From the NCBI RefSeq assembly GCF_016903815.1, contig NZ_CP069973.1: a stretch of DNA of 64,000 bases. One strand, written 5' to 3'. The notes under the pieces are model-generated. The model searched no databases and was not told where the DNA came from. It worked only from the letters and a program-made list of their open reading frames with translations. Positions 1 to 64,000 of the stretch are shown here, piece after piece; positions within the stretch are counted from its first letter, which is position 1, and the number at the start of each line of letters is the position of its first letter. Source of the stretch: Escherichia coli. GTDB taxonomy: Bacteria > Pseudomonadota > Gammaproteobacteria > Enterobacterales > Enterobacteriaceae. A program made the position numbers and the translations under genes.

Positions 1-810
1 GGTTTTTACTGCGGGCTGGCGCTGTTTCTCATCATCACGCTGTTTCCATTTTTTGTGATGCTGATGACCTCGTTCAAGGGCGCGAAAGAGGCGATCTCAC
101 TGCATCCTACGCTGCTGCCGCAGCAGTGGACGCTGGAGCATTACGTCGACATTTTTAACCCGATGATTTTCCCGTTTGTCGACTACTTCCGTAACAGTCT
201 GGTGGTGTCGGTGGTTTCATCCGTGGTGGCGGTATTCCTCGGCATTCTTGGGGCTTACGCGCTTTCCCGCCTGCGCTTTAAAGGTCGGATGACCATCAAT
301 GCCAGCTTTTACACGGTGTATATGTTCTCTGGCATTTTGCTGGTGGTGCCGCTGTTCAAAATCATCACCGCGCTGGGCATTTACGACACCGAGATGGCGC
401 TGATCATCACCATGGTGACGCAAACTCTGCCCACCGCCGTGTTTATGCTGAAAAGCTACTTCGACACCATCCCCGATGAGATCGAAGAAGCGGCGATGAT
501 GGATGGCCTCAACCGTCTGCAAATTATCTTCCGCATCACCGTGCCGTTGGCGATGTCCGGGCTGATATCCGTGTTCGTCTACTGCTTTATGGTGGCGTGG
601 AACGACTATCTGTTTGCGTCGATTTTCCTCTCCAGCGCCAGCAATTTCACCTTACCGGTGGGCCTGAACGCGCTGTTCAGTACGCCAGATTACATCTGGG
701 GACGGATGATGGCGGCCTCACTGGTGACCGCATTGCCGGTGGTGATTATGTATGCGCTTTCGGAACGTTTTATTAAGAGTGGTTTGACCGCCGGTGGCGT
801 GAAGGGCTAA
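1..810 (+). CDS. ycjP: ABC sugar transporter permease YcjP (5' end lies upstream of the window)
   Basis: ORF 55..810 extends to the window start. It is a polytopic membrane protein with an ABC permease EAA-like loop, and ycjQ follows immediately. Confidence 0.8.
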   Translation, partial: GFYCGLALFLIITLFPFFVMLMTSFKGAKEAISLHPTLLPQQWTLEHYVDIFNPMIFPFVDYFRNSLVVSVVSSVVAVFLGILGAYALSRLRFKGRMTINASFYTVYMFSGILLVVPLFKIITALGIYDTEMALIITMVTQTLPTAVFMLKSYFDTIPDEIEEAAMMDGLNRLQIIFRITVPLAMSGLISVFVYCFMVAWNDYLFASIFLSSASNFTLPVGLNALFSTPDYIWGRMMAASLVTALPVVIMYALSERFIKSGLTAGGVKG

Positions 811-840
811 AGCGGCCAGTTTCTTTACAAGGAGTTTTAA

Positions 841-1893
841 ATGAAAAAGTTAGTAGCCACAGCACCGCGTGTTGCTGCGCTGGTTGAGTATGAAGATCGG
901 GCGATTTTAGCCAATGAAGTGAAAATCCGCGTGCGTTTCGGCGCACCGAAACACGGAACGGAAGTGGTCGACTTCCGCGCCGCCAGCCCGTTTATCGATG
1001 AAGACTTTAACGGCGAATGGCAGATGTTCACTCCGCGTCCGGCAGATGCGCCGCGCGGCATTGAGTTTGGCAAATTCCAGCTTGGCAACATGGTGGTTGG
1101 CGACATTATCGAGTGCGGCAGCGACGTTACCGACTACGCGGTGGGCGACAGCGTATGCGGCTACGGCCCGCTCTCCGAGACGGTCATCATTAACGCGGTG
1201 AATAACTACAAGCTGCGCAAAATGCCGGAAGGCAGCTCGTGGAAAAACGCCGTTTGTTACGACCCGGCGCAGTTTGCCATGAGCGGCGTGCGCGATGCCA
1301 ACGTGCGCGTGGGTGATTTTGTGGTGGTGGTAGGGCTTGGCGCGATTGGTCAAATAGCCATCCAACTGGCGAAACGCGCTGGCGCGTCGGTGGTGATTGG
1401 CGTCGATCCTATCGCCTATCGCTGTGATATTGCCCGTCGCCACGGCGCGGATTTCTGCCTTAACCCCATTGGCACTGACGTAGGCAAAGAGATCAAAACG
1501 CTAACCGGCAAGCAGGGTGCCGATGTGATTATCGAAACCAGCGGCTATGCCGACGCGCTGCAATCGGCGCTACGAGGTCTGGCTTATGGCGGCACCATCT
1601 CCTATGTCGCGTTTGCCAAACCGTTTGCCGAAGGTTTTAACCTCGGACGCGAAGCGCATTTCAATAACGCAAAAATTGTCTTCTCCCGCGCGTGCAGCGA
1701 ACCGAACCCGGATTATCCGCGCTGGAGCCGCAAGCGTATCGAAGAAACCTGCTGGGAACTGCTGATGAACGGTTATCTCAATTGCGAAGATTTAATCGAC
1801 CCGGTGGTGACCTTTGCCAATAGCCCGGAAAGCTACATGCAGTATGTCGACCAGCATCCGGAACTGAGCATCAAAATGGGCGTCACGTTTTAA
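841..1893 (+). CDS. ycjQ: Zn-dependent sugar dehydrogenase (D-guloside 3-dehydrogenase)
   Basis: 350-aa ORF with an MDR/GroES-like N-terminus and a GLGAIG Rossmann motif, in the ycj operon context. Confidence 0.85.
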   Translation: MKKLVATAPRVAALVEYEDRAILANEVKIRVRFGAPKHGTEVVDFRAASPFIDEDFNGEWQMFTPRPADAPRGIEFGKFQLGNMVVGDIIECGSDVTDYAVGDSVCGYGPLSETVIINAVNNYKLRKMPEGSSWKNAVCYDPAQFAMSGVRDANVRVGDFVVVVGLGAIGQIAIQLAKRAGASVVIGVDPIAYRCDIARRHGADFCLNPIGTDVGKEIKTLTGKQGADVIIETSGYADALQSALRGLAYGGTISYVAFAKPFAEGFNLGREAHFNNAKIVFSRACSEPNPDYPRWSRKRIEETCWELLMNGYLNCEDLIDPVVTFANSPESYMQYVDQHPELSIKMGVTF

Positions 1894-1902
1894 TTCAAAG
1901 GA

Positions 1903-2700
1903 ATGAAAAAAATGAAAATCGGCACACAGAATCAGGCGTTCTTTCCGGAAAATATTCTGGAGAAATTTCGTTATATCAAAGAGATGGGCTTCGATGGTTT
2001 TGAGATTGACGGCAAACTTCTGGTCAACAACATCGAAGAAGTCAAAGCGGCGATCAAAGAAACCGGTTTACCGGTGACCACCGCCTGCGGCGGCTATGAC
2101 GGCTGGATTGGCGACTTTATCGAAGAGCGTCGTCTTAATGGCTTAAAGCAGATCGAACGCATTCTTGAAGCGCTGGCCGAAGTGGGCGGTAAAGGTATCG
2201 TCGTTCCGGCAGCGTGGGGCATGTTTACCTTCCGTTTACCGCCGATGGCCTCGCCGCGCAGCCTGGATGGCGACCGCAAAATGGTGAGTGATTCCCTGCG
2301 CGTACTGGAACAGGTGGCAGCGCGTACCGGAACCGTGGTGTACCTCGAACCGTTAAACCGCTATCAGGATCACATGATCAACACCCTCGCCGATGCTCGT
2401 CGTTACATCGTCGAAAACGATCTTAAACATGTACAGATTATCGGCGATTTCTATCACATGAATATCGAAGAAGATAACCTGGCGCAGGCGCTGCATGACA
2501 ACCGCGACCTGCTCGGTCATGTGCATATTGCAGATAACCATCGCTACCAGCCGGGCAGCGGCACCCTGGATTTCCACGCGCTGTTTGAACAGCTGCGCGC
2601 GGATAACTATCAGGGCTATGTGGTGTACGAAGGGCGTATCCGGGCAGAAGATCCTGCCCAGGCGTACCGTGATTCTTTGGCCTGGTTGCGTACCTGCTAA
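1903..2700 (+). CDS. ycjR: Sugar phosphate isomerase/epimerase TIM-barrel protein
   Basis: 265-aa ORF with an xylose-isomerase-like fold signature, in operon context. Confidence 0.8.
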   Translation: MKKMKIGTQNQAFFPENILEKFRYIKEMGFDGFEIDGKLLVNNIEEVKAAIKETGLPVTTACGGYDGWIGDFIEERRLNGLKQIERILEALAEVGGKGIVVPAAWGMFTFRLPPMASPRSLDGDRKMVSDSLRVLEQVAARTGTVVYLEPLNRYQDHMINTLADARRYIVENDLKHVQIIGDFYHMNIEEDNLAQALHDNRDLLGHVHIADNHRYQPGSGTLDFHALFEQLRADNYQGYVVYEGRIRAEDPAQAYRDSLAWLRTC

Positions 2701-2709
2701 GAGGTCTTT

Positions 2710-3765
2710 GTGAAAAGTGCAATGACAAGCTCTCCGCTGCGGGTCGCGATCATAGGCGCGGGCCAGGTGGCGGATAAGGTTCATGCTTCGTACTACTGCA
2801 CCCGCAACGATCTGGAACTGGTGGCTGTCTGTGACAGCCGCCTTTCCCAGGCGCAGGCGCTGGCAGAAAAATACGGGAATGCATCCGTGTGGGACGATCC
2901 GCAGGCCATGCTGCTGGCGGTGAAACCTGATGTGGTTAGCGTCTGCTCACCTAACCGTTTTCATTACGAACATACCCTGATGGCGCTGGAAGCGGGCTGC
3001 CATGTGATGTGCGAAAAACCGCCCGCCATGACGCCAGAACAGGCGCGGGAAATGTGCGATACCGCGCGCAAACAGGGCAAGGTGCTGGCCTACGACTTTC
3101 ACCATCGTTTTGCGCTCGATACGCAACAGCTGCGTGAACAGGTGACCAACGGCGTTTTGGGAGAGATTTACGTTACCACCGCCCGCGCCCTGCGTCGTTG
3201 CGGTGTTCCCGGCTGGGGTGTCTTTACCAATAAAGAATTGCAGGGCGGTGGCCCGCTGATCGACATCGGCATTCATATGCTGGATGCGGCGATGTATGTG
3301 CTGGGTTTTCCAGCGGTGAAAAGCGTGACTGCGCATAGCTTTCAAAAGATCGGCACGCAAAAGAGCTGCGGTCAATTTGGCGAGTGGGACCCGGCAACTT
3401 ACAGCGTCGAAGATTCGCTGTTTGGCACCATTGAATTTCATAACGGCGGCATTCTGTGGCTGGAAACGTCATTTGCACTCAACATCCGCGAACAGTCGAT
3501 TATGAACGTCAGCTTTTGTGGCGATAAAGCAGGGGCGACGCTGTTTCCGGCGCATATCTATACCGATAACAACGGTGAGTTAATGACGCTGATGCAACGG
3601 GAAATGGCAGACGACAACCGCCATTTGCGCAGTATGGAAGCCTTTATCAATCACGTACAGGGCAAGCCCGTGATGATAGCCGACGCCGAGCAGGGGTACA
3701 TCATCCAGCAACTGGTGGCGGCGTTGTATCAATCCGCAGAAACAGGGACGCGTGTGGAATTATGA
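2710..3765 (+). CDS. ycjS: Gfo/Idh/MocA-family NAD(P)-dependent oxidoreductase
   Basis: GTG start at 2710. It has the N-terminal Rossmann motif IIGAGQV and the EKP motif, in operon context. Confidence 0.8.
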   Translation: MKSAMTSSPLRVAIIGAGQVADKVHASYYCTRNDLELVAVCDSRLSQAQALAEKYGNASVWDDPQAMLLAVKPDVVSVCSPNRFHYEHTLMALEAGCHVMCEKPPAMTPEQAREMCDTARKQGKVLAYDFHHRFALDTQQLREQVTNGVLGEIYVTTARALRRCGVPGWGVFTNKELQGGGPLIDIGIHMLDAAMYVLGFPAVKSVTAHSFQKIGTQKSCGQFGEWDPATYSVEDSLFGTIEFHNGGILWLETSFALNIREQSIMNVSFCGDKAGATLFPAHIYTDNNGELMTLMQREMADDNRHLRSMEAFINHVQGKPVMIADAEQGYIIQQLVAALYQSAETGTRVEL

Positions 3766-6029
3766 CCAGGCCAGTAACGTTATCAGAACCCCATTTCAGC
3801 CAGCATACACTGAACAAATATGCTTCACTGATGGCGCAGGGGAACGGCTATCTTGGGCTTCGCGCCAGCCATGAAGAAGATTACACGCGCCAGACCCGTG
3901 GGATGTATCTGGCGGGGCTGTATCATCGGGCGGGTAAGGGTGAAATCAACGAACTGGTGAACCTGCCTGATGTCGTGGGGATGGAGATTGCCATAAATGG
4001 TGAGGTTTTTGCGTTATCCCGCGAAACATGGCAGCGTGAGCTTGACTTTGCCAGTGGCGAATTACGCCGCAACGTTGTCTGGTGTACCAGTAACGGCGCG
4101 CGTTACACAATCGTCAGCCGTCGCTTTGTTTCGGCAGACCAACTGCCGCTGATTGCGCTGGAAATCACTATTACTCCGCTGGACGCTGACGCGTCAGTGC
4201 TGATTTCAACAGGCATTGACGCCACGCAAACCAACCACGGACGACAACATCTCGACGAAACCCAGGTGCGGGTGTTTGGTCAGCATTTGATGCAGGGGAT
4301 CTATACCACTCAGGATGGACGCAGTGATGTGGCCATCAGCTGTTGCTGTAAGGTGAGCGGTGATGTGCAGCAATGCTATACCGCCAAAGAGCGCCGCTTG
4401 CTGCAACATACCAGTGCGCAACTTCACGCAGGCGAAACGCTGACGCTGCAAAAACTGGTGTGGTTCGACTGGCGGGACGACAGACACGTCGCTTTAGACG
4501 AGTGGGGCAGTGCATCGCTTCGTCAGCTTGAAATGTGTGTACAGCAGAGTTACGACCAACTTCTTGCAGCATCCACAGAAAACTGGCGTCAATGGTGGCA
4601 GAAACGTCGTATCACGGTAAAGAGTAACGATGAGCACAATCAGCAGGCGTTAGATTATGCGCTTTATCATCTGCGCATCATGACGCCTGCTCACGACGAG
4701 CGCAGCAGTATTGCGGCAAAAGGTTTGACCGGGGAAGGCTACAAAGGCCACGTTTTCTGGGATACAGAAGTATTTTTGCTACCGTTTCATCTGTTTAGCG
4801 ATCCGACGGTTGCCCGAAGTTTACTGCGTTATCGCTGGCACAACTTGCCAGGCGCGCAGGAGAAAGCGCGACGCAACGGCTGGCAGGGCGCGCTATTTCC
4901 GTGGGAAAGCGCGCGCAGCGGCGAAGAAGAGACGCCGGAATTTGCCGCCATTAACATTCGCACCGGGCTGCGGCAAAAAGTGGCCTCGGCGCAGGCGGAA
5001 CATCATCTGGTCGCCGATATCGCCTGGGCGGTTGTTCAATACTGGCAGACCACGGGGGATGAAAGTTTCATTGCTCATGAAGGCATGGCGCTACTTCTGG
5101 AAACTGCAAAGTTCTGGATTAGCCGCACGGTGAGGGTTAACGACCGTCTGGAAATTCATGATGTTATTGGGCCAGACGAATATACCGAACATGTCAATAA
5201 TAACGCCTTCACCAGCTATATGGCGTATTACAACGTCCAGCAGGCGCTGAACATCGCTCGTCAATTTGGCTGTAGCGACGATGCGTTTATCCATCGCGCC
5301 GAAATGTTCCTTAAAGAACTGCGGCTGCCAGAAATTCAGCCCGACGGCGTTTTGCCGCAGGATGATTCGTTTATGGCGAAACCAGCGATTAATCTGGCGA
5401 AATACAAAGCGGCGGCGGGGAAGCAAACCATTCTGCTGGATTATTCACGCGCAGAAGTGAACGAGATGCAGATCCTCAAACAAGCTGATGTGGTGATGCT
5501 CAATTACATGCTGCCGGAGCAGTACTCAGCGGCATCGTGTCTTGCCAATCTGCAATTTTATGAACCGCGCACCATTTACGACTCTTCACTGAGTAAAGCG
5601 ATCCACGACATTGTTGCCGCACGCTGTGGCCTGTTGGCGCAAAGTTATCAGTTCTGGCGGGAGGGGACTGAAATCGATCTCGGTGCTGACCCGCATAGCT
5701 GCGACGACGGTATCCATGCTGCCGCAACTGGCGCTATCTGGCTGGGGGCGATTCAGGGTTTTGCCGGGGTGAGCGTGCGTGACGGTGAATTAAATTTGAA
5801 TCCGGCGTTACCTGTGCAGTGGCAACAGTTGTCTTTCCCTCTGTTCTGGCAGGGCTGCGAATTACAGGTCACTCTCGACGCGCAGCGTATTGCGATTCGA
5901 ACTTCTGCGCCCGTTTCACTGCGTTTGAACGGGCAGCTTATATCTGTGGCTGAAGAATCTGTTTTCTGTTTGGGTGATTTTATTTTGCCCTTCAATGGGA
6001 CCGCTACCACGCATCAGGAGGATGAATGA
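3762..6029 (+). CDS. ycjT: Kojibiose phosphorylase (GH65)
   Basis: 755-aa ORF with a 4-bp overlap onto ycjS. The size and context match a GH65 phosphorylase. Confidence 0.85.
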
Positions 6030-6685
6030 AACTGCAAGGGGTAATTTTCGATCTGGATGGTGTAATCACCGATACCGCGCATCTGCATTTCAAGGCGTGG
6101 CAGCAGATTGCCGCTGAAATTGGCATCAGCATTGATGCGCAGTTTAACGAATCCCTAAAAGGGATCAGCCGCGATGAGTCTCTGCGACGCATTCTGCAAC
6201 ACGGGGGCAAAGAGGGCGACTTTAACCCGCAGGAAAGGGCGCAACTGGCGTATCGCAAAAATCTGCTCTACGTCCACTCACTGCGCGAACTGACGGTTAA
6301 TGCTGTGCTGCCCGGCATTCGCTCTTTGCTGACAGATCTCTGCGCACAGCAGATCCCTATAGGGCTGGCTTCTGTCTCCCTGAATGCGCCGACGATTTTA
6401 GCAGCGCTGGAGCTGCGCGAGTTTTTCACCTTCTGCGCGGACGCTTCCCAACTTAAAAACTCGAAACCGGACCCGGAAATCTTTCTCGCCGCCTGTGCCG
6501 GACTGGGCGTGCCGCCGCAGGCATGTATCGGTATTGAAGATGCGCAGGCGGGCATTGACGCCATTAACGCCAGCGGTATGCGCTCGGTGGGGATCGGCGC
6601 GGGCTTAACCGGGGCGCAATTATTGTTGCCCTCAACGGACTCCCTGACCTGGCCGCGGTTATCGGCCTTCTGGCAAAACGTATAG
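6026..6685 (+). CDS. ycjU: Beta-phosphoglucomutase (HAD superfamily)
   Basis: 219 aa with an N-terminal DxDGV HAD motif ([11 protein letters not shown]) and a 4-bp overlap with ycjT. Confidence 0.9.
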
Positions 6686-6698
6686 CAAAGGAATCAAC

Positions 6699-7781
6699 AT
6701 GGCTCAGCTTTCGTTACAACATATTCAAAAAATCTACGATAACCAGGTGCATGTGGTGAAGGACTTCAACCTGGAAATTGCCGATAAAGAGTTCATTGTC
6801 TTTGTCGGTCCGTCAGGCTGCGGTAAATCGACCACCCTGCGCATGATTGCCGGGCTTGAGGAGATCAGCGGCGGCGATCTGTTGATCGACGGCAAACGAA
6901 TGAATGACGTTCCAGCCAAAGCGCGCAATATTGCGATGGTGTTCCAGAACTACGCGCTGTATCCGCATATGACGGTCTACGACAACATGGCGTTTGGCCT
7001 GAAGATGCAAAAAATCGCCAAAGAGGTGATTGATGAGCGGGTGAACTGGGCGGCGCAAATTCTCGGCCTGCGTGAGTACCTGAAACGCAAGCCGGGGGCT
7101 CTTTCTGGCGGGCAACGCCAGCGTGTGGCGCTCGGGCGGGCGATTGTGCGTGAAGCGGGCGTGTTTTTAATGGATGAACCGCTCTCTAACCTTGATGCCA
7201 AGCTGCGCGTACAAATGCGCGCAGAGATCAGCAAGCTGCATCAGAAACTGAACACCACCATGATCTACGTGACCCACGATCAGACCGAAGCGATGACCAT
7301 GGCGACGCGGATTGTGATTATGAAGGATGGGATTGTTCAGCAAGTAGGTGCGCCGAAAACGGTTTATAACCAACCCGCGAATATGTTTGTTGCCGGATTT
7401 ATTGGATCACCGGCGATGAATTTTATTCGCGGCACGATCGATGGCGATAAATTCGTTACTGAAACGCTTAAATTAACCATTCCCGAAGAGAAATTAGCGG
7501 TTCTGAAAACACAGGAAAGTTTGCATAAGCCCATCGTGATGGGAATACGCCCGGAAGATATTCATCCGGACGCGCAAGAGGAAAATAACATTTCCGCCAA
7601 AATTAGCGTGGCAGAATTAACCGGTGCGGAATTTATGCTCTACACCACGGTTGGGGGGCACGAGTTAGTGGTCCGTGCTGGTGCGTTAAATGATTATCAT
7701 GCAGGAGAAAATATCACTATTCATTTTGATATGACTAAATGTCATTTCTTTGATGCAGAAACGGAAATAGCAATTCGCTAA
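6699..7781 (+). CDS. ycjV: MalK-like ABC ATP-binding subunit (apparently intact)
   Basis: Walker A GPSGCGKST, signature LSGGQRQR and Walker B LMDEPLSNLD, plus a C-terminal TOBE-like domain. The ORF is 360 aa. Confidence 0.85.
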   Translation: MAQLSLQHIQKIYDNQVHVVKDFNLEIADKEFIVFVGPSGCGKSTTLRMIAGLEEISGGDLLIDGKRMNDVPAKARNIAMVFQNYALYPHMTVYDNMAFGLKMQKIAKEVIDERVNWAAQILGLREYLKRKPGALSGGQRQRVALGRAIVREAGVFLMDEPLSNLDAKLRVQMRAEISKLHQKLNTTMIYVTHDQTEAMTMATRIVIMKDGIVQQVGAPKTVYNQPANMFVAGFIGSPAMNFIRGTIDGDKFVTETLKLTIPEEKLAVLKTQESLHKPIVMGIRPEDIHPDAQEENNISAKISVAELTGAEFMLYTTVGGHELVVRAGALNDYHAGENITIHFDMTKCHFFDAETEIAIR

Positions 7782-7825
7782 ATACAGGGGGAAGGCATTC
7801 CCCCAGGATAATACAAGGAACAATA

Positions 7826-8731
7826 ATGAAAAAGTTATTACCCTGTACCGCACTGGTGATGTGTGCGGGAATGGCCTGCGCACAGGCCGAGGAAAAGAAC
7901 GACTGGCACTTTAATATCGGCGCGATGTACGAAATAGAAAACGTCGAGGGTTATGGCGAAGATATGGATGGGCTCGCGGAGCCTTCTGTCTATTTTAATG
8001 CCGCCAACGGGCCGTGGAGAATTTCTCTGGCTTATTATCAGGAAGGGCCGGTAGATTATAGCGCGGGTAAACGTGGAACATGGTTTGATCGCCCGGAGCT
8101 GGAGGTGCATTATCAGTTCCTCGAAAGCGATGATTTCAGTTTCGGCCTGACCGGCGGTTTTCGTAATTATGGTTATCACTACGTTGATGAACCGGGTAAA
8201 GACACGGCGAATATGCAGCGCTGGAAAATCGCGCCAGACTGGGATGTGAAACTGACTGACGATTTACGTTTCAACGGTTGGTTATCGATGTATAAATTTG
8301 CCAACGATCTGAACACGACCGGTTACGCTGATACCCGAGTCGAAACGGAAACAGGTCTGCAATATACCTTCAACGAAACGGTTGCTTTGCGAGTGAACTA
8401 TTATCTCGAGCGCGGCTTCAATATGGACGACAGCCGCAATAACGGTGAGTTTTCCACGCAAGAAATTCGTGCCTATTTGCCGCTGACGCTCGGCAACCAC
8501 TCGGTGACGCCGTATACGCGCATTGGGCTGGATCGCTGGAGTAACTGGGACTGGCAGGATGATATTGAACGTGAAGGCCATGATTTTAACCGTGTGGGGT
8601 TATTTTACGGTTATGATTTCCAGAATGGTCTTTCCGTTTCGCTGGAATACGCGTTTGAGTGGCAGGATCACGACGAAGGCGACAGCGATAAATTCCATTA
8701 TGCAGGTGTCGGCGTAAATTACTCGTTCTGA
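7826..8731 (+). CDS. ompG: Outer membrane porin G
   Basis: 301 aa with a signal peptide (MKKLLPCTALVMCAGMACA), a beta-barrel-like alternating pattern and a C-terminal aromatic residue. Confidence 0.9.
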   Translation: MKKLLPCTALVMCAGMACAQAEEKNDWHFNIGAMYEIENVEGYGEDMDGLAEPSVYFNAANGPWRISLAYYQEGPVDYSAGKRGTWFDRPELEVHYQFLESDDFSFGLTGGFRNYGYHYVDEPGKDTANMQRWKIAPDWDVKLTDDLRFNGWLSMYKFANDLNTTGYADTRVETETGLQYTFNETVALRVNYYLERGFNMDDSRNNGEFSTQEIRAYLPLTLGNHSVTPYTRIGLDRWSNWDWQDDIEREGHDFNRVGLFYGYDFQNGLSVSLEYAFEWQDHDEGDSDKFHYAGVGVNYSF

Positions 8732-8744
8732 TAATGGGTTAAAT

Positions 8745-8821
8745 TGCCGGATGCGGCGCGAGTACTTTATCCGATCTATAAATGTAGGCCGGATAAGATG
8801 CGCTAGCATCGCATCCGGCAT
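8745..8821. repeat. REP/BIME element
   Basis: Imperfect palindromic GCCGGATGCG...CGCATCCGGC units lie between the convergent ompG and ycjW. Confidence 0.7.
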
Positions 8822-8841
8822 TCAGGCAAGGTAGCTGGTAT

Positions 8842-9840
8842 TTATTTCAGCGTCATATGCGTGGCAACGGTAATATTCTGTGGTGACGGTTTTCCAGAAA
8901 TTAAGCGGAATAATAACTCGCAGCTTTGTTGCCCTAACTCCTGCGTCGGAACATCGATGCCGCCCGGTGCAGGCGTTAAAATAAATGACAGCGTTTCATT
9001 GCTATAACCCACCACCGCTAACTGCTGCGGAATAGCAATATTTTTCTCTGCTGCCGCACGATAAATGCTCATTAATTTCAGGCTGTCAGTGGCAAATACG
9101 GCTTCTGGCAACGGCGACTGGCTTAATAATTGCCGTGCGGCTTGCAAGGCTGTTTCATGGGTATAACCGCCGTCAACAATCCATTCATCACGCACTGCAA
9201 TATTATGCGCAGCCAGACTTTGCTTATAGCCATTAACGCGGTCAACCGAAACATGGACATCAAGCGGAGCATGCAGGCAGGCAATATTTTGATGCCCACT
9301 TTCAATTAACGCATCGGTCAACGCAATGCTGTCGCCAAAATTATCGGTATCGACAGAATAAACATGGGCATATTGACCTTCAACTTTGCCAATTACCACC
9401 ACCGGAATATCATATTTATCGAGTTGGGCAAAAAATGACTCATCCGCTGGCGAACTTAGCATAATAATGCCTTTAATCATTTTCTGCTTAATTTTGCTTT
9501 CGCATTTTTGTAAGTCTTCTGCCAGGTTGTGCGACGTCTGCAATATCACGTCGAAACCTTCTTCTTCAGCTTTGGCGGTGATGGCATGTAAAACTTCCGA
9601 GAAAAACGGATTACCCGCCGTAGTTTTGGTCGAACGGGTAGAAATCACCATAATGGCATCAAAACCCGAAGAGGTCAGCGCGCGTGCCAGCTTGTTTGGT
9701 TGATACTGTAATTCTTCAATGGCCCGTAACACTTTTTCGCGCGCTTCCGGGGAGATATTGGTTTGCTTATTCAGCACGCGTGATACGGTGGATTTTGATA
9801 CGCCTGCAACCCTGGCAATATCATAAATAGTAGGGGACAT
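8842..9840 (-). CDS. ycjW: LacI-family transcriptional regulator
   Basis: N-terminal HTH ([24 protein letters not shown]) followed by a periplasmic-binding-like domain. Confidence 0.9.
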
Positions 9841-9994
9841 AGGTCAGGAACTCCGTCCGAACGTGAATGTTGCACATCTTATGGAGTTCGCCCGTCGATG
9901 ACAACACGGGCAGTTGATAATCAATGGCCTGGCCCCCACATTCATATCCTTACGAATGATTTTTTTCTGGTCTTCAGAGCAGCACAGGACAGCA

Positions 9995-11392
9995 ATGAAG
10001 CGACTTAAAAATGAACTTAATGCGCTGGTGAATCGGGGTGTCGACAGACATCTGCGCCTCGCTGTAACCGGACTTAGCCGCAGCGGCAAAACAGCGTTTA
10101 TCACCGCGATGGTTAATCAGTTGCTCAATATTCATGCCGGAGCACGTTTGCCGCTTTTAAGTGCGGTGCGTGAAGAGCGCCTGCTGGGCGTAAAACGCAT
10201 TCCCCAGCGTGACTTTGGCATTCCGCGCTTCACCTATGATGAAGGGTTGGCGCAGTTATATGGCGATCCTCCCGCCTGGCCGACGCCTACGCGCGGCGTC
10301 AGTGAAATTCGCCTGGCGTTACGTTTTAAATCGAACGATTCGCTGCTACGCCACTTTAAGGACACCTCCACGCTGTATCTGGAAATTGTGGATTACCCCG
10401 GCGAATGGTTGCTCGACCTGCCGATGCTGGCGCAGGACTATTTAAGCTGGTCGCGCCAGATGACGGGCTTACTCAATGGTCAGCGCGGCGAATGGTCGGC
10501 GAAATGGCGAATGATGTGCGAAGGGCTGGACCCGCTAGCGCCTGCCGACGAAAACCGGCTGGCAGACATTGCCGCCGCCTGGACCGAGTATCTCCACCAC
10601 TGCAAACAGCAGGGGTTGCACTTTATTCAGCCTGGGCGCTTTGTCTTGCCGGGAGATATGGCAGGAGCACCCGCGCTGCAATTCTTCCCGTGGCCGGATG
10701 TCGATGCCTGGGGCGAGTCCAAACTGGCGCAGGCCGATAAGCATACCAATGCCGGAATGCTGCGCGAGCGGTTTAATTATTACTGCGAGAAAGTGGTGAA
10801 GGGGTTCTATAAGAATCATTTTCTGCGCTTTGACCGCCAGATTGTGCTGGTGGATTGCCTGCAGCCTCTCAACAGTGGGCCACAGGCATTTAATGATATG
10901 CGTCTGGCGCTGACGCAGCTGATGCAAAGTTTCCACTACGGGCAGCGAACCCTGTTCCGGCGTTTGTTTTCGCCGGTTATCGATAAGCTATTGTTTGCTG
11001 CTACTAAAGCAGACCATGTGACCATCGATCAGCACGCCAATATGGTTTCATTACTGCAACAACTAATTCAGGATGCCTGGCAAAATGCGGCGTTCGAAGG
11101 GATCAGCATGGATTGCCTGGGGCTGGCGTCAGTTCAGGCGACCACCAGCGGCATTATTGATGTTAACGGTGAGAAAATCCCGGCGCTGCGCGGTAATCGA
11201 CTCAGCGATGGCGCACCGCTCACTGTTTATCCTGGCGAAGTTCCCGCACGTTTGCCTGGTCAGGCGTTCTGGGATAAGCAAGGCTTCCAGTTTGAGGCGT
11301 TTCGTCCGCAGGTGATGGATGTCGACAAACCGCTGCCGCATATTCGTCTTGATGCTGCGCTGGAATTTTTAATAGGAGATAAATTGCGATGA
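9995..11392 (+). CDS. ycjX: P-loop NTPase YcjX (DUF463)
   Basis: Walker A GLSRSGKT. The start is placed at MKRLKNELN, inside the longer 9914 ORF. Confidence 0.8.
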
Positions 11393-12450
11393 CCGAACCG
11401 TTAAAACCACGTATTGATTTCGACGGTCCACTGGAGGTCGATCAGAATCCAAAATTCAGGGCGCAGCAGACCTTTGACGAAAATCAGGCGCAAAATTTTG
11501 CCCCGGCCACGCTCGACGAAGCGCAGGAAGAAGAGGGGCAAGTTGAAGCGGTGATGGACGCAGCGTTACGTCCGAAACGCAGCCTGTGGCGCAAAATGGT
11601 GATGGGCGGGTTGGCTCTGTTTGGCGCAAGCGTTGTCGGGCAGGGCGTGCAGTGGACAATGAACGCCTGGCAAACTCAGGATTGGGTAGCGCTGGGTGGA
11701 TGTGCCGCTGGGGCATTGATTATCGGCGCTGGCGTAGGTTCTGTGGTAACAGAGTGGCGGCGCTTATGGCGCTTGCGACAGCGCGCCCATGAACGCGACG
11801 AAGCGCGCGATTTGTTGCACAGTCACGGTACGGGTAAAGGCCGCGCATTTTGCGAAAAACTGGCGCAGCAGGCGGGCATCGACCAGTCGCATCCGGCACT
11901 GCAACGCTGGTATGCCTCAATCCATGAAACGCAAAACGATCGTGAAGTGGTCAGCCTGTATGCTCATCTGGTCCAGCCGGTTTTAGATGCCCAGGCGCGG
12001 CGCGAAATCAGCCGTTCGGCGGCGGAATCAACGTTGATGATTGCGGTCAGCCCGCTGGCGCTGGTGGATATGGCATTTATCGCCTGGCGCAATCTGCGTT
12101 TGATCAATCGCATCGCCACGCTGTATGGCATTGAACTGGGATATTACAGCCGTTTGCGCCTGTTTAAGCTGGTATTGCTGAATATCGCTTTCGCCGGAGC
12201 CAGCGAACTGGTGCGCGAAGTGGGGATGGACTGGATGTCGCAAGATCTCGCTGCGCGTTTGTCTACCCGGGCAGCTCAGGGGATTGGTGCAGGACTTCTG
12301 ACGGCACGACTGGGGATTAAAGCTATGGAGCTTTGCCGCCCTCTGCCGTGGATTGACGATGACAAACCTCGCCTCGGGGATTTCCGTCGTCAGCTTATCG
12401 GTCAGGTGAAAGAGACGCTGCAAAAAGGCAAAACGCCCAGCGAAAAATAA
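11389..12450 (+). CDS. ycjF: UPF0283 inner-membrane protein YcjF
   Basis: 353 aa with a 4-bp overlap onto ycjX and TM segments. Confidence 0.85.
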
Positions 12451-12509
12451 TGCAATATCGGGTGCTGATCGGATATCTTTACGCCGAAGTGCCCGTTTTT
12501 CCGTCTTTG

Positions 12510-12527
12510 TGTCAATGATTGTTGACA
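12510..12527. promoter_or_regulatory. TyrR box (TGTCAA-N6-TTGACA) in the tyrR promoter, with a weaker second box at about 12552-12569
   Basis: Near-perfect palindrome tgtcaatgattgttgaca, 70-88 bp upstream of the tyrR start. Confidence 0.75.
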
Positions 12528-12597
12528 GAAACCTTCCTGCTATCCAAATAGTGTCATATCATCATATTAATTGTTCTTTTTTCAGGTGAAGGTTCCC

Positions 12598-14139
12598 ATG
12601 CGTCTGGAAGTCTTTTGTGAAGACCGACTCGGTCTGACCCGCGAATTACTCGATCTACTCGTGCTAAGAGGCATTGATTTACGCGGTATTGAGATTGACC
12701 CCATTGGGCGAATCTACCTCAATTTTGCTGAACTGGAGTTTGAGAGTTTCAGCAGTCTGATGGCCGAAATACGCCGTATTGCAGGTGTTACCGATGTCCG
12801 TACTGTCCCGTGGATGCCTTCTGAACGTGAGCATCTGGCGTTGAGCGCGTTACTGGAAGCGTTGCCTGAACCTGTGCTCTCTGTCGATATGAAAAGCAAA
12901 GTGGATATGGCGAACCCGGCGAGCTGTCAGCTTTTTGGGCAAAAATTGGATCGCCTGCGCAACCATACCGCCGCGCAATTGATTAACGGCTTTAATTTTT
13001 TGCGTTGGCTGGAAAGCGAACCGCAGGATTCGCATAACGAGCATGTCGTTATTAATGGGCAGAATTTCCTGATGGAGATTACGCCTGTTTATCTTCAGGA
13101 TGAAAATGATCAACACGTCCTGACCGGTGCGGTGGTGATGTTGCGATCAACGATTCGTATGGGTCGTCAGTTGCAAAATGTCGCCGCCCAGGACGTCAGC
13201 GCCTTTAGTCAAATTGTCGCCGTCAGCCCGAAAATGAAGCATGTTGTCGAACAGGCGCAGAAACTGGCGATGCTAAGCGCGCCATTGCTGATAACCGGTG
13301 ATACCGGCACCGGAAAAGATCTCTTTGCGTATGCCTGTCATCAGGCAAGCCCACGCGCGGGCAAACCCTATCTGGCGCTGAACTGTGCTTCTATCCCGGA
13401 AGATGCGGTCGAGAGTGAACTGTTTGGTCATGCTCCGGAAGGGAAGAAAGGGTTCTTTGAGCAGGCGAACGGTGGTTCGGTACTGCTGGATGAAATAGGT
13501 GAGATGTCACCACGGATGCAGGCGAAATTACTGCGTTTCCTTAATGATGGCACTTTCCGTCGGGTTGGCGAAGACCATGAGGTGCATGTCGATGTGCGGG
13601 TGATTTGCGCTACGCAGAAGAATCTGGTCGAACTGGTGCAAAAAGGCGTGTTCCGTGAAGATCTCTATTATCGTCTGAACGTGTTGACGCTCAATCTGCC
13701 GCCGCTACGTGACTGTCCGCAGGACATCATGCCTTTAACCGAGCTGTTCGTCGCCCGCTTTGCCGACGAGCAGGGCGTGCCGCGTCCGAAACTGGCCGCT
13801 GACCTGAATACTGTACTTACGCGTTATGCGTGGCCGGGAAATGTGCGGCAGTTAAAGAACGCTATTTATCGCGCACTAACACAACTGGACGGTTATGAGC
13901 TGCGTCCTCAGGATATTTTGTTGCCGGATTATGACGCCGCAACGGTAGCCGTGGGCGAAGATGCGATGGAAGGTTCGCTGGACGAAATCACCAGCCGTTT
14001 TGAACGCTCGGTATTAACCCAGCTTTATCGCAATTATCCCAGCACGCGCAAACTGGCAAAACGTCTCGGCGTTTCGCATACCGCGATTGCCAATAAGTTG
14101 CGGGAATATGGTCTGAGTCAGAAGAAGAACGAAGAGTAA
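12598..14139 (+). CDS. tyrR: Transcriptional regulator TyrR
   Basis: Sigma54-interaction-type AAA domain (GDTGTGKD, GAFT-like) and a C-terminal HTH. The start is at MRLEVFCEDRLG. Confidence 0.9.
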   Translation: MRLEVFCEDRLGLTRELLDLLVLRGIDLRGIEIDPIGRIYLNFAELEFESFSSLMAEIRRIAGVTDVRTVPWMPSEREHLALSALLEALPEPVLSVDMKSKVDMANPASCQLFGQKLDRLRNHTAAQLINGFNFLRWLESEPQDSHNEHVVINGQNFLMEITPVYLQDENDQHVLTGAVVMLRSTIRMGRQLQNVAAQDVSAFSQIVAVSPKMKHVVEQAQKLAMLSAPLLITGDTGTGKDLFAYACHQASPRAGKPYLALNCASIPEDAVESELFGHAPEGKKGFFEQANGGSVLLDEIGEMSPRMQAKLLRFLNDGTFRRVGEDHEVHVDVRVICATQKNLVELVQKGVFREDLYYRLNVLTLNLPPLRDCPQDIMPLTELFVARFADEQGVPRPKLAADLNTVLTRYAWPGNVRQLKNAIYRALTQLDGYELRPQDILLPDYDAATVAVGEDAMEGSLDEITSRFERSVLTQLYRNYPSTRKLAKRLGVSHTAIANKLREYGLSQKKNEE

Positions 14140-14143
14140 GCGC

Positions 14144-14180
14144 GAATATGCCTGATGGTGCAACACCATCAGGCATATTA
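14144..14180. terminator. Bidirectional rho-independent terminator between convergent tyrR and tpx
   Basis: 15-bp perfect stem atatgcctgatggtg/caccatcaggcatat flanked by A/T runs. Confidence 0.75.
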
Positions 14181-14182
14181 AC

Positions 14183-14689
14183 TTATGCTTTCAGTACAGC
14201 CAGAGCTGCTTCGTAATCCGGCTCGGTGGTGATTTCATCCACCAGTTGGCTGAAAATCACATTGTCATTTTCATCAATAACCACAACGGCACGCGCTGCC
14301 AGACCTTTCAGTGGGCCATCAGCAATTGCCACACCGTAGGCTTGCAGGAATTCAGCGTTACGGAAAGTGGAGAGGGTGATAACGTTGTTCAGACCTTCTG
14401 CGCCGCAGAAACGAGACTGGGCGAACGGCAGATCGGCAGAAATACACAGCACAACGGTGTTGTCGATCTCGGTTGCCAGTTGGTTAAACTTACGTACTGA
14501 TGCGGCGCAAACACCGGTATCAATACTCGGGAAAATGTTCAGCACTTTGCGTTTACCCGCAAACTGACCGAGGGTGACGTCAGACAGATCTTTTGCCACG
14601 AGAGTAAAAGTCTGCGCTTTGCTACCCGCCTGCGGGATGGAATTGGCGACTGTAACCGGGTTGCCCTGGAAATGAACGGTTTGTGACAT
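14183..14689 (-). CDS. tpx: Thiol peroxidase
   Basis: 168-aa peroxiredoxin (atypical 2-Cys) with conserved Cys residues. Confidence 0.9.
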
Positions 14690-14797
14690 GATTATCTTTC
14701 CTGTTTACATATAGTTAACGTCACACCTAGTTTATGCTAACTGTCAATAACACAGCAAACGCTATTTGCGCTTAATCCGCAGACCACCGCGACAACA

Positions 14798-15747
<950 letters not shown>

Positions 15748-15773
<26 letters not shown>

Positions 15774-16476
15774 GATGCCAGCGCAGCAAGTTTGCCATCG
15801 CAAAGAGATATTTTTCGCTGGCTTCGTCGGAGGAGATGGGTGGAAACTCTGCGGTGATGCAATGCAGGTTGAGATCCGCACACCAACTGCCGAAAGAGCC
15901 AGGCGTTTCATAACCGACGCTGGTTACCAGAGGCAATTCAAACGCCTGGGCCAGCCATTCACCTAATTCGCTGTGTCTGGGATCTTCAATACAGGCCAGC
16001 GGATCGTGGAATGAGACCACCCAGGCGGGTTGAATGCGGTGTATAAGCTGGCACAGCGCCTGGGTTTCAGGTTCAGAGCCAGGTTTGTCACCTGTCAGCA
16101 ATACGACATCACGTTCTTCAGCGGCGCTGTTCCAGCGATAAACGGTTTCACCTTCCTTCCAATTCGCCGCCGGAAAGTTTCTGTTTAAATCCACACCATT
16201 AGCATTGGCCCGTAACCCCAACTGGCAGCCGTCAGGATTCACACACAGCACCACATGATGACGGCGCAAAGAAGGTGTCAACGTCCGCAGAGCACAGGAG
16301 AGCGTGACGACCGAAGAGTTTTCATCACCGTGAGTGCCAGCCAGAATCAAACCACTTTCGCGGCTGGCTGCAGGGGCAGGAAACCAGATTAACGGCGCGC
16401 CCAATAATGAACGTCCGTAATGTTCTGTTCCGGGCGGAAATGCGCCGCGTTCGGCGCGTGGGCGGGTTACGGTCAT
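15748..16476 (-). CDS. mpaA: Murein peptide amidase A (gamma-D-Glu-Dap amidase, M14 family)
   Basis: 242 aa from MTVTRPRAERG with a zinc carboxypeptidase-like HxxE motif. Confidence 0.85.
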
Positions 16477-16571
16477 GATCGTCTCTGGTTCAGGAAGTAT
16501 TACAGGCAGTGTTGTGCAAATTTTGCGGATTATCAAATCCTTTTCTTCAACGCTATGTCATCGATCTTGTA

Positions 16572-16601
16572 TCACTTTTTTGCCGGAAGTTGTTTGCATT
16601 T
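16572..16601. promoter_or_regulatory. Conserved 30-bp motif, copy 1 (mpaA upstream region)
   Basis: tcacttttttgccggaagttgtttgcattt matches 19683..19712 at 28 of 30 positions. Confidence 0.5.
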
Positions 16602-16766
16602 TCATTGATGTGCAGATATTAGAATTGTCGTAATGTTATATACATGGCGTATTTTATTCTTACTGGTTCTACACATGTTAATCGCATCTGATTGATCAGT
16701 TCACCTTAATAAGTTTAATAAATCGTACTGCACATAGTACAGTACGAAGGTAGCTATATAATTGAT

Positions 16767-17405
16767 TTACATGAAGAATGGCTTATCGCCATCAGTCCCG
16801 GGCTGATTGATGCCTATATTCTCACCAATGTGTTTCTCAGGTTTATCGATGATATCTGTAATTAATGCTGCGACACTCTTACGTGATACGATCGTACCTT
16901 TGAATGGTTCATTGCGTGAGGTAAGCTCATAATCAATAATATCTTCATCGGTCAGCCAGGCAGGGCGAAGAATTGTATATTCCAGTCCAGAAGCCTCAAT
17001 TGCATCCGCAGCCCTGCGGAATGGTTTTAGGGGCTCACAAATAACTGCATTATTCCATTCGCCAAATTTTCCTGGAACTTCATCATAAATACCGAGGGAA
17101 AGAACAAAGATCAGACGTTTAACATCACAGGCTTTCATCGCAGCGATCACTGAATTTGCCTGAATATCTAAATCTTCCCCCGTAAGGTTGGCATACACAA
17201 CATCCTGTCCCTGCATGGCCTGCTTCAGTGCTGCATGATTCAGTACATCCCCCATAATAATCTTGCTATTAGTTGGATAGGGTTTGTGGATTTTTGCTGG
17301 CTGACGGGCAAATAAAGTTTGTTTAATGGTTTGTTTATCTGCCAGTTGATTAATCACATGGCGGGCTATCTGACCGCCAGCACCAAGAATCAGTACATTT
17401 TTCAT
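16767..17405 (-). CDS. ymjC: NAD(P)-binding (NmrA/SDR-like) protein, apparently full length
   Basis: N-terminal GAGGQIA Rossmann motif, 212 aa. A 7-bp inverted repeat follows the stop at 16724-16746. Confidence 0.7.
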   Translation of the reverse strand: MKNVLILGAGGQIARHVINQLADKQTIKQTLFARQPAKIHKPYPTNSKIIMGDVLNHAALKQAMQGQDVVYANLTGEDLDIQANSVIAAMKACDVKRLIFVLSLGIYDEVPGKFGEWNNAVICEPLKPFRRAADAIEASGLEYTILRPAWLTDEDIIDYELTSRNEPFKGTIVSRKSVAALITDIIDKPEKHIGENIGINQPGTDGDKPFFM

Positions 17406-17475
17406 GAAACTTTTCCCAGATTATTGGCAGCAATATGCCAGGCCATATCACTATTACGGATTTGAATATGTTTCA

Positions 17476-18396
17476 TTACAGAGTTTCCTCAAAGAACGGC
17501 GCTAATACTGAAATTGCTTCAGCCACATAGACTTTGCCGTCATAAAGATCCATATGGTTTGCGCCTTCAACAATGTGATAGCGTTTATCCTGGCTTGATG
17601 CTCGATCGTACAGGTCGTCACTCATCCATTTGCTCCCTGCCTGGCTGCCCGCCACAATCTGTATCGGCTGAGTCAGGTACACTTCCGCCATATGGTAAGC
17701 ATCATAGGTAATAATCTGGTTAAGGCTGCGCAAAGTAGCGTAACCCGGTGCTGTTGGATACTGCGCGCGAGGGGTGTGGTAATACTCCCAGGCCTGACGC
17801 AGTTCTTCGTTCGGCGCATCGGACTCCTTCATTGGTGCCAGTGGCATGGTGGCGTATTCTCCGCTGCTAATATCGCTGGTTCGGGCGTTTGAACCCGCGT
17901 CAACGTATGGTAGGGCATCAATAGATTTCACATTGTTTTCCCAACCATTACGGAACATCGAACCAATATTGACCGCACTAACAGTACCGATGGCCTTGAT
18001 GCGGCGATCCTGAATTGCAGCATTGGCTGTATATCCTGCACCGGCACAAATTCCCATCGCACCAATTCGGCTATTGTCGACATAAGAAAGCGTTGTCAGA
18101 TAATCAATCACGGCACTGACGTCTTCAGTACGAATGTATGGGTTTTCTAACTGACGCGGCTCGCCGCCGCTTTCACCTTGATAAGATGCGTCATAAGCAA
18201 TAGTGACAAATCCCTTTTCCGCCAGTTTTTCGGCATAGGTTCCAGCCGTTTGCTCTTTAACGCCCCCACCTGGGTGAGATACCACAATTGCCGGATACTG
18301 ACGGGTTTCATCAAATTTTGGAGGGAAATAGATCACTGCAGACAAAGAGATGGTTGGATTATTGCTGTTAGTGAAGCTGACTTTATTATTCATCAT
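17476..18396 (-). CDS. ycjY: Alpha/beta hydrolase (dienelactone hydrolase / S9-like)
   Basis: 306 aa from MMNNKVSF with a GxCxG nucleophile elbow (GICAGAG). Confidence 0.8.
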   Translation of the reverse strand: MMNNKVSFTNSNNPTISLSAVIYFPPKFDETRQYPAIVVSHPGGGVKEQTAGTYAEKLAEKGFVTIAYDASYQGESGGEPRQLENPYIRTEDVSAVIDYLTTLSYVDNSRIGAMGICAGAGYTANAAIQDRRIKAIGTVSAVNIGSMFRNGWENNVKSIDALPYVDAGSNARTSDISSGEYATMPLAPMKESDAPNEELRQAWEYYHTPRAQYPTAPGYATLRSLNQIITYDAYHMAEVYLTQPIQIVAGSQAGSKWMSDDLYDRASSQDKRYHIVEGANHMDLYDGKVYVAEAISVLAPFFEETL

Positions 18397-18533
18397 TCCG
18401 TTCCTCATGGAGTTGTCGGTTCGTTTTAACGGTTGGTGATATCACTATAGATATTGATCATTAAGTTGATTAGACCCAAAATCATGATTAGACCTATCAT
18501 TTAAATGATTAATAGATTGTATGGAGATACTGA

Positions 18534-19433
18534 ATGAAGCGTGAAGAAATCGCTGATCTGATGGCGTTTGTCGTCGTTGCAGAGGAGCGTAGCTTCACTC
18601 GCGCAGCAGCCCGCCTGAGCATGGCGCAGTCAGCTTTAAGCCAGATAGTGCGCCGTATAGAAGAACGATTGGGATTGCGGCTTCTGACACGAACCACGCG
18701 CAGCGTTGTACCCACTGAAGCGGGCGAGCATCTTTTGTCTGTTCTTGGCCCTATGTTGCATGACATAGATTCTGCCCTGACATCCCTGAGCGATCTGCAG
18801 AACCGCCCATCCGGGACAATACGTATTACTACTGTAGAACATGCAGCAAAAACGATATTGTTACCAGCTATGCGCACATTCCTGAAATCGCATCCTGAAA
18901 TTGATATCCAGCTTACCATTGATTATGGTTTGACCGATGTCGTTTCTGAACGTTTTGATGCAGGCGTCCGTCTGGGTGGGGAGATGGATAAAGATATGAT
19001 CGCCATTCGAATCGGGCCAGATATACCAATGGCTATTGTTGGCTCACCGGATTATTTTTCTCGTCGAAGTGCTCCAACGTCAGTGTCACAATTAATAGAT
19101 CATCAGGCAATTAATTTGTATCTTCCCACATCGGGTACAGCAAATCGCTGGAGATTAATACGCGGTGGACGTGAAGTTCGTGTTCGCATGGAAGGTCAGC
19201 TTTTACTGAATACGATAGACCTGATCATTGATGCTGCAATTGATGGGCATGGATTGGCGTATCTACCTTATGATCAGGTTGAGCGGGCTATTAAAGAAAA
19301 AAAACTGATACGTGTTTTGGATAAATTCACACCAGATTTACCCGGTTATCACCTGTACTATCCACACCGTCGACATGCTGGCTCGGCATTCTCATTATTT
19401 ATAGATAGGCTGAAGTATAAAGGTGCTGTTTAG
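18534..19433 (+). CDS. ycjZ: LysR-family transcriptional regulator
   Basis: N-terminal LysR HTH (FVVVAEERSFTRAAARLSMAQSALSQ), 299 aa. Confidence 0.85.
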   Translation: MKREEIADLMAFVVVAEERSFTRAAARLSMAQSALSQIVRRIEERLGLRLLTRTTRSVVPTEAGEHLLSVLGPMLHDIDSALTSLSDLQNRPSGTIRITTVEHAAKTILLPAMRTFLKSHPEIDIQLTIDYGLTDVVSERFDAGVRLGGEMDKDMIAIRIGPDIPMAIVGSPDYFSRRSAPTSVSQLIDHQAINLYLPTSGTANRWRLIRGGREVRVRMEGQLLLNTIDLIIDAAIDGHGLAYLPYDQVERAIKEKKLIRVLDKFTPDLPGYHLYYPHRRHAGSAFSLFIDRLKYKGAV

Positions 19434-19682
19434 CACTACTTGCTGATACATTAATTTAATTCTTCTCTTAACGTATTCTCAGTTCCTTTCAACGTTTTGG
19501 TCATTTTTTATTCTTCGTACAATGGCGACAGATGCTGATTATGATACCGAAAACGGGTTTGAACGTGCGAAGCCCGAACGTAGTGTTCGGAGTTCTATGT
19601 GCTTTACCGCATTTTGGAGACTATTATTTACACTAAATCTGATTTGATATATTGATACTTAAAACATTTGATGCTTCCTTTG

Positions 19683-19712
19683 TCACTTTTTTGATGGAAG
19701 TTGTTTGCATTT
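19683..19712. promoter_or_regulatory. Conserved 30-bp motif, copy 2 (mppA upstream region)
   Basis: tcacttttttgatggaagttgtttgcattt lies 58-87 bp upstream of the mppA ATG. Confidence 0.5.
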
Positions 19713-19769
19713 CTTTAAGGCGAAACAAATAATTACGCATCAATTTTAATGTCGGTTAGAGGGAAACTT

Positions 19770-21383
19770 ATGAAGCACTCTGTTTCAGTCACGTGTTGTG
19801 CGCTGTTGGTCAGCAGCATTTCTCTTTCGTATGCTGCTGAAGTTCCGAGCGGCACAGTACTGGCAGAGAAGCAGGAGCTGGTGCGCCACATTAAAGATGA
19901 GCCAGCGTCTCTGGATCCCGCTAAAGCCGTGGGCCTGCCGGAGATTCAGGTCATTCGCGATCTGTTTGAAGGACTGGTGAATCAGAACGAGAAAGGGGAG
20001 ATTGTCCCCGGCGTTGCGACTCAGTGGAAAAGTAATGACAACCGTATTTGGACTTTTACCCTGCGCGATAACGCAAAATGGGCGGATGGCACACCGGTAA
20101 CGGCGCAAGATTTTGTCTACAGCTGGCAACGTCTGGTGGACCCAAAAACATTGTCGCCATTTGCATGGTTTGCCGCGCTGGCGGGAATCAACAACGCACA
20201 GGCGATTATTGATGGTAAAGCCACGCCTGACCAGCTTGGCGTCACCGCAGTTGATGCCCATACTTTGAAAATCCAGCTTGATAAACCGTTGCCGTGGTTT
20301 GTGAATTTAACCGCTAACTTTGCCTTCTTCCCGGTGCAAAAAGCCAACGTAGAAAGTAGTAAAGAGTGGACGAAACCCGGAAAACTGATCGGTAATGGCG
20401 CTTATGTTCTTAAAGAGCGCGTAGTCAATGAAAAACTGGTCGTGGTACCGAATACCCATTATTGGGATAACGCCAAAACGGTGCTGCAAAAAGTGACCTT
20501 CCTGCCAATTAATCAGGAATCCGCAGCCACTAAGCGTTATCTCGCGGGGGATATTGATATCACCGAATCCTTCCCGAAAAATATGTATCAGAAGCTGTTG
20601 AAGGATATTCCGGGGCAGGTTTATACGCCGCCGCAGCTCGGGACCTATTATTATGCGTTTAACACGCAAAAAGGGCCGACGGCCGATCAGCGTGTTCGCC
20701 TGGCATTAAGTATGACGATAGATCGCCGCCTGATGACCGAAAAAGTGTTGGGGACGGGGGAAAAGCCAGCGTGGCATTTTACACCAGATGTTACTGCCGG
20801 TTTTACGCCGGAGCCTTCGCCGTTTGAACAAATGAGTCAGGAAGAACTGAATGCGCAGGCAAAAACTTTGTTGAGCGCAGCTGGTTATGGTCCGCAAAAA
20901 CCGCTGAAGCTGACGCTTTTGTATAACACTTCAGAAAACCATCAAAAAATTGCGATTGCTGTAGCATCGATGTGGAAAAAGAACCTTGGCGTAGATGTTA
21001 AATTGCAGAATCAGGAATGGAAAACCTATATCGATAGCCGTAACACCGGCAATTTTGATGTTATCCGCGCCTCATGGGTAGGGGATTATAATGAACCCTC
21101 CACTTTCCTTACGTTGTTAACGTCAACGCATTCAGGGAATATTTCACGCTTTAACAATCCGGCATACGACAAAGTACTGGCCCAGGCATCAACGGAAAAT
21201 ACCGTTAAAGCGCGTAATGCCGATTACAATGCGGCAGAAAAAATCCTCATGGAGCAAGCACCGATTGCACCAATTTATCAATATACCAATGGACGATTAA
21301 TCAAGCCGTGGCTGAAAGGTTATCCCATTAATAACCCGGAAGATGTGGCGTACAGTCGGACTATGTATATTGTGAAGCATTGA
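19770..21383 (+). CDS. mppA: Periplasmic murein tripeptide-binding protein
   Basis: OppA-family SBP with a signal peptide. The start is at MKHSVSV, preceded by a GAGGGA RBS. Confidence 0.9.
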   Translation: MKHSVSVTCCALLVSSISLSYAAEVPSGTVLAEKQELVRHIKDEPASLDPAKAVGLPEIQVIRDLFEGLVNQNEKGEIVPGVATQWKSNDNRIWTFTLRDNAKWADGTPVTAQDFVYSWQRLVDPKTLSPFAWFAALAGINNAQAIIDGKATPDQLGVTAVDAHTLKIQLDKPLPWFVNLTANFAFFPVQKANVESSKEWTKPGKLIGNGAYVLKERVVNEKLVVVPNTHYWDNAKTVLQKVTFLPINQESAATKRYLAGDIDITESFPKNMYQKLLKDIPGQVYTPPQLGTYYYAFNTQKGPTADQRVRLALSMTIDRRLMTEKVLGTGEKPAWHFTPDVTAGFTPEPSPFEQMSQEELNAQAKTLLSAAGYGPQKPLKLTLLYNTSENHQKIAIAVASMWKKNLGVDVKLQNQEWKTYIDSRNTGNFDVIRASWVGDYNEPSTFLTLLTSTHSGNISRFNNPAYDKVLAQASTENTVKARNADYNAAEKILMEQAPIAPIYQYTNGRLIKPWLKGYPINNPEDVAYSRTMYIVKH

Positions 21384-21433
21384 TGTGATGGGAATTGGCG
21401 TTACCCTTGTGGATAACGCCAGTGATGTCTGAT

Positions 21434-22465
21434 TTAGCGACCCTGGTCCGGCGGTGTAATGTTATCCATATACAGCGTCTGGCTGGGGAAGGCAAAGTCC
21501 GCGCCGTGTGACTGTACAATATCGATAATCTTCAAATAAACGTCTTGCTGTGCAGCAAGCCATTCAGCCCATACCGTGGTTTTGGTAAAGCAATAAACCA
21601 TAATATTCAATGAGGAGTCAGCAAACTGGTTGAAATAAACCAGTAAGGTTTGTCGCTGGTCAATGGCCGGGTGATTTTTCAGCATCTCACGTACGGCTTC
21701 GACAATAACGCCCACTTTTGCCGCATCCTCATAACGTAAACCAATGGTCGTGGTAATGCGCCGGTTGGTCATTCGTCCTGGGTTTTCTACGCTGATTGAC
21801 GAAAACAGCGAGTTCGGTACGTACAACGGACGATTATCAAAAGTCGTAATCTTGGTAATTCGCCAGCCAATTTCCGATACTGTACCTTCGATATTTCTGT
21901 CCGGTGAACGGATCCAGTCGCCAATACTAAAAGGACGGTCGAAATAGAGCATAATCCCGGAAAAGAAGTTACTCAGAATATCTTTACCGGCCATACCGAC
22001 AGCCAGACCACCAATACCACCAAAGGTCAACAAGCCAGAAAGGCTCATGCCGAAATGTTCGCCATAAAGCAGAACAAGCACCACAATAATGGTGATTTTG
22101 ATGATACGCGACATAATCCGCGCACTGGTGATATCGCGACCTTTTTTAATCTGCTGTTTTTCAAACTGATTTATCAGCAGAAATAGTTTAATCGTCAGAA
22201 TAACCGCAATCAGGGACGTACAGATAAAATCGATAACGCCTGGGGTGATAAATTTGAGTTTATAGTTTTCTATAACATAATTAATGATGCTACCAACAGC
22301 ACTGATAATTATGGTGTAGATTAAAAATTGCACCGCATGGAATAAAAATCCTTTTCTTTTACGATTTCCGCGGCGAAACCAAAAGCTCATCAGAATCAAT
22401 GCTGCGCAGCTACCGAAAATAATGACCAGATTAAGCGCATTATTTGTAAACAGTTCAGCGATCAT
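21434..22465 (-). CDS. ynaI: MscS-family mechanosensitive channel
   Basis: 343 aa with N-terminal TM helices and an MscS beta domain. Confidence 0.85.
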
Positions 22466-22708
22466 TGTTTTATCAGGCTCCTCCAGATAATTGTCGTCAT
22501 GCCGGAAACCCCTGGCGGGGCTATTTTACCGCGACAATTCATTCAGATCATCAATAGTCAGGGAAGGAAGTAGCAACATTAGCTAACTAATCAATGCGTT
22601 GATTGTAAATCCAGCTAAGAGGTGAGGTTTTCAGAGCAGACAACGGTAAAATGTCATGGTATTGTTATGTTTAGGTAACAAGAAATTTGTCTGCACAAGG
22701 ATTACATC

Positions 22709-22966
22709 ATGATTATGGCGAAACTGAAGTCAGCGAAAGGGAAGAAATTTCTCTTTGGTTTGTTGGCGGTTTTCATTATTGCGGCGTCGGTTGTGACTCG
22801 CGCGACCATCGGCGGCGTGATAGAACAGTACAATATTCCGCTGTCTGAGTGGACGACATCAATGTATGTGATTCAGTCATCGATGATTTTTGTTTATAGC
22901 CTGGTCTTTACTGTGTTACTGGCAATCCCGTTGGGAATTTATTTCCTTGGCGGCGAAGAGCAGTAA
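22709..22966 (+). CDS. ynaJ: Small inner-membrane protein (DUF2534)
   Basis: 85 aa with two TM segments, divergent from ynaI. Confidence 0.75.
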   Translation: MIMAKLKSAKGKKFLFGLLAVFIIAASVVTRATIGGVIEQYNIPLSEWTTSMYVIQSSMIFVYSLVFTVLLAIPLGIYFLGGEEQ

Positions 22967-22971
22967 GTAAA

Positions 22972-23000
22972 AAATAGGCCCGTTAACTCGGGCCTTGTCA
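22972..23000. terminator. Terminator hairpin between convergent ynaJ and uspE
   Basis: Stem aggcccg/cgggcct with an A-run upstream and a T-rich tract downstream. Confidence 0.65.
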
Positions 23001-23015
23001 GTTATTGAAGAGTCG

Positions 23016-23966
23016 TTAATCGTCTTCTTCGTCATCCAGTTCAACGGGTGTCTGATATTGGTCAGGTTTAATGACCAGCAGGTCGCAGCGAAGATGATCA
23101 ATCACCTGTTCCGCCGTGTTGCCGAGGAATGCTGCTGAAATACCGGTGCGTCCGACCGTGCCCAGAACCACAATCCCCGCCTGTAAATGCTCCGCCAAAT
23201 CAGGAATCACCTCTTCTGGCAGACCTTTTTCTACGTGCGTCATGTTTTCATTAATGCCGAATTTCTGCCGCAGGGCTTTCATTGCCAGCAAATGTTGCCC
23301 ACGAATGGCATCGTTATAAACGCTCGGATCAAATTCCGGCAGTTCAATCGCGATATTAATTGGCGTTACCGGATAAGCGCCAACCAGATGAACTTCGGTA
23401 TGGTTGACTTGTTCCGCCAGTTCGATCGTCTCTTTGACCAGTTTTTCATTGAGCGCATTATGGTACGGCTCTTCACTGGCGAGATTCACCGCCACCAGCG
23501 CCTTACCCCCTTCCGGCCACGGCTGGTCTTTCACCATCCACACCGGGCTTGGGCATTTGCGTAACAGATGCCAGTCCGTTGGCGTAAAAATCACCGCTTC
23601 CAGACGGTCATGTTGGTGCGCCATTTTTAGCACCAAATCGTGCCCGCCGCTGATCACTTCCTGAATGATGGCTTCGAAAGGACGGTTATGCCAGACCACT
23701 TTAATTTCAATGGGAACGCCAGCATTGAGATAATATTTTGCCTGCTCGTGGATCCAGGCTGTACGCTGGCTGATGACGCCCTGACGCATAGCGGTACGTT
23801 CGTCCGGGGAGAGCAGGGTAGTCATTTCGTATGAGAAGTCATAGATCGGCAAAAAGGCTTTAATTTTGCCACCAATCCGTTGATGTAAATAAACAGCTCG
23901 CCGCAATGCTGGTTGGTCGTCCTGGTTAGGATCGATAACAACGAGCATGTTCTGATACATAGCCAT
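23016..23966 (-). CDS. uspE: Universal stress protein E (tandem Usp domains)
   Basis: 316 aa from [12 protein letters not shown] with two UspA domains. Confidence 0.9.
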
Positions 23967-24117
23967 ACAGGGTCTCCTTACAACAACTGTCAACGCAGTT
24001 TGTAATTAAAAGATTAACCCATATCTGGTGAATGAAACAGTGATGAACCTTCTGCCAGATCAATAAATCAGAAAAATTTAATGATATGACAGAAGGATAG
24101 TGAGTTATGCGGAAAAA

Positions 24118-24870
24118 TCAGGCAACGTTACGCGTATGACCAGCAAGCTGGGCCAGCGCGTCGTTATTTTCGATGGTGATGTATTTACCTTTGACTGCCA
24201 GCATACCGCTTTTCTGGAAGCGACCCAGCAGACGGCTGATGGTTTCTACCGTCAGGCCCAGATAGTTACCGATATCGCCACGAGTCATCGTCAGGCGGAA
24301 TTCACGAGGGGAGAAGCCGCGTTGGGCAAAACGACGGGACAGGTTGTAGATGAATGCTGCCAGACGTTCCTCGGCATTTTTCTTCGACAACAGCAGGATC
24401 ATGTCCTGATCGCCTTTGATTTCACCGCTCATCAGACGCATCATCTGCTGACGCAGATTCGGCATTTTACCAGACAAATCGTCCAGCGTTTCGAACGGGA
24501 TTTCACATACCATCGAGGTTTCCAGCGCCTGCGCGAAGCTCGGGTGATGACCGCTGCCGATAGCGTCAAATCCCACCAGGTCGCCTGCTAAATGGAAACC
24601 AGTGATTTGCTCGTCGCCTTGCTCAGTGATGGTATAACTTTTAATCGTACCGGAGCGGATGGCATAAAGCGATTTAAGTTCATCTCCAGCCTTAAACAGC
24701 GTCTGGCCTTTCTGAATAGGCTTCTTCCGCTCAATGATATTATCAAGCTGATCAAGCTCATGTTCGTTGAGTGTGAACGGGATGCAAAGCTGGCTGATGC
24801 TGCAATCCTGGCAATGGATAGCACAACCGCCAGACTGAATGCGCCGTATAATTCGCTTTTCCGGGATCAT
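24118..24870 (-). CDS. fnr: Fumarate/nitrate reduction regulator FNR
   Basis: 250 aa from [10 protein letters not shown]. It has an N-terminal Cys cluster ([14 protein letters not shown]) and a CRP-family HTH. Confidence 0.95.
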
Positions 24871-24889
24871 AGGTCTGCTCAAGCCGTAA

Positions 24890-24903
24890 TTGATATTTGT
24901 CAA
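24890..24903. promoter_or_regulatory. FNR box (TTGAT-N4-GTCAA) at the fnr promoter (autoregulation)
   Basis: ttgatatttgtcaa lies 20-33 bp upstream of the fnr start codon. Confidence 0.75.
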
Positions 24904-25064
24904 TTTTAACATCTTTTTAGGGAGCAAGTAAGTCTAAGCAAACCTTAACAGCAGAGAATTCCGATATTAGATGTAAATATATGTCTATCTATTTGAAAAC
25001 CCTTAAGTTGTTAAGGGTAACTTTACATAAAAGTGTGAACAAGCTGGCACAAATTGTTTAATGT

Positions 25065-25580
25065 TTACAGCAAAAGATAACCTTCGTGGCGTAATAACCA
25101 CTCTTTTCGCTGAACTCCGCCTGCATATCCGGTCATGGTACCGTTTCTGCCAATGACCCGATGACAAGGCACAACAATGCTGATGGGATTCGATCCGTTA
25201 GCCGCACCAACGGCACGCGCCGCGCCAGGGCGACCCAATTGTTCGGCCAGTTGACCGTAATGCATTACCTGCCCGCAGGGGATAGTACGTAGTGTTTTCC
25301 AGACTTCGCGCTGAAATGGCGTCCCCCCCGTGGCAGTGGGAAGCGTATCAATAATGCTAAGATTACCGGCAAAATATTCACGAAGCTTGTCGCTTAAACC
25401 ACCTGGGTTGGTGGCAGAAATGCGTTCATAGCCTTCTTTGCGGTAATGGATGTCCAGCAGCTGCACCATGCGTTCGCTGTACTCTTCCCATTCAACCGCC
25501 CGCAGGCGAAATTGCTCATCGCAAATCACCCACAGTGGACCCAGTGGCGTGACAATTTTTTCTTCAAGTAATCTCAGCAT
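25065..25580 (-). CDS. ogt: O6-methylguanine-DNA methyltransferase
   Basis: PCHRV active-site motif, 171 aa. Confidence 0.95.
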
Positions 25581-25590
25581 CCGTTCTCTC

Positions 25591-27117
25591 TTAAGACAAA
25601 CGTGGGTAAATCCCCGGACCTATCGGCAGACCGACAAGATACCACGCCAGCAACATCAGCAGCCATACCACCAAAAAGATAAGTGGATAGGGCAAAACTA
25701 ACGAATAGTAAGTACCCAGTTTCGCGTCTGGTTTGTAGCGTTGCAGGAATCCAAGAAACAGTGGAACAAAAGGAGATACCGGCGCTAAAGGCAATACGGA
25801 TGAGTCGGCAATACGAAAGAGGATTTGCGCAAATGCCGGGTGAAAGCCAAGTAGCATAAACATCGGTACGAAAATGGGGGCCAGAATCGACCAGATTGCG
25901 GAACCGCTGGCGATAAACATGCATAAGAAAGAGGAAAGCAACGCCAGACCGACAAACGCCGGGATGCCGCTAAGCCCTGAACTTTCCAGTATATCGGTCA
26001 GCCCCACGGCGATGAATTTCCCCATGTTGCTCCAGTTAAACATGGCGACAAACTGGGCGAGGGGAAAAACCATCACGATAAATCCCGCCATCTCTTTCAT
26101 CGGTTCAATCATTAATTGCGGTAAATCCGCCTGACGTCGAATTGTGCGGGTAGCGATGCCATAAGCCAGCGAGACCACAAAGAAAAAAAGAATGATCAGT
26201 GGCACGATACCTTTAATAAAGGGTGATGGCATCACGGTGTGATTAATCGGATCGCGCAATATCCCGTTTTCCGGGATCACCATCAGCGCAATCGCAGCAA
26301 TAAAAAGTAGCGATACGACACCTGCTATGCGTAAACCAAAACGCTGACTTTCGGTCAATGTCTGCAGTTTCTCATCGCTGTTTCCCTGCCATTGACCTAA
26401 CCGTGGCTCGATGATTTTGTCGGTTATCAGGCCGCCAACAATCGTCAGTACGACTACGGAGCTGGCCATAAAATACCAGTTATCAATTACACTGACGTGC
26501 ATTTGCGGATTGAACGCAGCCGCCGCTTCCGTGCTGATCCCCGACAGCAACACGTCGGTTGTGACAATCAGTAAATTAGCCGTAAAGCCGCAACCTACGC
26601 CTGCAATGGCAGCCAGTAAACCTGCAACTGGATGCCTGCCCACCGCCAGAAAAATCAGTGCACCCATCGGTGGCATGATCACTAACGCCGCATCGGAAGA
26701 AATGTGGCTGAAAAAAGCAATAAACAGCACCATATAACTGGCGTAGCGGGCATTAACATGCGATGCCATTTTAACCATCAACGCTGGCAGTAAGCCGACG
26801 CGCTCCGCCAGACCGGCACCTAAAACCAGCGCCAGGATCGCGCCAAGTGGAGCAAAACCGCTAAAGTTTTTAATAACATTGGGTAAAAACCAGTGTAATC
26901 CTTCCACACTGAGCAGGTTTTTCACGACCACCGGCGTACCATCGGTCGGGTTTTTCGCACTGACGCCAAAGGCCGACAAAATTGCCGTCGTAACCATGAG
27001 TACGATAATCAAATAGATAAAGAGCAAAAAAGGATGGGGAACCTTGTTACCAATTCTTTCGACCCAGCCATAGAGCTTCCCGGATTGGGAGGACGACGGT
27101 ATGGATGACATACTCAT
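25591..27117 (-). CDS. abgT: p-Aminobenzoyl-glutamate transporter (AbgT family)
   Basis: 508-aa polytopic membrane protein, first gene downstream of abgB. Confidence 0.9.
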
Positions 27118-27153
27118 GGGCATTCCTCGTTTGTTGTGTTTGCGTTGTTGTTG

Positions 27154-28599
27154 TTATTTTAAAGGTGACGGTGTCACGTTTTTCGGGATAGGGCAGTGAT
27201 ACGGTTGCGTGTCCGTAACTTGCTGATGCTCTTGTTGGCATTCTTGCAATAGCCCTGAATCAATGAAGAGATTAAGTGTGGTTGCTGCCATAGTTTTCGC
27301 CGCCAGCAGCATTCCTTTATGAGCAATAGATGTTCGCCCCTGGCTAACCAGTTGCCACGTATGTAGCGGGGTACCGACGGCAAAGCAGGGGCTGAAACAC
27401 TGGGCAACAGGCAGTTTCCAACTGACGTCGCCGACATCAGTCGATGCCGCAAGCACGTTATCGGTGGCGGCATATGGAGCGACTTCATTCGCCAGTACCG
27501 TTTCACGATGACGTAGTGCAAAAGCCTTGCCGTTTTCGCCACCGGTTGCAGCGATATTATTCAGACTGTTTTGCCGATCGTTGGGGGTGAGCGTAGCCTG
27601 AATTTGTTTCGCAAAAGCCAGTTCTTCGCAGTTCCATTCCGGGGTACCAAAATGGGATAGGGCTCGGTACATGGCATTTTCTAAGGTGCGATTCGGGAGA
27701 TAACTGGAACAGGCTTTGTCGAAGCGGCATTCAACCGTGGTTTCGGTCATCAATGCCGCACCTTCGGCGATTTTGGCGACCCGATCATAAATATGCTGCA
27801 CATCGGTCATTTCGGGGGCGCGGATAAGATAAAGCACTTCTGCCTGCGCCTGGACCACGTTGGGCGAGATCCCGCCGCTATCTGTGATGGCATAGTGTAC
27901 GCGCGCTTTTTCAATAATATGTTCGTTGAGGAAGTTGGTGCCAGTGGTCATCAACGTTACGGCATCAAGGGCGCTGCGTCCCAAATGAGGGGAATTCGCG
28001 GCATGTGCTGCGATCCCTTTAAAGCGCCATGATGCCTGAATGTTTGCCAGCGTGCGGGTATTGAACATACCGGCAAAGGCTTCCGGGTGCCAGGTGAGTG
28101 CCGCATCCACATCATCAAATACCCCCTCGCGGACCATGAACGTTTTACCCGAGCCGCCTTCTTCGCCAGGACAACCATAAAAGCGCACCGTGCCGCATTG
28201 CCCATATTGTTCCAGCCATTTCTTGACGGCTATTGCTGCGGCAAAGGCGGCGGTTCCCAGCAAATTGTGTCCGCAACCGTGACCATTTTCACCGGGCGTC
28301 GCGGATGTAGGTTGCGCGCAACCTGCTTGCTGACTTAAACCTGCCAGGGCGTCATATTCCCCCAGCAGGGCGATAACCGGTTTGCCTTGACCAAACGAAG
28401 CAATAAAGGCATTTGGGATATTGCCTACGTTGCGGGTAACGGTGAAGCCTGCAGACTCCAGCGCCGAAGCCAGATGCTCCGCTGACCAGAACTCTTCAAA
28501 ACGTGTTTCTGGATGATCCCAGATTTGATCGGCAATATCGGTATAACGTTGGCGATCGGCTTCAATCGCATCGTCGATAAAACGATAGATTTCCTGCAT
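27154..28599 (-). CDS. abgB: p-Aminobenzoyl-glutamate hydrolase subunit B (M20 family)
   Basis: 481-aa M20 peptidase with a 1-bp overlap onto abgA. Confidence 0.9.
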   Translation of the reverse strand: MQEIYRFIDDAIEADRQRYTDIADQIWDHPETRFEEFWSAEHLASALESAGFTVTRNVGNIPNAFIASFGQGKPVIALLGEYDALAGLSQQAGCAQPTSATPGENGHGCGHNLLGTAAFAAAIAVKKWLEQYGQCGTVRFYGCPGEEGGSGKTFMVREGVFDDVDAALTWHPEAFAGMFNTRTLANIQASWRFKGIAAHAANSPHLGRSALDAVTLMTTGTNFLNEHIIEKARVHYAITDSGGISPNVVQAQAEVLYLIRAPEMTDVQHIYDRVAKIAEGAALMTETTVECRFDKACSSYLPNRTLENAMYRALSHFGTPEWNCEELAFAKQIQATLTPNDRQNSLNNIAATGGENGKAFALRHRETVLANEVAPYAATDNVLAASTDVGDVSWKLPVAQCFSPCFAVGTPLHTWQLVSQGRTSIAHKGMLLAAKTMAATTLNLFIDSGLLQECQQEHQQVTDTQPYHCPIPKNVTPSPLK

Positions 28600-29909
28600 C
28601 AGATACCTCGCGTCCAGGGAAAATTGAGCGCGGTGCGCGCCAGCGTTTCGACGGCAATAGCGAGAACCTGCTCGTCAAAATCGAATTTTTCGTTGTGATG
28701 ACCTGCCGCCAGCTGTGTGCCAAACACCATATAGGAGGCTTGCCCTTGATGTTGCTGCACGCGGGCCATCATTAATGTGGCATCTTCGGAACCCGCAGGC
28801 GCTTCAACACGTTCAATGGCTTGATTGACCCCCGGGACCTGAGCTGCCTGACTTTGCAACCATGCGACCCATTGCGGCGAAGGAGAACTGGCGGTAGCTG
28901 CACCCATCAGACGAGTTTCAACGCCGACACCATACATGGTTGCTGCGCCCTGAATCGCTTGTTGTGCACGTTCAAAAACATATTGATTAATGACGTCGCT
29001 GGCCCCGCGTGTTTCCACTTTCAGCAACGCTGAGGCGGGAACAACATTACGACCGCTTCCTGCCTGCATAACGCCCACGTTTACTCTGGAAGCGCCTTCG
29101 CTGTGCGGGGCGATTGCATGCAGTGCAAGAGTTGCTTGTGCTGCCGCCAACAAGGCATTGTGACCGTCTTCTGGTTTTGCGCCTGCGTGAGCGGCGGTCC
29201 CGGTGAAGTGCGCGTCAAATTTGGTGGTTGCCATAAAATTATCACTGCCGCACACCACGGTGCCCGCAGGTACGCCAGTGCCAATGTGCACGGCAGTAAA
29301 ATAATCAACATCATCCACTACACCTGCATCGACCATCGCCCGCGCGCCACGCGTACCTTCTTCTGCAGGTTGAAAAATCAGTTTGATGACGCCATGTAGT
29401 CCGGACTCGAACTGTTTAAGGGTATGCGCCAGCCCAAGTCCAATGGCGGTATGTCCATCATGACCACAGGCATGCATCATTCCGGCGTTACATGACGCAA
29501 AACCGTCGCGGTAGGGGCGATGGCTGACATCCCGTTCTTCACTGAGATCCAGCGCGTCCATATCGACACGGAAAGCCATCACCGGACCGGGGCGACCGGT
29601 ATCCAGGGTAGCGACGATGCCAGTGAAACCGCCTTCAAAAGCCGCAATCCATTGTTCTAGCGCACCCTGTTGACGAGCGCGCTCGAATTCGCGTTGTAGA
29701 GTGAATTCATCAGGTAATCCCATCCGGCTACTTTCATTAACTACTTCGCGGCCCAGCGCCAGTGAATAACCGAGCTGGTGCAATTCTTCCGCAACAAGGG
29801 TGGCAGTGCGGAATTCCACCCAGCCAGACTCTGCATAGTGGTGAAAATCACGTCGCCAGTGCGATAATTTTGGGGCAAACGAATTAACAAATTGATTCAA
29901 AGACTCCAT
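28599..29909 (-). CDS. abgA: p-Aminobenzoyl-glutamate hydrolase subunit A (M20 amidohydrolase)
   Basis: 436 aa from MESLNQF, M20D family. Confidence 0.9.
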   Translation of the reverse strand: MESLNQFVNSFAPKLSHWRRDFHHYAESGWVEFRTATLVAEELHQLGYSLALGREVVNESSRMGLPDEFTLQREFERARQQGALEQWIAAFEGGFTGIVATLDTGRPGPVMAFRVDMDALDLSEERDVSHRPYRDGFASCNAGMMHACGHDGHTAIGLGLAHTLKQFESGLHGVIKLIFQPAEEGTRGARAMVDAGVVDDVDYFTAVHIGTGVPAGTVVCGSDNFMATTKFDAHFTGTAAHAGAKPEDGHNALLAAAQATLALHAIAPHSEGASRVNVGVMQAGSGRNVVPASALLKVETRGASDVINQYVFERAQQAIQGAATMYGVGVETRLMGAATASSPSPQWVAWLQSQAAQVPGVNQAIERVEAPAGSEDATLMMARVQQHQGQASYMVFGTQLAAGHHNEKFDFDEQVLAIAVETLARTALNFPWTRGI

Positions 29910-30084
29910 AACCTTTCCCGTCATCAGTAAAAAGTGTGACCCGGTTCACGTAGCGATAGTTTTTACTTATCACTAACTGATTTTTCACAGTTTTAACCGT
30001 TCATAAATTACCCTGACACAATCATCTGCATTAAAGTAGATGCCAGTTTCTTTGGTCTGATAAATAACGGTTATCGGTGGCGTC

Positions 30085-30993
30085 ATGGCTTTTCAGGTAA
30101 AAATTCATCAAATTCGGGCTTTTGTTGAAGTGGCTCGTCAGGGCAGCATTCGCGGAGCGAGCCGAATGTTGAATATGTCGCAACCGGCACTGAGTAAATC
30201 TATTCAGGAGCTGGAAGAAGGGTTGGCGGCACAACTCTTTTTTCGCCGTAGTAAAGGCGTGACGTTAACTGATGCCGGTGAAAGTTTTTATCAGCACGCC
30301 AGTCTTATTCTTGAAGAGCTGCGCGCAGCGCAAGAGGATATTCGCCAACGACAAGGGCAACTGGCAGGGCAAATTAATATCGGCATGGGGGCCAGTATTT
30401 CCCGCAGTCTGATGCCAGCTGTCATATCTCGTTTTCATCAGCAGCATCCGCAGGTAAAAGTACGCATTATGGAAGGGCAACTGGTGTCGATGATTAATGA
30501 ATTGCGCCAGGGAGAACTGGATTTCACCATCAATACCTATTATCAGGGACCCTACGACCACGAATTTACTTTTGAGAAATTACTGGAAAAGCAATTCGCG
30601 ATCTTTTGCCGCCCGGGACATCCCGCCATTGGTGCCCGTTCGATCAAACAGTTACTGGACTACAGCTGGACAATGCCGACGCCACACGGCAGCTACTACA
30701 AACAGTTGAGTGAATTGCTTGACGATCAGGCGCAAACGCCACAGGTCGGTGTAGTCTGCGAGACGTTCTCAGCCTGTATCAGTCTGGTGGCAAAAAGCGA
30801 TTTTCTCAGCATACTACCTGAAGAAATGGGCTGCGATCCCTTGCACGGACAGGGGCTGGTGATGTTGCCGGTTAGCGAAATTTTACCGAAAGCGACCTAT
30901 TATTTGATTCAGCGGCGTGATAGTCGCCAGACACCACTGACCGCGTCATTAATCACGCAATTTCGGCGAGAATGCGGCTATCTGCAAAGTTAA
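30085..30993 (+). CDS. abgR: LysR-family regulator of the abg operon
   Basis: 302 aa with a LysR HTH, divergent from abgA. Confidence 0.9.
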   Translation: MAFQVKIHQIRAFVEVARQGSIRGASRMLNMSQPALSKSIQELEEGLAAQLFFRRSKGVTLTDAGESFYQHASLILEELRAAQEDIRQRQGQLAGQINIGMGASISRSLMPAVISRFHQQHPQVKVRIMEGQLVSMINELRQGELDFTINTYYQGPYDHEFTFEKLLEKQFAIFCRPGHPAIGARSIKQLLDYSWTMPTPHGSYYKQLSELLDDQAQTPQVGVVCETFSACISLVAKSDFLSILPEEMGCDPLHGQGLVMLPVSEILPKATYYLIQRRDSRQTPLTASLITQFRRECGYLQS

Positions 30994-31000
30994 AACTGCA

Positions 31001-31097
31001 TAAAAAAATAGAGCCTGTCGACATCCGCCAGACTCTACAGTACACACAGCAGTGCATCCTCGTCTTAAATCCGGCCTGGGGTCCTGGTGGCCGGTGA
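31001..31097 (-). ncRNA. mcaS: McaS (IsrA) small RNA
   Basis: The minus strand reads accggccaccagg...ggatgcactgctgtgtgtactgtagagtctggcggatgtcgacaggctctattttttt. It includes the GUGUGU-type motif, a TATAAC -10 just upstream and a terminal hairpin plus U-run. Confidence 0.7.
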
Positions 31098-31165
31098 CAG
31101 TGTTATAACGGTTTTACCCATCCGTTGCCAATTTTCTTCAGTGACAGATTTCACGAAAATATAAG

Positions 31166-31981
31166 TTAAATCATTTGTCTTGTGATTGCATAATCATGCA
31201 TCGTTAATCGACGAGTAAATTTACCGGGCGAGTAGCCCGTTCGACGCTTAAACATATTGCCGAACGATTCAGCTGAGGCATAGCCCAGACGATGGGCAAT
31301 TTTGGTCAACGAATATCCATCATCAAGAAGCGTCACTGCAGAAATAACGTGCATTTGCTGAACCCAGTGGCGAAATGTTAATCCCGTCTCTTTAACAAAT
31401 AAGCGCATGAGTGTACGGCTACTGACGTTAATTTTATCCGCTAGATTATCCAGTGTTGGCAGATACCCTTGGTTGTTTAGCAAATTCTCACAAAGCTGCT
31501 GTAGCCGCTCATCATTTGGCCAAGGGAGTTCAAGTGACATTTTCACCCCCATTTTTATTTCCTGAAGTATCAGTGTCTCGAGGGCTGAAAAACGTAACTG
31601 TTGTTTATCTGTGGTACTTTGCGACGGTGGAAGTTGGTTAATTGCAATTAGTAATTCCCTTAACAGGGGTGAAATACCCGTCATGAAGCAAACTTTTCCC
31701 AGCGTTTCACTTTCCGCTTCTGAAACCAGTACGGTTTTTAAAAGTACGTTGCCTGTCGCAACAAACTTATGCGGCATTTGTGGGGGCAGCCAAAGCGCGC
31801 TGCTGGCATGCACTAACCAGACGCTTTCTCCAGCCCATACACGAACGACTCCTTCAGCCGGGTAAAGCAACTGGGCATAGAGATGTTTATGCCAGGGAAC
31901 TGTGCCTCCATTCAGATGTTCCGAATCCAGTCCGATAATGTGATGCCCTGGTGATGCTTTGGGTTGCAGTGTGATTGTCAT
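31166..31981 (-). CDS. AraC-family transcriptional regulator (cupin N-domain plus dual HTH)
   Basis: 271 aa with C-terminal AraC HTH signatures, divergent from the efflux genes. It is absent from the K-12 gene order as I recall it. Confidence 0.8.
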   Translation of the reverse strand: MTITLQPKASPGHHIIGLDSEHLNGGTVPWHKHLYAQLLYPAEGVVRVWAGESVWLVHASSALWLPPQMPHKFVATGNVLLKTVLVSEAESETLGKVCFMTGISPLLRELLIAINQLPPSQSTTDKQQLRFSALETLILQEIKMGVKMSLELPWPNDERLQQLCENLLNNQGYLPTLDNLADKINVSSRTLMRLFVKETGLTFRHWVQQMHVISAVTLLDDGYSLTKIAHRLGYASAESFGNMFKRRTGYSPGKFTRRLTMHDYAITRQMI

Positions 31982-32074
31982 TTACAGTAGGTATTTTGTC
32001 AGAAATCATCAAATAAGCCATGTTAAATTTTAAATATGACGAATGCAAGTTTCCGGATATATACGGTGTAAAGA

Positions 32075-33106
32075 GTGATGATAATTTCTAAAAAACAGCT
32101 TATTGGGGTGGTAGCGATCGGTATTATTTTGGCTGGCGTTGCCTTTTTTATCTGGTGGGTAAGCAAAGGAAGATTTATACAGACGACGGATGATGCTTAC
32201 ATTGGTGGTAATATCACCACGGTGGCAAGTAAAGTTTCTGGTTATATTTCTGCTATAGAGGTGCGCGATAATCAGAGCGTAAAAAAAGGCGATATTATCC
32301 TGCGTCTCGATGATCGGGATTATCGTGCAAATGTCGCCAGGCTTGAGGCAAAAATAAAAAGTAGCAAAGCCAATCTCGAAAGCATTCAAGCCACTATTAC
32401 GATGCAGCAGTCGATAATTCAAAGTGCCAGTGAAACATGGCAGGCAGTAAAACATGAGGAGCAAAAGCGCCTGCGAGATACTGAACGTTATGAAAAACTC
32501 GCACAATCAGCGGCAATATCGCAACAAGTTATTGATAACGCAAGGTTTGACTACCAGCAGGTCACAGCAAAGGAGCGCAAAGCCGCGAACGATTTCATGG
32601 TGGAGAAGCAACGGCTGGCAGTTTTATCTGCTCAGGAAGAAAACGTACGTGCAAGTATCGAAGAAGTTCAGGCCGCTTTGACTCAGGCACTACTGGATCT
32701 GGAATATACCCTTGTTCGTGCGCCGATTGATGGCATTGTCGCAAACCGCAGCGCCCATACAGGCAGTTGGGTGGAAGGCGGCACATCGTTAGTTTCACTA
32801 GTACCAGTCAGTGAGTTGTGGGTTGATGCAAATTATAAAGAAAACCAAATAGCGGGAATGAAGCCAGGAATGAAGGCTGAGATCCGTGCTGATATTCTCA
32901 AAGGGGAAGTGTTTCACGGTCACATTGAAAGCCTTTCCCCAGCGACAGGAGCCAGTTTCAGCTTGATTCCGATAGAAAATGCCACTGGCAATTTCACCAA
33001 AATTGTTCAGCGTGTCCCGGTACGGATTGCATTTGACGACGCAAAGGAATTAAAGCAACTTCTTCGCCCGGGGCTGTCCGTCACCGTCAGTGTTGATGAG
33101 AGATGA
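32075..33106 (+). CDS. HlyD/EmrA-family membrane fusion protein
   Basis: 343 aa with an N-terminal TM anchor, coiled-coil and lipoyl-like beta domains. It overlaps the downstream MFS gene by 4 bp. Confidence 0.8.
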   Translation: MMIISKKQLIGVVAIGIILAGVAFFIWWVSKGRFIQTTDDAYIGGNITTVASKVSGYISAIEVRDNQSVKKGDIILRLDDRDYRANVARLEAKIKSSKANLESIQATITMQQSIIQSASETWQAVKHEEQKRLRDTERYEKLAQSAAISQQVIDNARFDYQQVTAKERKAANDFMVEKQRLAVLSAQEENVRASIEEVQAALTQALLDLEYTLVRAPIDGIVANRSAHTGSWVEGGTSLVSLVPVSELWVDANYKENQIAGMKPGMKAEIRADILKGEVFHGHIESLSPATGASFSLIPIENATGNFTKIVQRVPVRIAFDDAKELKQLLRPGLSVTVSVDER

Positions 33107-34617
33107 TGTCTATGCGTAAACATATTGCTTTCGCCAGTATGTGTATGGGATTATTTATTGCTCAGCTTGATATTCAAATTGTATCGTCATCCCTAAATGA
33201 AATAGGTGGTGGTCTGTCCGCAGGTAAAGACGAAATGGCCTGGCTTCAGACCAGCTATTTAATTGCTGAGATTATTGTTATTCCGCTCTCTGGGTGGCTG
33301 TCACGGGTATTTTCCACTCGTTGGCTTTTTACTCTATCCGCGGGAATATTTACTTTAATGAGTATCGCGTGTGGACTTGCATGGAATATTCAGATCATGA
33401 TTTTGTTTCGTGCTTTACAGGGAGCGGCTGGCGCATCCATGATCCCTTTAGTTTTCACGACGGCGTTTATTTATTACCAGGGTAAAGAGTTGGGGTTGGC
33501 TGCTGCGGTAGTCAGTGCGCTGGCCTCACTGTCACCGACGCTAGGGCCAACTCTGGGGGGCTGGATCACTGATAACCTCGACTGGCGATGGCTATTTTAT
33601 ATCAATATATTACCTGGCATATATTTAGTTTTGAGTATTCCTTTTCTGGTTAATTTTGATAAACCTGATCTCTCTTTACTGAAAGTTGCTGATTATCCGA
33701 GTATTATCCTGTTGGCCATGACACTGGGATGTCTGGAATATACCCTTGAAGAAGGAGCGCGCTGGGGATGGCTGGATGATAATACTATTTTGCTGACATC
33801 AGTTCTGGCATTGGTGAGTTTTATTTTATTTGCTGCGCGTACACTTACAATATCCAATCCGATAATGGATCTTCATGCTTTTAAGGATAAAAATTTCACG
33901 CTGGGATGTTTTTTTTCTTTTTCTGGAGGGGTTGGGATATTCTCTACTGTATATTTAATACCTATGTTTTTGGGGCAGGTTCGCGGATTAAATGCCGAAG
34001 AGATAGGTTTTGCCGTTTGCACAACAGGTATTTTCCAGTTATTTTCTGTTCCCTTTTACTTCTGGTTAAGTAAAAAAATAAATCTGCGATGGCTGTTGAT
34101 GGCGGGGCTGGGTGGGTTTGTGTTTTCAATGTATCTTTTTACCCCTATAACCCACGAATGGGGATGGCAGGAGTTACTGTTTCCACAGGCAATTAGAGGG
34201 ATTTCGCAGCAGTTTGCGATGGCCCCCATCGTAACATTAACGCTGGGGGGAACTCCAAAAGAACGGCTGAAGTTAGCCTCTGGTGTATTTAATTTAACAC
34301 GTAATCTTGGGGGCGCGATTGGTATTGCCCTGTGTGGCTCTATTCTCAATAATCGAACTAATTTTCATTTTTCGAGAATGGGTGAAAAAATGGTTTCTGT
34401 TCCCCATACGGTGAATGACTTCATTTCCAGAAGTGCTTTGTTTTTTAATCGCAGTGGAAGTGACCAGACATCGGAAATACTAGCTTCAACCAAATTATTG
34501 AGTCAATTGATGCTGAGGGAGGCGCAAACTATGGCATTTTCGGATACCTTTCTGCTAATCAGTGGTCTGTTATTTATCGCATTTTTGTTGGTTCCTGCTA
34601 TGAATAAATCATCCTGA
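33103..34617 (+). CDS. MFS DHA2-family (EmrB/QacA-like) 14-TMS efflux transporter
   Basis: 504-aa polytopic protein, translationally coupled to the MFP gene. Confidence 0.8.
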   Translation: MMSMRKHIAFASMCMGLFIAQLDIQIVSSSLNEIGGGLSAGKDEMAWLQTSYLIAEIIVIPLSGWLSRVFSTRWLFTLSAGIFTLMSIACGLAWNIQIMILFRALQGAAGASMIPLVFTTAFIYYQGKELGLAAAVVSALASLSPTLGPTLGGWITDNLDWRWLFYINILPGIYLVLSIPFLVNFDKPDLSLLKVADYPSIILLAMTLGCLEYTLEEGARWGWLDDNTILLTSVLALVSFILFAARTLTISNPIMDLHAFKDKNFTLGCFFSFSGGVGIFSTVYLIPMFLGQVRGLNAEEIGFAVCTTGIFQLFSVPFYFWLSKKINLRWLLMAGLGGFVFSMYLFTPITHEWGWQELLFPQAIRGISQQFAMAPIVTLTLGGTPKERLKLASGVFNLTRNLGGAIGIALCGSILNNRTNFHFSRMGEKMVSVPHTVNDFISRSALFFNRSGSDQTSEILASTKLLSQLMLREAQTMAFSDTFLLISGLLFIAFLLVPAMNKSS

Positions 34618-34811
34618 TCGGAGCCTGTGCTGAATTAAACTCGGGCTAAACTGTTCGATACTGCTAACAGGCTAGTATAAAATGCCCCGCCTGCGCAGAT
34701 ACTCACAGGTATGAAGTAGAGTATTGTTTCAATCTGTGAAGGGAACGATGCAGTAAGTATGAACAATTAACCCGTCTGAATCACGACGTGTGAAGCTGCA
34801 TAGGAGGTTAC

Positions 34812-35375
34812 ATGAACCTTGACGACAAATCGCTGTTTCTTGACGCCATGGAAGATGTCCAGCCGCTGAAACGTGCTACAGATGTCCACTGGCATCCAAC
34901 GCGTAACCAACGTGCGCCGCAGCGTATCGACACGCTGCAACTTGATAATTTCCTCACCACCGGATTTCTCGACATCATCCCGCTAAGTCAGCCGTTGGAG
35001 TTTCGGCGGGAAGGGTTGCAACATGGGGTGCTGGATAAGCTGCGCAGTGGTAAATATCCGCAACAGGCGAGCCTGAATCTTTTGCGCCAGCCGGTGGAAG
35101 AGTGCCGCAAAATGGTGTTCAGTTTCATTCAACAAGCCCTGGCGGATGGTTTGCGTAATGTGCTGATTATTCATGGTAAAGGGCGGGAAGATAAATCGCA
35201 TGCCAATATTGTCCGCAGCTATGTGGCGCGCTGGTTGACCGAATTTGATGATGTCCAGGCATATTGTACCGCGCTACCGCATCATGGCGGCAGCGGGGCG
35301 TGTTACGTCGCACTACGTAAAACGGCACAGGCAAAGCAAGAAAACTGGGAGCGCCACGCTAAGCGCAGTCGTTGA
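34812..35375 (+). CDS. smrA: Smr-domain DNA endonuclease
   Basis: 187 aa with a C-terminal Smr domain (LIIHGKG...). Confidence 0.85.
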   Translation: MNLDDKSLFLDAMEDVQPLKRATDVHWHPTRNQRAPQRIDTLQLDNFLTTGFLDIIPLSQPLEFRREGLQHGVLDKLRSGKYPQQASLNLLRQPVEECRKMVFSFIQQALADGLRNVLIIHGKGREDKSHANIVRSYVARWLTEFDDVQAYCTALPHHGGSGACYVALRKTAQAKQENWERHAKRSR

Positions 35376-36392
35376 TCTCGAGACGCATCCGCGGCTTATG
35401 CCGCCAGCACGCGGTTGCGTCCATCATTTTTCGCCCGATACAAAGCATCATCAACGCGTTTAAACAGTTCATCGATGCTTTCATTTCCTTCGTGATGCGC
35501 CACACCAATGCTGACGGTAAAGCGTGGTAAGCCCGAAATACCCACTTTTGCCACGCTTACGCGGATAGTTTCAGCCAGCGAAAGCGCGGTATCCAGTGGG
35601 GTTCTTGGTAGCAATAAGACAAACTCTTCGCCTCCCCAACGAAACACCAAATCGCCTTTGCGAGCGCAACTTTCGAGAGTGCGGGCGAGGGTGCATAACA
35701 CCTCATCACCTTTAGAATGCCCATAGAGATCGTTAATGTGTTTAAAACGATCGGTGTCGATGAGCAATAAGCTGTAATCCTGAGCGATGGCGAGGTGCTG
35801 CATTTGGCCTGGCTCGGTAATGTGATAAAACTGTCGCCGATTCAGTAATCCGGTCATCGCGTCATGGTGGGCAGCATGTTCCAGCTGCTCCTCCAGCCGT
35901 TTTTGCTCAGTAATATCATGCACAATACATAACATGAGCTTGTCGCCATAAATTTCAATCGGACCGGCATAGGTCTGCACATGACGAGTCGAACCATCCG
36001 CCAGTTTATGAACAAAATTCAAAGGCTTATGGCCACCGGGTAAATGCGAAATTTCATGCATGATAGGCATGACGCGTCGCCCGAGCATATTTATTTCCCA
36101 GGTATGTTTCTGGCACATCGTTTCATGGTTATAGCCATAGAAATTGAGCGCGGCGAGGTTAGCATCGACGATTTGGCCATCTCGTGAGGGGTCAATCAAC
36201 AACATTGGTGCAGAGTTAGTCAGAAAAAAGCGCGCATAAAAACCTTGTTTTTTGCGCTGATAATTTGCCGAGCGACTGGCTTTTAAACCCAGCGTTGCCG
36301 GTGCTTCGATACCTTCGAAAATAATCACCGGTTCTGCGGTAATGCTGCCAACTTACTGATTTAGTGTATGATGGTGATTTTAAGGTGCTTGC

Positions 36393-36668
36393 GTGGCTTC
36401 CATTTCCATCAGATGTCCTTCCTGCTCCGCTACTGAAGGCGTGGTGCGTAACGGCAAAAGCACTGCCGGACATCAGCGCTATCTCTGCTCTCATTGCCGT
36501 AAAACATGGCAACTACAGTTCACTTACACCGCCTCTCAGCCCGGTACGCACCAGAAAATCATTGATATGGCCATGAATGGCGTCGGATGTCGCGCCAGTG
36601 CACGCATTATGGGCGTTGGCCTCAACACGGTTTTACGTCACTTAAAAAACTCAGGCCGCAGTCGGTAA
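36393..36668 (+). CDS. insA: IS1 InsA
   Basis: 91 aa with a zinc-finger CPSCSATEG motif. Confidence 0.9.
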
Positions 36669-48279: not shown

Positions 48280-48768
48280 ATGTTGGATGTATTTACTCCA
48301 TTGTTGAAACTTTTTGCTAACGAGCCACTCGAAAGACTTATGTATACGATTATCATTTTTGGTCTCACTCTCTGGCTGATACCGAAAGAGTTTACTGTCG
48401 CATTCAATGCTTATACTGAAATACCTTGGCTCTTTCAGATTATCGTTTTTGCCTTTTCTTTCGTGGTCGCCATTTCCTTCTCAAGATTGCGAGCACATAT
48501 TCAAAAGCATTATTCATTACTACCAGAGCAACGAGTATTGCTTCGTTTATCTGAGAAAGAAATCGCTGTATTTAAAGATTTCCTTAAAACAGGAAATCTT
48601 ATTATCACTTCTCCTTGCCGTAACCCGGTTATGAAAAAATTAGAACGGAAGGGCATCATTCAACATCAGAGTGATAGCGCAAACTGTTCTTATTATCTCG
48701 TCACCGAAAAATACTCCCATTTTATGAAGTTATTCTGGAACAGCAGGAGTAGACGTTTTAATCGTTAG
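48280..48768 (+). CDS. sieB: Superinfection exclusion protein SieB
   Basis: 162 aa from MLDVFTPLLKLF, with TM helices. Confidence 0.8.
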   Translation: MLDVFTPLLKLFANEPLERLMYTIIIFGLTLWLIPKEFTVAFNAYTEIPWLFQIIVFAFSFVVAISFSRLRAHIQKHYSLLPEQRVLLRLSEKEIAVFKDFLKTGNLIITSPCRNPVMKKLERKGIIQHQSDSANCSYYLVTEKYSHFMKLFWNSRSRRFNR

Positions 48769-48920
48769 CTTACTGTGTGCTTCTCCAACCATCGGCGCGC
48801 ACCAGTTTCGGTTTTAAATGTTTTGCTTTTGGTATACGTCATGGCAGTGAACGTTCCATCCTGGTTGGGGAACACGCCGCACACCAGGGATTCGTTGTTG
48901 CCGAGGTCGATTTTTTGCAT
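48765..48920 (-). CDS. ydaF: Rac small protein YdaF (51 aa)
   Basis: MQKIDLGNNESLVCGVFPNQDGTFTAMTYTKSKTFKTETGARRWLEKHTVS. It overlaps the sieB 3' end in convergent orientation. Confidence 0.6.
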   Translation of the reverse strand: MQKIDLGNNESLVCGVFPNQDGTFTAMTYTKSKTFKTETGARRWLEKHTVS

Positions 48921-48930
48921 TTTGCGAATC

Positions 48931-49065
48931 TCACATCTTGTTGCTACGTATAGCGACTTCTGCCTGCCAGAGATCCCAGTCGTTGCTGCGTAAAGCCTGC
49001 ACAGCCTGGTTGTAAGTGATACCGCAACAATCCATCAAATACTGAACTACTTCGTAATGCACCAT
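48931..49065 (-). CDS. ydaG: Rac small protein YdaG (44 aa)
   Basis: MVHYEVVQYLMDCCGITYNQAVQALRSNDWDLWQAEVAIRSNKM. Confidence 0.6.
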   Translation of the reverse strand: MVHYEVVQYLMDCCGITYNQAVQALRSNDWDLWQAEVAIRSNKM

Positions 49066-49352
49066 CTTATCTATCCCCTTAACGCCGGGTGGCGGAACTA
49101 ACTGCTGCACTGCAAAATTTGAATCCCGCCGTCATGTTCATACGCCTCGGGCTGGCTACTTAACCCCTGACCACTGCCTGGTAACTCGAAGTATTGCCCG
49201 GCGTTCTGTGGGGCGGGGTGGGTTGGTAGGTATATAATGTACTTTGTGTTCATCATTGTAAAGTACTTTAAGTACATTTTATGTATAAAAAAATGAGACG
49301 GGATAAAGTGAAGCACAAACCCGGAGGGGGACGCTACCGGATTTATGCTGGT

Positions 49353-49772
49353 TTAAGAGGCTTTTTGTTTTTTCTTTCGTGCTAACTCTTCGTAAATTGC
49401 ATTGTACTTCTGTTTTTTCTCCTCAAGAGTTTTTAAAAGTTCATCTGTCTCACTGTCAGGGAGCTCGTCCAGAAGGTCAATGATGATTTTTTGTCTTGGA
49501 TTTAACTCCTGATAGAAACGTATCTGTCCACTTTCTTCTGTATCCTCTCCCAAAAGATAGGTTGGTGTTGTTCCAATGAGTGTTGCTAATTCCCTTAATT
49601 TCTCTCGGCGAGGAATTGTTTCACCATTAAACCATTTGCTAACCGCTTTTGGTGTTAATTTCATTCGACGGGCAATTTCTGCCTGCCTTCCATGTTGTTC
49701 ATAACCAGCGTTTTCACAGGCTAGCGCAAGCCTACTGGCGAACTCTTTACGCGCTTTATCTTCATGAACCAT
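49353..49772 (-). CDS. racR: Prophage CI-like repressor (XRE HTH)
   Basis: 139 aa with an N-terminal HTH (FASRLALACENAGYEQHGRQAEIARRMKLTPKAVSKW), divergent from the cro-like ydaS. Confidence 0.7.
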   Translation of the reverse strand: MVHEDKARKEFASRLALACENAGYEQHGRQAEIARRMKLTPKAVSKWFNGETIPRREKLRELATLIGTTPTYLLGEDTEESGQIRFYQELNPRQKIIIDLLDELPDSETDELLKTLEEKKQKYNAIYEELARKKKQKAS

Positions 49773-49851
49773 AAGTTCAATGATATTCGCTCTTGAATGT
49801 ACTGTCAGTTCTGTTATAGCATGTACTCAAAGTTCACATTGTGAGGGTGAT

Positions 49852-50106
49852 ATGAACCAGAAAACACTTGAAGATGTAATCAAAACTGTTCGCGTTTCTG
49901 TTGTGGCCGACGTTTGTGGTGTCAGCCAAAGAGCAATCTACAAATGGATGGATAACGGAAAATTGCCTCGCACAGAATATACCGGCGAAACAAATTACGC
50001 TGAAAAAATCGCTCATGCATCAAACGGATTATTTTCTGCCGATGCAATTTTAACTATTGGCAGAAATAAAACTACTACGAAAAAGCTGATGGGAGTTGAT
50101 TCATGA
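49852..50106 (+). CDS. ydaS: Cro-like HTH protein YdaS
   Basis: GAGGG RBS then ATG(MNQKTLEDVIK). HTH motif VADVCGVSQRAIYKW. Confidence 0.75.
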   Translation: MNQKTLEDVIKTVRVSVVADVCGVSQRAIYKWMDNGKLPRTEYTGETNYAEKIAHASNGLFSADAILTIGRNKTTTKKLMGVDS

Positions 50107-50525
50107 AAATCAAGCATGAGCACATCGAATCAGTGTTGTTAGCCCTGGCAGCCGAAAAAGGGCAGGCGTGGGTCGCTAACGCAATTACTGAAGAATATCT
50201 GCGCCAGGGGGGCGGCGAATTGCCCCTGGTACCAGGCAAGGACTGGAACAATCAGCAGAATATCTATCATCGTTGGTTGAAAGGTGAAACGAATGCGCAA
50301 AGGGAAAAAATTCAGAAACTGATCCCTGCGGTTCTGGCAATTCTTCCTCGCGAGCTGCGTCACCGACTCTGCATCTTCGATACCCTGGAACGCCGTGCAT
50401 TACTGGCGGCACAGGATGCACTGAGTACGGCAATTGATGCGCATGATGATGCAGTCCAGGCCGTTTACCGTAAAGCACATTTCAGCGGCGGCGGTTCTCC
50501 TAGCGATTCTGTCGTAGTGCATTGA
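50103..50525 (+). CDS. ydaT: Rac prophage protein YdaT
   Basis: 140 aa with a 4-bp overlap onto ydaS. Confidence 0.75.
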   Translation: MKIKHEHIESVLLALAAEKGQAWVANAITEEYLRQGGGELPLVPGKDWNNQQNIYHRWLKGETNAQREKIQKLIPAVLAILPRELRHRLCIFDTLERRALLAAQDALSTAIDAHDDAVQAVYRKAHFSGGGSPSDSVVVH

Positions 50526-50602
50526 TTGAAATTAATCGTACCGAACTGTTTTGTTCGGTATCAGTTAAATGTAACGCTGCGAGCGTTACAAGGTGAAAAC
50601 AA

Positions 50603-51391
50603 ATGGCTTCAAACTGGATAAAGCTCGAAGTTATTACGCCGGATAAGCCGGAAATATTCAGGCTTGCTGAGATTCTGAATATTGATCCAGATGCCGCATT
50701 AGGGAAAGTCATTCGCTTCTGGGCATGGGCGGATCAACAAATGATAGACGGTAACGCAGAGTGTAACGCTCGCGGCGTTACAAAAAGTGCAATAGATCGC
50801 ATCACTTTTATGGCTGGTTTTGCTGATGCGTTAATTCAGGTTGGATGGCTGGTCGAAACTAATGGTGTGTTGTCGCTTCCTAACTTTGAGCGCCATAACG
50901 GGAAAAGCTCTAAAAAACGGGCGGTTACAAACGAGAGAGTAACAAAAATACGAGAACTGAAACGAAAAGGTAACGCTGCCAGCGTTACAAAAACGGATCA
51001 AAAAGCGTTACCAGAGGAAGAGAAAGAGGAAGATATAAATACTTATCTCCCCCTAAATCCCCCTCGCCAAAAACGAGCGTCTAAAAAATTCGAACCGGAG
51101 GCTATCGAGCTGCCTGACTGGTTGCCGGAAACACTCTGGCATGAGTGGGTTCAGTTCAGGCAGGCATTGCGAAAACCGATTCGAACGGAGCAGGGCGCTA
51201 ACGGGGCGATACGGGAGCTGGAAAAATTCCGCCAGCAGGGTTTTTCACCTGAGCAGGTGATTCGACACAGCATCGCCAACGAATACCAGGGCTTGTTCGC
51301 GCCGAAAGGTGTTCGACCTGAGACGTTACTCCGACAGGTTAACACCGTCTCGTTACCGGATAGTGCGATCCCGCCAGGCTTCAGGGGGTAA
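50603..51391 (+). CDS. ydaU: Replication-initiation-like protein YdaU (DUF1376)
   Basis: 262 aa, upstream of the DnaC-like ydaV. Confidence 0.7.
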   Translation: MASNWIKLEVITPDKPEIFRLAEILNIDPDAALGKVIRFWAWADQQMIDGNAECNARGVTKSAIDRITFMAGFADALIQVGWLVETNGVLSLPNFERHNGKSSKKRAVTNERVTKIRELKRKGNAASVTKTDQKALPEEEKEEDINTYLPLNPPRQKRASKKFEPEAIELPDWLPETLWHEWVQFRQALRKPIRTEQGANGAIRELEKFRQQGFSPEQVIRHSIANEYQGLFAPKGVRPETLLRQVNTVSLPDSAIPPGFRG

Positions 51392-51397
51392 CTGACC

Positions 51398-52144
51398 ATG
51401 AAAAATATTGCGACAGGCGACGTTCTTGAACGTATCCGCAGACTGGCCCCGTCACATGTAACCGCGCCATTCAAGACGGTAGCGGAGTGGCGCGAGTGGC
51501 AACTTTCCGAAGGCCAGAAACGTTGTGAGGAGATCAACCGTCAGAATCGTCAGTTGCGGGTGGAAAAAATTCTGAATCACTCTGGCATCCAGCCATTGCA
51601 CCGCAAATGCTCGTTTTCGAATTACCAGGTGCAGAACGAAGGGCAGCGATACGCGTTGAGTCAGGCGAAATCCATCGCTGATGAACTGATGACCGGGTGT
51701 ACAAATTTTGCGTTCAGCGGAAAACCTGGTACCGGGAAGAACCACTTAGCGGCAGCTATCGGGAATCGCCTGCTGAAAGACGGTCAGACAGTGATTGTGG
51801 TTACCGTGGCTGATGTTATGAGTGCCCTGCACGCCAGCTATGACGACGGGCAGTCAGGCGAAAAATTTTTGCGGGAACTGTGCGAAGTGGATCTGCTGGT
51901 TCTTGATGAAATTGGCATTCAGCGCGAGACGAAAAACGAGCAGGTGGTACTGCACCAGATTGTTGATCGCCGGACAGCGTCGATGCGCAGCGTGGGGATG
52001 CTGACAAACCTGAACTATGAGGCCATGAAAACATTGCTTGGCGAGCGGATTATGGATCGCATGACCATGAACGGCGGGCGATGGGTGAATTTCAACTGGG
52101 AGAGCTGGCGTCCGAATGTCGTCCAGCCAGGAATTGCGAAGTAA
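51398..52144 (+). CDS. ydaV: DnaC/IstB-like helicase-loader ATPase
   Basis: Walker [16 protein letters not shown] and Walker B LLVLDEIG. Confidence 0.85.
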
Positions 52145-52166
52145 TTTTTACCGGGAGAAAAATTTA

Positions 52167-52928
52167 ATGGAGACTGTTTTTGACGTACTGAAAGCAATGG
52201 GAAAAGCCACATCCATAGAACTTGCTGCGCGACTTGATATCAGTCGTGAAGAAGTGCTGAACGAACTATGGGAACTGAAAAAGGCTGGTTTCGTTGATAA
52301 AAGCGCGTACACCTGGCGTGTGGCTGATAACAACGTTCAGCAGGAACAGCCAGCGCCGGCAGAACTGCCGGAAGAAACTACCACGGCAACAGTCGCGAAA
52401 ATTTCAGAGAGCGATTTAACTGCGACGATTGAACAACGTGGACCACAAACGGCGGATGAGCTGGCTACATTGTTTGGTACCACATCACGCAAAGTGGCTT
52501 CAACGCTGGCAATGGCAATCAGCAAAGGTCGTCTGCTTCGCGTAAATCAGGGCGGTAAATTTCGTTACTGCATACCGGGCGATAATTTACCAGCAGAGCC
52601 GAAAGCAGCATCGGTAGCGGAAACTGCTGGTAAGGCCTTTCCTCAGCCCGCAGGTGTTGCGTTACCAGTACAGGAGGCTGCAACACAGGAAGATATTAAA
52701 ACAGAAACTGTGGCGGACATTGTGCAGTCGCTGCCATCGTTTACTGAAACGCGAGCGGATGACCTGGTTTTACCATCACTGCATATGGCAAACCGCGAAC
52801 TGCGTCGGGCGAAAAATCATGTCCAGAAGTGGGAGCGTGTCTGCGCCGCGCTGCGGGAGCTGAACAAGCACAGGGATATTGTACGACAGATTACTGATTC
52901 TTCCCGCCATGTTGCATCGGAAAAGTGA
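52167..52928 (+). CDS. ydaW: Winged-helix prophage protein (intact YdaW-like)
   Basis: ATG at 52167 ([13 protein letters not shown]) with a GGGAGA RBS. The longer 52116 ORF overlaps ydaV. Confidence 0.6.
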
Positions 52929-52943
52929 TTGCCGGAGGCACCT

Positions 52944-53366
52944 ATGGCAAAAGTATTTACACCAGAAGAGCGGGAAAAAATTAAAGGGCAGGTTGTTGAA
53001 CTTGTACGTCTGAGCGGTCGCGAGACGTTACGGGCTCTGGAGGCTAAAACCGGTGCATCAAGGTATTACATAAGCACTCTCGCCAGAGAACTGGTCGCCA
53101 GTGGTGATGTTTACAATTCAGGCTACGGATTATTCCCGTCTGAGCAGGCGCGTAAAGACTGGCAAAACGCCCGCAAAAAACTATCGAGGGCAAAGGTGAA
53201 GAAACCTGCTGTAGTTGATCCGGACCTTATCTGGTCATTACCAGACGGAGAAATACGCCGCTATGACAGGCGTCTGAATATAATCTGTCGCGAGTGCCGG
53301 AAGAGCGAAGTCATGCAGCGTGTACTGGCGTTCTATCAGGGTAATTTTCAGGATGTGCTGTTGTGA
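52944..53366 (+). CDS. Hypothetical prophage protein
   Basis: GGAGG RBS then ATG(MAKVFTPEEREK), 140 aa. Confidence 0.55.
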   Translation: MAKVFTPEEREKIKGQVVELVRLSGRETLRALEAKTGASRYYISTLARELVASGDVYNSGYGLFPSEQARKDWQNARKKLSRAKVKKPAVVDPDLIWSLPDGEIRRYDRRLNIICRECRKSEVMQRVLAFYQGNFQDVLL

Positions 53367-53527
53367 GCCAAATTAACAATCAGGGAACTGCGTGAACTGA
53401 AAGAGAAATCATAATCCAAATCTGAATAATTAAATTTAGCACTGTAAATAAAATTTAATCCTTAACCGGAGGGGGGGGCTGCACCCTCAAAATATTAGGA
53501 GGCGGCCCGAAAGGGCGGTAATGAAAA

Positions 53528-54031
53528 ATGACTGAATTAACCAAAAAGCAATTAATCGAAGAAGCTAAATTAAAAATAGCGATTGAGAAATGCCACCCCA
53601 ATTCAGGGATGGCACGGGTAGAGGGCGAATTATTCAAAATTGCTCTGGCATCGCTGGAAGCAGAGCCAGTTGGTGATTTTTATGAATACAAACCGGATGA
53701 CTGGTATCAGCGTTCGGCTGGAGATAAAGCGCCAAAATGGACGCCACCCTATGCCGTTTTTCCAGCGCCCGTAGTGCCGGAAGAAATGGATTTGCTTACA
53801 TGCCATCTCGATGGTGTAACTGAAACATATGCTGAGGGATGGAACGCTTGCCGCGCTGCCCTGCTTCAGGGCAAAGGGGAGCCCGGGAAACAAGTTCGCG
53901 AATTGACAATGCTGGTTAAACAATTGGTTAGTCAACTGAAGAAACCGAAACCGGGCTGCAAATTGCCGGATAAAGTGATGGACTACCTGGAGCGAAGCGG
54001 ACTTATAAGCGTGGAGGATGTTTTACGATGA
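53528..54031 (+). CDS. Hypothetical prophage protein
   Basis: 167-aa ORF (MTELTKKQLIEEAK...). Confidence 0.6.
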   Translation: MTELTKKQLIEEAKLKIAIEKCHPNSGMARVEGELFKIALASLEAEPVGDFYEYKPDDWYQRSAGDKAPKWTPPYAVFPAPVVPEEMDLLTCHLDGVTETYAEGWNACRAALLQGKGEPGKQVRELTMLVKQLVSQLKKPKPGCKLPDKVMDYLERSGLISVEDVLR

Positions 54032-54111
54032 CCTGGCCTGAAGCATTCACAACGGTAGGAATTGCGATGGCGGTGGCGCTGGTGGTGTATTCGATTTGCC
54101 GCTGGGGTTGA
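54028..54111 (+). CDS. 27-aa single-TM microprotein, translationally coupled (ATGA overlap)
   Basis: GGAGG RBS then MTWPEAFTTVGIAMAVALVVYSICRWG. Confidence 0.45.
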   Translation: MTWPEAFTTVGIAMAVALVVYSICRWG

Positions 54112-54151
54112 TAATACTAAATAACCAGCCCTTATGGGGCTGGCTAATCAT

Positions 54152-54925
54152 TTAGAACTGTTCATTGCCATCGAGGTTAGGTAGCATAATTTTTTCAATC
54201 AAGGCGAGAGCCTTTTTGTCCCGGTCAGCGAAGTATTTCGGGGCATATTGCGGCAACCAAATATTGTTAAAATGTTCTTTGAAATCTGCTAAATATTCAT
54301 TTGGGTACAGCCTTGCAGGGTATACGCGACCATCGGGATATTCATGGTCATAGGTAGGGAATGTTTTGGGTTCTACGTTTCTATTATCTCTTAACCATTG
54401 TGAAAATACTCTTCCTTGTGAAATGTCAGGAACCATTTTTTCTGGGAGTGTGTACCCTGCTTGTTCAAGAGGTGCAACCAAGTTGAATGTCAGTTCATTA
54501 AGAATAGAAAAGTGCGTGTGAGGAATTCTACTACGATTAACCATGTACCGTTTTAAATGTACAGGCATTTCTGCTGTAGTTCTTTCCCCTGACATCCATT
54601 CACGAACCCATCTTGAAACCTGGACTGCAAATTTGGGCGATAGCCACTGCGCTAGATTAATAGCGATGTCAGGATGCACCCATGTCCCTTGGTTTTCAGG
54701 TCTTCCACCTTTAAATGATTGAATTAACTCCGATATGGGAATTCCCATATCGCGTGATAATTCGTCAAAAAACTCTTGAGTAGTTTTGAGTCTAGTGTAA
54801 TCAGAGAGCAGTTTGCCCGCAGTTCTACACATTGATGTGGCGTTTATGTAACCATCTTTGGCACGTAAATGTATTATTTCGCCGTCAATTTCACGAGAAA
54901 TCAAAGATAATTGAAAGGATGTCAT
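54152..54925 (-). CDS. KilA-N domain protein (antirepressor-like)
   Basis: N-terminal KilA-N/APSES-type region (EIDGEIIHLRAKDGYINATSMCRTAGK), 257 aa. Confidence 0.7.
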   Translation of the reverse strand: MTSFQLSLISREIDGEIIHLRAKDGYINATSMCRTAGKLLSDYTRLKTTQEFFDELSRDMGIPISELIQSFKGGRPENQGTWVHPDIAINLAQWLSPKFAVQVSRWVREWMSGERTTAEMPVHLKRYMVNRSRIPHTHFSILNELTFNLVAPLEQAGYTLPEKMVPDISQGRVFSQWLRDNRNVEPKTFPTYDHEYPDGRVYPARLYPNEYLADFKEHFNNIWLPQYAPKYFADRDKKALALIEKIMLPNLDGNEQF

Positions 54926-55391
54926 TGAAAATTCCTCAAGTTGGAGAGTTCTGGAACATTAAGGCGAGGTGGCAGTAATGCACCATCTGTAATCTTTTGA
55001 TACTGACGTAATCGGGCCTGATGTGCAACGCCTTGCAAGTATGTAACTCATTGAAAACGATCATTTTTATCTATTGACATCAAATGGCAAACTGTCATTG
55101 TGCGGCTATGGCAAGTGGCAAATGCTTATAAATCATATGGATATAAATAGTACAGAAAGAGTTGTTTTCTCTAGGATATGAGTATACGCCCAATGCTGAT
55201 TGGTTGAATTTTGTTCTTGTTTTAAAGGGTAAGAGTTTAAAGTGTTGGCAGTGATGTATTGGATAGTTAGAATTGCTGTGGGTGCTTGAGGCTATCTGCC
55301 TCGGGCATGAACACCAAAGGTAGATAGAGAAAAGCCCCAGTTAACATTACGCGTCCTGCAAGACGTTTAACATTAATCTGAGGCCATATCT

Positions 55392-55579
55392 ATGCGACAC
55401 ATAGAGATTAGCCTCTTACGGACCGAAAGGTCAAGGAGAAGCAGGCTATGAAGCAGCAAAAGGCGATGTTAATCGCCCTGATCGTCATCTGTTTAACCGT
55501 CATAGTGACGGCACTGGTAACGAGGAAAGACCTCTGCGAGGTACGAATCCGAACTGGCAGACGGAGGCTCTGATTCGTA
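55392..55579 (+). pseudogene. hok/mok-like type I toxin locus with a divergent, truncated Hok C-terminus
   Basis: Hok ATG at 55448 gives MKQQKAMLIALIVICLTVIVTALVTRKDLCEVRIRTG-RRRL-stop (43 aa). The first 38 aa look HokD/HokC-like. The conserved QTEVAVFTAYE tail is missing. A 19-codon mok-like ORF (55392..55451) ends in a TGA overlapping the hok ATG. Confidence 0.6.
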
Positions 55580-55655
55580 GACTACTAATCTGAGTAAAAG
55601 ACCCAGCGGGGAAAGAACCACGCCGGGACTAGTTAATAAGATATTTATAGCGTGG

Positions 55656-55997
55656 CTATTCTTTTTTTGCGGTATAGACTTTTTCGCCTGAGAAGTCTGG
55701 AGCTACCCAAAAGTTAATATTAAACTGAGCATCATCGCTTAGTTCAACACGGTGCCAGTATTGTGGTGGGCTTGTTGCAAAAGCGCCAGCATTAATGACT
55801 ACTTTTATCTCCGGTTCAGTAGCATTCTCATCAGCAAAACCATAATATGTTACAGTACCTTCCATCACGCATAACTGTCCAAAAACACCTGCTGCTGTAT
55901 TATGATGTGTTAATAACGCTGAAGGTACGTTCTCTTTTGTGAAGAACGGAGTTGAGCGTTTGATTACCCAGTCTTTAGGAATTCTCTTGTGTGTCAT
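55656..55997 (-). CDS. YeaR-like DUF1971 cupin protein (tellurite-resistance TehB-associated domain)
   Basis: GGGAGG RBS before ATG(MTHKRIPKD). The pattern RSTPFF..H.T..GV.G.L.VM.G.V.Y.G.ADE..EP...V.I.AG.FA..PP..WH..E...D..FNI.F.VAP matches the yeaR family. Confidence 0.65.
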   Translation of the reverse strand: MTHKRIPKDWVIKRSTPFFTKENVPSALLTHHNTAAGVFGQLCVMEGTVTYYGFADENATEPEIKVVINAGAFATSPPQYWHRVELSDDAQFNINFWVAPDFSGEKVYTAKKE

Positions 55998-56864
55998 AAC
56001 CACCTCCCATAAAACATGCATTATAAATGCACCTTTTTGAGGGTTATGTCAAGCTGTTATGAAACACATAATTGATATGTTGATTAGAGGAGAAGATAGA
56101 ATCAATATGGTTGTTTTTCGTATAACTATTTGTTTTACTTTTAGTTTGTGCATTCTGTGTGTTAGGAATAACTTATTAAAGTTTAACTAAAAAATCTCGA
56201 TATAGTCCGCATAGATTACTGTTACTGAATCTTATTGTGTGCATTAGTTGTGTTCTGAAATTTCAATTTAATTACTTATGATATATTTTTAACGATAAAT
56301 GTTTTCCGGGTTAAAGACAGTGGGGGATGAGATAAGCAATATATCATTAATCTTGATTATTTCCAGGATGCCTTTACTGTGCATATAAATAAATCATATA
56401 CGCATCAAATAATGTAAAGGCATCCTTTTAGATATATCTTATCAAATGTTAATGATTTGAGTGGGAAACATGATTCCAGAAACTAATCATGCGGCTACTT
56501 TATAAAAATAATGCCCATATAAAACAGCCAGCGAAAAGGATTACGGATAAAAAAGGAGCGAGATGTGCATAGTTGTTATTTTCCATGTTTAACCACCTTA
56601 AATAATTGATGATGACGGGATGTGCATCTGTAATGCTTTTGTTGAAATGTTATGATAAAAAAGAACTTTTTCATAACATTAAAATGTAATTTATCTAATC
56701 GTTTTTAATAATAAGTGTTGTATTTCTATCCTTGTATCAGCTATTTGATATGTAGTGTTTGTTCATGTTATGTGGAGCTTTACACCATAGCCAGTTTATT
56801 TATACTTTATTCGTCAGCCTGAACAACTGGCATCTGCTGCACTGCGCCATCGAGAGATTGAGAA

Positions 56865-57464
56865 ATGGCGCATATACAACTGGTCAAACAAACCTCTTCT
56901 GGACTACTTCTCCCGGCGACGCCGGAGAGTTGCGATTTTTTGCATCAAATCAAAATAGGCGAGTGGATACACGCAGACTTTAAGCGTGTGCGTAACTACG
57001 CATTCCACAAGCGTTTTTTCAAACTCCTGCAACTGGGATTCGATTACTGGACTCCGGTCGGTGGGGCGATCACGCCTCGCGAACGAAAGCTGGTTTCAGG
57101 ATTCGTTGATTACCTATGTGAATCAGTAGGCCGGGAACATACGCCAGCTCTGAGCGAAGCCGCAGAGCAATATCTGAATACAGTTGCGACACGCAGAACC
57201 CGGGATACGGCATTGCTAAAGTCGTTTGAGGCTTTCCGCGAGTGGGTAACCATTCAGGCCGGATTTTACACCGAGCATCTTTATCCTGATGGTAGCCATG
57301 GGCGTCGGGCGAAATCCATCGCTTTTGCGAATATGGACGAAACCGAGTTTCAGCAGGTTTATAAATCTGTTCTGAATGTGCTGTGGAACTGGATTCTGTT
57401 CCGTAAATTTTCCTCTCCGGAACAAGTCGAAAATGTGACCGCGCAGCTGCTGGAGTTTGCGTAA
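56865..57464 (+). CDS. Lambdoid nin-region protein (DUF1367/YbcN-like), hypothetical
   Basis: 199 aa, translationally coupled (TAATG) to the YbcO-like gene. Confidence 0.55.
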   Translation: MAHIQLVKQTSSGLLLPATPESCDFLHQIKIGEWIHADFKRVRNYAFHKRFFKLLQLGFDYWTPVGGAITPRERKLVSGFVDYLCESVGREHTPALSEAAEQYLNTVATRRTRDTALLKSFEAFREWVTIQAGFYTEHLYPDGSHGRRAKSIAFANMDETEFQQVYKSVLNVLWNWILFRKFSSPEQVENVTAQLLEFA

Positions 57465-57754
57465 TGGTGGATTTACGTAAAGCGGCGCGGGGGCAGATGT
57501 GCACCGTCAGAATTCCTGGCTACTGCAATCACGATCCGGAAACGTCTGTGCTGGCGCATTACCGACTGGCGGGAACGTGCGGAACAGCGACAAAACCACA
57601 CGATATGCAGGCGGCGATTGCCTGTAGCTCATGCCACGATCTAATCGACGGGCGGGTAAAAACCAGCGATTACACCAAAGAAGAATTACGCCTGATGCAT
57701 GCAGAAGGTGTTTTTCGCACACAAGAAATCTGGAGAAAGGAGGGATATTTGTGA
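57464..57754 (+). CDS. YbcO-like DUF1364 protein (putative Zn-binding nuclease)
   Basis: MVDLRKAARGQMCTVRIPGYCN...IACSSCHD resembles the DLP12 YbcO pattern. Confidence 0.7.
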   Translation: MVDLRKAARGQMCTVRIPGYCNHDPETSVLAHYRLAGTCGTATKPHDMQAAIACSSCHDLIDGRVKTSDYTKEELRLMHAEGVFRTQEIWRKEGYL

Positions 57755-58293
57755 TTTACCCAACGAATACAGGAAAAAGCGGAGAACACCTTCGTCTCGC
57801 CACGCTGGAAAGTGTCTGGATTCAGGGCAAACTGCGTATGTGGGGGCGCTGGTCGTATATTGGCGGTGGCAGGTCAGGAAATATGTTCAATCAGTTGTTG
57901 GCATCCAAAAAATTGACGAAAACAGCCATCAATGAAGCCCTGCGCAGAATGAAAAAAGCGGGAATAGAGAAAGCTGAGCTGGAAGCGTTTTTGCGAGAGA
58001 TGATCAACGGCAAGCAAAAGAGCTGGCTGGCGCATTGTACTGATGCAGAGGCGTTATGTATTGATCGAGTCATAAGTGAGGTGCTGGCAGAGCATCCTGG
58101 ATTGATTAGTGTCCTCCGGCAACGGTATGAAGGACGGGGGATGACTAAGCGCAAAATGGCTGAATTGCTAAATGATGCACATCCTGAGTGGTGTTTTAGC
58201 ACATGCGAAAAGCGAATTGCTAATTGGTTGGCTGTTGCTGAGTATGCCCTATATATTCCCATGCGAGAATCATTTGCTCAAAAAATAGCTTGA
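57751..58293 (+). CDS. Putative late-gene antiterminator Q-like protein
   Basis: GGAGGG RBS then a GTG overlapping the upstream stop (GTGA). It is the last gene before the terminator and the lysis cassette. The family assignment rests on position and weak motif memory. Confidence 0.5.
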   Translation: MIYPTNTGKSGEHLRLATLESVWIQGKLRMWGRWSYIGGGRSGNMFNQLLASKKLTKTAINEALRRMKKAGIEKAELEAFLREMINGKQKSWLAHCTDAEALCIDRVISEVLAEHPGLISVLRQRYEGRGMTKRKMAELLNDAHPEWCFSTCEKRIANWLAVAEYALYIPMRESFAQKIA

Positions 58294-58377
58294 TTTTTTA
58301 CGCATAAACTGCTTCAATTCCGGTATGCTTCGCAAAGCTGTATCGCGAGGCGAACCAAGCGCATGAACTTTACCAGA

Positions 58378-58406
58378 ACCCGCCATTGAGCGGGTTTTGT
58401 TGTTTC
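58378..58406 (+). terminator. Rho-independent terminator downstream of the Q-like gene (tR'-like)
   Basis: acccgc-cattga-gcgggt hairpin followed by ttttgttgttt. Confidence 0.7.
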
Positions 58407-58514
58407 TGGTACTGGTGAACCTGATGTTTCATTTCTGGAGCGCGATTCCTGGCGGAATACCTAGAATCGAGACATTCTGGTAAAATTGTTTTCAGTACAG
58501 GATGTGGAGGTGAG

Positions 58515-59084
58515 ATGAGAGAACTACCTAAAGATTATTTTTTAGGAGTAGATGATGAGCTCGTCGATTATCTTGAAAAACAAGGGGAAGAGACGATACG
58601 AGAGATTCATCTTTCTAACAAAACCAATGTTGAGAATGGATACAAACTTCTGAACATTCAGATTGTTGGAATTGGTTCATCTTTTTTATTGCTGACACAG
58701 AAAACTAATTTCGATTTTCTCACCGCCGGAATTACCACATTTACATTACTATGGACATGGTGCGCCATTTACTTGGTATGTACTGGTTTATCTGTGAAGG
58801 TTAGGGGCCTGATCAATGCCCCTCCTGATCATCTATATCATGAAAAATATAAGGATATGGAGCCCTCGAGCTTTAAAATATTCGCTGATGCAGGATATTT
58901 AGGACCTGATAAGTTATTGCCGCTTATACGAAGGTATCGCCTTGTTGACTTGAGTGATACAGCAAGAGAGTTACTGTTGGAAAATGAGAAAATCCGCACG
59001 AGTCTCGATAAAGCAAGGATGTATACCATCCTTGCTCCGGTAGCGGCGATGTTTATCTCGGCTGTTTTTTTATATGTTCAATGA
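58515..59084 (+). CDS. Hypothetical 189-aa membrane protein (moron between Q/tR' and the holin)
   Basis: AT-rich ORF with three predicted TM helices (IQIVGIGSSFLLL, FLTAGITTFTLLWTWCAIYLVC, MYTILAPVAAMFISAVFLYV). I recognise no family. Confidence 0.6.
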   Translation: MRELPKDYFLGVDDELVDYLEKQGEETIREIHLSNKTNVENGYKLLNIQIVGIGSSFLLLTQKTNFDFLTAGITTFTLLWTWCAIYLVCTGLSVKVRGLINAPPDHLYHEKYKDMEPSSFKIFADAGYLGPDKLLPLIRRYRLVDLSDTARELLLENEKIRTSLDKARMYTILAPVAAMFISAVFLYVQ

Positions 59085-59214
59085 CTGAGTCGGCAGAATC
59101 TCCAACAAAAACACGACGTGTAGCAAAGTCTGTAGTACTTTGTGTTGGAGTTGGTTTTGGTGCCACGGGTTGCTGAGGTTTATTTTCACCTTGTGGTTTG
59201 TTTTTTTCAGACAT
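59053..59214 (-). CDS. Hypothetical 53-aa proline-rich microprotein, convergent with and overlapping the 3' end of the moron gene
   Basis: AGAGGA RBS 7 nt before ATG. The product is MSEKNKPQGENKPQQPVAPKPTPTQSTTDFATRRVFVGDSADSVIEHIKKQPR. The 130-aa track ORF is probably an over-extension. Confidence 0.45.
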   Translation of the reverse strand: MSEKNKPQGENKPQQPVAPKPTPTQSTTDFATRRVFVGDSADSVIEHIKKQPR

Positions 59215-59308
59215 AAAAATCCTCTTTGTTTGAATTGTTACTTTTGGCGATTTAACGATATCAAACACGAGTATATACCGCCAGAAGCTTAATCTGGCAC
59301 TCCATCTG

Positions 59309-59340
59309 GCCCCGGCATGTCCCGGGGCTTTTTCGTTGTT
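59309..59340 (+). terminator. Rho-independent terminator upstream of the holin
   Basis: gccccgg-catgt-cccggggc followed by ttttt. Confidence 0.7.
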
Positions 59341-59431
59341 AGGCTCTGGAAACATCCTCGACTTCTTGTTAGCAAGCCTGAGAGCCTGAATCTTACACTT
59401 AGCACCATCCGAACTCTCGGAGGTGAGGCTT

Positions 59432-59773
59432 ATGAAAATGCACAATGCCCCTCATTCCTGGCCTGACTTACTGGAACTCTTACAAAGTTGGTGGCGTGGA
59501 GATACGCCGCTGGGTGCAGTGGTTATGTCAATTATTATGGCTGGTTTGCGCATTGCCTATTTTGGCGGTGGCGGCGGCTGGAAACGAAAAACGCTTGAGA
59601 TTCTGCTTTGTGGTGCTCTGACGCTGACCTTTGCATCCGCGCTTGAGTATGTCGGATGGCCTAAATCACTTTCTGTTGCCATTGGTGGTGGGGTGGGGCT
59701 GATTGGTGTTGATGCTATTCGTGGTGCGGCAATGAGGGTCATCGGTAACAAGTTCGGTGCCCATAAGGAGTAA
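59432..59773 (+). CDS. Putative holin with a dual-start MKM motif
   Basis: GGAGGTGAGG RBS. Two Met codons are separated by a Lys, lambda S107/S105-like. TM segments. Immediately upstream of the endolysin. Confidence 0.65.
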   Translation: MKMHNAPHSWPDLLELLQSWWRGDTPLGAVVMSIIMAGLRIAYFGGGGGWKRKTLEILLCGALTLTFASALEYVGWPKSLSVAIGGGVGLIGVDAIRGAAMRVIGNKFGAHKE

Positions 59774-59776
59774 TTA

Positions 59777-60253
59777 ATGCAGACACTTAATTCCCAGCGT
59801 AAAGCTTTCCTTGATATGGTGGCATGGTCAGAAGGAACAGATAACGGACGGCAGAAAACCAGAAATCACGGTTATGATGTTATTGTCGGTGGCGAACTGT
59901 TCACTGATTACTCCGATCACCCCCGCAAACTTGTCACGCTAAATCCGAAACTCAAATCAACAGCCGCTGGACGTTACCAGCTTCTTTCACGCTGGTGGGA
60001 TGCCTACCGCAAGCAACTTGGCCTGAAAGATTTTTCTCCAGAAAGTCAGGATGCTGTAGCGCTGCAGCAGATTAAAGAGCGTGGCGCTTTGCCGATGATT
60101 GATCGCGGTGATATCCGTCAGACTATCGACCGTTGCAGCAATATATGGGCTTCACTGCCGGGCGCTGGTTATGGTCAGTTCGAGCATAAGGCTGACAGTC
60201 TGATTGCAAAATTCAAAGAAGCTGGCGGAACGGTCAGAGAGATTGAGGTATGA
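59777..60253 (+). CDS. Lambda R-like endolysin (lytic transglycosylase)
   Basis: Near-identical to lambda [48 protein letters not shown]... Confidence 0.9.
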
Positions 60254-60714
60254 GCAGAGTAACCGCGATTATCTCCGCTCTGGTTATCTGCATCGTCGTC
60301 TGCCTGTCATGGGGTGTTAATCATTACCGTGATAACGCCATCGCCTACAAAGAACAGCGCGACAAAAATGCCAGAGAACTGAAGCTGGCGAACGCGGCAA
60401 TTACTGACATGCAGATGCGTCAGCGTGATGTTGCTGCGCTCGATGCAAAATACACGAAGGAGTTAGCTGATGCGAAAGCTGAAAATGATGCTCTGCGTGA
60501 TGATGTTGCCGCTGGTCGTCGTCGGTTGCACATCAAAGCAGTCTGTCAGTCAGTGCGTGAAGCCACCACCGCCTCCGGCGTGGATAATGCAGCCTCCCCC
60601 CGACTGGCAGACACCGCTGAACGGGATTATTTCACCCTCCGGGAACGACTGGTAATGATGCAGGCCCAACTTGAAGGTGCTCAGCAATACATAACCGAGC
60701 AGTGTTTAAAGTAA
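60250..60714 (+). CDS. Rz-like i-spanin
   Basis: N-terminal TM segment and coiled coil, lambda Rz-like ([30 protein letters not shown]...). Confidence 0.9.
60470..60655 (+). CDS. Rz1-like o-spanin lipoprotein embedded in Rz (+1 frame)
   Basis: Lipobox LVVVGC, proline-rich tract ([16 protein letters not shown]). Confidence 0.85.
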
Positions 60715-60851
60715 AATCTTAACTACAATATGATTCATTTTGATGATTGTTTCATAAGGAACAGTGAAGTAAGATCTAAGAGGAGTTAAATTTTATACAG
60801 TATAATCATAATATTGCAGCAAGGTGGTTATAATTGAAAGAATATTTAGAT

Positions 60852-62309
60852 ATGAATACATCTCATGTAAGAGTTGTTACTCATATGTGTGGGTTCCTGG
60901 TTTGGCTCTATAGTCTTTCAATGTTGCCACCAATGGTTGTAGCATTGTTTTATAAAGAAAAAAGCCTGTTCGTTTTCTTTATAACTTTCGTTATATTTTT
61001 TTGCATTGGTGGCGGAGCGTGGTATACAACTAAGAAATCTGGCATTCAATTACGTACCCGTGATGGGTTTATTATAATTGTAATGTTTTGGATTTTGTTT
61101 TCTGTTATTAGTGCATTCCCTTTATGGATTGACTCAGAACTTAATTTAACGTTCATTGATGCTCTGTTTGAAGGGGTTTCTGGAATAACAACAACAGGAG
61201 CAACTGTAATTGATGATGTTAGTTCATTACCTCGGGCATATTTGTACTATCGGTCACAGTTAAATTTTATAGGTGGTTTAGGAGTTATTGTTCTGGCGGT
61301 TGCTGTATTGCCATTATTGGGTATTGGTGGTGCAAAGCTTTATCAGTCAGAAATGCCGGGGCCATTTAAGGATGACAAACTCACTCCCCGCCTGGCCGAT
61401 ACGTCACGGACACTGTGGATAACTTATTCTTTATTAGGTATTGCTTGTATTGTCTGTTATAGACTTGCAGGAATGCCTTTGTTTGATGCTATTTGTCACG
61501 GGATTTCCACAGTTTCGCTTGGTGGTTTCTCAACTCATAGCGAGAGTATCGGATATTTTAATAACTATTTGGTTGAGCTGGTGGCTGGTTCTTTTTCCCT
61601 GCTATCGGCTTTCAACTTCACTCTTTGGTATATTGTTATTAGCAGGAAAACGATAAAACCTTTAATCAGAGATATTGAACTTCGTTTCTTTCTGTTAATA
61701 GCCTTAGGGGTGATCATTGTTACCTCTTTCCAGGTCTGGCATATAGGTATGTATGACTTGCATGGAAGTTTTATTCATTCGTTTTTTCTTGCCAGCTCCA
61801 TGCTCACTGATAATGGTTTAGCTACGCAGGATTATGCAAGTTGGCCCACGCACACGATAGTGTTTTTGCTGTTGTCAAGTTTCTTTGGGGGATGTATAGG
61901 TTCAACTTGTGGTGGAATTAAGTCACTTCGATTTCTTATACTTTTCAAACAAAGCAAACACGAGATAAATCAGCTTTCTCATCCCAGAGCGTTGTTGAGT
62001 GTAAATGTAGGAGGGAAGATAGTTACAGATCGTGTAATGAGGTCTGTATGGAGTTTCTTTTTTCTTTATACTCTCTTCACGGTGTTTTTTATACTGGTGT
62101 TAAATGGTATGGGATATGATTTTCTTACATCATTTGCAACAGTGGCTGCATGTATTAATAATATGGGATTAGGTTTTGGGGCTACTGCATCGTCATTCGG
62201 AGTGCTTAATGACATTGCAAAATGTTTAATGTGCATAGCTATGATTCTTGGTCGCCTTGAAATTTATCCTGTTATTATATTGTTTTCAGGTTTTTTTTGG
62301 CGCTCCTAA
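60852..62309 (+). CDS. trkG: Trk-system K+ uptake protein TrkG (prophage-encoded)
   Basis: 485 aa from MNTSHVRVVTHMCGFL, polytopic with TrkH/TrkG family topology. AT-rich. Confidence 0.85.
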   Translation: MNTSHVRVVTHMCGFLVWLYSLSMLPPMVVALFYKEKSLFVFFITFVIFFCIGGGAWYTTKKSGIQLRTRDGFIIIVMFWILFSVISAFPLWIDSELNLTFIDALFEGVSGITTTGATVIDDVSSLPRAYLYYRSQLNFIGGLGVIVLAVAVLPLLGIGGAKLYQSEMPGPFKDDKLTPRLADTSRTLWITYSLLGIACIVCYRLAGMPLFDAICHGISTVSLGGFSTHSESIGYFNNYLVELVAGSFSLLSAFNFTLWYIVISRKTIKPLIRDIELRFFLLIALGVIIVTSFQVWHIGMYDLHGSFIHSFFLASSMLTDNGLATQDYASWPTHTIVFLLLSSFFGGCIGSTCGGIKSLRFLILFKQSKHEINQLSHPRALLSVNVGGKIVTDRVMRSVWSFFFLYTLFTVFFILVLNGMGYDFLTSFATVAACINNMGLGFGATASSFGVLNDIAKCLMCIAMILGRLEIYPVIILFSGFFWRS

Positions 62310-62446
62310 TATATGGCTGATTTATAATTGTGAGTTTAATATTATGTTGACTCACTCATTGATCCAATACCTAACTTTACCAGCAACACCTCCGTCCCCA
62401 GTAGCACTGGCTGCTGGGGTGCGTTTTATTCATAAAGCAAGGCTGT

Positions 62447-63238
62447 ATGAGCGAGAAATTAAAGATAGTCTATCGCCCATTACAAGAATTGTCACCGTAT
62501 GCGCACAACGCCAGGACGCACAGTACTGAGCAGGTGGCACAACTGGTAGAAAGTATTAAGCAATTCGGCTGGACTAATCCGGTGCTGATTGACGAAAAGG
62601 GCGAAATTATTGCGGGTCACGGTCGTGTTATGGCGGCTGAAATGCTCAAAATGGATTCTGTTCCGGTCATTGTTCTGTCTGGCCTGACGGATGAGCAGAA
62701 AAAGGCGTACCGCCTGGCAGATAATCGCCTGCCGATGAATGCTGGCTGGGATGAAGATCTGTTGCGGATGGAGCTGTCGGACCTAATCAATGCTGATTTT
62801 GATGTCTCCCTGACAGGCTTCATCCCGACAGAAATTGATGAACTGTTGACGGATGTTTTGCCCGGTACAGGAAATGAGGAGGAGCCGTATACGACGAAAA
62901 TTGATACGCCTGTTTATGAGCCGTCGGGCGGTAAACCGGATATCAGTGAACTGTACGACGATACGAAAACTCAGGAGCTGATCAGCCGGATACGTTCGGC
63001 GTCCCTTGAGCCTGATATTGAGAAATTCCTCCTGTGTGCGGCAGAACGTCACACGGTGTTTAATTTCAGCAGAATTGCGGACTATTACGCTCACGCCCCC
63101 TCTGAAATTCAGTGTTTTTTCGAGGAGTCGGCGCTGGTGATCATTGATTATCAGCAGGCTATTGAAAATGGATTTGTCCGGATGACGCAGCGCATGGTGG
63201 AGATCATGCATGGTGGTGAGGAGGAGGAATATGCGTGA
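62447..63238 (+). CDS. ParB/Srx-like nuclease domain protein (full-length YnaK-like)
   Basis: N-terminal ParB-N pattern (IVYRPLQELSPYAHNARTHS...GHGRV), 263 aa. Confidence 0.6.
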   Translation: MSEKLKIVYRPLQELSPYAHNARTHSTEQVAQLVESIKQFGWTNPVLIDEKGEIIAGHGRVMAAEMLKMDSVPVIVLSGLTDEQKKAYRLADNRLPMNAGWDEDLLRMELSDLINADFDVSLTGFIPTEIDELLTDVLPGTGNEEEPYTTKIDTPVYEPSGGKPDISELYDDTKTQELISRIRSASLEPDIEKFLLCAAERHTVFNFSRIADYYAHAPSEIQCFFEESALVIIDYQQAIENGFVRMTQRMVEIMHGGEEEEYA

Positions 63239-64000
63239 TGATTTTTGCGCCTTTATTCTGACTCACGGGCGACCGGACAAAGTTCTGACTTACCGGACGT
63301 TGCGTCGTGCTGGCTATACCGGGAAAATTTTTATCGTTGTTGATGATGAAGATAAGACACGGCATCAGTACATGGCTGAATTTGGGGAACAGGTGCTGGT
63401 GTTTTCCAAAGCCGATATCGCCAGTCGTTTTGACGAAGCCGATAATTTCTGTGACCGCCGCTCAATTTTTTACGCCCGTAATGCCTGTTTCGACCTGGCA
63501 AAACTGGTCGGGTGTAAATACTTCATTCAGCTCGATGATGATTATCACGAGTTCCAGTTTCGGGTGGATCGCAACTATGACCAGGCCTATTTTCCGATAA
63601 GGAAACTGGATGCGATCCTTTCTGAAATGCTGGCGTACTACGAATCAATACCTGCTCTTTCCATCGCTATGTCGCAGGGCGGGGATTTTCTTGGTGACAA
63701 TGGCGGCCATGCTTCGTGGGTGAAACGCAAGGCAATGAACAGCTTTATCTGTTCGGTTGAACGACCGTTCTCATTCATGGGGCGCATTAACGAGGATGTG
63801 AATACGTACACGAATCTCGGTCGCTGTGGTGAATTGTTTATGACGATCGGTGCTGTCCAGTTAGGGCAGAAACAGACGCAGAAAAACAGCGGCGGAATGA
63901 CCGAGCTGTATCTGGATTCCGGAACCTACGTTAAAAGTTTTTACTCCGTCATGTATGCGCCGTCGTGCGTAAAAATCTCACTGATGGGTGCCAGCCATAA
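63235..64000 (+). CDS. Hypothetical protein with a GT-A-like DxD motif (3' end beyond the window), coupled to the ParB-like gene
   Basis: The ATGA overlap with the upstream stop starts MIFAPFILTHGRPDK..., with an FIQLDDDY motif. The frame is open to the window end. Confidence 0.5.

Follow-up and report, generated by a model that had tools for sequence, protein, structure and literature searches.

Near-identical 30-bp motifs upstream of mpaA and mppA in Escherichia coli: a probable duplicated promoter core flanking an inserted pgrR cassette

Precise loss of DNA between short direct repeats is classically known from deletions in lacI, and genomic islets with short direct repeats offer a close parallel to the locus described here. 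As in such islets, the repeats coincide exactly with the junctions of the foreign segment, and the natural empty site keeps one hybrid copy. Unlike in these islets, the repeated 30 bp are very probably not element DNA but the core of a bidirectional promoter belonging to the recipient, and no mobility genes are present. A second parallel is provided by divergent back-to-back promoters that share their upstream DNA. The single-copy state of the locus is of this type, the mapped transcription start site (TSS) of mpaA and the predicted one of mppA being about 70 bp apart with the motif between the -10 elements, whereas in most E. coli the core is duplicated, its halves are 2.4–4 kb apart, and each promoter has a private copy. 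The locus also resembles mobile cassettes made of a LysR regulator and its target, in that pgrR and its target, the hydrolase gene, are divergent and the spacer holds an operator-like repeat. This pgrR/hydrolase architecture is also found in Pluralibacter and in metagenomic relatives.

The genes concerned are the same as those of the PgrR (YcjZ) regulon of peptidoglycan-peptide recycling. Shimada, Yamazaki & Ishihama (2013, Genes Cells 18:123) reportedly found that PgrR controls ycjY-ymjDC-mpaA and ycjG, and that in rich medium it lowers the expression of mpaA. The site reported there is the ycjY/ycjZ spacer, and thus differs from the 30-bp motif considered below. Similar motifs upstream of functionally linked genes look like the signature of a regulon; at this locus, they are most likely identical by descent.

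In the window, i.e. the whole stretch of 64,000 nucleotides that was analysed, mpaA (murein tripeptide amidase) occupies positions 15748–16476 on the minus strand, according to the RefSeq annotation of homologous loci, and mppA (murein tripeptide-binding protein) positions 19770–21383 on the plus strand. The left copy of the motif (TCACTTTTTTGCCGGAAGTTGTTTGCATTT, 16572–16601, plus strand) carries the ancestral CC allele, and the right copy (TCACTTTTTTGATGGAAGTTGTTTGCATTT, 19683–19712, plus strand) the derived AT allele. They match at 28 of 30 positions, so that the coordinates and match count of an earlier note on this DNA are borne out. Its distances are also correct for the current gene starts (ATG 16476 and ATG 19770), copy 1 being located 96–125 nt upstream of mpaA and copy 2 58–87 nt upstream of mppA, as is its remark that the orientation relative to the gene differs: both copies are direct on the plus strand, and mpaA and mppA are divergent. 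The window contains only these two matches, even when up to 3 mismatches are allowed, and 100 dinucleotide-shuffled windows contained none, so that none is expected by chance. A repeat search stretches the pair to 37 nt with 86% identity and a spacing of 3111 nt, the 7 added nucleotides not being significant, and Smith-Waterman alignments around the repeat, with scores no better than those of shuffles, gave no sign of homology on either side of the 30 bp. In 5418 E. coli genomes, 10625 places match the 30-mer, the median being 2 per genome. It is therefore locus-specific and not a dispersed repeat, and the possibility of a common genome-wide repeat, raised in the earlier note, is not what the scan revealed. 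The exact right-copy 30-mer is present in 4932 of the 5418 genomes, and its 3' 17 nt are invariant in the 11 E. coli right copies examined (11/11).

The two copies are the exact bounds of an inserted cassette, or islet, of 3081 bp (16602–19682), as defined by empty-site alignment. Proceeding from the left repeat, a terminator-like hairpin on the minus strand (16723–16747) is followed by ymjC (16767–17405, minus strand), at whose 3' side it lies and which is intact here and encodes an NAD(P)H-binding SDR/NmrA-like protein. Next come ycjY (17476–18408, minus strand), encoding an alpha/beta hydrolase, and, divergent from it, pgrR (ycjZ; 18534–19433, plus strand), encoding a LysR-type regulator. 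A queH pseudogene fragment (19531–19605, plus strand), recognized from its translation and because PGAP annotates queH at the corresponding place of four other loci (L096, L100, L103, and L104), lies in the pgrR-mppA spacer and is a relic of the donor context. The cassette is foreign DNA: its GC content is about 0.36–0.45 across most of its length versus about 0.53 in the flanks, it carries the queH fragment, and homologues of YcjY with 82–89% identity are found in Pluralibacter, Rhizobium, Sphingobium, and Burkholderia, those from alpha- and beta-proteobacteria sitting within the same LysR/hydrolase module. PgrR arrived with this cassette, and the comparison shows that the control region of mpaA and mppA did not originally include pgrR. 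In K-12, ymjC is truncated by a 665-bp deletion abutting the left repeat, and the hairpin 3' of ymjC is deleted in K-12-type cassettes.

The ancestral arrangement can be read from about 70 other Enterobacteriaceae species, in which mpaA and mppA are adjacent, divergent, and about 182 bp apart, with one motif copy. The single-motif genera include Citrobacter, Enterobacter, Leclercia, Kluyvera, and Trabulsiella, and the same adjacency with a single motif is found closer to E. coli, in E. ruysiae and E. whittamii as well as in two further Escherichia lineages. In species lacking the cassette, the motif is located 94–110 nt from the mpaA ATG. Its central positions vary (CC/AT/TC), CC being the outgroup allele and AT being specific to the right copy.

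Empty sites also exist within E. coli. The cassette is present in 5244 of 5426 complete genomes, and is absent, with one motif copy left, in 173 (about 3%). An artificial junction made of the left flank, one repeat, and the right flank was used as query, and matches in one piece with 97–100% identity in 173 of the 5426 genomes. When two of these empty sites were aligned with both window junctions, the flanks were found to switch exactly at the repeat. The right-copy AT allele is carried by 14 empty-site genomes, one of which, CP131, has flanks identical to those of K-12 at 3367/3370 and 2700/2700 positions. Its sequence indicates a recent precise excision, with a putative crossover in the 11-nt left arm. 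The other empty sites (about 159) are of the CC/TC type, belong to phylogroup F (IAI39, CE10, ST648), and may be either ancestral or secondary losses. Judging from the empty-site alleles, the crossover can fall to the left or to the right of the two repeat mismatches. Because 14 empty sites carry AT, one of them with near-K-12 flanks, the cassette has been precisely removed through recombination of one repeat with the other. The E. coli that lack PgrR at this locus are mainly phylogroup F strains, together with sporadic recent excisions, and this bears on any extension of PgrR-based control of peptidoglycan recycling from one strain to others.

Concerning the promoters, an mpaA TSS of K-12 is mapped at position 1388705 of NC_000913.2, with 20 and 37 reads, and is present in two datasets. 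This corresponds to position 16559 of the window. Read on the minus strand, the left copy spans -42 to -13 of the mapped mpaA promoter, the TSS being 13 nt from the copy, and the TSS sequence given in Table S1 of Kim 2012 includes the reverse complement of the left copy. The stretch that begins at the TSS (16559–16574, minus strand) includes a candidate extended -10 element, TGaTACAAG (16574–16566), whose TGA falls inside the repeat. This TGA, at -15 to -13, is invariant in 72 of 72 species, and the candidate -10 hexamer TACAAG lacks the usual T at -7. On the other side, consensus and conservation point to a sigma-70 promoter for mppA, TTGCAT-17-AATAAT (19705–19733, plus strand). The right copy holds its candidate -35 element TTGCAT (19705–19710) together with a T-rich stretch upstream, and TTGCA and A-ACAAATAAT of the predicted promoter are invariant or nearly so across the 72 species. 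The two TSS datasets consulted contain no TSS at this predicted promoter, their sole entry being a weak one (6 reads) that lies within pgrR, 489 nt ahead of mppA; the Ettwiller 2016 supplementary data covered here gave no match. Within the motif, TCA, AAG, and TTGCA are invariant in the 72 species and coincide with candidate core promoter elements, namely the TG of the extended -10 and the -35. Since each repeat copy is paired with only one -10 element, each now serves one gene. The shared promoter element proposed in the earlier note thus stands as promoter DNA for both genes, with a mapped TSS for mpaA and a candidate -35 for mppA, but the near-identity of the two copies reflects descent and does not testify to a regulon motif kept at two promoters. 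Inspection by eye also led us to reject a CRP-like or palindromic site within the motif, as the half-site matches poorly and the bases at its centre differ between species.

We consider it very probable that the two motifs are the duplicated core of the old mpaA/mppA bidirectional promoter, now flanking an inserted foreign cassette. The repeat is a scar of evolution, left by an ordinary insertion, with which both promoters stay intact, and not a new shared operator, and its near-identity is identity by descent because one ancestral segment was duplicated when ymjC-ycjY-pgrR was inserted. In the ancestor, the two genes lay side by side in divergent orientation, with about 182 bp between them, and their back-to-back promoters would have been separated by roughly 70 bp. 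The ancestral 30-bp motif would have been the DNA between their -10 elements, spanning -13 to -42 of mpaA, with its extended -10 TG, and about -28 to -57 of mppA, with its -35. A cassette of foreign DNA, 3.1–4 kb long and bringing the SDR gene ymjC, one or two alpha/beta hydrolase genes, and the LysR gene pgrR with its own operator, would then have been inserted into the motif-bearing segment in the lineage of E. coli. The 30 bp would have been duplicated at insertion, so that the promoter DNA upstream of each gene remained complete; today the mpaA -10 would work with the left copy, and that of mppA with the right one. To our knowledge, no routine mechanism makes a 30-bp target duplication; the duplication may have been retained because both promoters are preserved. 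As short direct repeats, the copies would permit precise loss of the cassette, which would restore the ancestral single-copy spacer. What is new here is that pgrR and its operator would be an imported module, whose arrival separated the two genes of the ancestral mpaA/mppA divergon.

A less probable reading, to which we give only a small chance, is that the motif is a shared operator through which one transcription factor, PgrR/YcjZ or another, co-regulates mpaA and mppA, its near-identity being maintained by selection. Both proteins act on murein tripeptide, TCA, AAG, and TTGCA of the motif are invariant across genera, and repression of mpaA by PgrR has been reported. However, duplication alone fully accounts for the identity, and the motif is older than pgrR at the locus, being kept in species without the cassette. 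It shows no evident dyad symmetry, its central positions (CC/AT/TC) vary, and no further copies were found at other promoters of the regulon or elsewhere in the 5418 E. coli genomes, where both places are the mpaA/mppA locus. The SELEX sites reported for PgrR include the ycjY/ycjZ spacer and, among the targets listed, neither of the motif-bearing spacers, the SELEX peaks falling within the ycjY-pgrR spacer. That spacer shows no significant similarity to the 30-bp motif. It contains two TGATTAGACC decamers (18467–18494, plus strand) that overlap the reported pgrR -35 TAGACC, and this pair is likely to be the PgrR operator. The TGATTAGACC pattern is kept in two homologous cassettes (L092 and L094), and no such decamer was found near either motif copy. 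Moreover, the reported effect of PgrR on mpaA is attributed to a ycjY-ymjDC-mpaA operon, and in K-12 this 'operon' with mpaA follows the 665-bp deletion that removed the hairpin after ymjC. YcjZ/PgrR, the candidate regulator of the earlier note, is thus unlikely to act through the motif, because the motif is kept in about 70 species without pgrR at this place, PgrR came with the cassette, and the SELEX sites listed for it include neither motif-bearing spacer, the ycjY/ycjZ spacer among them being dissimilar to the motif.

It is very unlikely that the repeats are attL/attR-like core sites or a transposon target-site duplication, the cassette being or having been an autonomous or mobilisable element. 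Direct repeats that exactly bound a foreign segment, and natural strains with precise empty sites, would fit such an element, as would the presence of a different islet, cdtABC, in the same mpaA/mppA spacer of Salmonella arizonae and diarizonae. However, no flanking repeats were found around that Salmonella islet. Integrase islands carry a tyrosine or serine recombinase gene adjoining the att site, often at a tRNA or tmRNA gene. The Pfam domains of the cassette are limited to SDR, hydrolase, and LysR, with no integrase, transposase, or recombinase domain; the ends of the cassette show no inverted repeats, Smith-Waterman scores being no better than those of shuffles, and positions 14000–23000 of the window are free of tRNA and tmRNA genes. 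Target-site duplications of IS elements and transposons measure about 2–14 bp, far less than 30 bp, and the repeated sequence is recipient DNA, in single copy in all outgroups. Finally, the one apparent inter-species transfer of the cassette, in Escherichia sp. E1V33, has the appearance of homologous replacement, since the right copy there is of the native type and the K-12-type internal deletion is shared. A chance match or a dispersed repeat of the REP/ERIC type, for which only the AT-rich, low-complexity T-tract speaks, is refuted by the shuffled windows and by a genome copy number entirely accounted for by the mpaA/mppA locus, and Rfam gives no family match at the repeats, its sole match being a sub-threshold RAGATH-10 inside pgrR.

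The duplicated promoter core is also compatible with a broader proposal, which we regard as speculative and rather improbable. The duplication might be no repair accident but the mark of a way of acquiring genes that spares promoters: foreign cassettes inserted inside a compact bidirectional promoter might survive only when its core is duplicated, and the repeats might then make the pgrR cassette a reversible switch at the population level between PgrR-controlled and ancestral, PgrR-free expression of murein-peptide catabolism, with natural excisions repeated in at least two or three lineages. The textbook arrangement of K-12 can likewise be recast, pgrR and ycjY being imported DNA and the 'ycjY-ymjDC-mpaA operon' the outcome of a strain-specific deletion of 665 bp. 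Pairs of natural genotypes that differ in the presence of the cassette but are otherwise nearly identical, for instance K-12 and CP131-like genomes, lend themselves to tests of cassette function.

The locus in the window, with the gene order tyrR-tpx-ycjG-mpaA-ymjC-ycjY-pgrR(ycjZ)-mppA-ynaI, is about 98% identical to that of K-12, but the strain is not K-12. A pattern search with TCACTTTTTTGNNGGAAGTTGTTTGCATTT returned exactly two occurrences, at 16572-16601 on the mpaA side and at 19683-19712 on the mppA side, both on the + strand. This confirmed that the two 30-bp copies are identical at 28 of 30 positions, the difference being CC versus AT in the middle of the motif. The earlier note had placed them 96-125 bp upstream of the mpaA ATG (16476) and 58-87 bp upstream of the mppA ATG (19770), and both distances were reproduced. 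The pair is real and non-random: with three mismatches permitted, no match arose in 100 dinucleotide shuffles, and a repeat search gave the pair as the longest direct repeat of the region (37 nt, 86%, spacing 3111). Nothing significant aligned between the copies beyond the 30 bp. That the motif is a common genome-wide repeat is contradicted by a blastn search of 5426 complete E. coli genomes, in which the 30-mer had 10625 places in 5418 genomes. With a median of two places per genome, the motif is a locus-specific pair and not a dispersed repeat. The searches of E. coli genomes with the mpaA/mppA junction flanks, the cassette between the copies and the 30-mer also gave 6-12 places on plasmid-labelled records, which may reflect wrongly assigned replicons or the capture of chromosomal segments by plasmids.

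The pair is best explained historically, as a duplicated bidirectional-promoter core bracketing an inserted pgrR cassette. An in silico query composed of the left flank, a single repeat and the right flank was found uninterrupted in 173 of the 5426 E. coli genomes (97-100% identity), and split into two places in the rest. In annotated strains with such an empty site, mpaA and mppA are adjacent, divergent and 182 bp apart. Two empty sites aligned with both window junctions follow the mpaA-side sequence until the repeat and the mppA-side sequence thereafter, with a single copy. A scan for MpaA with one genome per species returned 80 loci. In about 70 species of at least 15 genera, including Citrobacter, Enterobacter, Leclercia, Lelliottia, Kluyvera, Trabulsiella, Pluralibacter and Pseudescherichia, mppA lies on the opposite strand, 180-200 bp from mpaA, and the two genes are likewise adjacent in E. 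ruysiae, E. whittamii and two more Escherichia lineages. No homologue of ymjC, ycjY or pgrR was found between mpaA and mppA in these species and four Escherichia lineages. One recognisable motif is present in each single-copy spacer, consistently placed 94-110 nt from the mpaA ATG. Given one copy per spacer across species, the single copy is ancestral, and it was the E. coli lineage that acquired the cassette by insertion.

Over most of the 3081 bp that separate the copies (16602-19682), the GC content is about 0.36-0.45, compared with about 0.53 in the flanks. The genes there are ymjC, for an NAD(P)H-binding SDR, ycjY (17476-18408), for an alpha/beta hydrolase, and pgrR, for a LysR regulator. 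The foreign origin of this segment is independently supported by two features. First, homologues 82-89% identical to YcjY at the protein level occur in Pluralibacter, Rhizobium, Agrobacterium, Sphingobium and Burkholderia in the same module, in which one or two hydrolase genes diverge from a LysR regulator gene; Mesorhizobium has a hydrolase in the same identity range. This identity, unusually high across classes, indicates a widely exchanged LysR/hydrolase module of unassigned substrate. Second, the pgrR-mppA spacer contains a pseudogene fragment of queH (epoxyqueuosine reductase; 19531-19605), annotated by RefSeq/PGAP in several genomes at 75-93 nt, which is likely a relic of the donor context adjoining pgrR. 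The cassette is present in 5244 of the 5426 E. coli genomes, with a divergence of about 1-3%, similar to that of the flanks.

The earlier note had raised the possibility that the motif serves both genes as a promoter element, and this is upheld by a mapped start on the mpaA side and by a prediction on the mppA side. The mpaA TSS of K-12 (NC_000913.2 1388705, minus strand) was reported with 20 reads (Kim et al. 2012, PMC3415461, Table S1), and with 37 reads as its own transcription unit with sigma factor codes D and S (Cho et al. 2014, PMC3923258). Within the -50 to +1 sequence as printed, AACTAATAAAATGCAAACAACTTCCGGCAAAAAAGTGATACAAGATCGATG (PMC3415461, Table S1), the left copy is present in reverse complement. 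In window coordinates this TSS is 16559, and the left copy spans -42 to -13, its last three bases forming the TGA of a candidate extended -10, TGaTACAAG. In an alignment of 72 single-copy spacers, the 5' TCA, the AAG and the 3' TTGCA-TT of the motif are invariant or nearly so and the central bases vary; the TCA, which is that TGA, is kept in 72/72 species. At the 3' end of the motif, TTGCAT is followed 17 nt on by AATAAT within a 14-nt block that shows little or no variation. No other sigma-70-like match occurs in the empty-site spacer, and TTGCAT-17-AATAAT is predicted to be the mppA promoter. The TSS tables list only a weak mppA start, with 6 reads (PMC3415461, PMC3923258), inside pgrR at window 19281 (+), 489 nt upstream, whose transcript would cross the right repeat. 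Of two other published starts, K-12 1390556 (-) and 1389172 (-), one is likewise weak, lies inside pgrR in antisense orientation and is assigned to ycjY, and one is assigned to ymjD.

If the mppA prediction holds, the motif would be the DNA between the -10 elements of back-to-back promoters with starts about 70 bp apart. An insertion into this shared core could leave both promoters intact only if the core were duplicated, which is the arrangement seen in the observed allele, each copy now adjoining just one -10 element. Among 11 E. coli haplotypes, the TGA of the left copy and the 3' 17 nt of the right copy are unchanged in 11/11, the orphaned TTGCAT of the left copy has become TTGTAT in O157 and MS8345, and T-tract indels are present in both copies. 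This variation is consistent with one promoter per copy, as weak evidence, since few haplotypes were compared and they are not independent of one another. Downstream of the mpaA TSS, two 5' UTR blocks, GGCAGTGTTGTGCAAA and TATCAAAT (16505-16520 and 16531-16538), are also invariant or nearly so in the 72 species, the first being similar to the motif's 3' half (GTTGT-GCA versus GTTGTTTGCA). Candidate roles for them are a UTR element, a repressor site or, on the minus strand, a second promoter (TTGATA-17-AACACT).

The main rival explanation, raised in the earlier note with YcjZ (PgrR) as one candidate regulator, is that the near-identity reflects a shared operator. Repression of mpaA by PgrR has indeed been reported in K-12 and is attributed to the ycjY operon. 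The PgrR regulon is given as ycjG, ycjXF-tyrR and ycjY-ymjDC-mpaA, and the reported SELEX targets include the ycjY/ycjZ spacer and neither motif-bearing spacer (PMC5934670). PgrR is itself part of the imported module, and the motif is kept in many species without pgrR at the mpaA/mppA locus. The ycjY-pgrR spacer has no significant similarity to the motif and contains two TGATTAGACC decamers, 18 bp apart (18467-18494), overlapping the published pgrR -35 TAGACC; no such decamer was found near the motif copies. The decamer pattern, which on the opposite strand reads …ATTAATCAT..AATGATA.GTCTAATCA…GTCTAA, is kept in two homologous LysR-hydrolase cassettes from other bacteria, L092 and L094, and the pair is likely the PgrR operator. 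Taken together, the SELEX list, the lack of spacer similarity and of decamers, and conservation without pgrR argue that the motif did not originate as an operator for PgrR. The shared-operator reading therefore gives way to that of a duplicated promoter core bracketing the cassette.

As to how the core was duplicated, the cassette has no recombinase or transposase genes, no inverted repeats and no tRNA. A transposon target duplication was rejected, 30 bp being too long and a transposase lacking. Possible routes are staggered-break repair, a template switch, or a Campbell-type event in which a circle bearing the 30 bp integrated. As a consequence of the duplication, each gene retains its native upstream promoter region, and precise loss of the cassette becomes possible. 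No description of the repeat or indel was found in the searchable literature; the phenomena involved are already well known.

The two variable positions record such losses. The outgroup allele is CC (or TC/AC), cassette-bearing E. coli have CC in the left copy and AT in the right, and empty sites show three alleles, GATGG, GCCGG and GTCGG. GATGG empty sites occur in 14 genomes. In one of them, CP131, the flanks are 3367/3370 and 2700/2700 identical to cassette-carrying K-12 and all flanking proteins share K-12 accessions. The only simple reading of this combination is that recombination or slippage between the two copies recently deleted the cassette precisely, and that the crossover fell in the 11-nt arm to the left of the mismatch. 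AT-type empty sites are found with at least three different MpaA alleles, which suggests more than one deletion event, or spread of a deletion allele by recombination. The other ~159 empty sites carry CC or TC and could be ancestral or secondary; they include those of IAI39, CE10 and ST648, which belong to phylogroup F. The IAI39 site (L088, 571-600) has the third allele, TCACTTTTTTGTCGGAAGTTGATTGCATTT. In GTCGG and ATTGCA it agrees with Citrobacter and with neither E. coli copy, a hint that the empty sites of phylogroup F may in part be ancestral and not secondary deletions.

The cassette itself has three size forms in E. coli: a full form with two hydrolases, about 3.96 kb long (e.g. O157:H7), the window form, and a K-12 form lacking 665 bp directly beside the left repeat. 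The latter stretch (window 16602-17266) starts exactly at the left-repeat end and is absent from the comparison loci L003 (K-12), L004, L008 and L102-L104. Cassette coverage is below 80% in about 2300 E. coli genomes, and among the matches listed all begin at query position 666. The deletion truncates ymjC and takes out a terminator-like hairpin downstream of it (16723-16747), so read-through into mpaA may be stronger in K-12-type than in window-type strains. Escherichia sp. E1V33, a separate GTDB species, has a K-12-type cassette with the same deletion junction and a right copy of its own lineage's type. This combination suggests that homologous recombination through the flanking sequences, and not autonomous mobility, carried the cassette between species.

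The same spacer is occupied in Salmonella enterica subsp. arizonae and diarizonae by another islet, about 3 kb long, at about the same insertion point. It encodes CdtA, CdtB and CdtC (Pfam CDtoxinA, Exo_endo_phos and CDtoxinA; L026:5449-7677 and a homologous stretch of L027, the comparison loci from these subspecies), a cdtABC locus already in the literature (bioRxiv 10.1101/2024.12.10.627768). This islet has no flanking repeats, and the mppA-proximal conserved promoter blocks are replaced. The spacer has thus been hit independently at least twice.

What the first reader, a model, noticed from the sequence alone, without database searches (positions are those of the whole stretch)
55250..55640. 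hok/mok-like type I toxin locus in the prophage with a truncated, non-canonical Hok C-terminus
The 43-codon ORF at 55448 encodes a HokD/HokC-like first 38 residues, covering the TM helix and the RKDLCEVRIRTG segment. It then diverges and stops (…TG-RRRL). It lacks the conserved QTEVAVFTAYE periplasmic tail. Restoring one nucleotide gives QTEALIRRLLI, still non-canonical. A mok-like leader ORF ends in a TGA overlapping the hok ATG. This may be a decaying type I toxin-antitoxin relic or a variant Hok with an altered C-terminus. It is below the ORF-track size cutoff.
Basis: partly seen in the sequence, partly recalled or inferred. Interest (0 to 1): 0.5.

Follow-up and report, generated by a model that had tools for sequence, protein, structure and literature searches.

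The report
Decayed hok/sok toxin locus in prophage
This is an ordinary, already catalogued remnant of a well-known phage-borne toxin-antitoxin module (hok/sok) whose toxin gene and RNA control elements at the 3' end have been wrecked, so it is most likely a dead relic, not a new kind of toxin.

Summary
Window 55448-55573 (+) encodes a 41-aa peptide (not 43 codons) identical to HokD for 37 residues, then RRRL-stop. The hok promoter, mRNA leader (Rfam sok/hok leader, 101.5 bits), 19-codon mok ORF and antisense Sok gene are all intact.

It is not a sequencing error. The same DNA is found in about 103-109 of 5,426 complete E. coli genomes, 3 deposited Rac-like phages and IMG/VR contigs. RefSeq already names the product "Hok/Gef family protein" (WP_001445775.1).

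Sister prophages with the same KilA-N left flank carry an intact 51-aa hokD with all 3' elements. The window matches them at 96-100% up to codon 37. The next ~65 nt are only 57-74% identical to any intact hok:
- three 1-nt deletions;
- three in-frame stops;
- a destroyed GC-rich 3' stem-loop.

Homology then ends at a junction with a DUF1971 gene, so the fbi element and the terminator are missing.

Published R1 hok and HokB mutagenesis indicates each lesion class alone abolishes toxicity.

Verdict: a decaying hokD/hokW-type type I toxin-antitoxin relic, of a known kind and low interest. A residual Sok function or a toxic short peptide is not excluded, but nothing supports either.

The parts
55245..55273 (+). 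hok promoter: -35 TTGGCA, 17-nt spacer, -10 TAGAAT. Transcription start is inferred near 55280.
   Evidence: Consensus scan gives 10/12 matches. One such site is expected by chance in this region, so the call rests on position and on 100% identity with the same stretch upstream of intact hokD in PSS-15 and HNSQ2209.
55280..55450 (+). hok mRNA leader. It contains tac (GGGTGCTTGAGGC, 55280-55292), the Sok-target stem-loop, the mok SD and ORF, and the hok SD.
   Evidence: Rfam RF01794 scores 101.5 bits (gathering 59), with the full model 1-157 matched on the + strand. The stretch 55268-55447 is 96% identical to the leader of intact PSS-15 hokD.
55392..55451 (+). mok-like leader ORF of 19 codons. 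SD is GAGG at 55380-55383. Its TGA overlaps the hok ATG (ATGA).
   Evidence: Translation. The start maps onto the annotated mokW start of phage 933W. Intact S4, WCHEC and PSS-15 loci have the same short out-of-frame form.
55330..55398 (-). Sok antisense RNA gene, with boundaries transferred from the annotated sokW of phage 933W.
   Evidence: Coordinate mapping. The minus-strand RNA folds into a long hairpin followed by CUUUUCU (-28.7 kcal/mol, z=-4.2). The PSS-15 counterpart gives -32.2 kcal/mol; the private C>T at 55366 costs one G-C pair in the Sok hairpin.
55405..55434 (-). Inferred sok promoter: -35 TTGACC at 55434-55429 and -10 TAATCT at 55410-55405.
   Evidence: Read from the sequence, by position relative to the mapped Sok 5' end and, from my own recollection, the R1 sok promoter layout. 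It is identical to the intact PSS-15 locus. The consensus scan did not flag it because the -10 is weak. This part is inferred.
55448..55573 (+). Truncated hok ORF of 41 aa. Residues 1-37 match HokD (TM helix plus RKDLCEVRIRTG), followed by RRRL*.
   Evidence: RefSeq annotates it as WP_001445775.1, 'Hok/Gef family protein'. The exact sequence was seen on at least 1000 contigs.
55559..55573 (+). Scrambled 15-nt stretch that replaces the 18 nt encoding QTEVAV. It has three 1-nt deletions and two substitutions relative to hokW, and it creates the TGA.
   Evidence: Pairwise alignment to 933W hokW; multiple alignments A1-A3.
55574..55597 (+). Residual hokW-type tail codons, back in frame: TTC GTA GAC TAC, then TAA (formerly GAA), TCT GAG, and TAA (the original stop after a 3-nt deletion). 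The UACG TadA-editing motif is changed to UACU.
   Evidence: The editing site and Cys46 role come from PMC12214031.
55605..55624 (+). Degenerate remnant of the GC-rich 3' stem-loop that caps processed hok mRNA.
   Evidence: The window folds at -8.1 kcal/mol with z=0.0. Intact loci fold at -21.1 to -21.6 kcal/mol with z of about -3, forming a 9-bp stem kept by compensatory changes (A2).
55625..55661 (.). Junction sequence of unknown origin. It sits where fbi (CCTCAACGCACCCGC) and the rho-independent terminator lie in intact loci.
   Evidence: BLAST homology to hok ends at 55611 (MAFFT extends it to about 55624). DUF1971-module homology starts at 55662. There is no fbi-like partner for tac and no terminator-like site in 55100-55800.
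55656..56021 (-). Convergent DUF1971 (TehB-like) moron gene. It is the recombination partner at the 3' breakpoint and is not part of the toxin-antitoxin module.
   Evidence: Pfam PF09313, 91.5 bits. RefSeq annotates the CDS as 55656-55997. In other prophages the same gene occurs without hok.

Best explanation
This is a hokD/hokW-type hok/mok/sok type I toxin-antitoxin module in the early-right (nin-like) region of a full-length Rac-like lambdoid prophage. Its 5' two-thirds are intact: the hok promoter, tac, the Sok target, the mok ORF, the sok gene and hok codons 1-37. Its 3' third has decayed.

The toxin ORF is cut to 41 aa and lacks the periplasmic C-terminal domain. The 3' stem-loop that stabilises processed hok mRNA is destroyed. 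The fbi element and the terminator were lost at a recombination junction with a DUF1971 moron.

Inferred consequences:
- hok transcripts are still made, but they cannot form the inert, stable tac/fbi-locked pool.
- They lack 3' protection against exonucleases.
- If translated, they give only a membrane anchor without the toxic or disulfide-forming tail.
- The locus can therefore no longer kill, mediate post-segregational killing, or abort phage infection.

Sok may still be transcribed, but with no cognate toxin to control.

The sharp step in identity, together with the hokW-type signature in the tail, suggests a mosaic. An intact hokD-type 5' part appears to be joined, by homologous recombination or gene conversion among prophage hok copies, to an older and already degenerate hokW-type 3' remnant next to DUF1971.

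Shown: the anatomy, the lesions, the absence of fbi, stem and terminator, the existence of intact sister loci, and the distribution. Inferred: loss of toxicity, the fate of the RNA, and the recombinational history.
For: Family identity:
- Pfam HOK_GEF scores 59.1 bits. Rfam RF01794 scores 101.5 bits.
- The locus is collinear with the annotated mokW/hokW/sokW of phage 933W.

Intact sisters in the same context:
- PSS-15, MB07081, HNSQ2209 and A30 encode a 51-aa HokD with fbi and terminator. The first three have the identical KilA-N protein WP_000200358.1 on their left; A30 shares the left-flank DNA (93% identity) but has no KilA-N gene annotated there.

Step in identity:
- Left flank 100%, leader 96%, and codons 1-37 97% identical to PSS-15.
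- 55559-55611 is only 57-74% identical to any intact hok, while intact loci are at least 82% identical to each other over that stretch.

Lesions:
- Three in-frame stops.
- Three 1-nt deletions, a 3-nt deletion and GAA>TAA.
- 3' stem at -8.1 kcal/mol (z=0) against about -21 kcal/mol (z of about -3) in intact loci.
- Best tac-downstream duplex is -23.9 kcal/mol, matched or beaten by 33% of random tiles. Intact loci give -32.5 to -38.4, reached by no more than about 2% of tiles.
- No terminator-like site.

Single origin and no sign of constraint:
- The junction occurs in 103 genomes, all at least 99% identical.
- One IMG/VR contig has a further 93-nt deletion that removes mok, the hok start and the sok promoter.

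Literature:
- In R1 hok, 18 of 20 possible premature stops, Y48N, stop-codon loss and a C-terminal FLAG tag all abolish toxicity. 19 of 22 3'-UTR suppressors break the terminal stem and eliminate processed mRNA (PMC9841398).
- The periplasmic C-terminus was proposed as the toxic domain (PMC8509063 citing Poulsen 1991).
- Cys46, RNA-edited from Tyr in HokC/D/E, is required for edited-HokB toxicity (PMC12214031).
- Intact HokD is toxic and a truncated R1 Hok is not (bioRxiv 10.1101/2025.08.07.668861).
Against: - No experiment on this 41-aa peptide exists. Other type I toxins of 19-35 aa kill with only a TM helix (my own knowledge), and the TM helix plus Cys15 and Cys30 are intact here.
- The HokC study argues that toxicity also depends on the N-terminal TM region. 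Single alanine substitutions in the R1 tail do not abolish toxicity.
- The 5' regulatory half is essentially unmutated, which could mean residual selection, for example on Sok.
- PGAP annotates the ORF as a normal protein, not a pseudogene.
- All carriers are nearly identical, so selection cannot be measured in either direction.
Confidence: 0.85

Rival explanations
1. Antitoxin-only remnant under selection. The toxin is dead, but the locus persists because Sok (55330-55398, minus strand) still neutralises hok mRNAs of the same leader class from other prophages, plasmids or superinfecting phages in the cell. That would make it an anti-addiction or cross-immunity function.
For: - The sok promoter and the Sok sequence are nearly identical to those of intact loci, while the toxin 3' end is heavily damaged.
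- Carrier genomes hold 2-5 places matching the hok query. About 80% of complete E. coli genomes carry at least one intact hokD-type tail, with up to 8 copies, so potential targets exist.
Against: - The intact 5' part is equally explained by recent recombination with an intact copy.
- The private C>T at 55366 weakens the Sok hairpin (-32.2 to -28.7 kcal/mol).
- One contig has deleted the sok promoter.
- There is no sequence diversity among carriers with which to test constraint.
- Sok expression and cross-reactivity were not tested.
Confidence: 0.1
2. Functional short Hok variant. The 41-aa peptide (TM helix plus RKDLCEVRIRTGRRRL) is still membrane-active and acts as a toxin or a persistence factor with a new basic C-terminus.
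For: - The ORF, its SD, the mok coupling and the promoter are all intact.
- It passes the Pfam gathering threshold.
- The allele is common: about 2% of complete E. coli genomes and at least 1000 contigs.
- The TM region contributes to HokC toxicity.
Against: - R1 nonsense mutants and C-terminal changes are loss-of-function.
- The Tyr/Cys46 position needed for the disulfide is missing.
- Two further in-frame stops and a decayed 3' UTR show that nothing downstream is maintained.
- Loss of the mRNA-stabilising stem predicts little transcript.
- The allele has a single origin.
Confidence: 0.05
3. Sequencing or assembly artefact: the true sequence encodes a canonical 51-aa Hok.
For: None beyond the general fact that single-base indels are common errors.
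Against: - Identical sequence occurs in 101-109 independently assembled complete genomes, 3 phage genomes and 6 further IMG/VR contigs.
- The difference from intact hok is not one base. It is about 10 substitutions, 8 deleted bases and a different 3' flank.
Confidence: 0

Closest known systems
hokD (relF) of E. coli, including intact prophage-borne hokD loci (e.g. strains PSS-15, S4, WCHEC96200)
   Same: HokD residues 1-37 are identical. The promoter, leader, 19-codon mok ending at ATGA, and the Sok region are 96-100% identical to PSS-15. The neighbouring KilA-N gene is the same.
   Different: Intact loci encode 51 aa ending QTEVAVFTAYEPEE. They have the 9-bp GC stem after the stop, the fbi sequence CCTCAACGCACCCGC and a terminator. 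The window has none of these. K-12 hokD is the mirror image: its toxin and 3' end are intact, while its 5' regulatory region is replaced by relBE.
hokW/mokW/sokW of Stx2 phage 933W (and VT2-Sakai)
   Same: It is a prophage-borne hok module at the equivalent early-right position. The window's tail remnant carries the hokW-type signature TTCGTAGACTAC...TCTGAG. The match is 91.8% identical over 55268-55611.
   Different: mokW is an in-frame 70-codon extension of hokW, whereas the window's mok is short and out of frame. hokW is a full 51 aa with the stem, fbi and terminator.
hok/sok of plasmid R1 (the paradigm)
   Same: The architecture is the same: a tac 5' end, mok-coupled translation, and an antisense Sok overlapping the mok start (PMC9841398).
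   Different: R1 depends on tac/fbi locking and on 3' processing down to a stem-capped mRNA. Both elements are absent here, and the toxin is truncated.
Inactivated chromosomal hok loci of E. coli K-12 (hokA, hokC, hokE by IS elements; hokD by rearrangement; Pedersen & Gerdes 1999, as cited in PMC12214031)
   Same: It is the same phenomenon: chromosomal or prophage hok copies disabled by rearrangement or mutation while parts of the module persist.
   Different: The mode of inactivation differs. Here it is clustered small deletions and nonsense codons plus replacement of the 3' flank, not an IS insertion or loss of the 5' region.

Membership tests
Hok/Gef toxin family (Pfam PF01848) | N-terminal transmembrane helix and conserved core (…C..T……L.TR..LCE…) scoring above the family threshold | tested here: met
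   59.1 bits against a cutoff of 22, E=3.2e-16, profile positions 1-34. Residues 1-37 are identical to HokD.
Hok/Gef toxin family (Pfam PF01848) | Complete periplasmic C-terminal domain (…G..EVA.F..YE…), including the Tyr/Cys46 position | tested here: not met
   Profile positions 35-42 are unmatched. The frame reads RRRL*FVDY*SE*. NCBIfam Hok models score below their cutoffs, though they do so for intact HokD too.
Hok/Gef toxin family (Pfam PF01848) | Membrane-depolarising toxicity on expression | not testable with these tools
   Only literature on other Hok proteins is available.
hok/mok/sok type I toxin-antitoxin locus | hok mRNA leader with a Sok-complementary region and an antisense Sok gene | tested here: met
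   Rfam RF01794 scores 101.5 bits over the full model length. The model matches the sense (hok mRNA) strand. Sok maps from the sokW annotation to 55330-55398 on the minus strand and folds with z=-4.2.
hok/mok/sok type I toxin-antitoxin locus | mok leader ORF with its own SD, translated up to the hok start | tested here: met
   19-codon ORF at 55392-55451 with an ATGA overlap. Intact loci have the same form. [quoted passage not shown]
hok/mok/sok type I toxin-antitoxin locus | Long-range tac (5' end) / fbi (3' end) pairing that locks the full-length mRNA | tested here: not met
   tac is present, but the best downstream partner gives -23.9 kcal/mol, a chance-level value (33% of tiles). Intact loci give -32.5 to -38.4. 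There is no gapless complement with 3 or fewer mismatches nearby.
hok/mok/sok type I toxin-antitoxin locus | GC-rich terminal stem-loop of the processed mRNA, and a rho-independent terminator | tested here: not met
   Stem remnant folds at -8.1 kcal/mol, z=0.0, against about -21 kcal/mol and z of about -3 in intact loci. No terminator-like site in 55100-55800. The terminator GCTTCGGCGGGTTTTTT of intact loci is absent.
hok/mok/sok type I toxin-antitoxin locus | Post-segregational killing, rifampicin activation or phage exclusion phenotype | not testable with these tools
   This needs an experiment.

The most novel reading that the evidence does not exclude
The toxin-dead locus is kept as an orphan Sok 'anti-hok' immunity element. 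It would let this Rac-like phage or its host neutralise hokD-type addiction or abortive-infection modules of competing prophages and plasmids. Alternatively, and less likely, the 41-aa basic-tailed peptide is a new mild membrane effector.
Probability: 0.1. Interest if true: 0.45.

Novelty: already known. Interest (0 to 1): 0.12.

Why it matters
It matters little for biology. hok/sok modules are known to be enriched in E. coli prophages, and degenerate chromosomal copies have been described since 1999.

The practical value is for annotation. RefSeq lists the 41-aa product (WP_001445775.1, about 2% of complete E. coli genomes) as an ordinary Hok/Gef protein. The evidence here says it should be treated as a pseudogene or relic when toxin-antitoxin or defence repertoires are counted. 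At 41 aa it also passes the first 40-aa 'degenerate' filter of a recent Hok census, though a further filter in that pipeline may still remove it.

The locus also gives a natural example of three lesion classes stacked together that R1 mutagenesis identified as loss-of-function: a premature stop, loss of the 3' stem, and loss of fbi. It further illustrates mosaic recombination among prophage hok copies.

Tried and rejected
1. Sequencing error. Rejected: the sequence is identical in more than 100 complete genomes.

2. An alternative fbi downstream. A gapless search with up to 3 mismatches and a gapped duplex search of ATG+110 to +400 found only a -23.9 kcal/mol site at 55685. That value is at chance level.

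3. The 3' segment comes from another intact hok paralogue. A 'distant' BLAST of 55540-55760 against all complete E. coli genomes and their plasmids gave at most 88% identity over 55 nt and at most 83% over 72 nt. No intact source was found.

4. Intermediate alleles carrying only some of the lesions. None were found. Every junction-bearing genome is at least 99% identical. Every lower-identity carrier of the left flank that was inspected (4 of 8) has a fully intact hokD.

5. The 37-aa 'HokD, partial' entries in the protein cluster as an independent Q38* nonsense allele. A 62-nt query with CAG>TAG found no 100% match in any complete genome. Those entries are probably contig-end fragments.

6. 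A 23-nt lesion signature scanned against one representative genome per species gave 0 hits. The allele is therefore not a species-level feature anywhere.

7. A search of the Hok census preprint's held supplements for RIRTGRRRL gave no hit. The supplements of PMC9841398 are not held, so the exact positions of the R1 nonsense suppressors could not be read.

8. The promoter and terminator scan gives no statistical support by itself: 1 promoter found against 1.2 expected.

9. The metagenome collection was not scanned.

Full report
**What is in the sequence**

Window 55448-55573 (+) is an ATG-initiated ORF of 41 sense codons plus TGA. Its product is MKQQKAMLIALIVICLTVIVTALVTRKDLCEVRIRTGRRRL. The first 37 residues are identical to E. 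coli HokD. The peptide passes the Pfam HOK_GEF threshold (59.1 bits against 22) but covers only profile positions 1-34 of 42.

The regulatory elements upstream are all present:
- A sigma-70-like promoter, TTGGCA-17-TAGAAT, at 55245-55273.
- A full-length match to Rfam RF01794, 'sok', at 55280-55450 (101.5 bits, E=3e-23). The match is on the hok-sense strand and ends at the hok AUG, so the model in fact describes the hok mRNA leader that contains the Sok target.
- A 19-codon mok-like ORF at 55392-55451, whose TGA overlaps the hok ATG.

Mapping from the annotated sokW, mokW and hokW of phage 933W places Sok at about 55330-55398 on the minus strand. It places the original hok stop codon at 55595-55597. 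The Sok strand folds into a long terminator-like hairpin (-28.7 kcal/mol, z=-4.2).

The one-base 'repair' product QTEALIRRLLI was reproduced.

**It is real and already catalogued**

- The 461-nt locus is 100% identical in about 101-109 of 5,426 complete E. coli genomes.
- The junction with the downstream gene is present in 103 genomes, all at least 99% identical.
- RefSeq annotates the ORF as WP_001445775.1, 'Hok/Gef family protein', and does not mark it as a pseudogene.
- The exact protein was seen on at least 1000 contigs.
- Three deposited phage genomes (vB_EcoS-666R9, -673R7, -613R10) are identical across 55200-55760. Seven IMG/VR contigs carry the 23-nt lesion signature; over 55200-55700 four are identical to the window, one begins within the locus, and two differ as described below.

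A sequencing error is excluded.

**Context**

The element is a complete Rac-like lambdoid prophage with int, ralR/RalA, recET, kil, sieB, repressor and cro, replication genes, Q, lysis genes, a trkG moron, terminase and coat. The hok module lies between a KilA-N gene (54152-54925, minus strand) and a convergent DUF1971 gene (55656-56021, minus strand).

**Comparison with intact relatives**

The left flank (55060-55275) occurs in 117 genomes. Eight of these match at lower identity, and I inspected four of them: PSS-15, MB07081, HNSQ2209 and A30. All four encode an intact 51-aa HokD. The first three have the identical KilA-N protein on their left; in A30 no KilA-N gene is annotated in that stretch.

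Alignment A3 and per-segment counts compare the window with PSS-15:

| Segment | Identity to PSS-15 |
|---|---|
| Left flank | 100% |
| -10 box and leader | 96% |
| hok codons 1-37 | 97% |
| 55559-55611 | 57% |

Against every intact hok examined, 55559-55611 is only 57-74% identical. Intact loci are 82-100% identical to one another over the same stretch.

Relative to hokW, this 3' part carries the following lesions:
- Three separate 1-nt deletions and two substitutions within 55559-55573. The net change is -3, so the frame is restored, but a TGA is created.
- GAA changed to TAA at 55586-88.
- A 3-nt deletion just before the original stop codon.
- A 2-nt deletion plus substitutions that destroy the 9-bp GC-rich stem after the stop. 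The window folds at -8.1 kcal/mol (z=0). Intact loci fold at about -21 kcal/mol (z of about -3), and their stem is maintained by compensatory changes.

In the hok frame the sequence now reads ...RTGRRRL*FVDY*SE*.

Recognisable hok homology ends at 55611-55624. Homology to DUF1971 modules of other prophages, which have no hok, begins at 55662. Intact loci continue from that point with fbi (CCTCAACGCACCCGC) and a terminator (GCTTCGGCGGGTTTTTT). The window has neither:
- The best duplex between tac and anything in the next 290 nt is -23.9 kcal/mol, a value reached by 33% of random tiles from the window.
- Intact loci give -32.5 to -38.4 kcal/mol, reached by no more than about 2% of tiles.
- No terminator-like site is found in 55100-55800.

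**History (inferred)**

The leader is of the hokD (PSS-15/S4) type. The tail remnant carries the hokW-type signature (TTCGTAGACTAC...TCTGAG) plus many private lesions. A sharp identity step of this kind fits a mosaic better than uniform decay. An intact 5' part appears joined to an older degenerate 3' remnant that travels with the DUF1971 moron.

Such recombination does occur here. IMG/VR contig L017 has the same decayed 3' end and DUF1971 gene, but an S4-type left flank and 5' leader, with a breakpoint between 55321 and 55366. Another contig, L019, has a further 93-nt deletion (55371-55463) that removes mok, the hok start and the sok promoter. That is what continuing decay would look like.

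No intermediate allele with only some of the lesions was found.

**Mechanism**

The hok/sok cycle is established from R1 (summarised in PMC9841398):
- The full-length hok mRNA is locked by tac/fbi pairing and is inert.
- Slow 3' trimming to a stem-capped form triggers tac/ucb refolding.
- mok is then translated, and hok translation is coupled to it.
- Sok binds the refolded form and RNase III destroys the duplex.

Published mutagenesis bears on each lesion class seen here:
- **Premature stops and C-terminal changes.** In R1, 18 of 20 possible premature stops abolish toxicity. So do Y48N, stop-codon loss and a C-terminal FLAG tag.
- **The 3' stem.** In R1, 19 of 22 3'-UTR suppressors break the terminal stem and eliminate the processed mRNA.
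- **The periplasmic tail.** It was proposed as the toxic domain of Gef (PMC8509063 citing Poulsen 1991).
- **Cys46.** This residue is DNA-encoded in HokA and HokB and created by TadA editing of a UACG Tyr codon in HokC, HokD and HokE. It is required for edited-HokB toxicity (PMC12214031). In the window that codon lies beyond the stop, and its motif is mutated to UACU.
- **HokD itself.** Intact HokD is toxic on induction, and a truncated R1 Hok is not (bioRxiv 10.1101/2025.08.07.668861).

I therefore infer, with about 85% confidence, that the locus is a non-toxic relic. Transcripts would be unstable and never locked. The peptide would be a bare membrane anchor. Post-segregational killing or abortive-infection functions would be lost.

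Sok may still be made. Its hairpin is slightly weakened by a private C>T at 55366.

**Rivals**

- **An orphan Sok kept for cross-immunity** is possible. Many genomes carry several hokD-type copies. No evidence supports it, and the near-identity of all carriers leaves no power to test for constraint.
- **A functional short toxin** is unlikely, for the reasons given above.
- **An artefact** is excluded.

**Comparison with what is known, and verdict**

The locus is a member of the hok/sok family by descent, closest to hokD in its 5' part and to hokW in its tail. It fails three defining features of a working module: the complete toxin C-terminus, tac/fbi pairing, and the 3' stem with terminator.

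Degenerate chromosomal hok loci are a known phenomenon (Pedersen & Gerdes 1999, as cited). Enrichment of hok in prophages is documented. The finding is correct but ordinary.

Novelty: already known. Interest: about 0.12. The main practical point is that the RefSeq protein WP_001445775.1 is probably a pseudogene product.

Noticed in passing
L013 and L010 versus L012 and L011 (alignment A3 columns ~141-200; window 55339-55385): Intact hokD loci sharing the window's left flank fall into two leader/Sok classes. In HNSQ2209 and A30 the ~45-nt Sok stem-loop region is replaced by an unrelated hairpin 20 nt shorter. The hok coding sequence stays at least 97% identical. This may be a swap of antitoxin specificity on an otherwise constant toxin.
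   Followed up: no
L019 (IMG/VR UViG_3300007747_000074), equivalent to window 55371-55463: This contig has the same decayed allele plus a 93-nt deletion that removes the mok ORF, the hok SD and ATG, and the sok promoter. This is further decay of the relic in one contig.
   Followed up: partly
L017 (IMG/VR UViG_2718218453_000005), equivalent to window 55268-58000: This contig carries the decayed hok 3' end and the DUF1971 gene, but behind a different (S4-type) left flank and 5' leader. The recombination breakpoint lies between window 55321 and 55366.
   Followed up: partly
window ~41000-64000; L022 (phage vB_EcoS-666R9, ON470614.1): The prophage is a full-length Rac-type phage with int, ralR, recET, racC, kil, sieB, replication genes, Q, lysis genes, trkG as an internal moron, ParB-like, terminase and a P22-like coat. 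K-12 Rac is a truncated version of it. Three ~38-kb phage records from the UK are identical across the hok locus.
   Followed up: partly
window 43166-43344 (+): RalA antitoxin sRNA of the ralR/RalA type I toxin-antitoxin system (Rfam RF02694, 225 bits). This is a second type I module in the same prophage.
   Followed up: no
window 38739-38856 (+) and 31000-31095 (-): Chromosomal sRNA genes frnS (RF01796, 134.8 bits) and McaS/IsrA (RF00115, 114.5 bits) lie upstream of the prophage.
   Followed up: no
window 55583-55588: TACGAA holds the UACG motif edited by TadA to give Cys in HokC, HokD and HokE. In the window it reads TACTAA, so a single G>T both destroys the editing motif and creates a second in-frame stop.
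   Followed up: partly
window 55598-55630 (- strand): On the minus strand the degenerate hok 3' region can form a 7-bp hairpin (CCCGGCG...CGCUGGG) followed by UCUUUUACU. It might serve as a weak terminator for the convergent DUF1971 gene. The G>A at 55598 lengthens the U-run. The terminator scan did not flag it.
   Followed up: no
protein cluster (P0003-P0006): Many 28-37-aa 'HokD, partial' entries end at or before Gly37, on hundreds of contigs. No Q38 TAG allele exists in complete genomes. The entries are probably contig-end fragments, arising where assemblies break at the point at which multicopy hok sequences diverge.
   Followed up: partly

Follow-up and report, generated by a model that had tools for sequence, protein, structure and literature searches.

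A Rac-like Escherichia coli prophage carries, in the interval from its late-gene activator to its lysis genes, a small AT-rich cassette of two convergent, overlapping genes. The stretch of DNA analysed, referred to here as the window, comprises 64,000 nucleotides of contig NZ_CP069973.1 (assembly GCF_016903815.1), and the cassette and its immediate surroundings within it are laid out as follows:

57754..58293, plus strand: Q-like late antiterminator (DUF1133), flanking context outside the cassette
58374..58409, plus strand: terminator 1, tR'-like, after Q (stem 58374-58399, T-tail to about 58409)
58471..58486, plus strand: conserved motif GACATTCTGGTAAAAT, candidate promoter of ORF189
58515..59084, plus strand: ORF189, membrane protein and candidate effector, with GGAGG before its start
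59053..59214, minus strand: ORF53, basic Pro/Lys/Gln-rich microprotein, candidate regulator or antidote, with AAGAGGA 5 nt before its ATG
59237..59263, minus strand: conserved non-coding block upstream of ORF53, candidate promoter/operator
59280..59298: hairpin GCCAGA-N7-TCTGGC, from folding, between the ORF53 promoter block and terminator 2
59308..59339, plus strand: terminator 2, the cassette's own (stem 59308-59329, T-tail to 59339), from a terminator scan and folding
59432..59773, plus strand: lambda-family (lambda-S) holin, context and right edge of the slot

Both ORFs, their 32-bp overlap, the two terminators, the low G+C content and the position between Q and the holin had been described in a sequence-only reading of the window, and all of them are present. 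G+C is 0.39-0.41 in the module, below both flanks (0.47 in the Q gene and 0.51 in the lysis genes) and below the 0.48 of the window as a whole. The upstream gene matches Pfam DUF1133 (1.1e-106) and, weakly, Phage_antitermQ (2.4e-6), as well as PHROG 753 ("anti-termination protein Q-like"), while the holin, which has a Met-Lys-Met dual start at 59432/59438, matches Pfam Phage_holin_3_1 (2e-27) and TIGR01594 (5e-41). Homology to other DUF1133-Q prophages stops at about 58352-58408, and homology of the holin to other prophages starts again at about 59457. When the slot was surveyed across E. coli prophages it proved to be variable: the same DUF1133-Q/tR' module is followed in one locus (L036) by ORF6N-domain cargo and the same holin, and in another (L037) by tRNAs and another holin. 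These differing contents strongly support the suggestion that the two genes are cargo in a moron-type Q-to-S slot. The same prophage carries further AT-rich cargo, trkG, which lies after Rz, a few genes downstream of the cassette, and it also contains a Hok/Sok locus.

Terminator 1 folds at -18 kcal/mol (z = -4.8). Since it falls inside the segment common to DUF1133-Q prophages, we regard it as the phage's tR', i.e. as part of the Q module and the left edge of the slot rather than as cargo; a terminator is found upstream of the large gene in every context inspected. Terminator 2 has a consensus hairpin with compensatory changes in seven of its eight pairs across nine loci, and equivalents are seen in loci L026, L027 and L013. 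The description of a module bracketed by two terminators is therefore correct in that both are present, but of the two it is the downstream one alone that forms part of the cassette. While the terminator count alone is not above shuffle expectation (2 found, 2.2 expected), both ORFs and terminator 2 are retained in loci that have diverged.

The earlier description of ORF189 as a three-TM protein is borne out by three hydrophobic segments without charge (residues 45-62, 70-92 and 167-188, from hydropathy and charge), but with the qualification that the hydrophobicity of TM1 is marginal. An AF2 model (pLDDT 84) has helices at 14-62, 68-92 and 134-188, and the protein is predicted to consist of three helices running from the cytoplasm into the membrane. 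That it belongs to no recognisable family was also found here: ORF189 and ORF53 both had zero matches in Pfam, NCBIfam and PADLOC (for ORF189 none in Pfam or PADLOC even at E <= 1-10), and among PHROGs they matched only groups of unknown function (PHROG 11870 at 6e-108 for ORF189 and PHROG 14506 at 6e-33 for ORF53). A PDB sequence profile search gave no match and fold searches gave generic helical bundles only, nothing informative, so that neither protein of the pair was connected by HMM, structure or PADLOC comparison with a characterised family or an informative fold. There are 104 homologs of ORF189 across Enterobacterales, nearly all 189 aa long and at 42-99% identity, and the family is small, with about 100 cluster representatives (at 50% identity) among 1.84 billion proteins. 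In this survey its members were found almost entirely in phage or prophage neighbourhoods, and no chromosomal housekeeping relatives were observed.

The small ORF is indeed proline-rich, 53 aa long, convergent and preceded by a good ribosome-binding site, as had been noted. RefSeq gives a longer version of 71 aa with a GTG start; as the ATG is the start conserved across loci, we take the 53-aa product to be the correct one. The Shine-Dalgarno sequence and the ATG are kept in 14 loci, as inspected by eye. Differences in the alignment are distributed over the codon positions as 519/423/861, and the ratio of synonymous to nonsynonymous changes is 358:236 in frame, as compared with 99:580 and 95:569 in the shifted frames. 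This clear substitution pattern, seen in the ORF53 frame only, argues that ORF53 codes for a protein under purifying selection. Its conserved core, DF[AST]xxRxxVGDSA[DE], is followed by a basic tail, and the peptide motif is retained through about 37 sequence variants, with a length of 47-64 aa among 78 IMG/VR loci and 26-58 aa in more distant ones. Modelled alone, ORF53 appears essentially disordered (AF2, pLDDT 63), and Pfam, NCBIfam and AF2 gave no recognisable fold or domain; predicted disorder is as expected for a labile partner.

The two genes travel together. The convergent small ORF was found at the 3' end of the large gene in 78 of 80 IMG/VR loci, the two exceptions being single-nucleotide changes within an A7 run, and the same pairing was seen in about 14 other loci. 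Across paired loci the large proteins share 28-100% identity and the 3' ends overlap by 20-50 bp; pairing is retained in nearly every intact locus, even down to 28-32% identity. Beyond E. coli the pair occurs in Citrobacter, Trabulsiella, Serratia, Yersinia, Morganella, Pantoea, Providencia and Gilliamella, as well as in a metagenomic phage and in phage vB_Apl-pPE4. Conservation had been named beforehand as a test, and both ORFs are kept across diverged loci; ORF189 and ORF53 thus form a conserved unit, and the proposal that they are functionally coupled is strengthened by these counts. In a Salmonella lineage, an intact 192-aa homolog stands without ORF53 and with a co-directional 348-aa ORF instead, so that ORF53 is not indispensable; searches of Pfam and PDB returned nothing for this alternative partner or for the partners found in Pandoraea. 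About 4% of complete E. coli genomes (222-224 of 5426) carry the pair, and it is also present in prophages of many clinically relevant Enterobacterales. In every source its genes are "hypothetical", and a search of the literature by accession and on PycTM, SLATT proteins in prophages and lambdoid hotspots turned up no account of it.

Conserved non-coding elements accompany both genes. The motif GACATTCTGGTAAAAT, which the window shares with the Citrobacter, Trabulsiella and Serratia loci, contains an extended -10 (TGgTAAAAT, 58478-58486) with no good -35, and GGTAARWT lies 36-48 nt upstream of the large-gene start in 64 of 80 IMG/VR loci. The motif is missing from the Pantoea locus (L027) and from the immI-region subgroup. 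The Morganella lineage (L026/L089) has a similar sequence about 87 nt ahead of the gene start, on the upstream side of the terminator, where it may be that phage's PR' region. We considered whether the GGTAAAAT motif is simply the phage's own PR' and rejected this, since the motif moves along with the cassette and accompanies it behind four Q families. In Morganella and Pantoea the gene starts some 27-35 nt past the terminator with no promoter in between, which makes expression in the lysogen uncertain at these loci. The block upstream of ORF53 comprises an extended -10-like element, TGATATCGT (59263 to 59255), and then an inverted repeat, GTTA-N12-TAAC (59256 to 59237), of which one compensatory variant (GTCA..TGAC) was seen. 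Its conservation exceeds that of the coding sequence: nine diverged loci agree without exception at T, G, TAT, G and T, and TGnTATnGT occurs 46-53 nt upstream of the ORF53 ATG in 68 of 78 loci. A consensus promoter scan of the module found no promoter, the conserved -10-like motifs having no good -35; we infer that GACATTCTGGTAAAAT and the ORF53 block are candidate promoters of the cassette. The hairpin at 59280..59298 is likewise kept across loci, with GCCGC/GCGGC variants in Trabulsiella, and Rfam contained no RNA family matching the module. From the geometry, an ORF189 transcript extending to terminator 2 would run antisense over ORF53 and its promoter block.

The Q genes that precede the cassette belong to four unrelated families and the holins that follow it to several, and in vB_Apl-pPE4 a TerB-like gene and another ORF stand between it and the holin. 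In one sublineage (L107) it lies beside Arc/antirepressor genes, in the immI/antirepressor region and outside the lysis region; in another locus (L019) it is beside RHH/AntA, and a distant relative (L023) is located within a Mu-like tail module. In P22 the immI region is the site of sieA. On the strength of the four Q families, the several holin families and the sublineage in the immI/antirepressor region, the cassette is portable cargo rather than lysis machinery. In this respect it resembles lambdoid morons (stx in the Q-to-S interval, and those of the HK97 type), which are inserted between genes that are adjacent in relatives. It lies between modules that in relatives are separated by other cargo, its base composition is unlike that of its neighbours, it has its own downstream terminator that travels with it and may have a promoter of its own, and, being downstream of tR', it is predicted to be expressed on induction as well. 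It differs from these morons in that the cargo is a two-gene convergent unit and in having a second cargo site, the immI region.

The connection to pore-forming effectors of abortive infection is thin and comes from a single family member, P0145. Its place in the ORF189 family is secure (hhalign 99.4%, 31% identity over 171 columns; family profile E = 7e-22), it has the same convergent 53-aa partner, and it matched the PADLOC model for PycTM (PDLC02364) over its full length at 1.5e-8 and that for the CBASS "2TM effector" (PDLC00700) at 4e-5. Two further proteins, P0143 and P0130, matched the same PADLOC classes weakly, and PycTM matches were obtained for only 2 of 80 ORF189 family members. As the Pfam PycTM model (PF18967) scored P0145 below threshold (16.1 bits, cut-off 27.2, one TM segment covered), the homology rests on one bridging sequence and one library, and the relationship between ORF189 and PycTM would be at most a remote one, without family membership. 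Pfam-annotated gene neighbourhoods showed no pyrimidine cyclase (PycC) or other sensor beside the cassette, a broad-alignment homolog search returned no PycTM-annotated proteins, and a tblastn search of plasmids with P0145 showed no Pycsar context. What ORF189 shares with the PycTM and CBASS 2TM proteins (SLATT-like or Saf-2TM class) is a small size (189 aa, against 154-184 positions in the PADLOC models), a helical membrane nature in a setting of phage conflict, and an expected action, loss of membrane integrity, such as PycTM effectors are reported to cause during abortive infection (PMC11224242; PMC10402079). In contrast to them, ORF189 falls under every model threshold, its partner is a convergent, disordered protein of about 50 aa, and the cassette, which is phage cargo rather than a part of bacterial defence islands, lacks both a neighbouring cyclase or CD-NTase and a nucleotide-binding domain.

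Among prophage-borne systems, lambda RexA/RexB and P22 SieB/Esc also combine a membrane protein with a second product that controls it, with membrane depolarisation of competitor-infected cells as the proposed outcome, and SieB, at 192 aa, is close in length to ORF189. There is, however, no sequence relation: homology of the family profile to P22 SieA or SieB was rejected (hhalign probability below 1%) and Pfam, including its SieB model, was blank. Moreover, rex and sieB lie in the immunity region in a co-directional or nested arrangement, whereas the genes of the cassette are convergent and overlapping. Hok/Sok likewise pairs a membrane-acting product with a convergent transcript overlapping its mRNA. 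A type I toxin-antitoxin assignment was rejected since the putative toxin has 189 aa and three helices, as compared with a peptide of under 60 aa, since the antisense transcript of the cassette encodes a conserved protein under purifying selection, and since Rfam was blank. A type II assignment was set aside as well, the genes being convergent with overlapping 3' ends and ORF53 having no recognisable fold.

The functions suggested in the sequence-only reading (abortive infection, superinfection exclusion, or a membrane toxin with an antitoxin or regulator) are still hypotheses, for which the matches of P0145 are the one lead. The explanation that we favour, although we would put it slightly short of an even chance, is a membrane effector and a disordered microprotein regulator that are coupled by convergent transcription and serve in conflict between phages. 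The cassette would be a self-contained, horizontally mobile unit of two genes, spanning about 0.9 kb (about 58460-59340), that temperate phages of Enterobacterales and relatives have as cargo. ORF189 would be an inner-membrane effector whose N-terminal and central helical parts are cytoplasmic and whose three helices, one of them bearing a conserved GxGSS motif, sit in the membrane; its oligomers may form a pore or channel through which the membrane potential collapses, much as the small transmembrane effectors of Pycsar and CBASS do. ORF53, a basic cytoplasmic microprotein, would hold or tune ORF189 through its conserved motif. Both genes would be transcribed convergently from their own -35-less promoters. 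Because the ORF189 transcript would be antisense across the whole of ORF53 and its promoter, up to the cassette terminator, strong rightward transcription is proposed to raise ORF189 and silence ORF53. This could be Q-antiterminated late transcription, whether of the resident phage or of an incoming one whose Q is compatible, and the result would be premature membrane failure, i.e. abortive infection or exclusion of the competing phage. A more specific version, a new class of two-component defence switch borne by phages, in which a cyclase-independent PycTM-like channel is gated by the disordered microprotein in place of a nucleotide signal, convergent transcription sets the ratio of the two products, and Q-dependent late transcription, of the resident phage or trans-activated by an invading lambdoid phage, flips the state from "safe" to "lethal", seems to us doubtful.

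One may also consider explanations other than a lethal effector. ORF189 could sit in the inner membrane and block entry of phage DNA, with ORF53 as a regulator or accessory and no cell death, as do the known blockers of incoming phages (P22 SieA, T4 Imm and HK97 gp15). Classic exclusion factors are small prophage inner-membrane proteins in cargo positions, the promoter-like motif and terminator of the cassette fit expression from the prophage, and the sublineage beside Arc/antirepressor genes occupies the immI-like region where P22 has sieA. Nevertheless, we consider non-lethal exclusion unlikely: profile comparison showed no relation of the family to SieA or SieB, the sole sequence lead is to suicide effectors that form pores, and a strictly coupled, antisense-arranged partner in nearly every locus would be left unexplained. 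Less likely again is an accessory of lysis timing, in which ORF189, made from the late operon, would depolarise or condition the membrane and thereby trigger or delay the holin, with ORF53 silencing it in the lysogen. Membrane depolarisation is the trigger of holins, and most Enterobacterales loci have the cassette directly between Q/tR' and the holin, so that polymerase modified by Q must transcribe ORF189 together with the lysis genes; the geometry would also carry late transcription across the ORF53 promoter. Yet most phages with the same Q and holin lack the cassette, which accompanies unrelated holin families, also occupies two sites remote from lysis genes (the immI region and the tail module), and in vB_Apl-pPE4 is separated from the holin by intervening genes. 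Holin or antiholin identity was itself rejected, as ORF189 matched no holin family in Pfam or PHROGs and the association with endolysin genes is not constant.

A membrane protein of lysogenic conversion that has no part in phage conflict and helps the host with ion homeostasis or in tolerating stress would be in keeping with trkG as cargo of the same prophage and with a slot that often carries host-directed cargo (stx, sialate esterase and sRNAs; bioRxiv 10.64898/2026.05.13.724894). We think it improbable, considering that the family is tiny and almost all phage- or prophage-borne, without chromosomal housekeeping relatives, and that pairing so tightly coupled in antisense is usual for toxic or conflict modules and not for transporters. 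Finally, ORF53 might not be a functional protein at all, its minus-strand transcript acting as an antisense RNA on ORF189 in a type I-like manner. The convergent overlap, together with an ORF189 3' UTR covering all of ORF53 up to the terminator, permits RNA-RNA control, and the Hok/Sok locus of the same prophage uses such logic. Given the strong coding signature confined to the ORF53 frame, the conserved Shine-Dalgarno and ATG, the peptide motif kept through its many variants at a fairly constant length, and the blank Rfam search, this would be very surprising.

If the lysis-timing reading is true, the cassette would add a new accessory to the lysis programme of lambdoid phages, and if it is a defence or exclusion module, which is plausible, it would be a compact addition (about 0.9 kb) to the immune systems that prophages encode. 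Under either reading it can be tested directly, thanks to its strict pairing and its conserved regulatory block. Should the favoured explanation hold, i.e. a membrane effector coupled to a microprotein for phage-phage conflict, it would mean that effectors of the PycTM/2TM type can work without a nucleotide-signalling partner, under control of a microprotein and convergent transcription, and it would bear on host range in phage therapy and on the way in which resident prophages respond to incoming lambdoid phages.

The window comes from an E. coli chromosome and carries a Rac-type lambdoid prophage, marked by the RalA sRNA, sok and, 3' of the lysis genes, trkG. Its Q, holin, lysozyme and Rz set is still intact, unlike that of K-12 Rac, which presumably lacks such an intact set. 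Genes run in the order DUF1367, YbcO, Q-like DUF1133, terminator, ORF189 (the large gene), the convergent ORF53, terminator, holin, GH24 lysozyme, Rz/Rz1 and trkG, and the cassette interval recurs with 100% identity in many E. coli chromosomes and in four induced phages of E. coli, e.g. ON470614. The features referred to below are:

43166-43344, RalA sRNA, a Rac-type prophage marker
55280-55450, sok, a Rac-type prophage marker
57754-58293, Q-like DUF1133 gene
58471-58486, GACATTctGGTAAAAT, a motif upstream of ORF189
59263 to 59255 (minus strand), invariant TGnTATnGT upstream of ORF53, which reads as an extended -10, with GTTA-N12-TAAC next
59432-59773, lambda-family holin

The description given by the sequence-only reading of the stretch between Q and holin was borne out. 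ORF189 (58515-59084) has a GGAGG ribosome-binding site and the three transmembrane segments claimed for it, namely charge-free hydrophobic stretches at residues 45-62, 70-92 and 167-188, the first of which is only marginally hydrophobic and Gly/Ser-rich. ORF53 (59053-59214, minus strand), described there as a convergent 53-aa ORF with a good ribosome-binding site, carries AAGAGGA 5 nt upstream of the ATG and shares 32 bp with ORF189. The hairpin terminator described after Q was recovered, its stem at 58374-58399 and its T-tail reaching ~58409 (folding -18 kcal/mol, z = -4.8), and the one described before the holin at 59308-59339 by terminator scan and folding; the holin does have a dual start, Met-Lys-Met of the lambda S type, and the module is AT-rich as stated (G+C 0.39-0.41; Q has 0.47, the lysis genes 0.51). 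In RefSeq/PGAP the small gene is given a GTG start at 59268 and a length of 71 aa (59053-59268, minus strand; WP_152948782.1), but this is not the conserved start, and comparative data favour the ATG at 59214, which gives 53 aa; the 18 "extra" codons occupy the same stretch as the conserved promoter/operator block. Three other parts of the window deserve mention. trkG itself (60834-62309, 3' of Rz/Rz1, G+C 0.38) is a second AT-rich cargo gene within the late region; some 870 bp at 55997-56865, just downstream of the Hok/Sok locus and between the DUF1971 and DUF1367 genes, contain no annotated gene and have a G+C of only 0.28-0.33; and a non-coding spacer of ~90 nt (59340-59431), in which an Rfam scan found no RNA family, separates the cassette terminator from the holin start. 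In pathogenic E. coli, Pas sRNA genes of prophages are reported to adjoin holin/lysozyme operons directly (preprint 10.64898/2026.05.13.724894).

Homologs of ORF189, 104 in all and with neither a Pfam domain nor a name on any, are nearly always exactly 189 aa long and share 42-99% identity, in E. coli, Klebsiella, Citrobacter, Morganella, Providencia, Proteus, Serratia, Yersinia, Pantoea, Salmonella and others. The family is small, with only ~100 clusters in a profile search of 1.84 billion representatives, and only five of 50,697 deposited phage genomes, no model phage among them, carry a member. Directly 3' of the large gene lies a convergent small ORF with an ATG start and a Shine-Dalgarno sequence, overlapping its end by 20, 23, 26, 30, 32, 35, 42 or 50 bp, depending on the locus. 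The convergent pair is kept in Citrobacter, Trabulsiella, Serratia, Yersinia, Morganella, Pantoea, Providencia and Gilliamella, as well as in an unassigned metagenomic phage and phage vB_Apl-pPE4. The latter (PP818812.1, "Actinobacillus phage", 1-6561) has the same DUF1367/YbcO/Q layout with the cassette as gp32/gp33, and in the tR' region, immediately 3' of Q, its DNA is ~95% identical to that of the E. coli prophage; it resembles an enterobacterial lambdoid phage, and its assignment to an Actinobacillus host may be doubtful.

Of 80 IMG/VR loci whose large gene is full-length, 78 have the small ORF, in ~37 sequence variants, and both exceptions come down to one base in an A7 run in codons 3-5. 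In the window ORF53 begins ATG TCT GAA AAA AAC, with the run at 59200-59208 (minus strand); the two exceptions (loci L043 and L055) have A6, which shifts the frame, in otherwise identical copies, one of which also has an N. The difference could be a sequencing error or a slippage-prone on/off site. Small proteins follow the pattern M-S-x-x-x-K, a variable Pro/Gln/Lys-rich part, D-F-[AST]-x-x-R-x-x-V-G-D-S-A-[DE] and a basic tail. Substitutions among ORF53 orthologs fall mostly in third positions (519/423/861 by codon position), and single-change codons show a synonymous to non-synonymous ratio of 358:236 in frame; the two alternative frames give 99:580 and 95:569. Both results show ORF53 to be a protein-coding gene under purifying selection. 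The two genes are real and form a unit. Other arrangements occur nonetheless. Salmonella enterica locus L017 (AAEDGP010000025, 6001-7636) has an intact 192-aa ORF189 homolog without the microprotein, followed 10 nt later by a co-directional 348-aa ORF that has a ribosome-binding site, is uncalled in the source annotation, matches nothing in Pfam or PDB and may be an alternative partner. In Pandoraea (L023-L025, 5001-6167) a distant 163-aa member lies in a Mu-like tail module between DNA-circulation and baseplate genes, with a different convergent ORF (102-167 aa, no Pfam match) downstream. Another convergent overlapping pair, a YdfR-family gene with an 89-aa minus-strand ORF over its 3' end, sits inside a lysis cassette between the EssD holin and lysozyme (E. 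coli MS14384 prophage, L037, 6044-6626).

In all contexts examined the large gene has a plus-strand terminator upstream of it, which in the window is the Q module's tR', and the downstream plus-strand terminator accompanies the cassette, with compensatory changes in seven of eight pairs. Terminator-like sites were no more numerous than expected from shuffling, so that the significance of the terminators lies in their conservation, not their number. Conservation upstream of ORF53 exceeds that of the coding sequence: in 68 of 78 loci the TGnTATnGT block stands 46-53 nt upstream of the ATG, and folding gives the leader no structure. The ORF189 motif is found again in 64 of 80 loci, 36-48 nt ahead of the start. 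Both motifs are candidate promoters. If they act as such, the ORF189 mRNA would cover the whole of ORF53 together with its promoter in antisense, as far as the terminator, and the ORF53 mRNA would enter ORF189 at its 3' end. Late transcription antiterminated by Q likewise has to pass through the unit, in the same sense as ORF189. In the loci that diverge most, the enterobacterial TGnTATnGT block gives way, just upstream of the small ORF, to paired direct repeats of 12-14 nt that look like operator sites (e.g. ACCACAACTTATAA twice in L019, 5700-5800; TCTCAYGTAC twice in L030 and L011).

The proposal of moron-position cargo was upheld, since slot contents differ among same-Q relatives. Homology to other same-Q E. 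coli prophages stops at ~58352-58408 and restarts inside the holin at ~59457, and the interval holds an ORF6N-domain gene and another ORF in one relative (L036) and tRNA-Thr and tRNA-Gly in another (L037). The cassette follows Q proteins of four unrelated families (DUF1133, PF03589, PF06530, PF06323) and precedes holins of families 3_1, 2_1/2_3, 8 and others. A sublineage at 52-57% identity lies outside the Q-to-holin interval, beside Rha/ORF11CD3, a tail-assembly chaperone, and an Arc-like repressor with a Bro-N/P22_AR_C antirepressor, and the relative P0145 (28-32% identity) is flanked by Bro-N and by an RHH/AntA pair. Regions of this immI type are the kind of place in which P22 carries sieA. 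More distant again is the relative in the Mu-like tail module of Pandoraea, whose convergent partner differs.

Neither ORF189 nor ORF53 was recognised by any family library scanned, PADLOC included, and fold searches were uninformative. Among distant family members PADLOC gave one good match, P0145, to the PycTM model PDLC02364 (1.5e-8, residues 17-182 on positions 7-152 of 160) and to the CBASS "2TM effector" PDLC00700 (4e-5); P0143 (PycTM, ~0.01) and P0130 (2TM effector, 0.004) matched more weakly. By profile alignment P0145 is a secure relative (hhalign 99.4%, 31% identity over 171 columns), and it has the same 53-aa convergent partner. PycTM and related effectors are reported to compromise membranes in abortive infection (PMC11224242; PMC10402079). 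That ORF189 works like a PycTM/2TM membrane effector is therefore kept as the best available hypothesis. We do not call it a PycTM: such matches are confined to two of 80 family members, the Pfam PycTM model scores 16 bits on P0145 (cut-off 27.2 bits) and covers one transmembrane segment, and no cyclase adjoined the cassette in the gene neighbourhoods examined. The AF2 model of ORF189 (pLDDT 84) has three long helices (14-62, 68-92, 134-188) and short ones at 104-125. Read with the charge distribution, this suggests that the N-terminus is cytoplasmic and is followed by a hairpin of TM1 and TM2, a middle domain in the cytoplasm and a C-terminal TM3. Conserved residues in the middle domain are P104, L107-Y108 and RRYRL 139-143. 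TM1 has a conserved G52-x-G54-S55-S56 motif that would suit tight helix packing. ORF53 modelled by itself is predicted to be disordered.

We tentatively favor, at somewhat less than an even chance, a phage-conflict cassette in which ORF189 would permeabilise the membrane, ORF53 would restrain or tune it as a protein, via antisense geometry or both, and strong rightward transcription would tip the balance toward ORF189. A strict toxin-antidote version must accommodate the Salmonella lineage with its co-directional ORF in place of ORF53. One may also consider non-lethal superinfection exclusion, which is unlikely, the family having no relation to SieA or SieB. A lysis-timing accessory is less probable again: the cassette also occurs at non-lysis locations, and most phages sharing this Q and holin do without it. 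Non-lysis locations and varied Q and holin partners thus make a dedicated lysis function unlikely. We give slightly less credence still to a membrane protein that benefits the host, and very little to an RNA-only antisense role of the ORF53 locus, which the in-frame coding signature contradicts.

A full-text literature search found no paper describing the ORF189/ORF53 pair; PHROGs lists both families as "unknown function" and RefSeq calls both proteins hypothetical. The cassette varies on known kinds, the cargo gene unit and, presumably, the membrane-acting conflict module, and what distinguishes it is a strictly conserved convergent microprotein partner together with the lack of any signalling enzyme.

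What the first reader, a model, noticed from the sequence alone, without database searches (positions are those of the whole stretch)
62447..64000. Translationally coupled ParB-like nuclease and DxD-motif protein pair downstream of trkG
This is a full-length ParB/Srx N-terminal-domain protein. In K-12 only a short ynaK remnant is annotated. An ATGA overlap links it to an ORF with a glycosyltransferase-like FIQLDDDY motif that continues past the window. ParB-like domains in phages often partner with DNA-modification or packaging functions. This pair could be a DNA modification or anti-restriction module, or an unusual small-terminase-like function.
Basis: inference. Interest (0 to 1): 0.45.

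Follow-up and report, generated by a model that had tools for sequence, protein, structure and literature searches.

The report
Phage glycosyltransferase with obligate ParB-type partner
An intact Rac-type prophage of E. coli carries, just before its DNA-packaging genes, a sugar-transferring enzyme from a DNA-glycosylating family, always paired with a ParB-like helper protein, yet it has no enzyme to make the modified base such transferases normally need, so its target is unknown and can be tested.

Summary
The two ORFs are real, intact and under purifying selection (dN/dS 0.06-0.15). ORF1 (62447-63238) has a ParB/Srx N-module, the same module found fused to phage DNA methyltransferases, followed by an unannotated ~115-aa C-terminal domain (CTD). 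ORF2 starts at 63231, so the overlap is 8 nt (ATGCGTGA), not ATGA. It runs off the window and is a TET-associated glycosyltransferase (TAGT, PF20691, 1e-34) with the R..DDD..ED catalytic signature intact. Terminase small and large subunits are separate genes downstream, which excludes the small-terminase idea. The pairing is near-obligate both ways: 89/89 TAGT-seeded and 77/79 CTD-seeded viral loci. It spans E. coli, Lactobacillus, Nocardia and Vibrio phages and a haloarchaeal virus, and usually sits directly upstream of terminases of several unrelated types. The conserved core is CTD+TAGT; ParB-N is missing in about 10% of loci. Accessory genes are sugar-nucleotide epimerase, UDP-galactopyranose mutase, radical SAM and extra TAGT copies. 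No dioxygenase or hydroxymethylase was found in the prophage, in two small complete phages or recurrently nearby. Best reading: a late-expressed, two-subunit DNA glycosyltransferase analogous to ParB-dependent thymine dioxygenases, with an unknown acceptor. This is a new variant of a known kind, not yet tested experimentally.

The parts
62396..62419 (+). Intrinsic-terminator-like hairpin (10-bp stem, 7 GC pairs, followed by a T-rich tail) that closes the low-GC trkG moron 27 nt before ORF1.
   Evidence: terminator scan; trkG GC 0.36-0.41, pair 0.48-0.51.
62447..63238 (+). Partner protein gene (263 aa, pI 4.5). It encodes the ParB/Srx N-module, a linker and the CTD. K-12 ynaK is its first ~85 codons.
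62447..62866 (+). ParB/Srx N-terminal NTP-binding-type module plus helical extension (aa 1-140). Box II reads G57-H58-G59-R60. It is homologous to the N-module of ParB-DNA-methyltransferase fusions. No HTH and no ParA-binding motif are present.
62888..62920 (+). Conserved linear motif Y148-T-T-K-I-D-T-P-V-Y-E158 (consensus YTxKIxxPxYEP) in the low-confidence linker. Y148, P155, Y157 and E158 are invariant from E. coli to an archaeal virus. Inferred to be a docking segment for the TAGT, or less likely its acceptor.
   Evidence: Alignments A4/A5; pLDDT <50 over residues 136-168.
62951..63172 (+). Helical C-terminal domain (about aa 169-242) with no Pfam or PDB match. Invariant residues include K174, R201, H202, Y214, E226 and D234. 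This is the part that always travels with the TAGT, and it occurs alone in about 10% of loci.
63218..63238 (+). Coupling junction: Shine-Dalgarno-like GAGGAGGAGGAA, ORF2 start ATG at 63231, ORF1 stop TGA at 63236-63238 (8-nt overlap).
   Evidence: Read directly from the sequence; PGAP start; conserved overlaps elsewhere.
63231..64000 (+). TET-associated glycosyltransferase (TAGT) gene. The window holds the first 256 of 310 codons; the gene would end at about 64163. It has a GT-A fold, with the DDD motif at 63534-63542 and E188-D189 at 63792-63797. The protein is basic (pI 8.6).

Best explanation
The pair is a late-expressed, two-subunit nucleic-acid glycosyltransferase module of an intact Rac-type prophage. 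ORF2 is the catalytic subunit. It is a GT-A-fold, metal/DxD-type TAGT that transfers a sugar from an NDP-sugar. ORF1 is its obligate helper. The linker motif plus C-terminal domain of ORF1 binds or activates the TAGT. The ParB/Srx N-module, the same module that is fused to DNA methyltransferases in other phages, uses NTP binding to engage the enzyme with double-stranded DNA. This parallels how a ParB-like protein activates phage thymine dioxygenases on dsDNA. The module is transcribed with the packaging genes and would glycosylate replicated phage DNA just before it is packaged, most plausibly to blunt host nucleases in the next cell. What is shown: family membership, intact catalytic motifs, near-obligate pairing, position next to the terminase genes, purifying selection, and absence of recognisable acceptor-making enzymes. 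What is inferred: physical interaction of the two proteins, DNA as the substrate, the timing, and the protective role. The chemical acceptor is unknown.
For: TAGT membership and chemistry. PF20691 scores 1.2e-34. The GT-A fold is confirmed, and the best structural matches are viral TAGT proteins at E 1e-22. R83, D102-104 and E188-D189 are invariant across bacterial and archaeal viruses; this is the R..DDD..ED signature of JGT and the phage DNA GT-A enzymes (bioRxiv 10.1101/2023.12.21.572611). Pairing. 89/89 TAGT-seeded loci have the partner directly upstream and overlapping. 77/79 CTD-seeded loci have a TAGT directly downstream, and the two exceptions have a sugar epimerase or a radical-SAM gene inserted between the two. 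CTD divergence tracks TAGT divergence (r=0.82, against 0.60 for ParB-N). Charges are complementary: partner pI 4.05-4.94, TAGT median 8.9, with the basic part in the TAGT C-terminal half. Link to DNA. The N-module equals the N-module of ParB-DNA-methyltransferase fusions. ParB-like activators of DNA 5mYOX lacking a DNA-binding domain have been shown experimentally (PMC13229309). Sugar pathway. Accessory genes are an NDP-sugar epimerase/dehydratase (6/61 loci), a UDP-galactopyranose mutase, and tandem TAGT paralogs in about 10 loci. Position. The pair is on the same strand as the lysis genes and directly upstream of terS/terL of P22-like, HK97-like and lambda-like types. In phage c5 it is ORF1/ORF2, next to the cos site. 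Constraint. dN/dS is 0.06-0.15.
Against: Every characterised TAGT needs a pre-made primary hydroxyl (5hmC, 5hmU or glucosyl-5hmC). No TET/JBP dioxygenase or pyrimidine hydroxymethylase is recognisable in the Rac-type prophage, in the complete 38-kb and 31.8-kb genomes of phi jlb1 and c5, or recurrently within 6-10 kb in about 90 dereplicated loci. Canonical DNA offers no such hydroxyl. The authors of the phage-GT survey regard GTs without such neighbours as less obviously involved in DNA modification. The partner is strongly acidic and has no DNA-binding domain. ParB-N is dispensable in about 10% of loci. One TAGT-family member, GREB1, glycosylates a protein (PMC7968844). No modified base has been reported for any carrier phage in the literature I could search. 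The C-terminal half of the TAGT model and the partner's linker are low-confidence.
Confidence: 0.5

Rival explanations
1. The TAGT glycosylates a protein rather than DNA. The acceptor could be the partner itself, for example the invariant Tyr/Thr-rich linker motif in the manner of glycogenin, or a virion or packaging protein.
For: GREB1, a TAGT-family member, O-GlcNAcylates a protein (PMC7968844). Foldseek matches include protein- and peptide-glycosylating GT-A enzymes such as glycogenin, SunS/ThuS and ColGalT1. The linker motif has invariant Y148 and Y157 in a disordered segment. There is no DNA acceptor-making enzyme. Self-glycosylation of the partner would explain a self-sufficient two-gene module.
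Against: The Foldseek matches are generic GT-A similarity (E about 1e-4, 9-16% identity). Virion and terminase proteins differ completely among carriers, so only the partner could be a conserved protein acceptor. The N-module is shared with DNA methyltransferase fusions. All characterised phage TAGTs act on DNA.
Confidence: 0.15
2. The TAGT acts on a conventional hydroxymethyl-pyrimidine or other pre-modified base. That base would be supplied by an unrecognised phage enzyme (for example the CTD itself, an unannotated small protein, or the radical-SAM enzyme where present) or by the host.
For: The CTD has many invariant polar residues (K174, R201, H202, Y214, E226, D234), more than a passive adaptor needs. 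Radical-SAM enzymes sit inside the module in 8-9 of 61 loci. Several prophage proteins have no family assignment. The bulk Pfam scan lists only 25 of 91 families, so weak single hits could be missed.
Against: A ~95-aa helical domain with no metal- or cofactor-binding signature is an unlikely hydroxylase. The radical-SAM gene is absent from E. coli and from most loci. E. coli, Lactobacillus and Haloarcula are not known to contain 5hmC or 5hmU in their DNA (own knowledge). c5 and phi jlb1 have no unassigned protein large enough to be a TET/JBP or thymidylate-synthase-like enzyme, except one 208-aa ORF with no Pfam hit.
Confidence: 0.1
3. The pair modifies a nucleotide or other small molecule, or RNA. 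For example, it could glycosylate the NTP bound by the ParB/Srx fold or a host immune signalling nucleotide, and so act as an anti-defence or metabolic function rather than as a genome modification.
Against: There is no precedent in the TAGT family. The late position next to the packaging genes fits poorly with anti-defence functions, which are usually early. ParB-N is dispensable in about 10% of loci, so NTP binding cannot be the core of the chemistry.
Confidence: 0.07
4. The pair is a packaging accessory, such as pac/cos recognition or a small-terminase-like role, or a regulator with a catalytically irrelevant glycosyltransferase fold.
For: The pair sits immediately upstream of the terminase genes, or next to cos, in most carriers. 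ParB proteins are site-specific DNA organisers.
Against: Dedicated terS and terL genes are present downstream. The module occurs with at least three unrelated terminase types and, in Vibrio phages, inside a replication module. The catalytic residues are invariant and under strong purifying selection. Sugar-nucleotide tailoring genes are co-recruited. The module has decayed in some viable L. delbrueckii phages.
Confidence: 0.05
5. The TAGT is a lysogenic-conversion glycosyltransferase that alters a cell-envelope polymer, like prophage GtrB or TarP.
For: Prophage GT-A enzymes such as TarP are structural neighbours of phage TAGT-like enzymes. The adjacent trkG is a lysogen-expressed moron.
Against: There are no membrane segments, and the obligate partner is cytoplasmic and ParB-type. 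The clade keeps 40-47% identity across Gram-negative, Gram-positive, actinobacterial and haloarchaeal hosts whose envelopes differ. It lies behind the trkG terminator in the late region rather than in a lysogen-expressed cassette.
Confidence: 0.03

Closest known systems
ParB-dependent phage thymine dioxygenases (5mYOX/ParB pairs; O'Toole et al., PNAS 2026, PMC13229309)
   Same: Both have a phage ParB-like protein with an NTP-binding N-domain and a C-terminal domain but no DNA-binding HTH, encoded next to a cognate DNA-modifying enzyme. Both are often near glycosyltransferases and terminase genes. In the published system the helper is needed specifically on dsDNA and is proposed to hold the enzyme on DNA.
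   Different: Here the client enzyme is a glycosyltransferase, not a dioxygenase, and no dioxygenase is present at all. Homology between this CTD and the CTD of the 5mYOX-associated ParBs was not tested because I had no sequences for them. In this clade the ParB N-domain can be missing while the CTD never is.
TET-associated glycosyltransferases acting on 5hmC/5hmU DNA: metavirome GT-A enzymes (bioRxiv 10.1101/2023.12.21.572611) and kinetoplastid base-J glucosyltransferase JGT
   Same: Same Pfam family (PF20691), GT-A fold, and conserved R..DDD..ED active-site signature. Sugar epimerases and tandem GTs are co-recruited in some loci.
   Different: Those enzymes follow a methyltransferase/TET pair or JBP, which creates the hydroxymethyl acceptor. 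This clade has no such upstream enzyme and instead has an obligate non-catalytic-looking partner.
T2/T6 beta-glucosyl-HMC-alpha-glucosyltransferase (Ggt)
   Same: It is assigned to the same Pfam family and the same PHROG (phrog_842), which is the source of the RefSeq product name for this clade.
   Different: It is very distant. T6 Ggt scores 35.8 bits on PF20691 against 120.5 here, it is not alignable to this clade by hhalign, and it was not found by tblastn at 1e-5. It sits next to dCMP hydroxymethylase, acts on glucosyl-5hmC and has no ParB/CTD partner. The product name should not be transferred.
ParB-N-DNA methyltransferase fusion proteins of phages and prophages (PADLOC MTase_II model PDLC03229; phrog_498; PMC12704722)
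   Same: Residues ~10-144 are homologous to their N-terminal module (1.5e-38). They are likewise enriched in prophages.
   Different: The methyltransferase domain is replaced by the CTD, and the catalytic activity is supplied in trans by a separately encoded, translationally coupled glycosyltransferase.
Chromosomal/plasmid ParB of ParABS partition systems
   Same: ParB/Srx N-domain fold, with the Box II arginine conserved (G-H-G-R against G-E-R-R).
   Different: There is no ParA gene, no ParA-binding motif, no HTH and no parS-like repeats nearby. The Box II glutamate implicated in CTP hydrolysis is replaced by His, and the protein is acidic.

Membership tests
TET-associated glycosyltransferase (TAGT, Pfam PF20691) | Match to the family HMM above the curated gathering score | tested here: met
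   120.5 bits against a cutoff of 27.5, E 1.2e-34, covering 4-205 of 205 model positions.
TET-associated glycosyltransferase (TAGT, Pfam PF20691) | GT-A fold with a DxD-type metal/nucleotide-sugar motif and the R..DDD..ED(Y/F) signature shared with JGT | tested here: met
   In the AF2 model residues 1-180 are confident and adopt a GT-A Rossmann fold, with Foldseek hits to GT-A enzymes and viral TAGTs. R83, D102-D104 and E188-D189 (followed by V190) are invariant.
TET-associated glycosyltransferase (TAGT, Pfam PF20691) | Genomic association with a TET/JBP (5mYOX) dioxygenase or a pyrimidine hydroxymethylase that makes the acceptor | tested here: not met
   None is present in the Rac-type prophage annotation or the Pfam scans, in the phi jlb1 and c5 complete genomes, or recurrently in about 90 dereplicated loci. 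Caveat: weak single hits could be missed.
TET-associated glycosyltransferase (TAGT, Pfam PF20691) | Glycosyl transfer to a base in DNA | not testable with these tools
   Requires nucleoside LC-MS or an in vitro assay.
ParB-dependent DNA-modifying enzyme systems (5mYOX/ParB type) | ParB-like protein with an NTP-binding N-domain and a C-terminal domain but no DNA-binding HTH | tested here: met
   Only ParB_N is detected by Pfam. There is no HTH, and the CTD is helical with no known match.
ParB-dependent DNA-modifying enzyme systems (5mYOX/ParB type) | The adjacent cognate enzyme is a 5-methylpyrimidine dioxygenase | tested here: not met
   The adjacent enzyme is a TAGT glycosyltransferase in 89/89 and 77/79 loci.
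ParB-dependent DNA-modifying enzyme systems (5mYOX/ParB type) | Enzyme activity on dsDNA depends on the ParB-like partner | not testable with these tools
   Only co-occurrence, co-divergence (r=0.82) and charge complementarity are available.
ParABS partition ParB | Cognate ParA, an N-terminal ParA-binding motif, a central HTH and parS sites | tested here: not met
   No ParA is present in the prophage. The N-terminus MSEKLKIVYRPL lacks an LG(R/K)GL-type motif (read from the sequence). No HTH domain is detected. TIGR00180 scores 38 bits against a cutoff of 58. There are no local repeats.
ParB-N-DNA methyltransferase fusions | ParB-N module followed by an N6/N4 or other SAM-dependent methyltransferase domain | tested here: not met
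   The N-module is homologous (PADLOC 13-151 of 436; phrog_498 31-171 of 633), but no methyltransferase domain is present in the 263-aa protein.
Terminase small subunit | Homology to a terS family, or being the only candidate DNA-recognition subunit upstream of terL | tested here: not met
   Neither ORF matches a terminase family. A separate terS (PF03592, 364 aa) and terL follow.
T4-type DNA alpha/beta-glucosyltransferases (GT-B; PF11440, PF09198) | GT-B fold and a family HMM match | tested here: not met
   Only PF20691 is matched, and the model has a GT-A fold.

The most novel reading that the evidence does not exclude
The CTD/ParB partner plus the TAGT is a self-sufficient two-protein machine that glycosylates unmodified double-stranded DNA directly, on a canonical base or another native position, with no prior oxidation or hydroxymethylation. 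This would be a previously undescribed DNA modification chemistry. It would be present in hundreds of E. coli Rac-type prophages, in Lactobacillus, Nocardia and Vibrio phages, and in a haloarchaeal virus, and the unannotated CTD would supply the new acceptor specificity.
Probability: 0.25. Interest if true: 0.85.

Novelty: new variant of a known kind. Interest (0 to 1): 0.55.

Why it matters
Recent surveys note that most phage TAGT/GT-A genes lack any neighbouring base-modifying enzyme and leave them unexplained. One reports 288 of 753 GT-encoding phage genomes with a 'solitary' TAGT; another reports about 65% of GT contigs without a 5mYOX or ThyS neighbour. This locus shows that one large clade of these enzymes is not solitary. 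It has a near-obligate partner whose conserved part is an undescribed domain, usually fused to the same ParB module that phages fuse to DNA methyltransferases. Two consequences follow. First, the ParB-assisted DNA-modification paradigm would extend from dioxygenases to glycosyltransferases. Second, the unknown acceptor becomes directly testable in a tractable system, because only two genes from a common E. coli prophage need to be co-expressed in E. coli K-12, which lacks both. If DNA is glycosylated without a hydroxymethyl precursor, that is a new epigenetic or anti-restriction chemistry. If the target is a protein, it would be, to my knowledge, the first non-DNA target for a viral TAGT. The result also flags a widespread mis-annotation ('beta-glucosyl-HMC-alpha-glucosyltransferase') in RefSeq phage records.

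Tried and rejected
- Small-terminase reading: rejected, because separate terS and terL lie downstream.
- Canonical partition ParB: rejected, because there is no ParA, HTH or parS repeats.
- 'Nuclease': no evidence was found.
- Hidden dioxygenase or hydroxymethylase: I scanned 10 Rac proteins, 10 proteins from c5 and phi jlb1, 10 cluster representatives and 150 neighbour representatives against Pfam and found none. The bulk scan lists only 25 of 91 families, so single weak hits cannot be excluded.
- ParB-TAGT or CTD-TAGT fusion proteins (Rosetta-stone evidence): none among the 120 closest homologs or the top 150 of 1183 CTD representatives. The longer proteins contain only ParB_N.
- Sequence search of the TAGT against the PDB: no hit.
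- hhalign of this clade against T6 Ggt: no alignment.
- afdb50 fold search: library unavailable.
- dN/dS against distant orthologs: dS saturated, so I repeated the test with closer ones.
- Literature: Iyer et al. 2013 (NAR 41:7635), which named TAGT, is not held. Searches for ynaK, HHTV-2+ParB and GREB1-related/Rac gave nothing relevant.
- Experimental reports of modified DNA in any carrier phage: none found.
- AlphaFold-multimer for the complex: not possible with the tools.
Full report
**Observation**

The window ends inside the late region of an intact Rac-type prophage. ORF1 (62447-63238, + strand, 263 aa) and ORF2 (from 63231, + strand, running off the window at 64000) are both present. 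The sequence is 100% identical to E. coli strain 7/2, where the complete ORF2 is 310 codons.

In that prophage all of the following lie on one strand, in this order:
- holin, lysozyme, Rz
- trkG
- ORF1
- ORF2
- an ~70-83-aa HTH-like ORF
- terS (364 aa, Terminase_2)
- terL (Terminase_6N/6C)
- portal

ORF2 starts at ATG 63231 and ORF1 stops at TGA 63236-63238, an 8-nt overlap. It is preceded by GAGGAGGAGGAA, a Shine-Dalgarno-like run formed by ORF1's terminal Glu codons. The start is confirmed by PGAP and by the N-terminus MRDDFCAFILTHGRP conserved in all homologs.

K-12 strains match only up to about 62700 and then jump to ydaY, so ynaK is the first ~85 codons of ORF1. About 1,600 of 5,426 complete E. 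coli genomes carry at least part of the region, and about 860-910 carry at least 80% of it.

trkG is a low-GC island with its own strong terminator-like hairpin at 62396-62419, whereas the pair has the composition of the phage late genes.

Both genes are under strong purifying selection: dN/dS is 0.11-0.15 for ORF1 and 0.06-0.07 for ORF2.

**What ORF2 is**

ORF2 is a TET-associated glycosyltransferase (Pfam PF20691, 120.5 bits, E 1e-34; phrog_842 8e-98).

- The AlphaFold model has a confident GT-A N-terminal half. It matches GT-A enzymes in the PDB only generically (E about 1e-4) and matches viral TAGT-domain proteins strongly (E down to 1e-22).
- No solved structure is detectable by sequence.
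- An alignment spanning E. coli, Yersinia, metagenomic phages, Lactobacillus phage phi jlb1, Vibrio phage pv27 and the haloarchaeal virus HHTV-2 (41-73% identity) has R83, D102-D103-D104 and E188-D189 invariant.
- This matches the R..DDD..ED signature described for kinetoplastid JGT and for experimentally validated phage 5hmC glycosyltransferases (bioRxiv 10.1101/2023.12.21.572611).
- The family also contains T2/T6 Ggt (PMC13216743, PMC13390438) and GREB1, a protein O-GlcNAc transferase (PMC7968844).
- T6 Ggt is very distant from this clade. It scores 35.8 bits on the Pfam model, gives no hhalign alignment and was not found by tblastn. The RefSeq/PHROG product name 'beta-glucosyl-HMC-alpha-glucosyltransferase' given to this clade is therefore transitive and unsupported.

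**What ORF1 is**

ORF1 is modular.

- *Link to methyltransferase fusions.* Residues 10-144 match the N-terminal module of a ParB-fused type II DNA methyltransferase model (PADLOC, 1.5e-38) and of phrog_498 'DNA methyltransferase'. A 2025 survey shows that such ParB-methyltransferase fusions are enriched in prophages and that the fold can bind CTP, ATP or GTP (PMC12704722).
- *Not a partition ParB.* There is no HTH, no ParA-binding motif, no ParA gene and no local repeat array.
- *Linker and CTD (residues ~145-263).* This part has no Pfam, NCBIfam or structural match. Yet all 22 invariant columns of an alignment of distant partners lie here. They include the linear motif YTxKIxxPxYEP (Y148-E158), which sits in a low-confidence linker, and K174, R201, H202, Y214, E226 and D234 in a helical domain.
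- *Distribution of the CTD.* An exhaustive HMMER search with the CTD alone finds 1,183 representatives at 50% clustering. The CTD is always C-terminal. Most proteins are 250-300 aa (ParB-N + CTD), some are 130-190 aa, and none of the top 150 is fused to a TAGT.

**The pairing**

Starting from the TAGT, 89 of 89 loci have an ORF1 homolog directly upstream on the same strand, overlapping the TAGT start. This includes a neighbour with no Pfam hit and a 139-aa 'hypothetical' protein in Vibrio phage pv27.

Starting from the CTD, seeded with a Lactobacillus phage sequence to avoid the E. coli bias, 77 of 79 loci have a TAGT directly downstream. In the two exceptions a gene is inserted between the partner and the TAGT: an NDP-sugar epimerase/dehydratase in L110 and a radical-SAM enzyme in L165.

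ParB-N is fused in about 90% of loci. Five loci (L009, L110, L120, L142, L170) have a CTD-only partner and no ParB-N anywhere in the locus. The invariant core is therefore linker+CTD plus TAGT.

Other measures point the same way:
- Mean pairwise identity is 0.42 for ParB-N, 0.56 for the CTD and 0.59 for the TAGT.
- CTD divergence tracks TAGT divergence (Pearson 0.82) better than ParB-N does (0.60).
- The partner is acidic in all 29 dereplicated loci (pI 4.05-4.94). The TAGT is basic (median 8.9, except in the halophile), and the charge sits in its C-terminal half, which is also the poorly modelled part.

**Context**

In 29 plus 61 dereplicated loci the only universal neighbours are each other. 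Downstream come terminases of several unrelated types (Terminase_6N in 35 of 61 loci; also TerL_ATPase/HK97-like and GpA/lambda-like) and portals. Upstream come SSB, RusA, HNH or lysis genes.

In phage c5 the pair is ORF1/ORF2, immediately next to the cos site. In phi jlb1 it directly precedes terS/terL. In HHTV-2 it lies a few small genes upstream of terL. In the ~191-kb Vibrio phages it sits in a replication module.

Recurrent accessory genes inside the module are:
- a radical-SAM enzyme (8-9 of 61 loci; generic, MoaA-like, below threshold)
- an NDP-sugar 4,6-dehydratase/4-epimerase-type SDR (6 of 61 loci)
- a UDP-galactopyranose mutase (L166)
- two to four tandem TAGT paralogs in about ten loci

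These fit a pathway that builds a mono- or oligosaccharide from NDP-sugars.

**The puzzle**

Every characterised TAGT glycosylates a pre-installed primary hydroxyl: 5hmC, 5hmU or glucosyl-5hmC. I found no enzyme that could make one:
- The Rac-type prophage has no recognisable TET/JBP dioxygenase or pyrimidine hydroxymethylase.
- The complete 38-kb and 31.8-kb genomes of phi jlb1 and c5 have none, and they have essentially no unassigned protein large enough to be one.
- No such family recurs among 150 neighbour-cluster representatives. The caveat is that only the top 25 of 91 matched families are listed.

The published surveys record the same gap without resolving it. One notes 'solitary TAGT' in 288 of 753 GT-encoding phage genomes. 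The other notes that about 65% of GT contigs lack a 5mYOX or ThyS neighbour and regards those as less obviously DNA-related.

**Most likely mechanism**

The closest experimentally characterised system is the ParB-dependent thymine dioxygenase (PMC13229309). There, a phage ParB-like protein with an N-terminal nucleotide-binding domain and a C-terminal domain, but no DNA-binding domain, is required for its cognate enzyme specifically on dsDNA. It shows cognate-pair specificity and is predicted to hold the enzyme between its two domains.

By analogy, and given the shared N-module with DNA methyltransferase fusions, I propose the following. ORF1 is the non-catalytic subunit of a two-subunit DNA glycosyltransferase. 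Its linker motif and CTD dock onto and complete the basic C-terminal lobe of the TAGT. The ParB-N module, where present, adds NTP-gated engagement with duplex DNA. The module is expressed with the packaging genes, lying behind the trkG terminator in the late region. This assumes read-through by an antiterminated late transcript, which is established for lambdoid phages but only inferred here. On this model the module modifies replicated phage DNA before encapsidation.

- Shown: family membership, motifs, pairing, position and constraint.
- Inferred: the interaction, the DNA substrate and the protective role.
- Unknown: the acceptor.

I put about 0.5 on DNA-directed glycosylation overall. Within that, about half is on direct modification of otherwise unmodified DNA, which would be new chemistry.

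**Rivals**

- Protein glycosylation, including self-glycosylation of the partner's invariant Tyr/Thr linker in the manner of glycogenin (0.15).
- A conventional hm-pyrimidine acceptor supplied by an unrecognised enzyme (0.10).
- A nucleotide or small-molecule target (0.07).
- A packaging or regulatory role without catalysis (0.05).
- Envelope glycosylation as lysogenic conversion (0.03).

**Verdict**

The 'DNA-modification module' reading is the best supported but unproven. The small-terminase reading is rejected.

The pair belongs to known families (TAGT; ParB/Srx) but forms a distinct, widespread and experimentally uncharacterised variant: a TAGT clade with an obligate partner carrying an undescribed domain, and with no precursor-making enzyme. 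I found no paper describing this pairing, but the paper that defined TAGT (Iyer et al. 2013) could not be read here and may discuss ParB associations. The 2021 PNAS paper attributes to it the idea that ParB directs modification machinery during packaging.

Noticed in passing
window 60834-62309 and 62396-62419; L004 2180-3332: trkG is a low-GC (0.36-0.41) moron with its own terminator, inserted between the lysis cassette and the ParB-TAGT pair. In a related Yersinia prophage the same slot holds heat-labile-enterotoxin-like A (Enterotoxin_a/Scabin-like) and LT-IIB subunit genes, so this position is a cargo hotspot.
   Followed up: partly
L007 6995-7858; L008 5995-6849; L091 835-1713; L009 6887-7888; L172 2138-2923: RefSeq/PHROG-derived annotation calls this clade 'beta-glucosyl-HMC-alpha-glucosyltransferase' in Lactobacillus, Vibrio, Porphyromonas and haloarchaeal viruses. 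T6 Ggt is barely in the same Pfam family (35.8 bits) and does not align to the clade, and these viruses have no annotated hmC pathway. This is likely a propagated mis-annotation.
   Followed up: yes
L165 936-1904; L107 7987-8946 (cluster in 8 of 61 loci): A ~320-aa radical-SAM enzyme (generic, MoaA/twitch-like, below all NCBIfam cutoffs) is embedded in or directly after the partner-TAGT module in a subset of environmental phages. Its role is unknown; it could tailor the sugar or prepare the acceptor.
   Followed up: partly
L110 434-1456; L129 3012-4034; L166 7167-8306: Sugar-nucleotide tailoring genes are recruited next to the TAGT in some loci: an NDP-sugar 4,6-dehydratase/4-epimerase-type SDR and a UDP-galactopyranose mutase. 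This implies donor-sugar diversification, including possibly galactofuranose.
   Followed up: partly
L105, L107, L121, L124, L126, L127, L131, L132, L152: Two to four tandem TAGT paralogs follow a single partner gene, which suggests stepwise assembly of a di- or oligosaccharide.
   Followed up: no
L001 21800-22051 and 21790-21864 (beyond the window end): The E. coli TAGT has a ~25-aa C-terminal tail not shared with other members (310 aa against ~288). The tail overlaps an 83-aa HTH-like ORF that recurs (~85 aa) between the TAGT and terS in 9 enterobacterial loci. That ORF has no family hit and may be a packaging-specificity factor.
   Followed up: partly
L001 22055-23149: The Rac-type small terminase is unusually long (364 aa). 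It has an N-terminal HTH weakly similar to IS66 TnpA (4e-4), a low-complexity K/Q/A-rich stretch, and the Terminase_2 domain only at residues 122-321.
   Followed up: no
phage records KF188410/NC_022762 (phiLdb), KJ564037 (Ld17), AY739900 (LL-Ku), KJ564036 (Ld25A): In several Lactobacillus delbrueckii phages the TAGT is split into two pieces or reduced to a 45-aa remnant fused under the ParB annotation. The module therefore decays in some viable dairy phages and is accessory rather than essential.
   Followed up: no
proteins P0007, P0194, P0202, P0206, P0216, P0227, P0235 and others: Many E. coli entries are chimeric ORFs, such as Lom-ParB_N, ParB_N-terminase, NlpC/P60-TAGT and tail-fibre-TAGT. 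They are consistent with independent deletion scars of decaying Rac prophages, like the K-12 ynaK-ydaY junction at window position ~62700.
   Followed up: partly
L110 (whole 5258-bp contig): The contig is a perfect inverted duplication of a ~2.6-kb unit (CTD, epimerase, TAGT, 103-aa ORF). This is probably an assembly or amplification artefact rather than biology.
   Followed up: no
window 62783-63211 (-) and 62617-62823 (-): Long antisense ORFs (142 and 68 aa) lie inside ORF1. They are shadow ORFs on the opposite strand of a strongly constrained gene, with no sign that they are genes.
   Followed up: no
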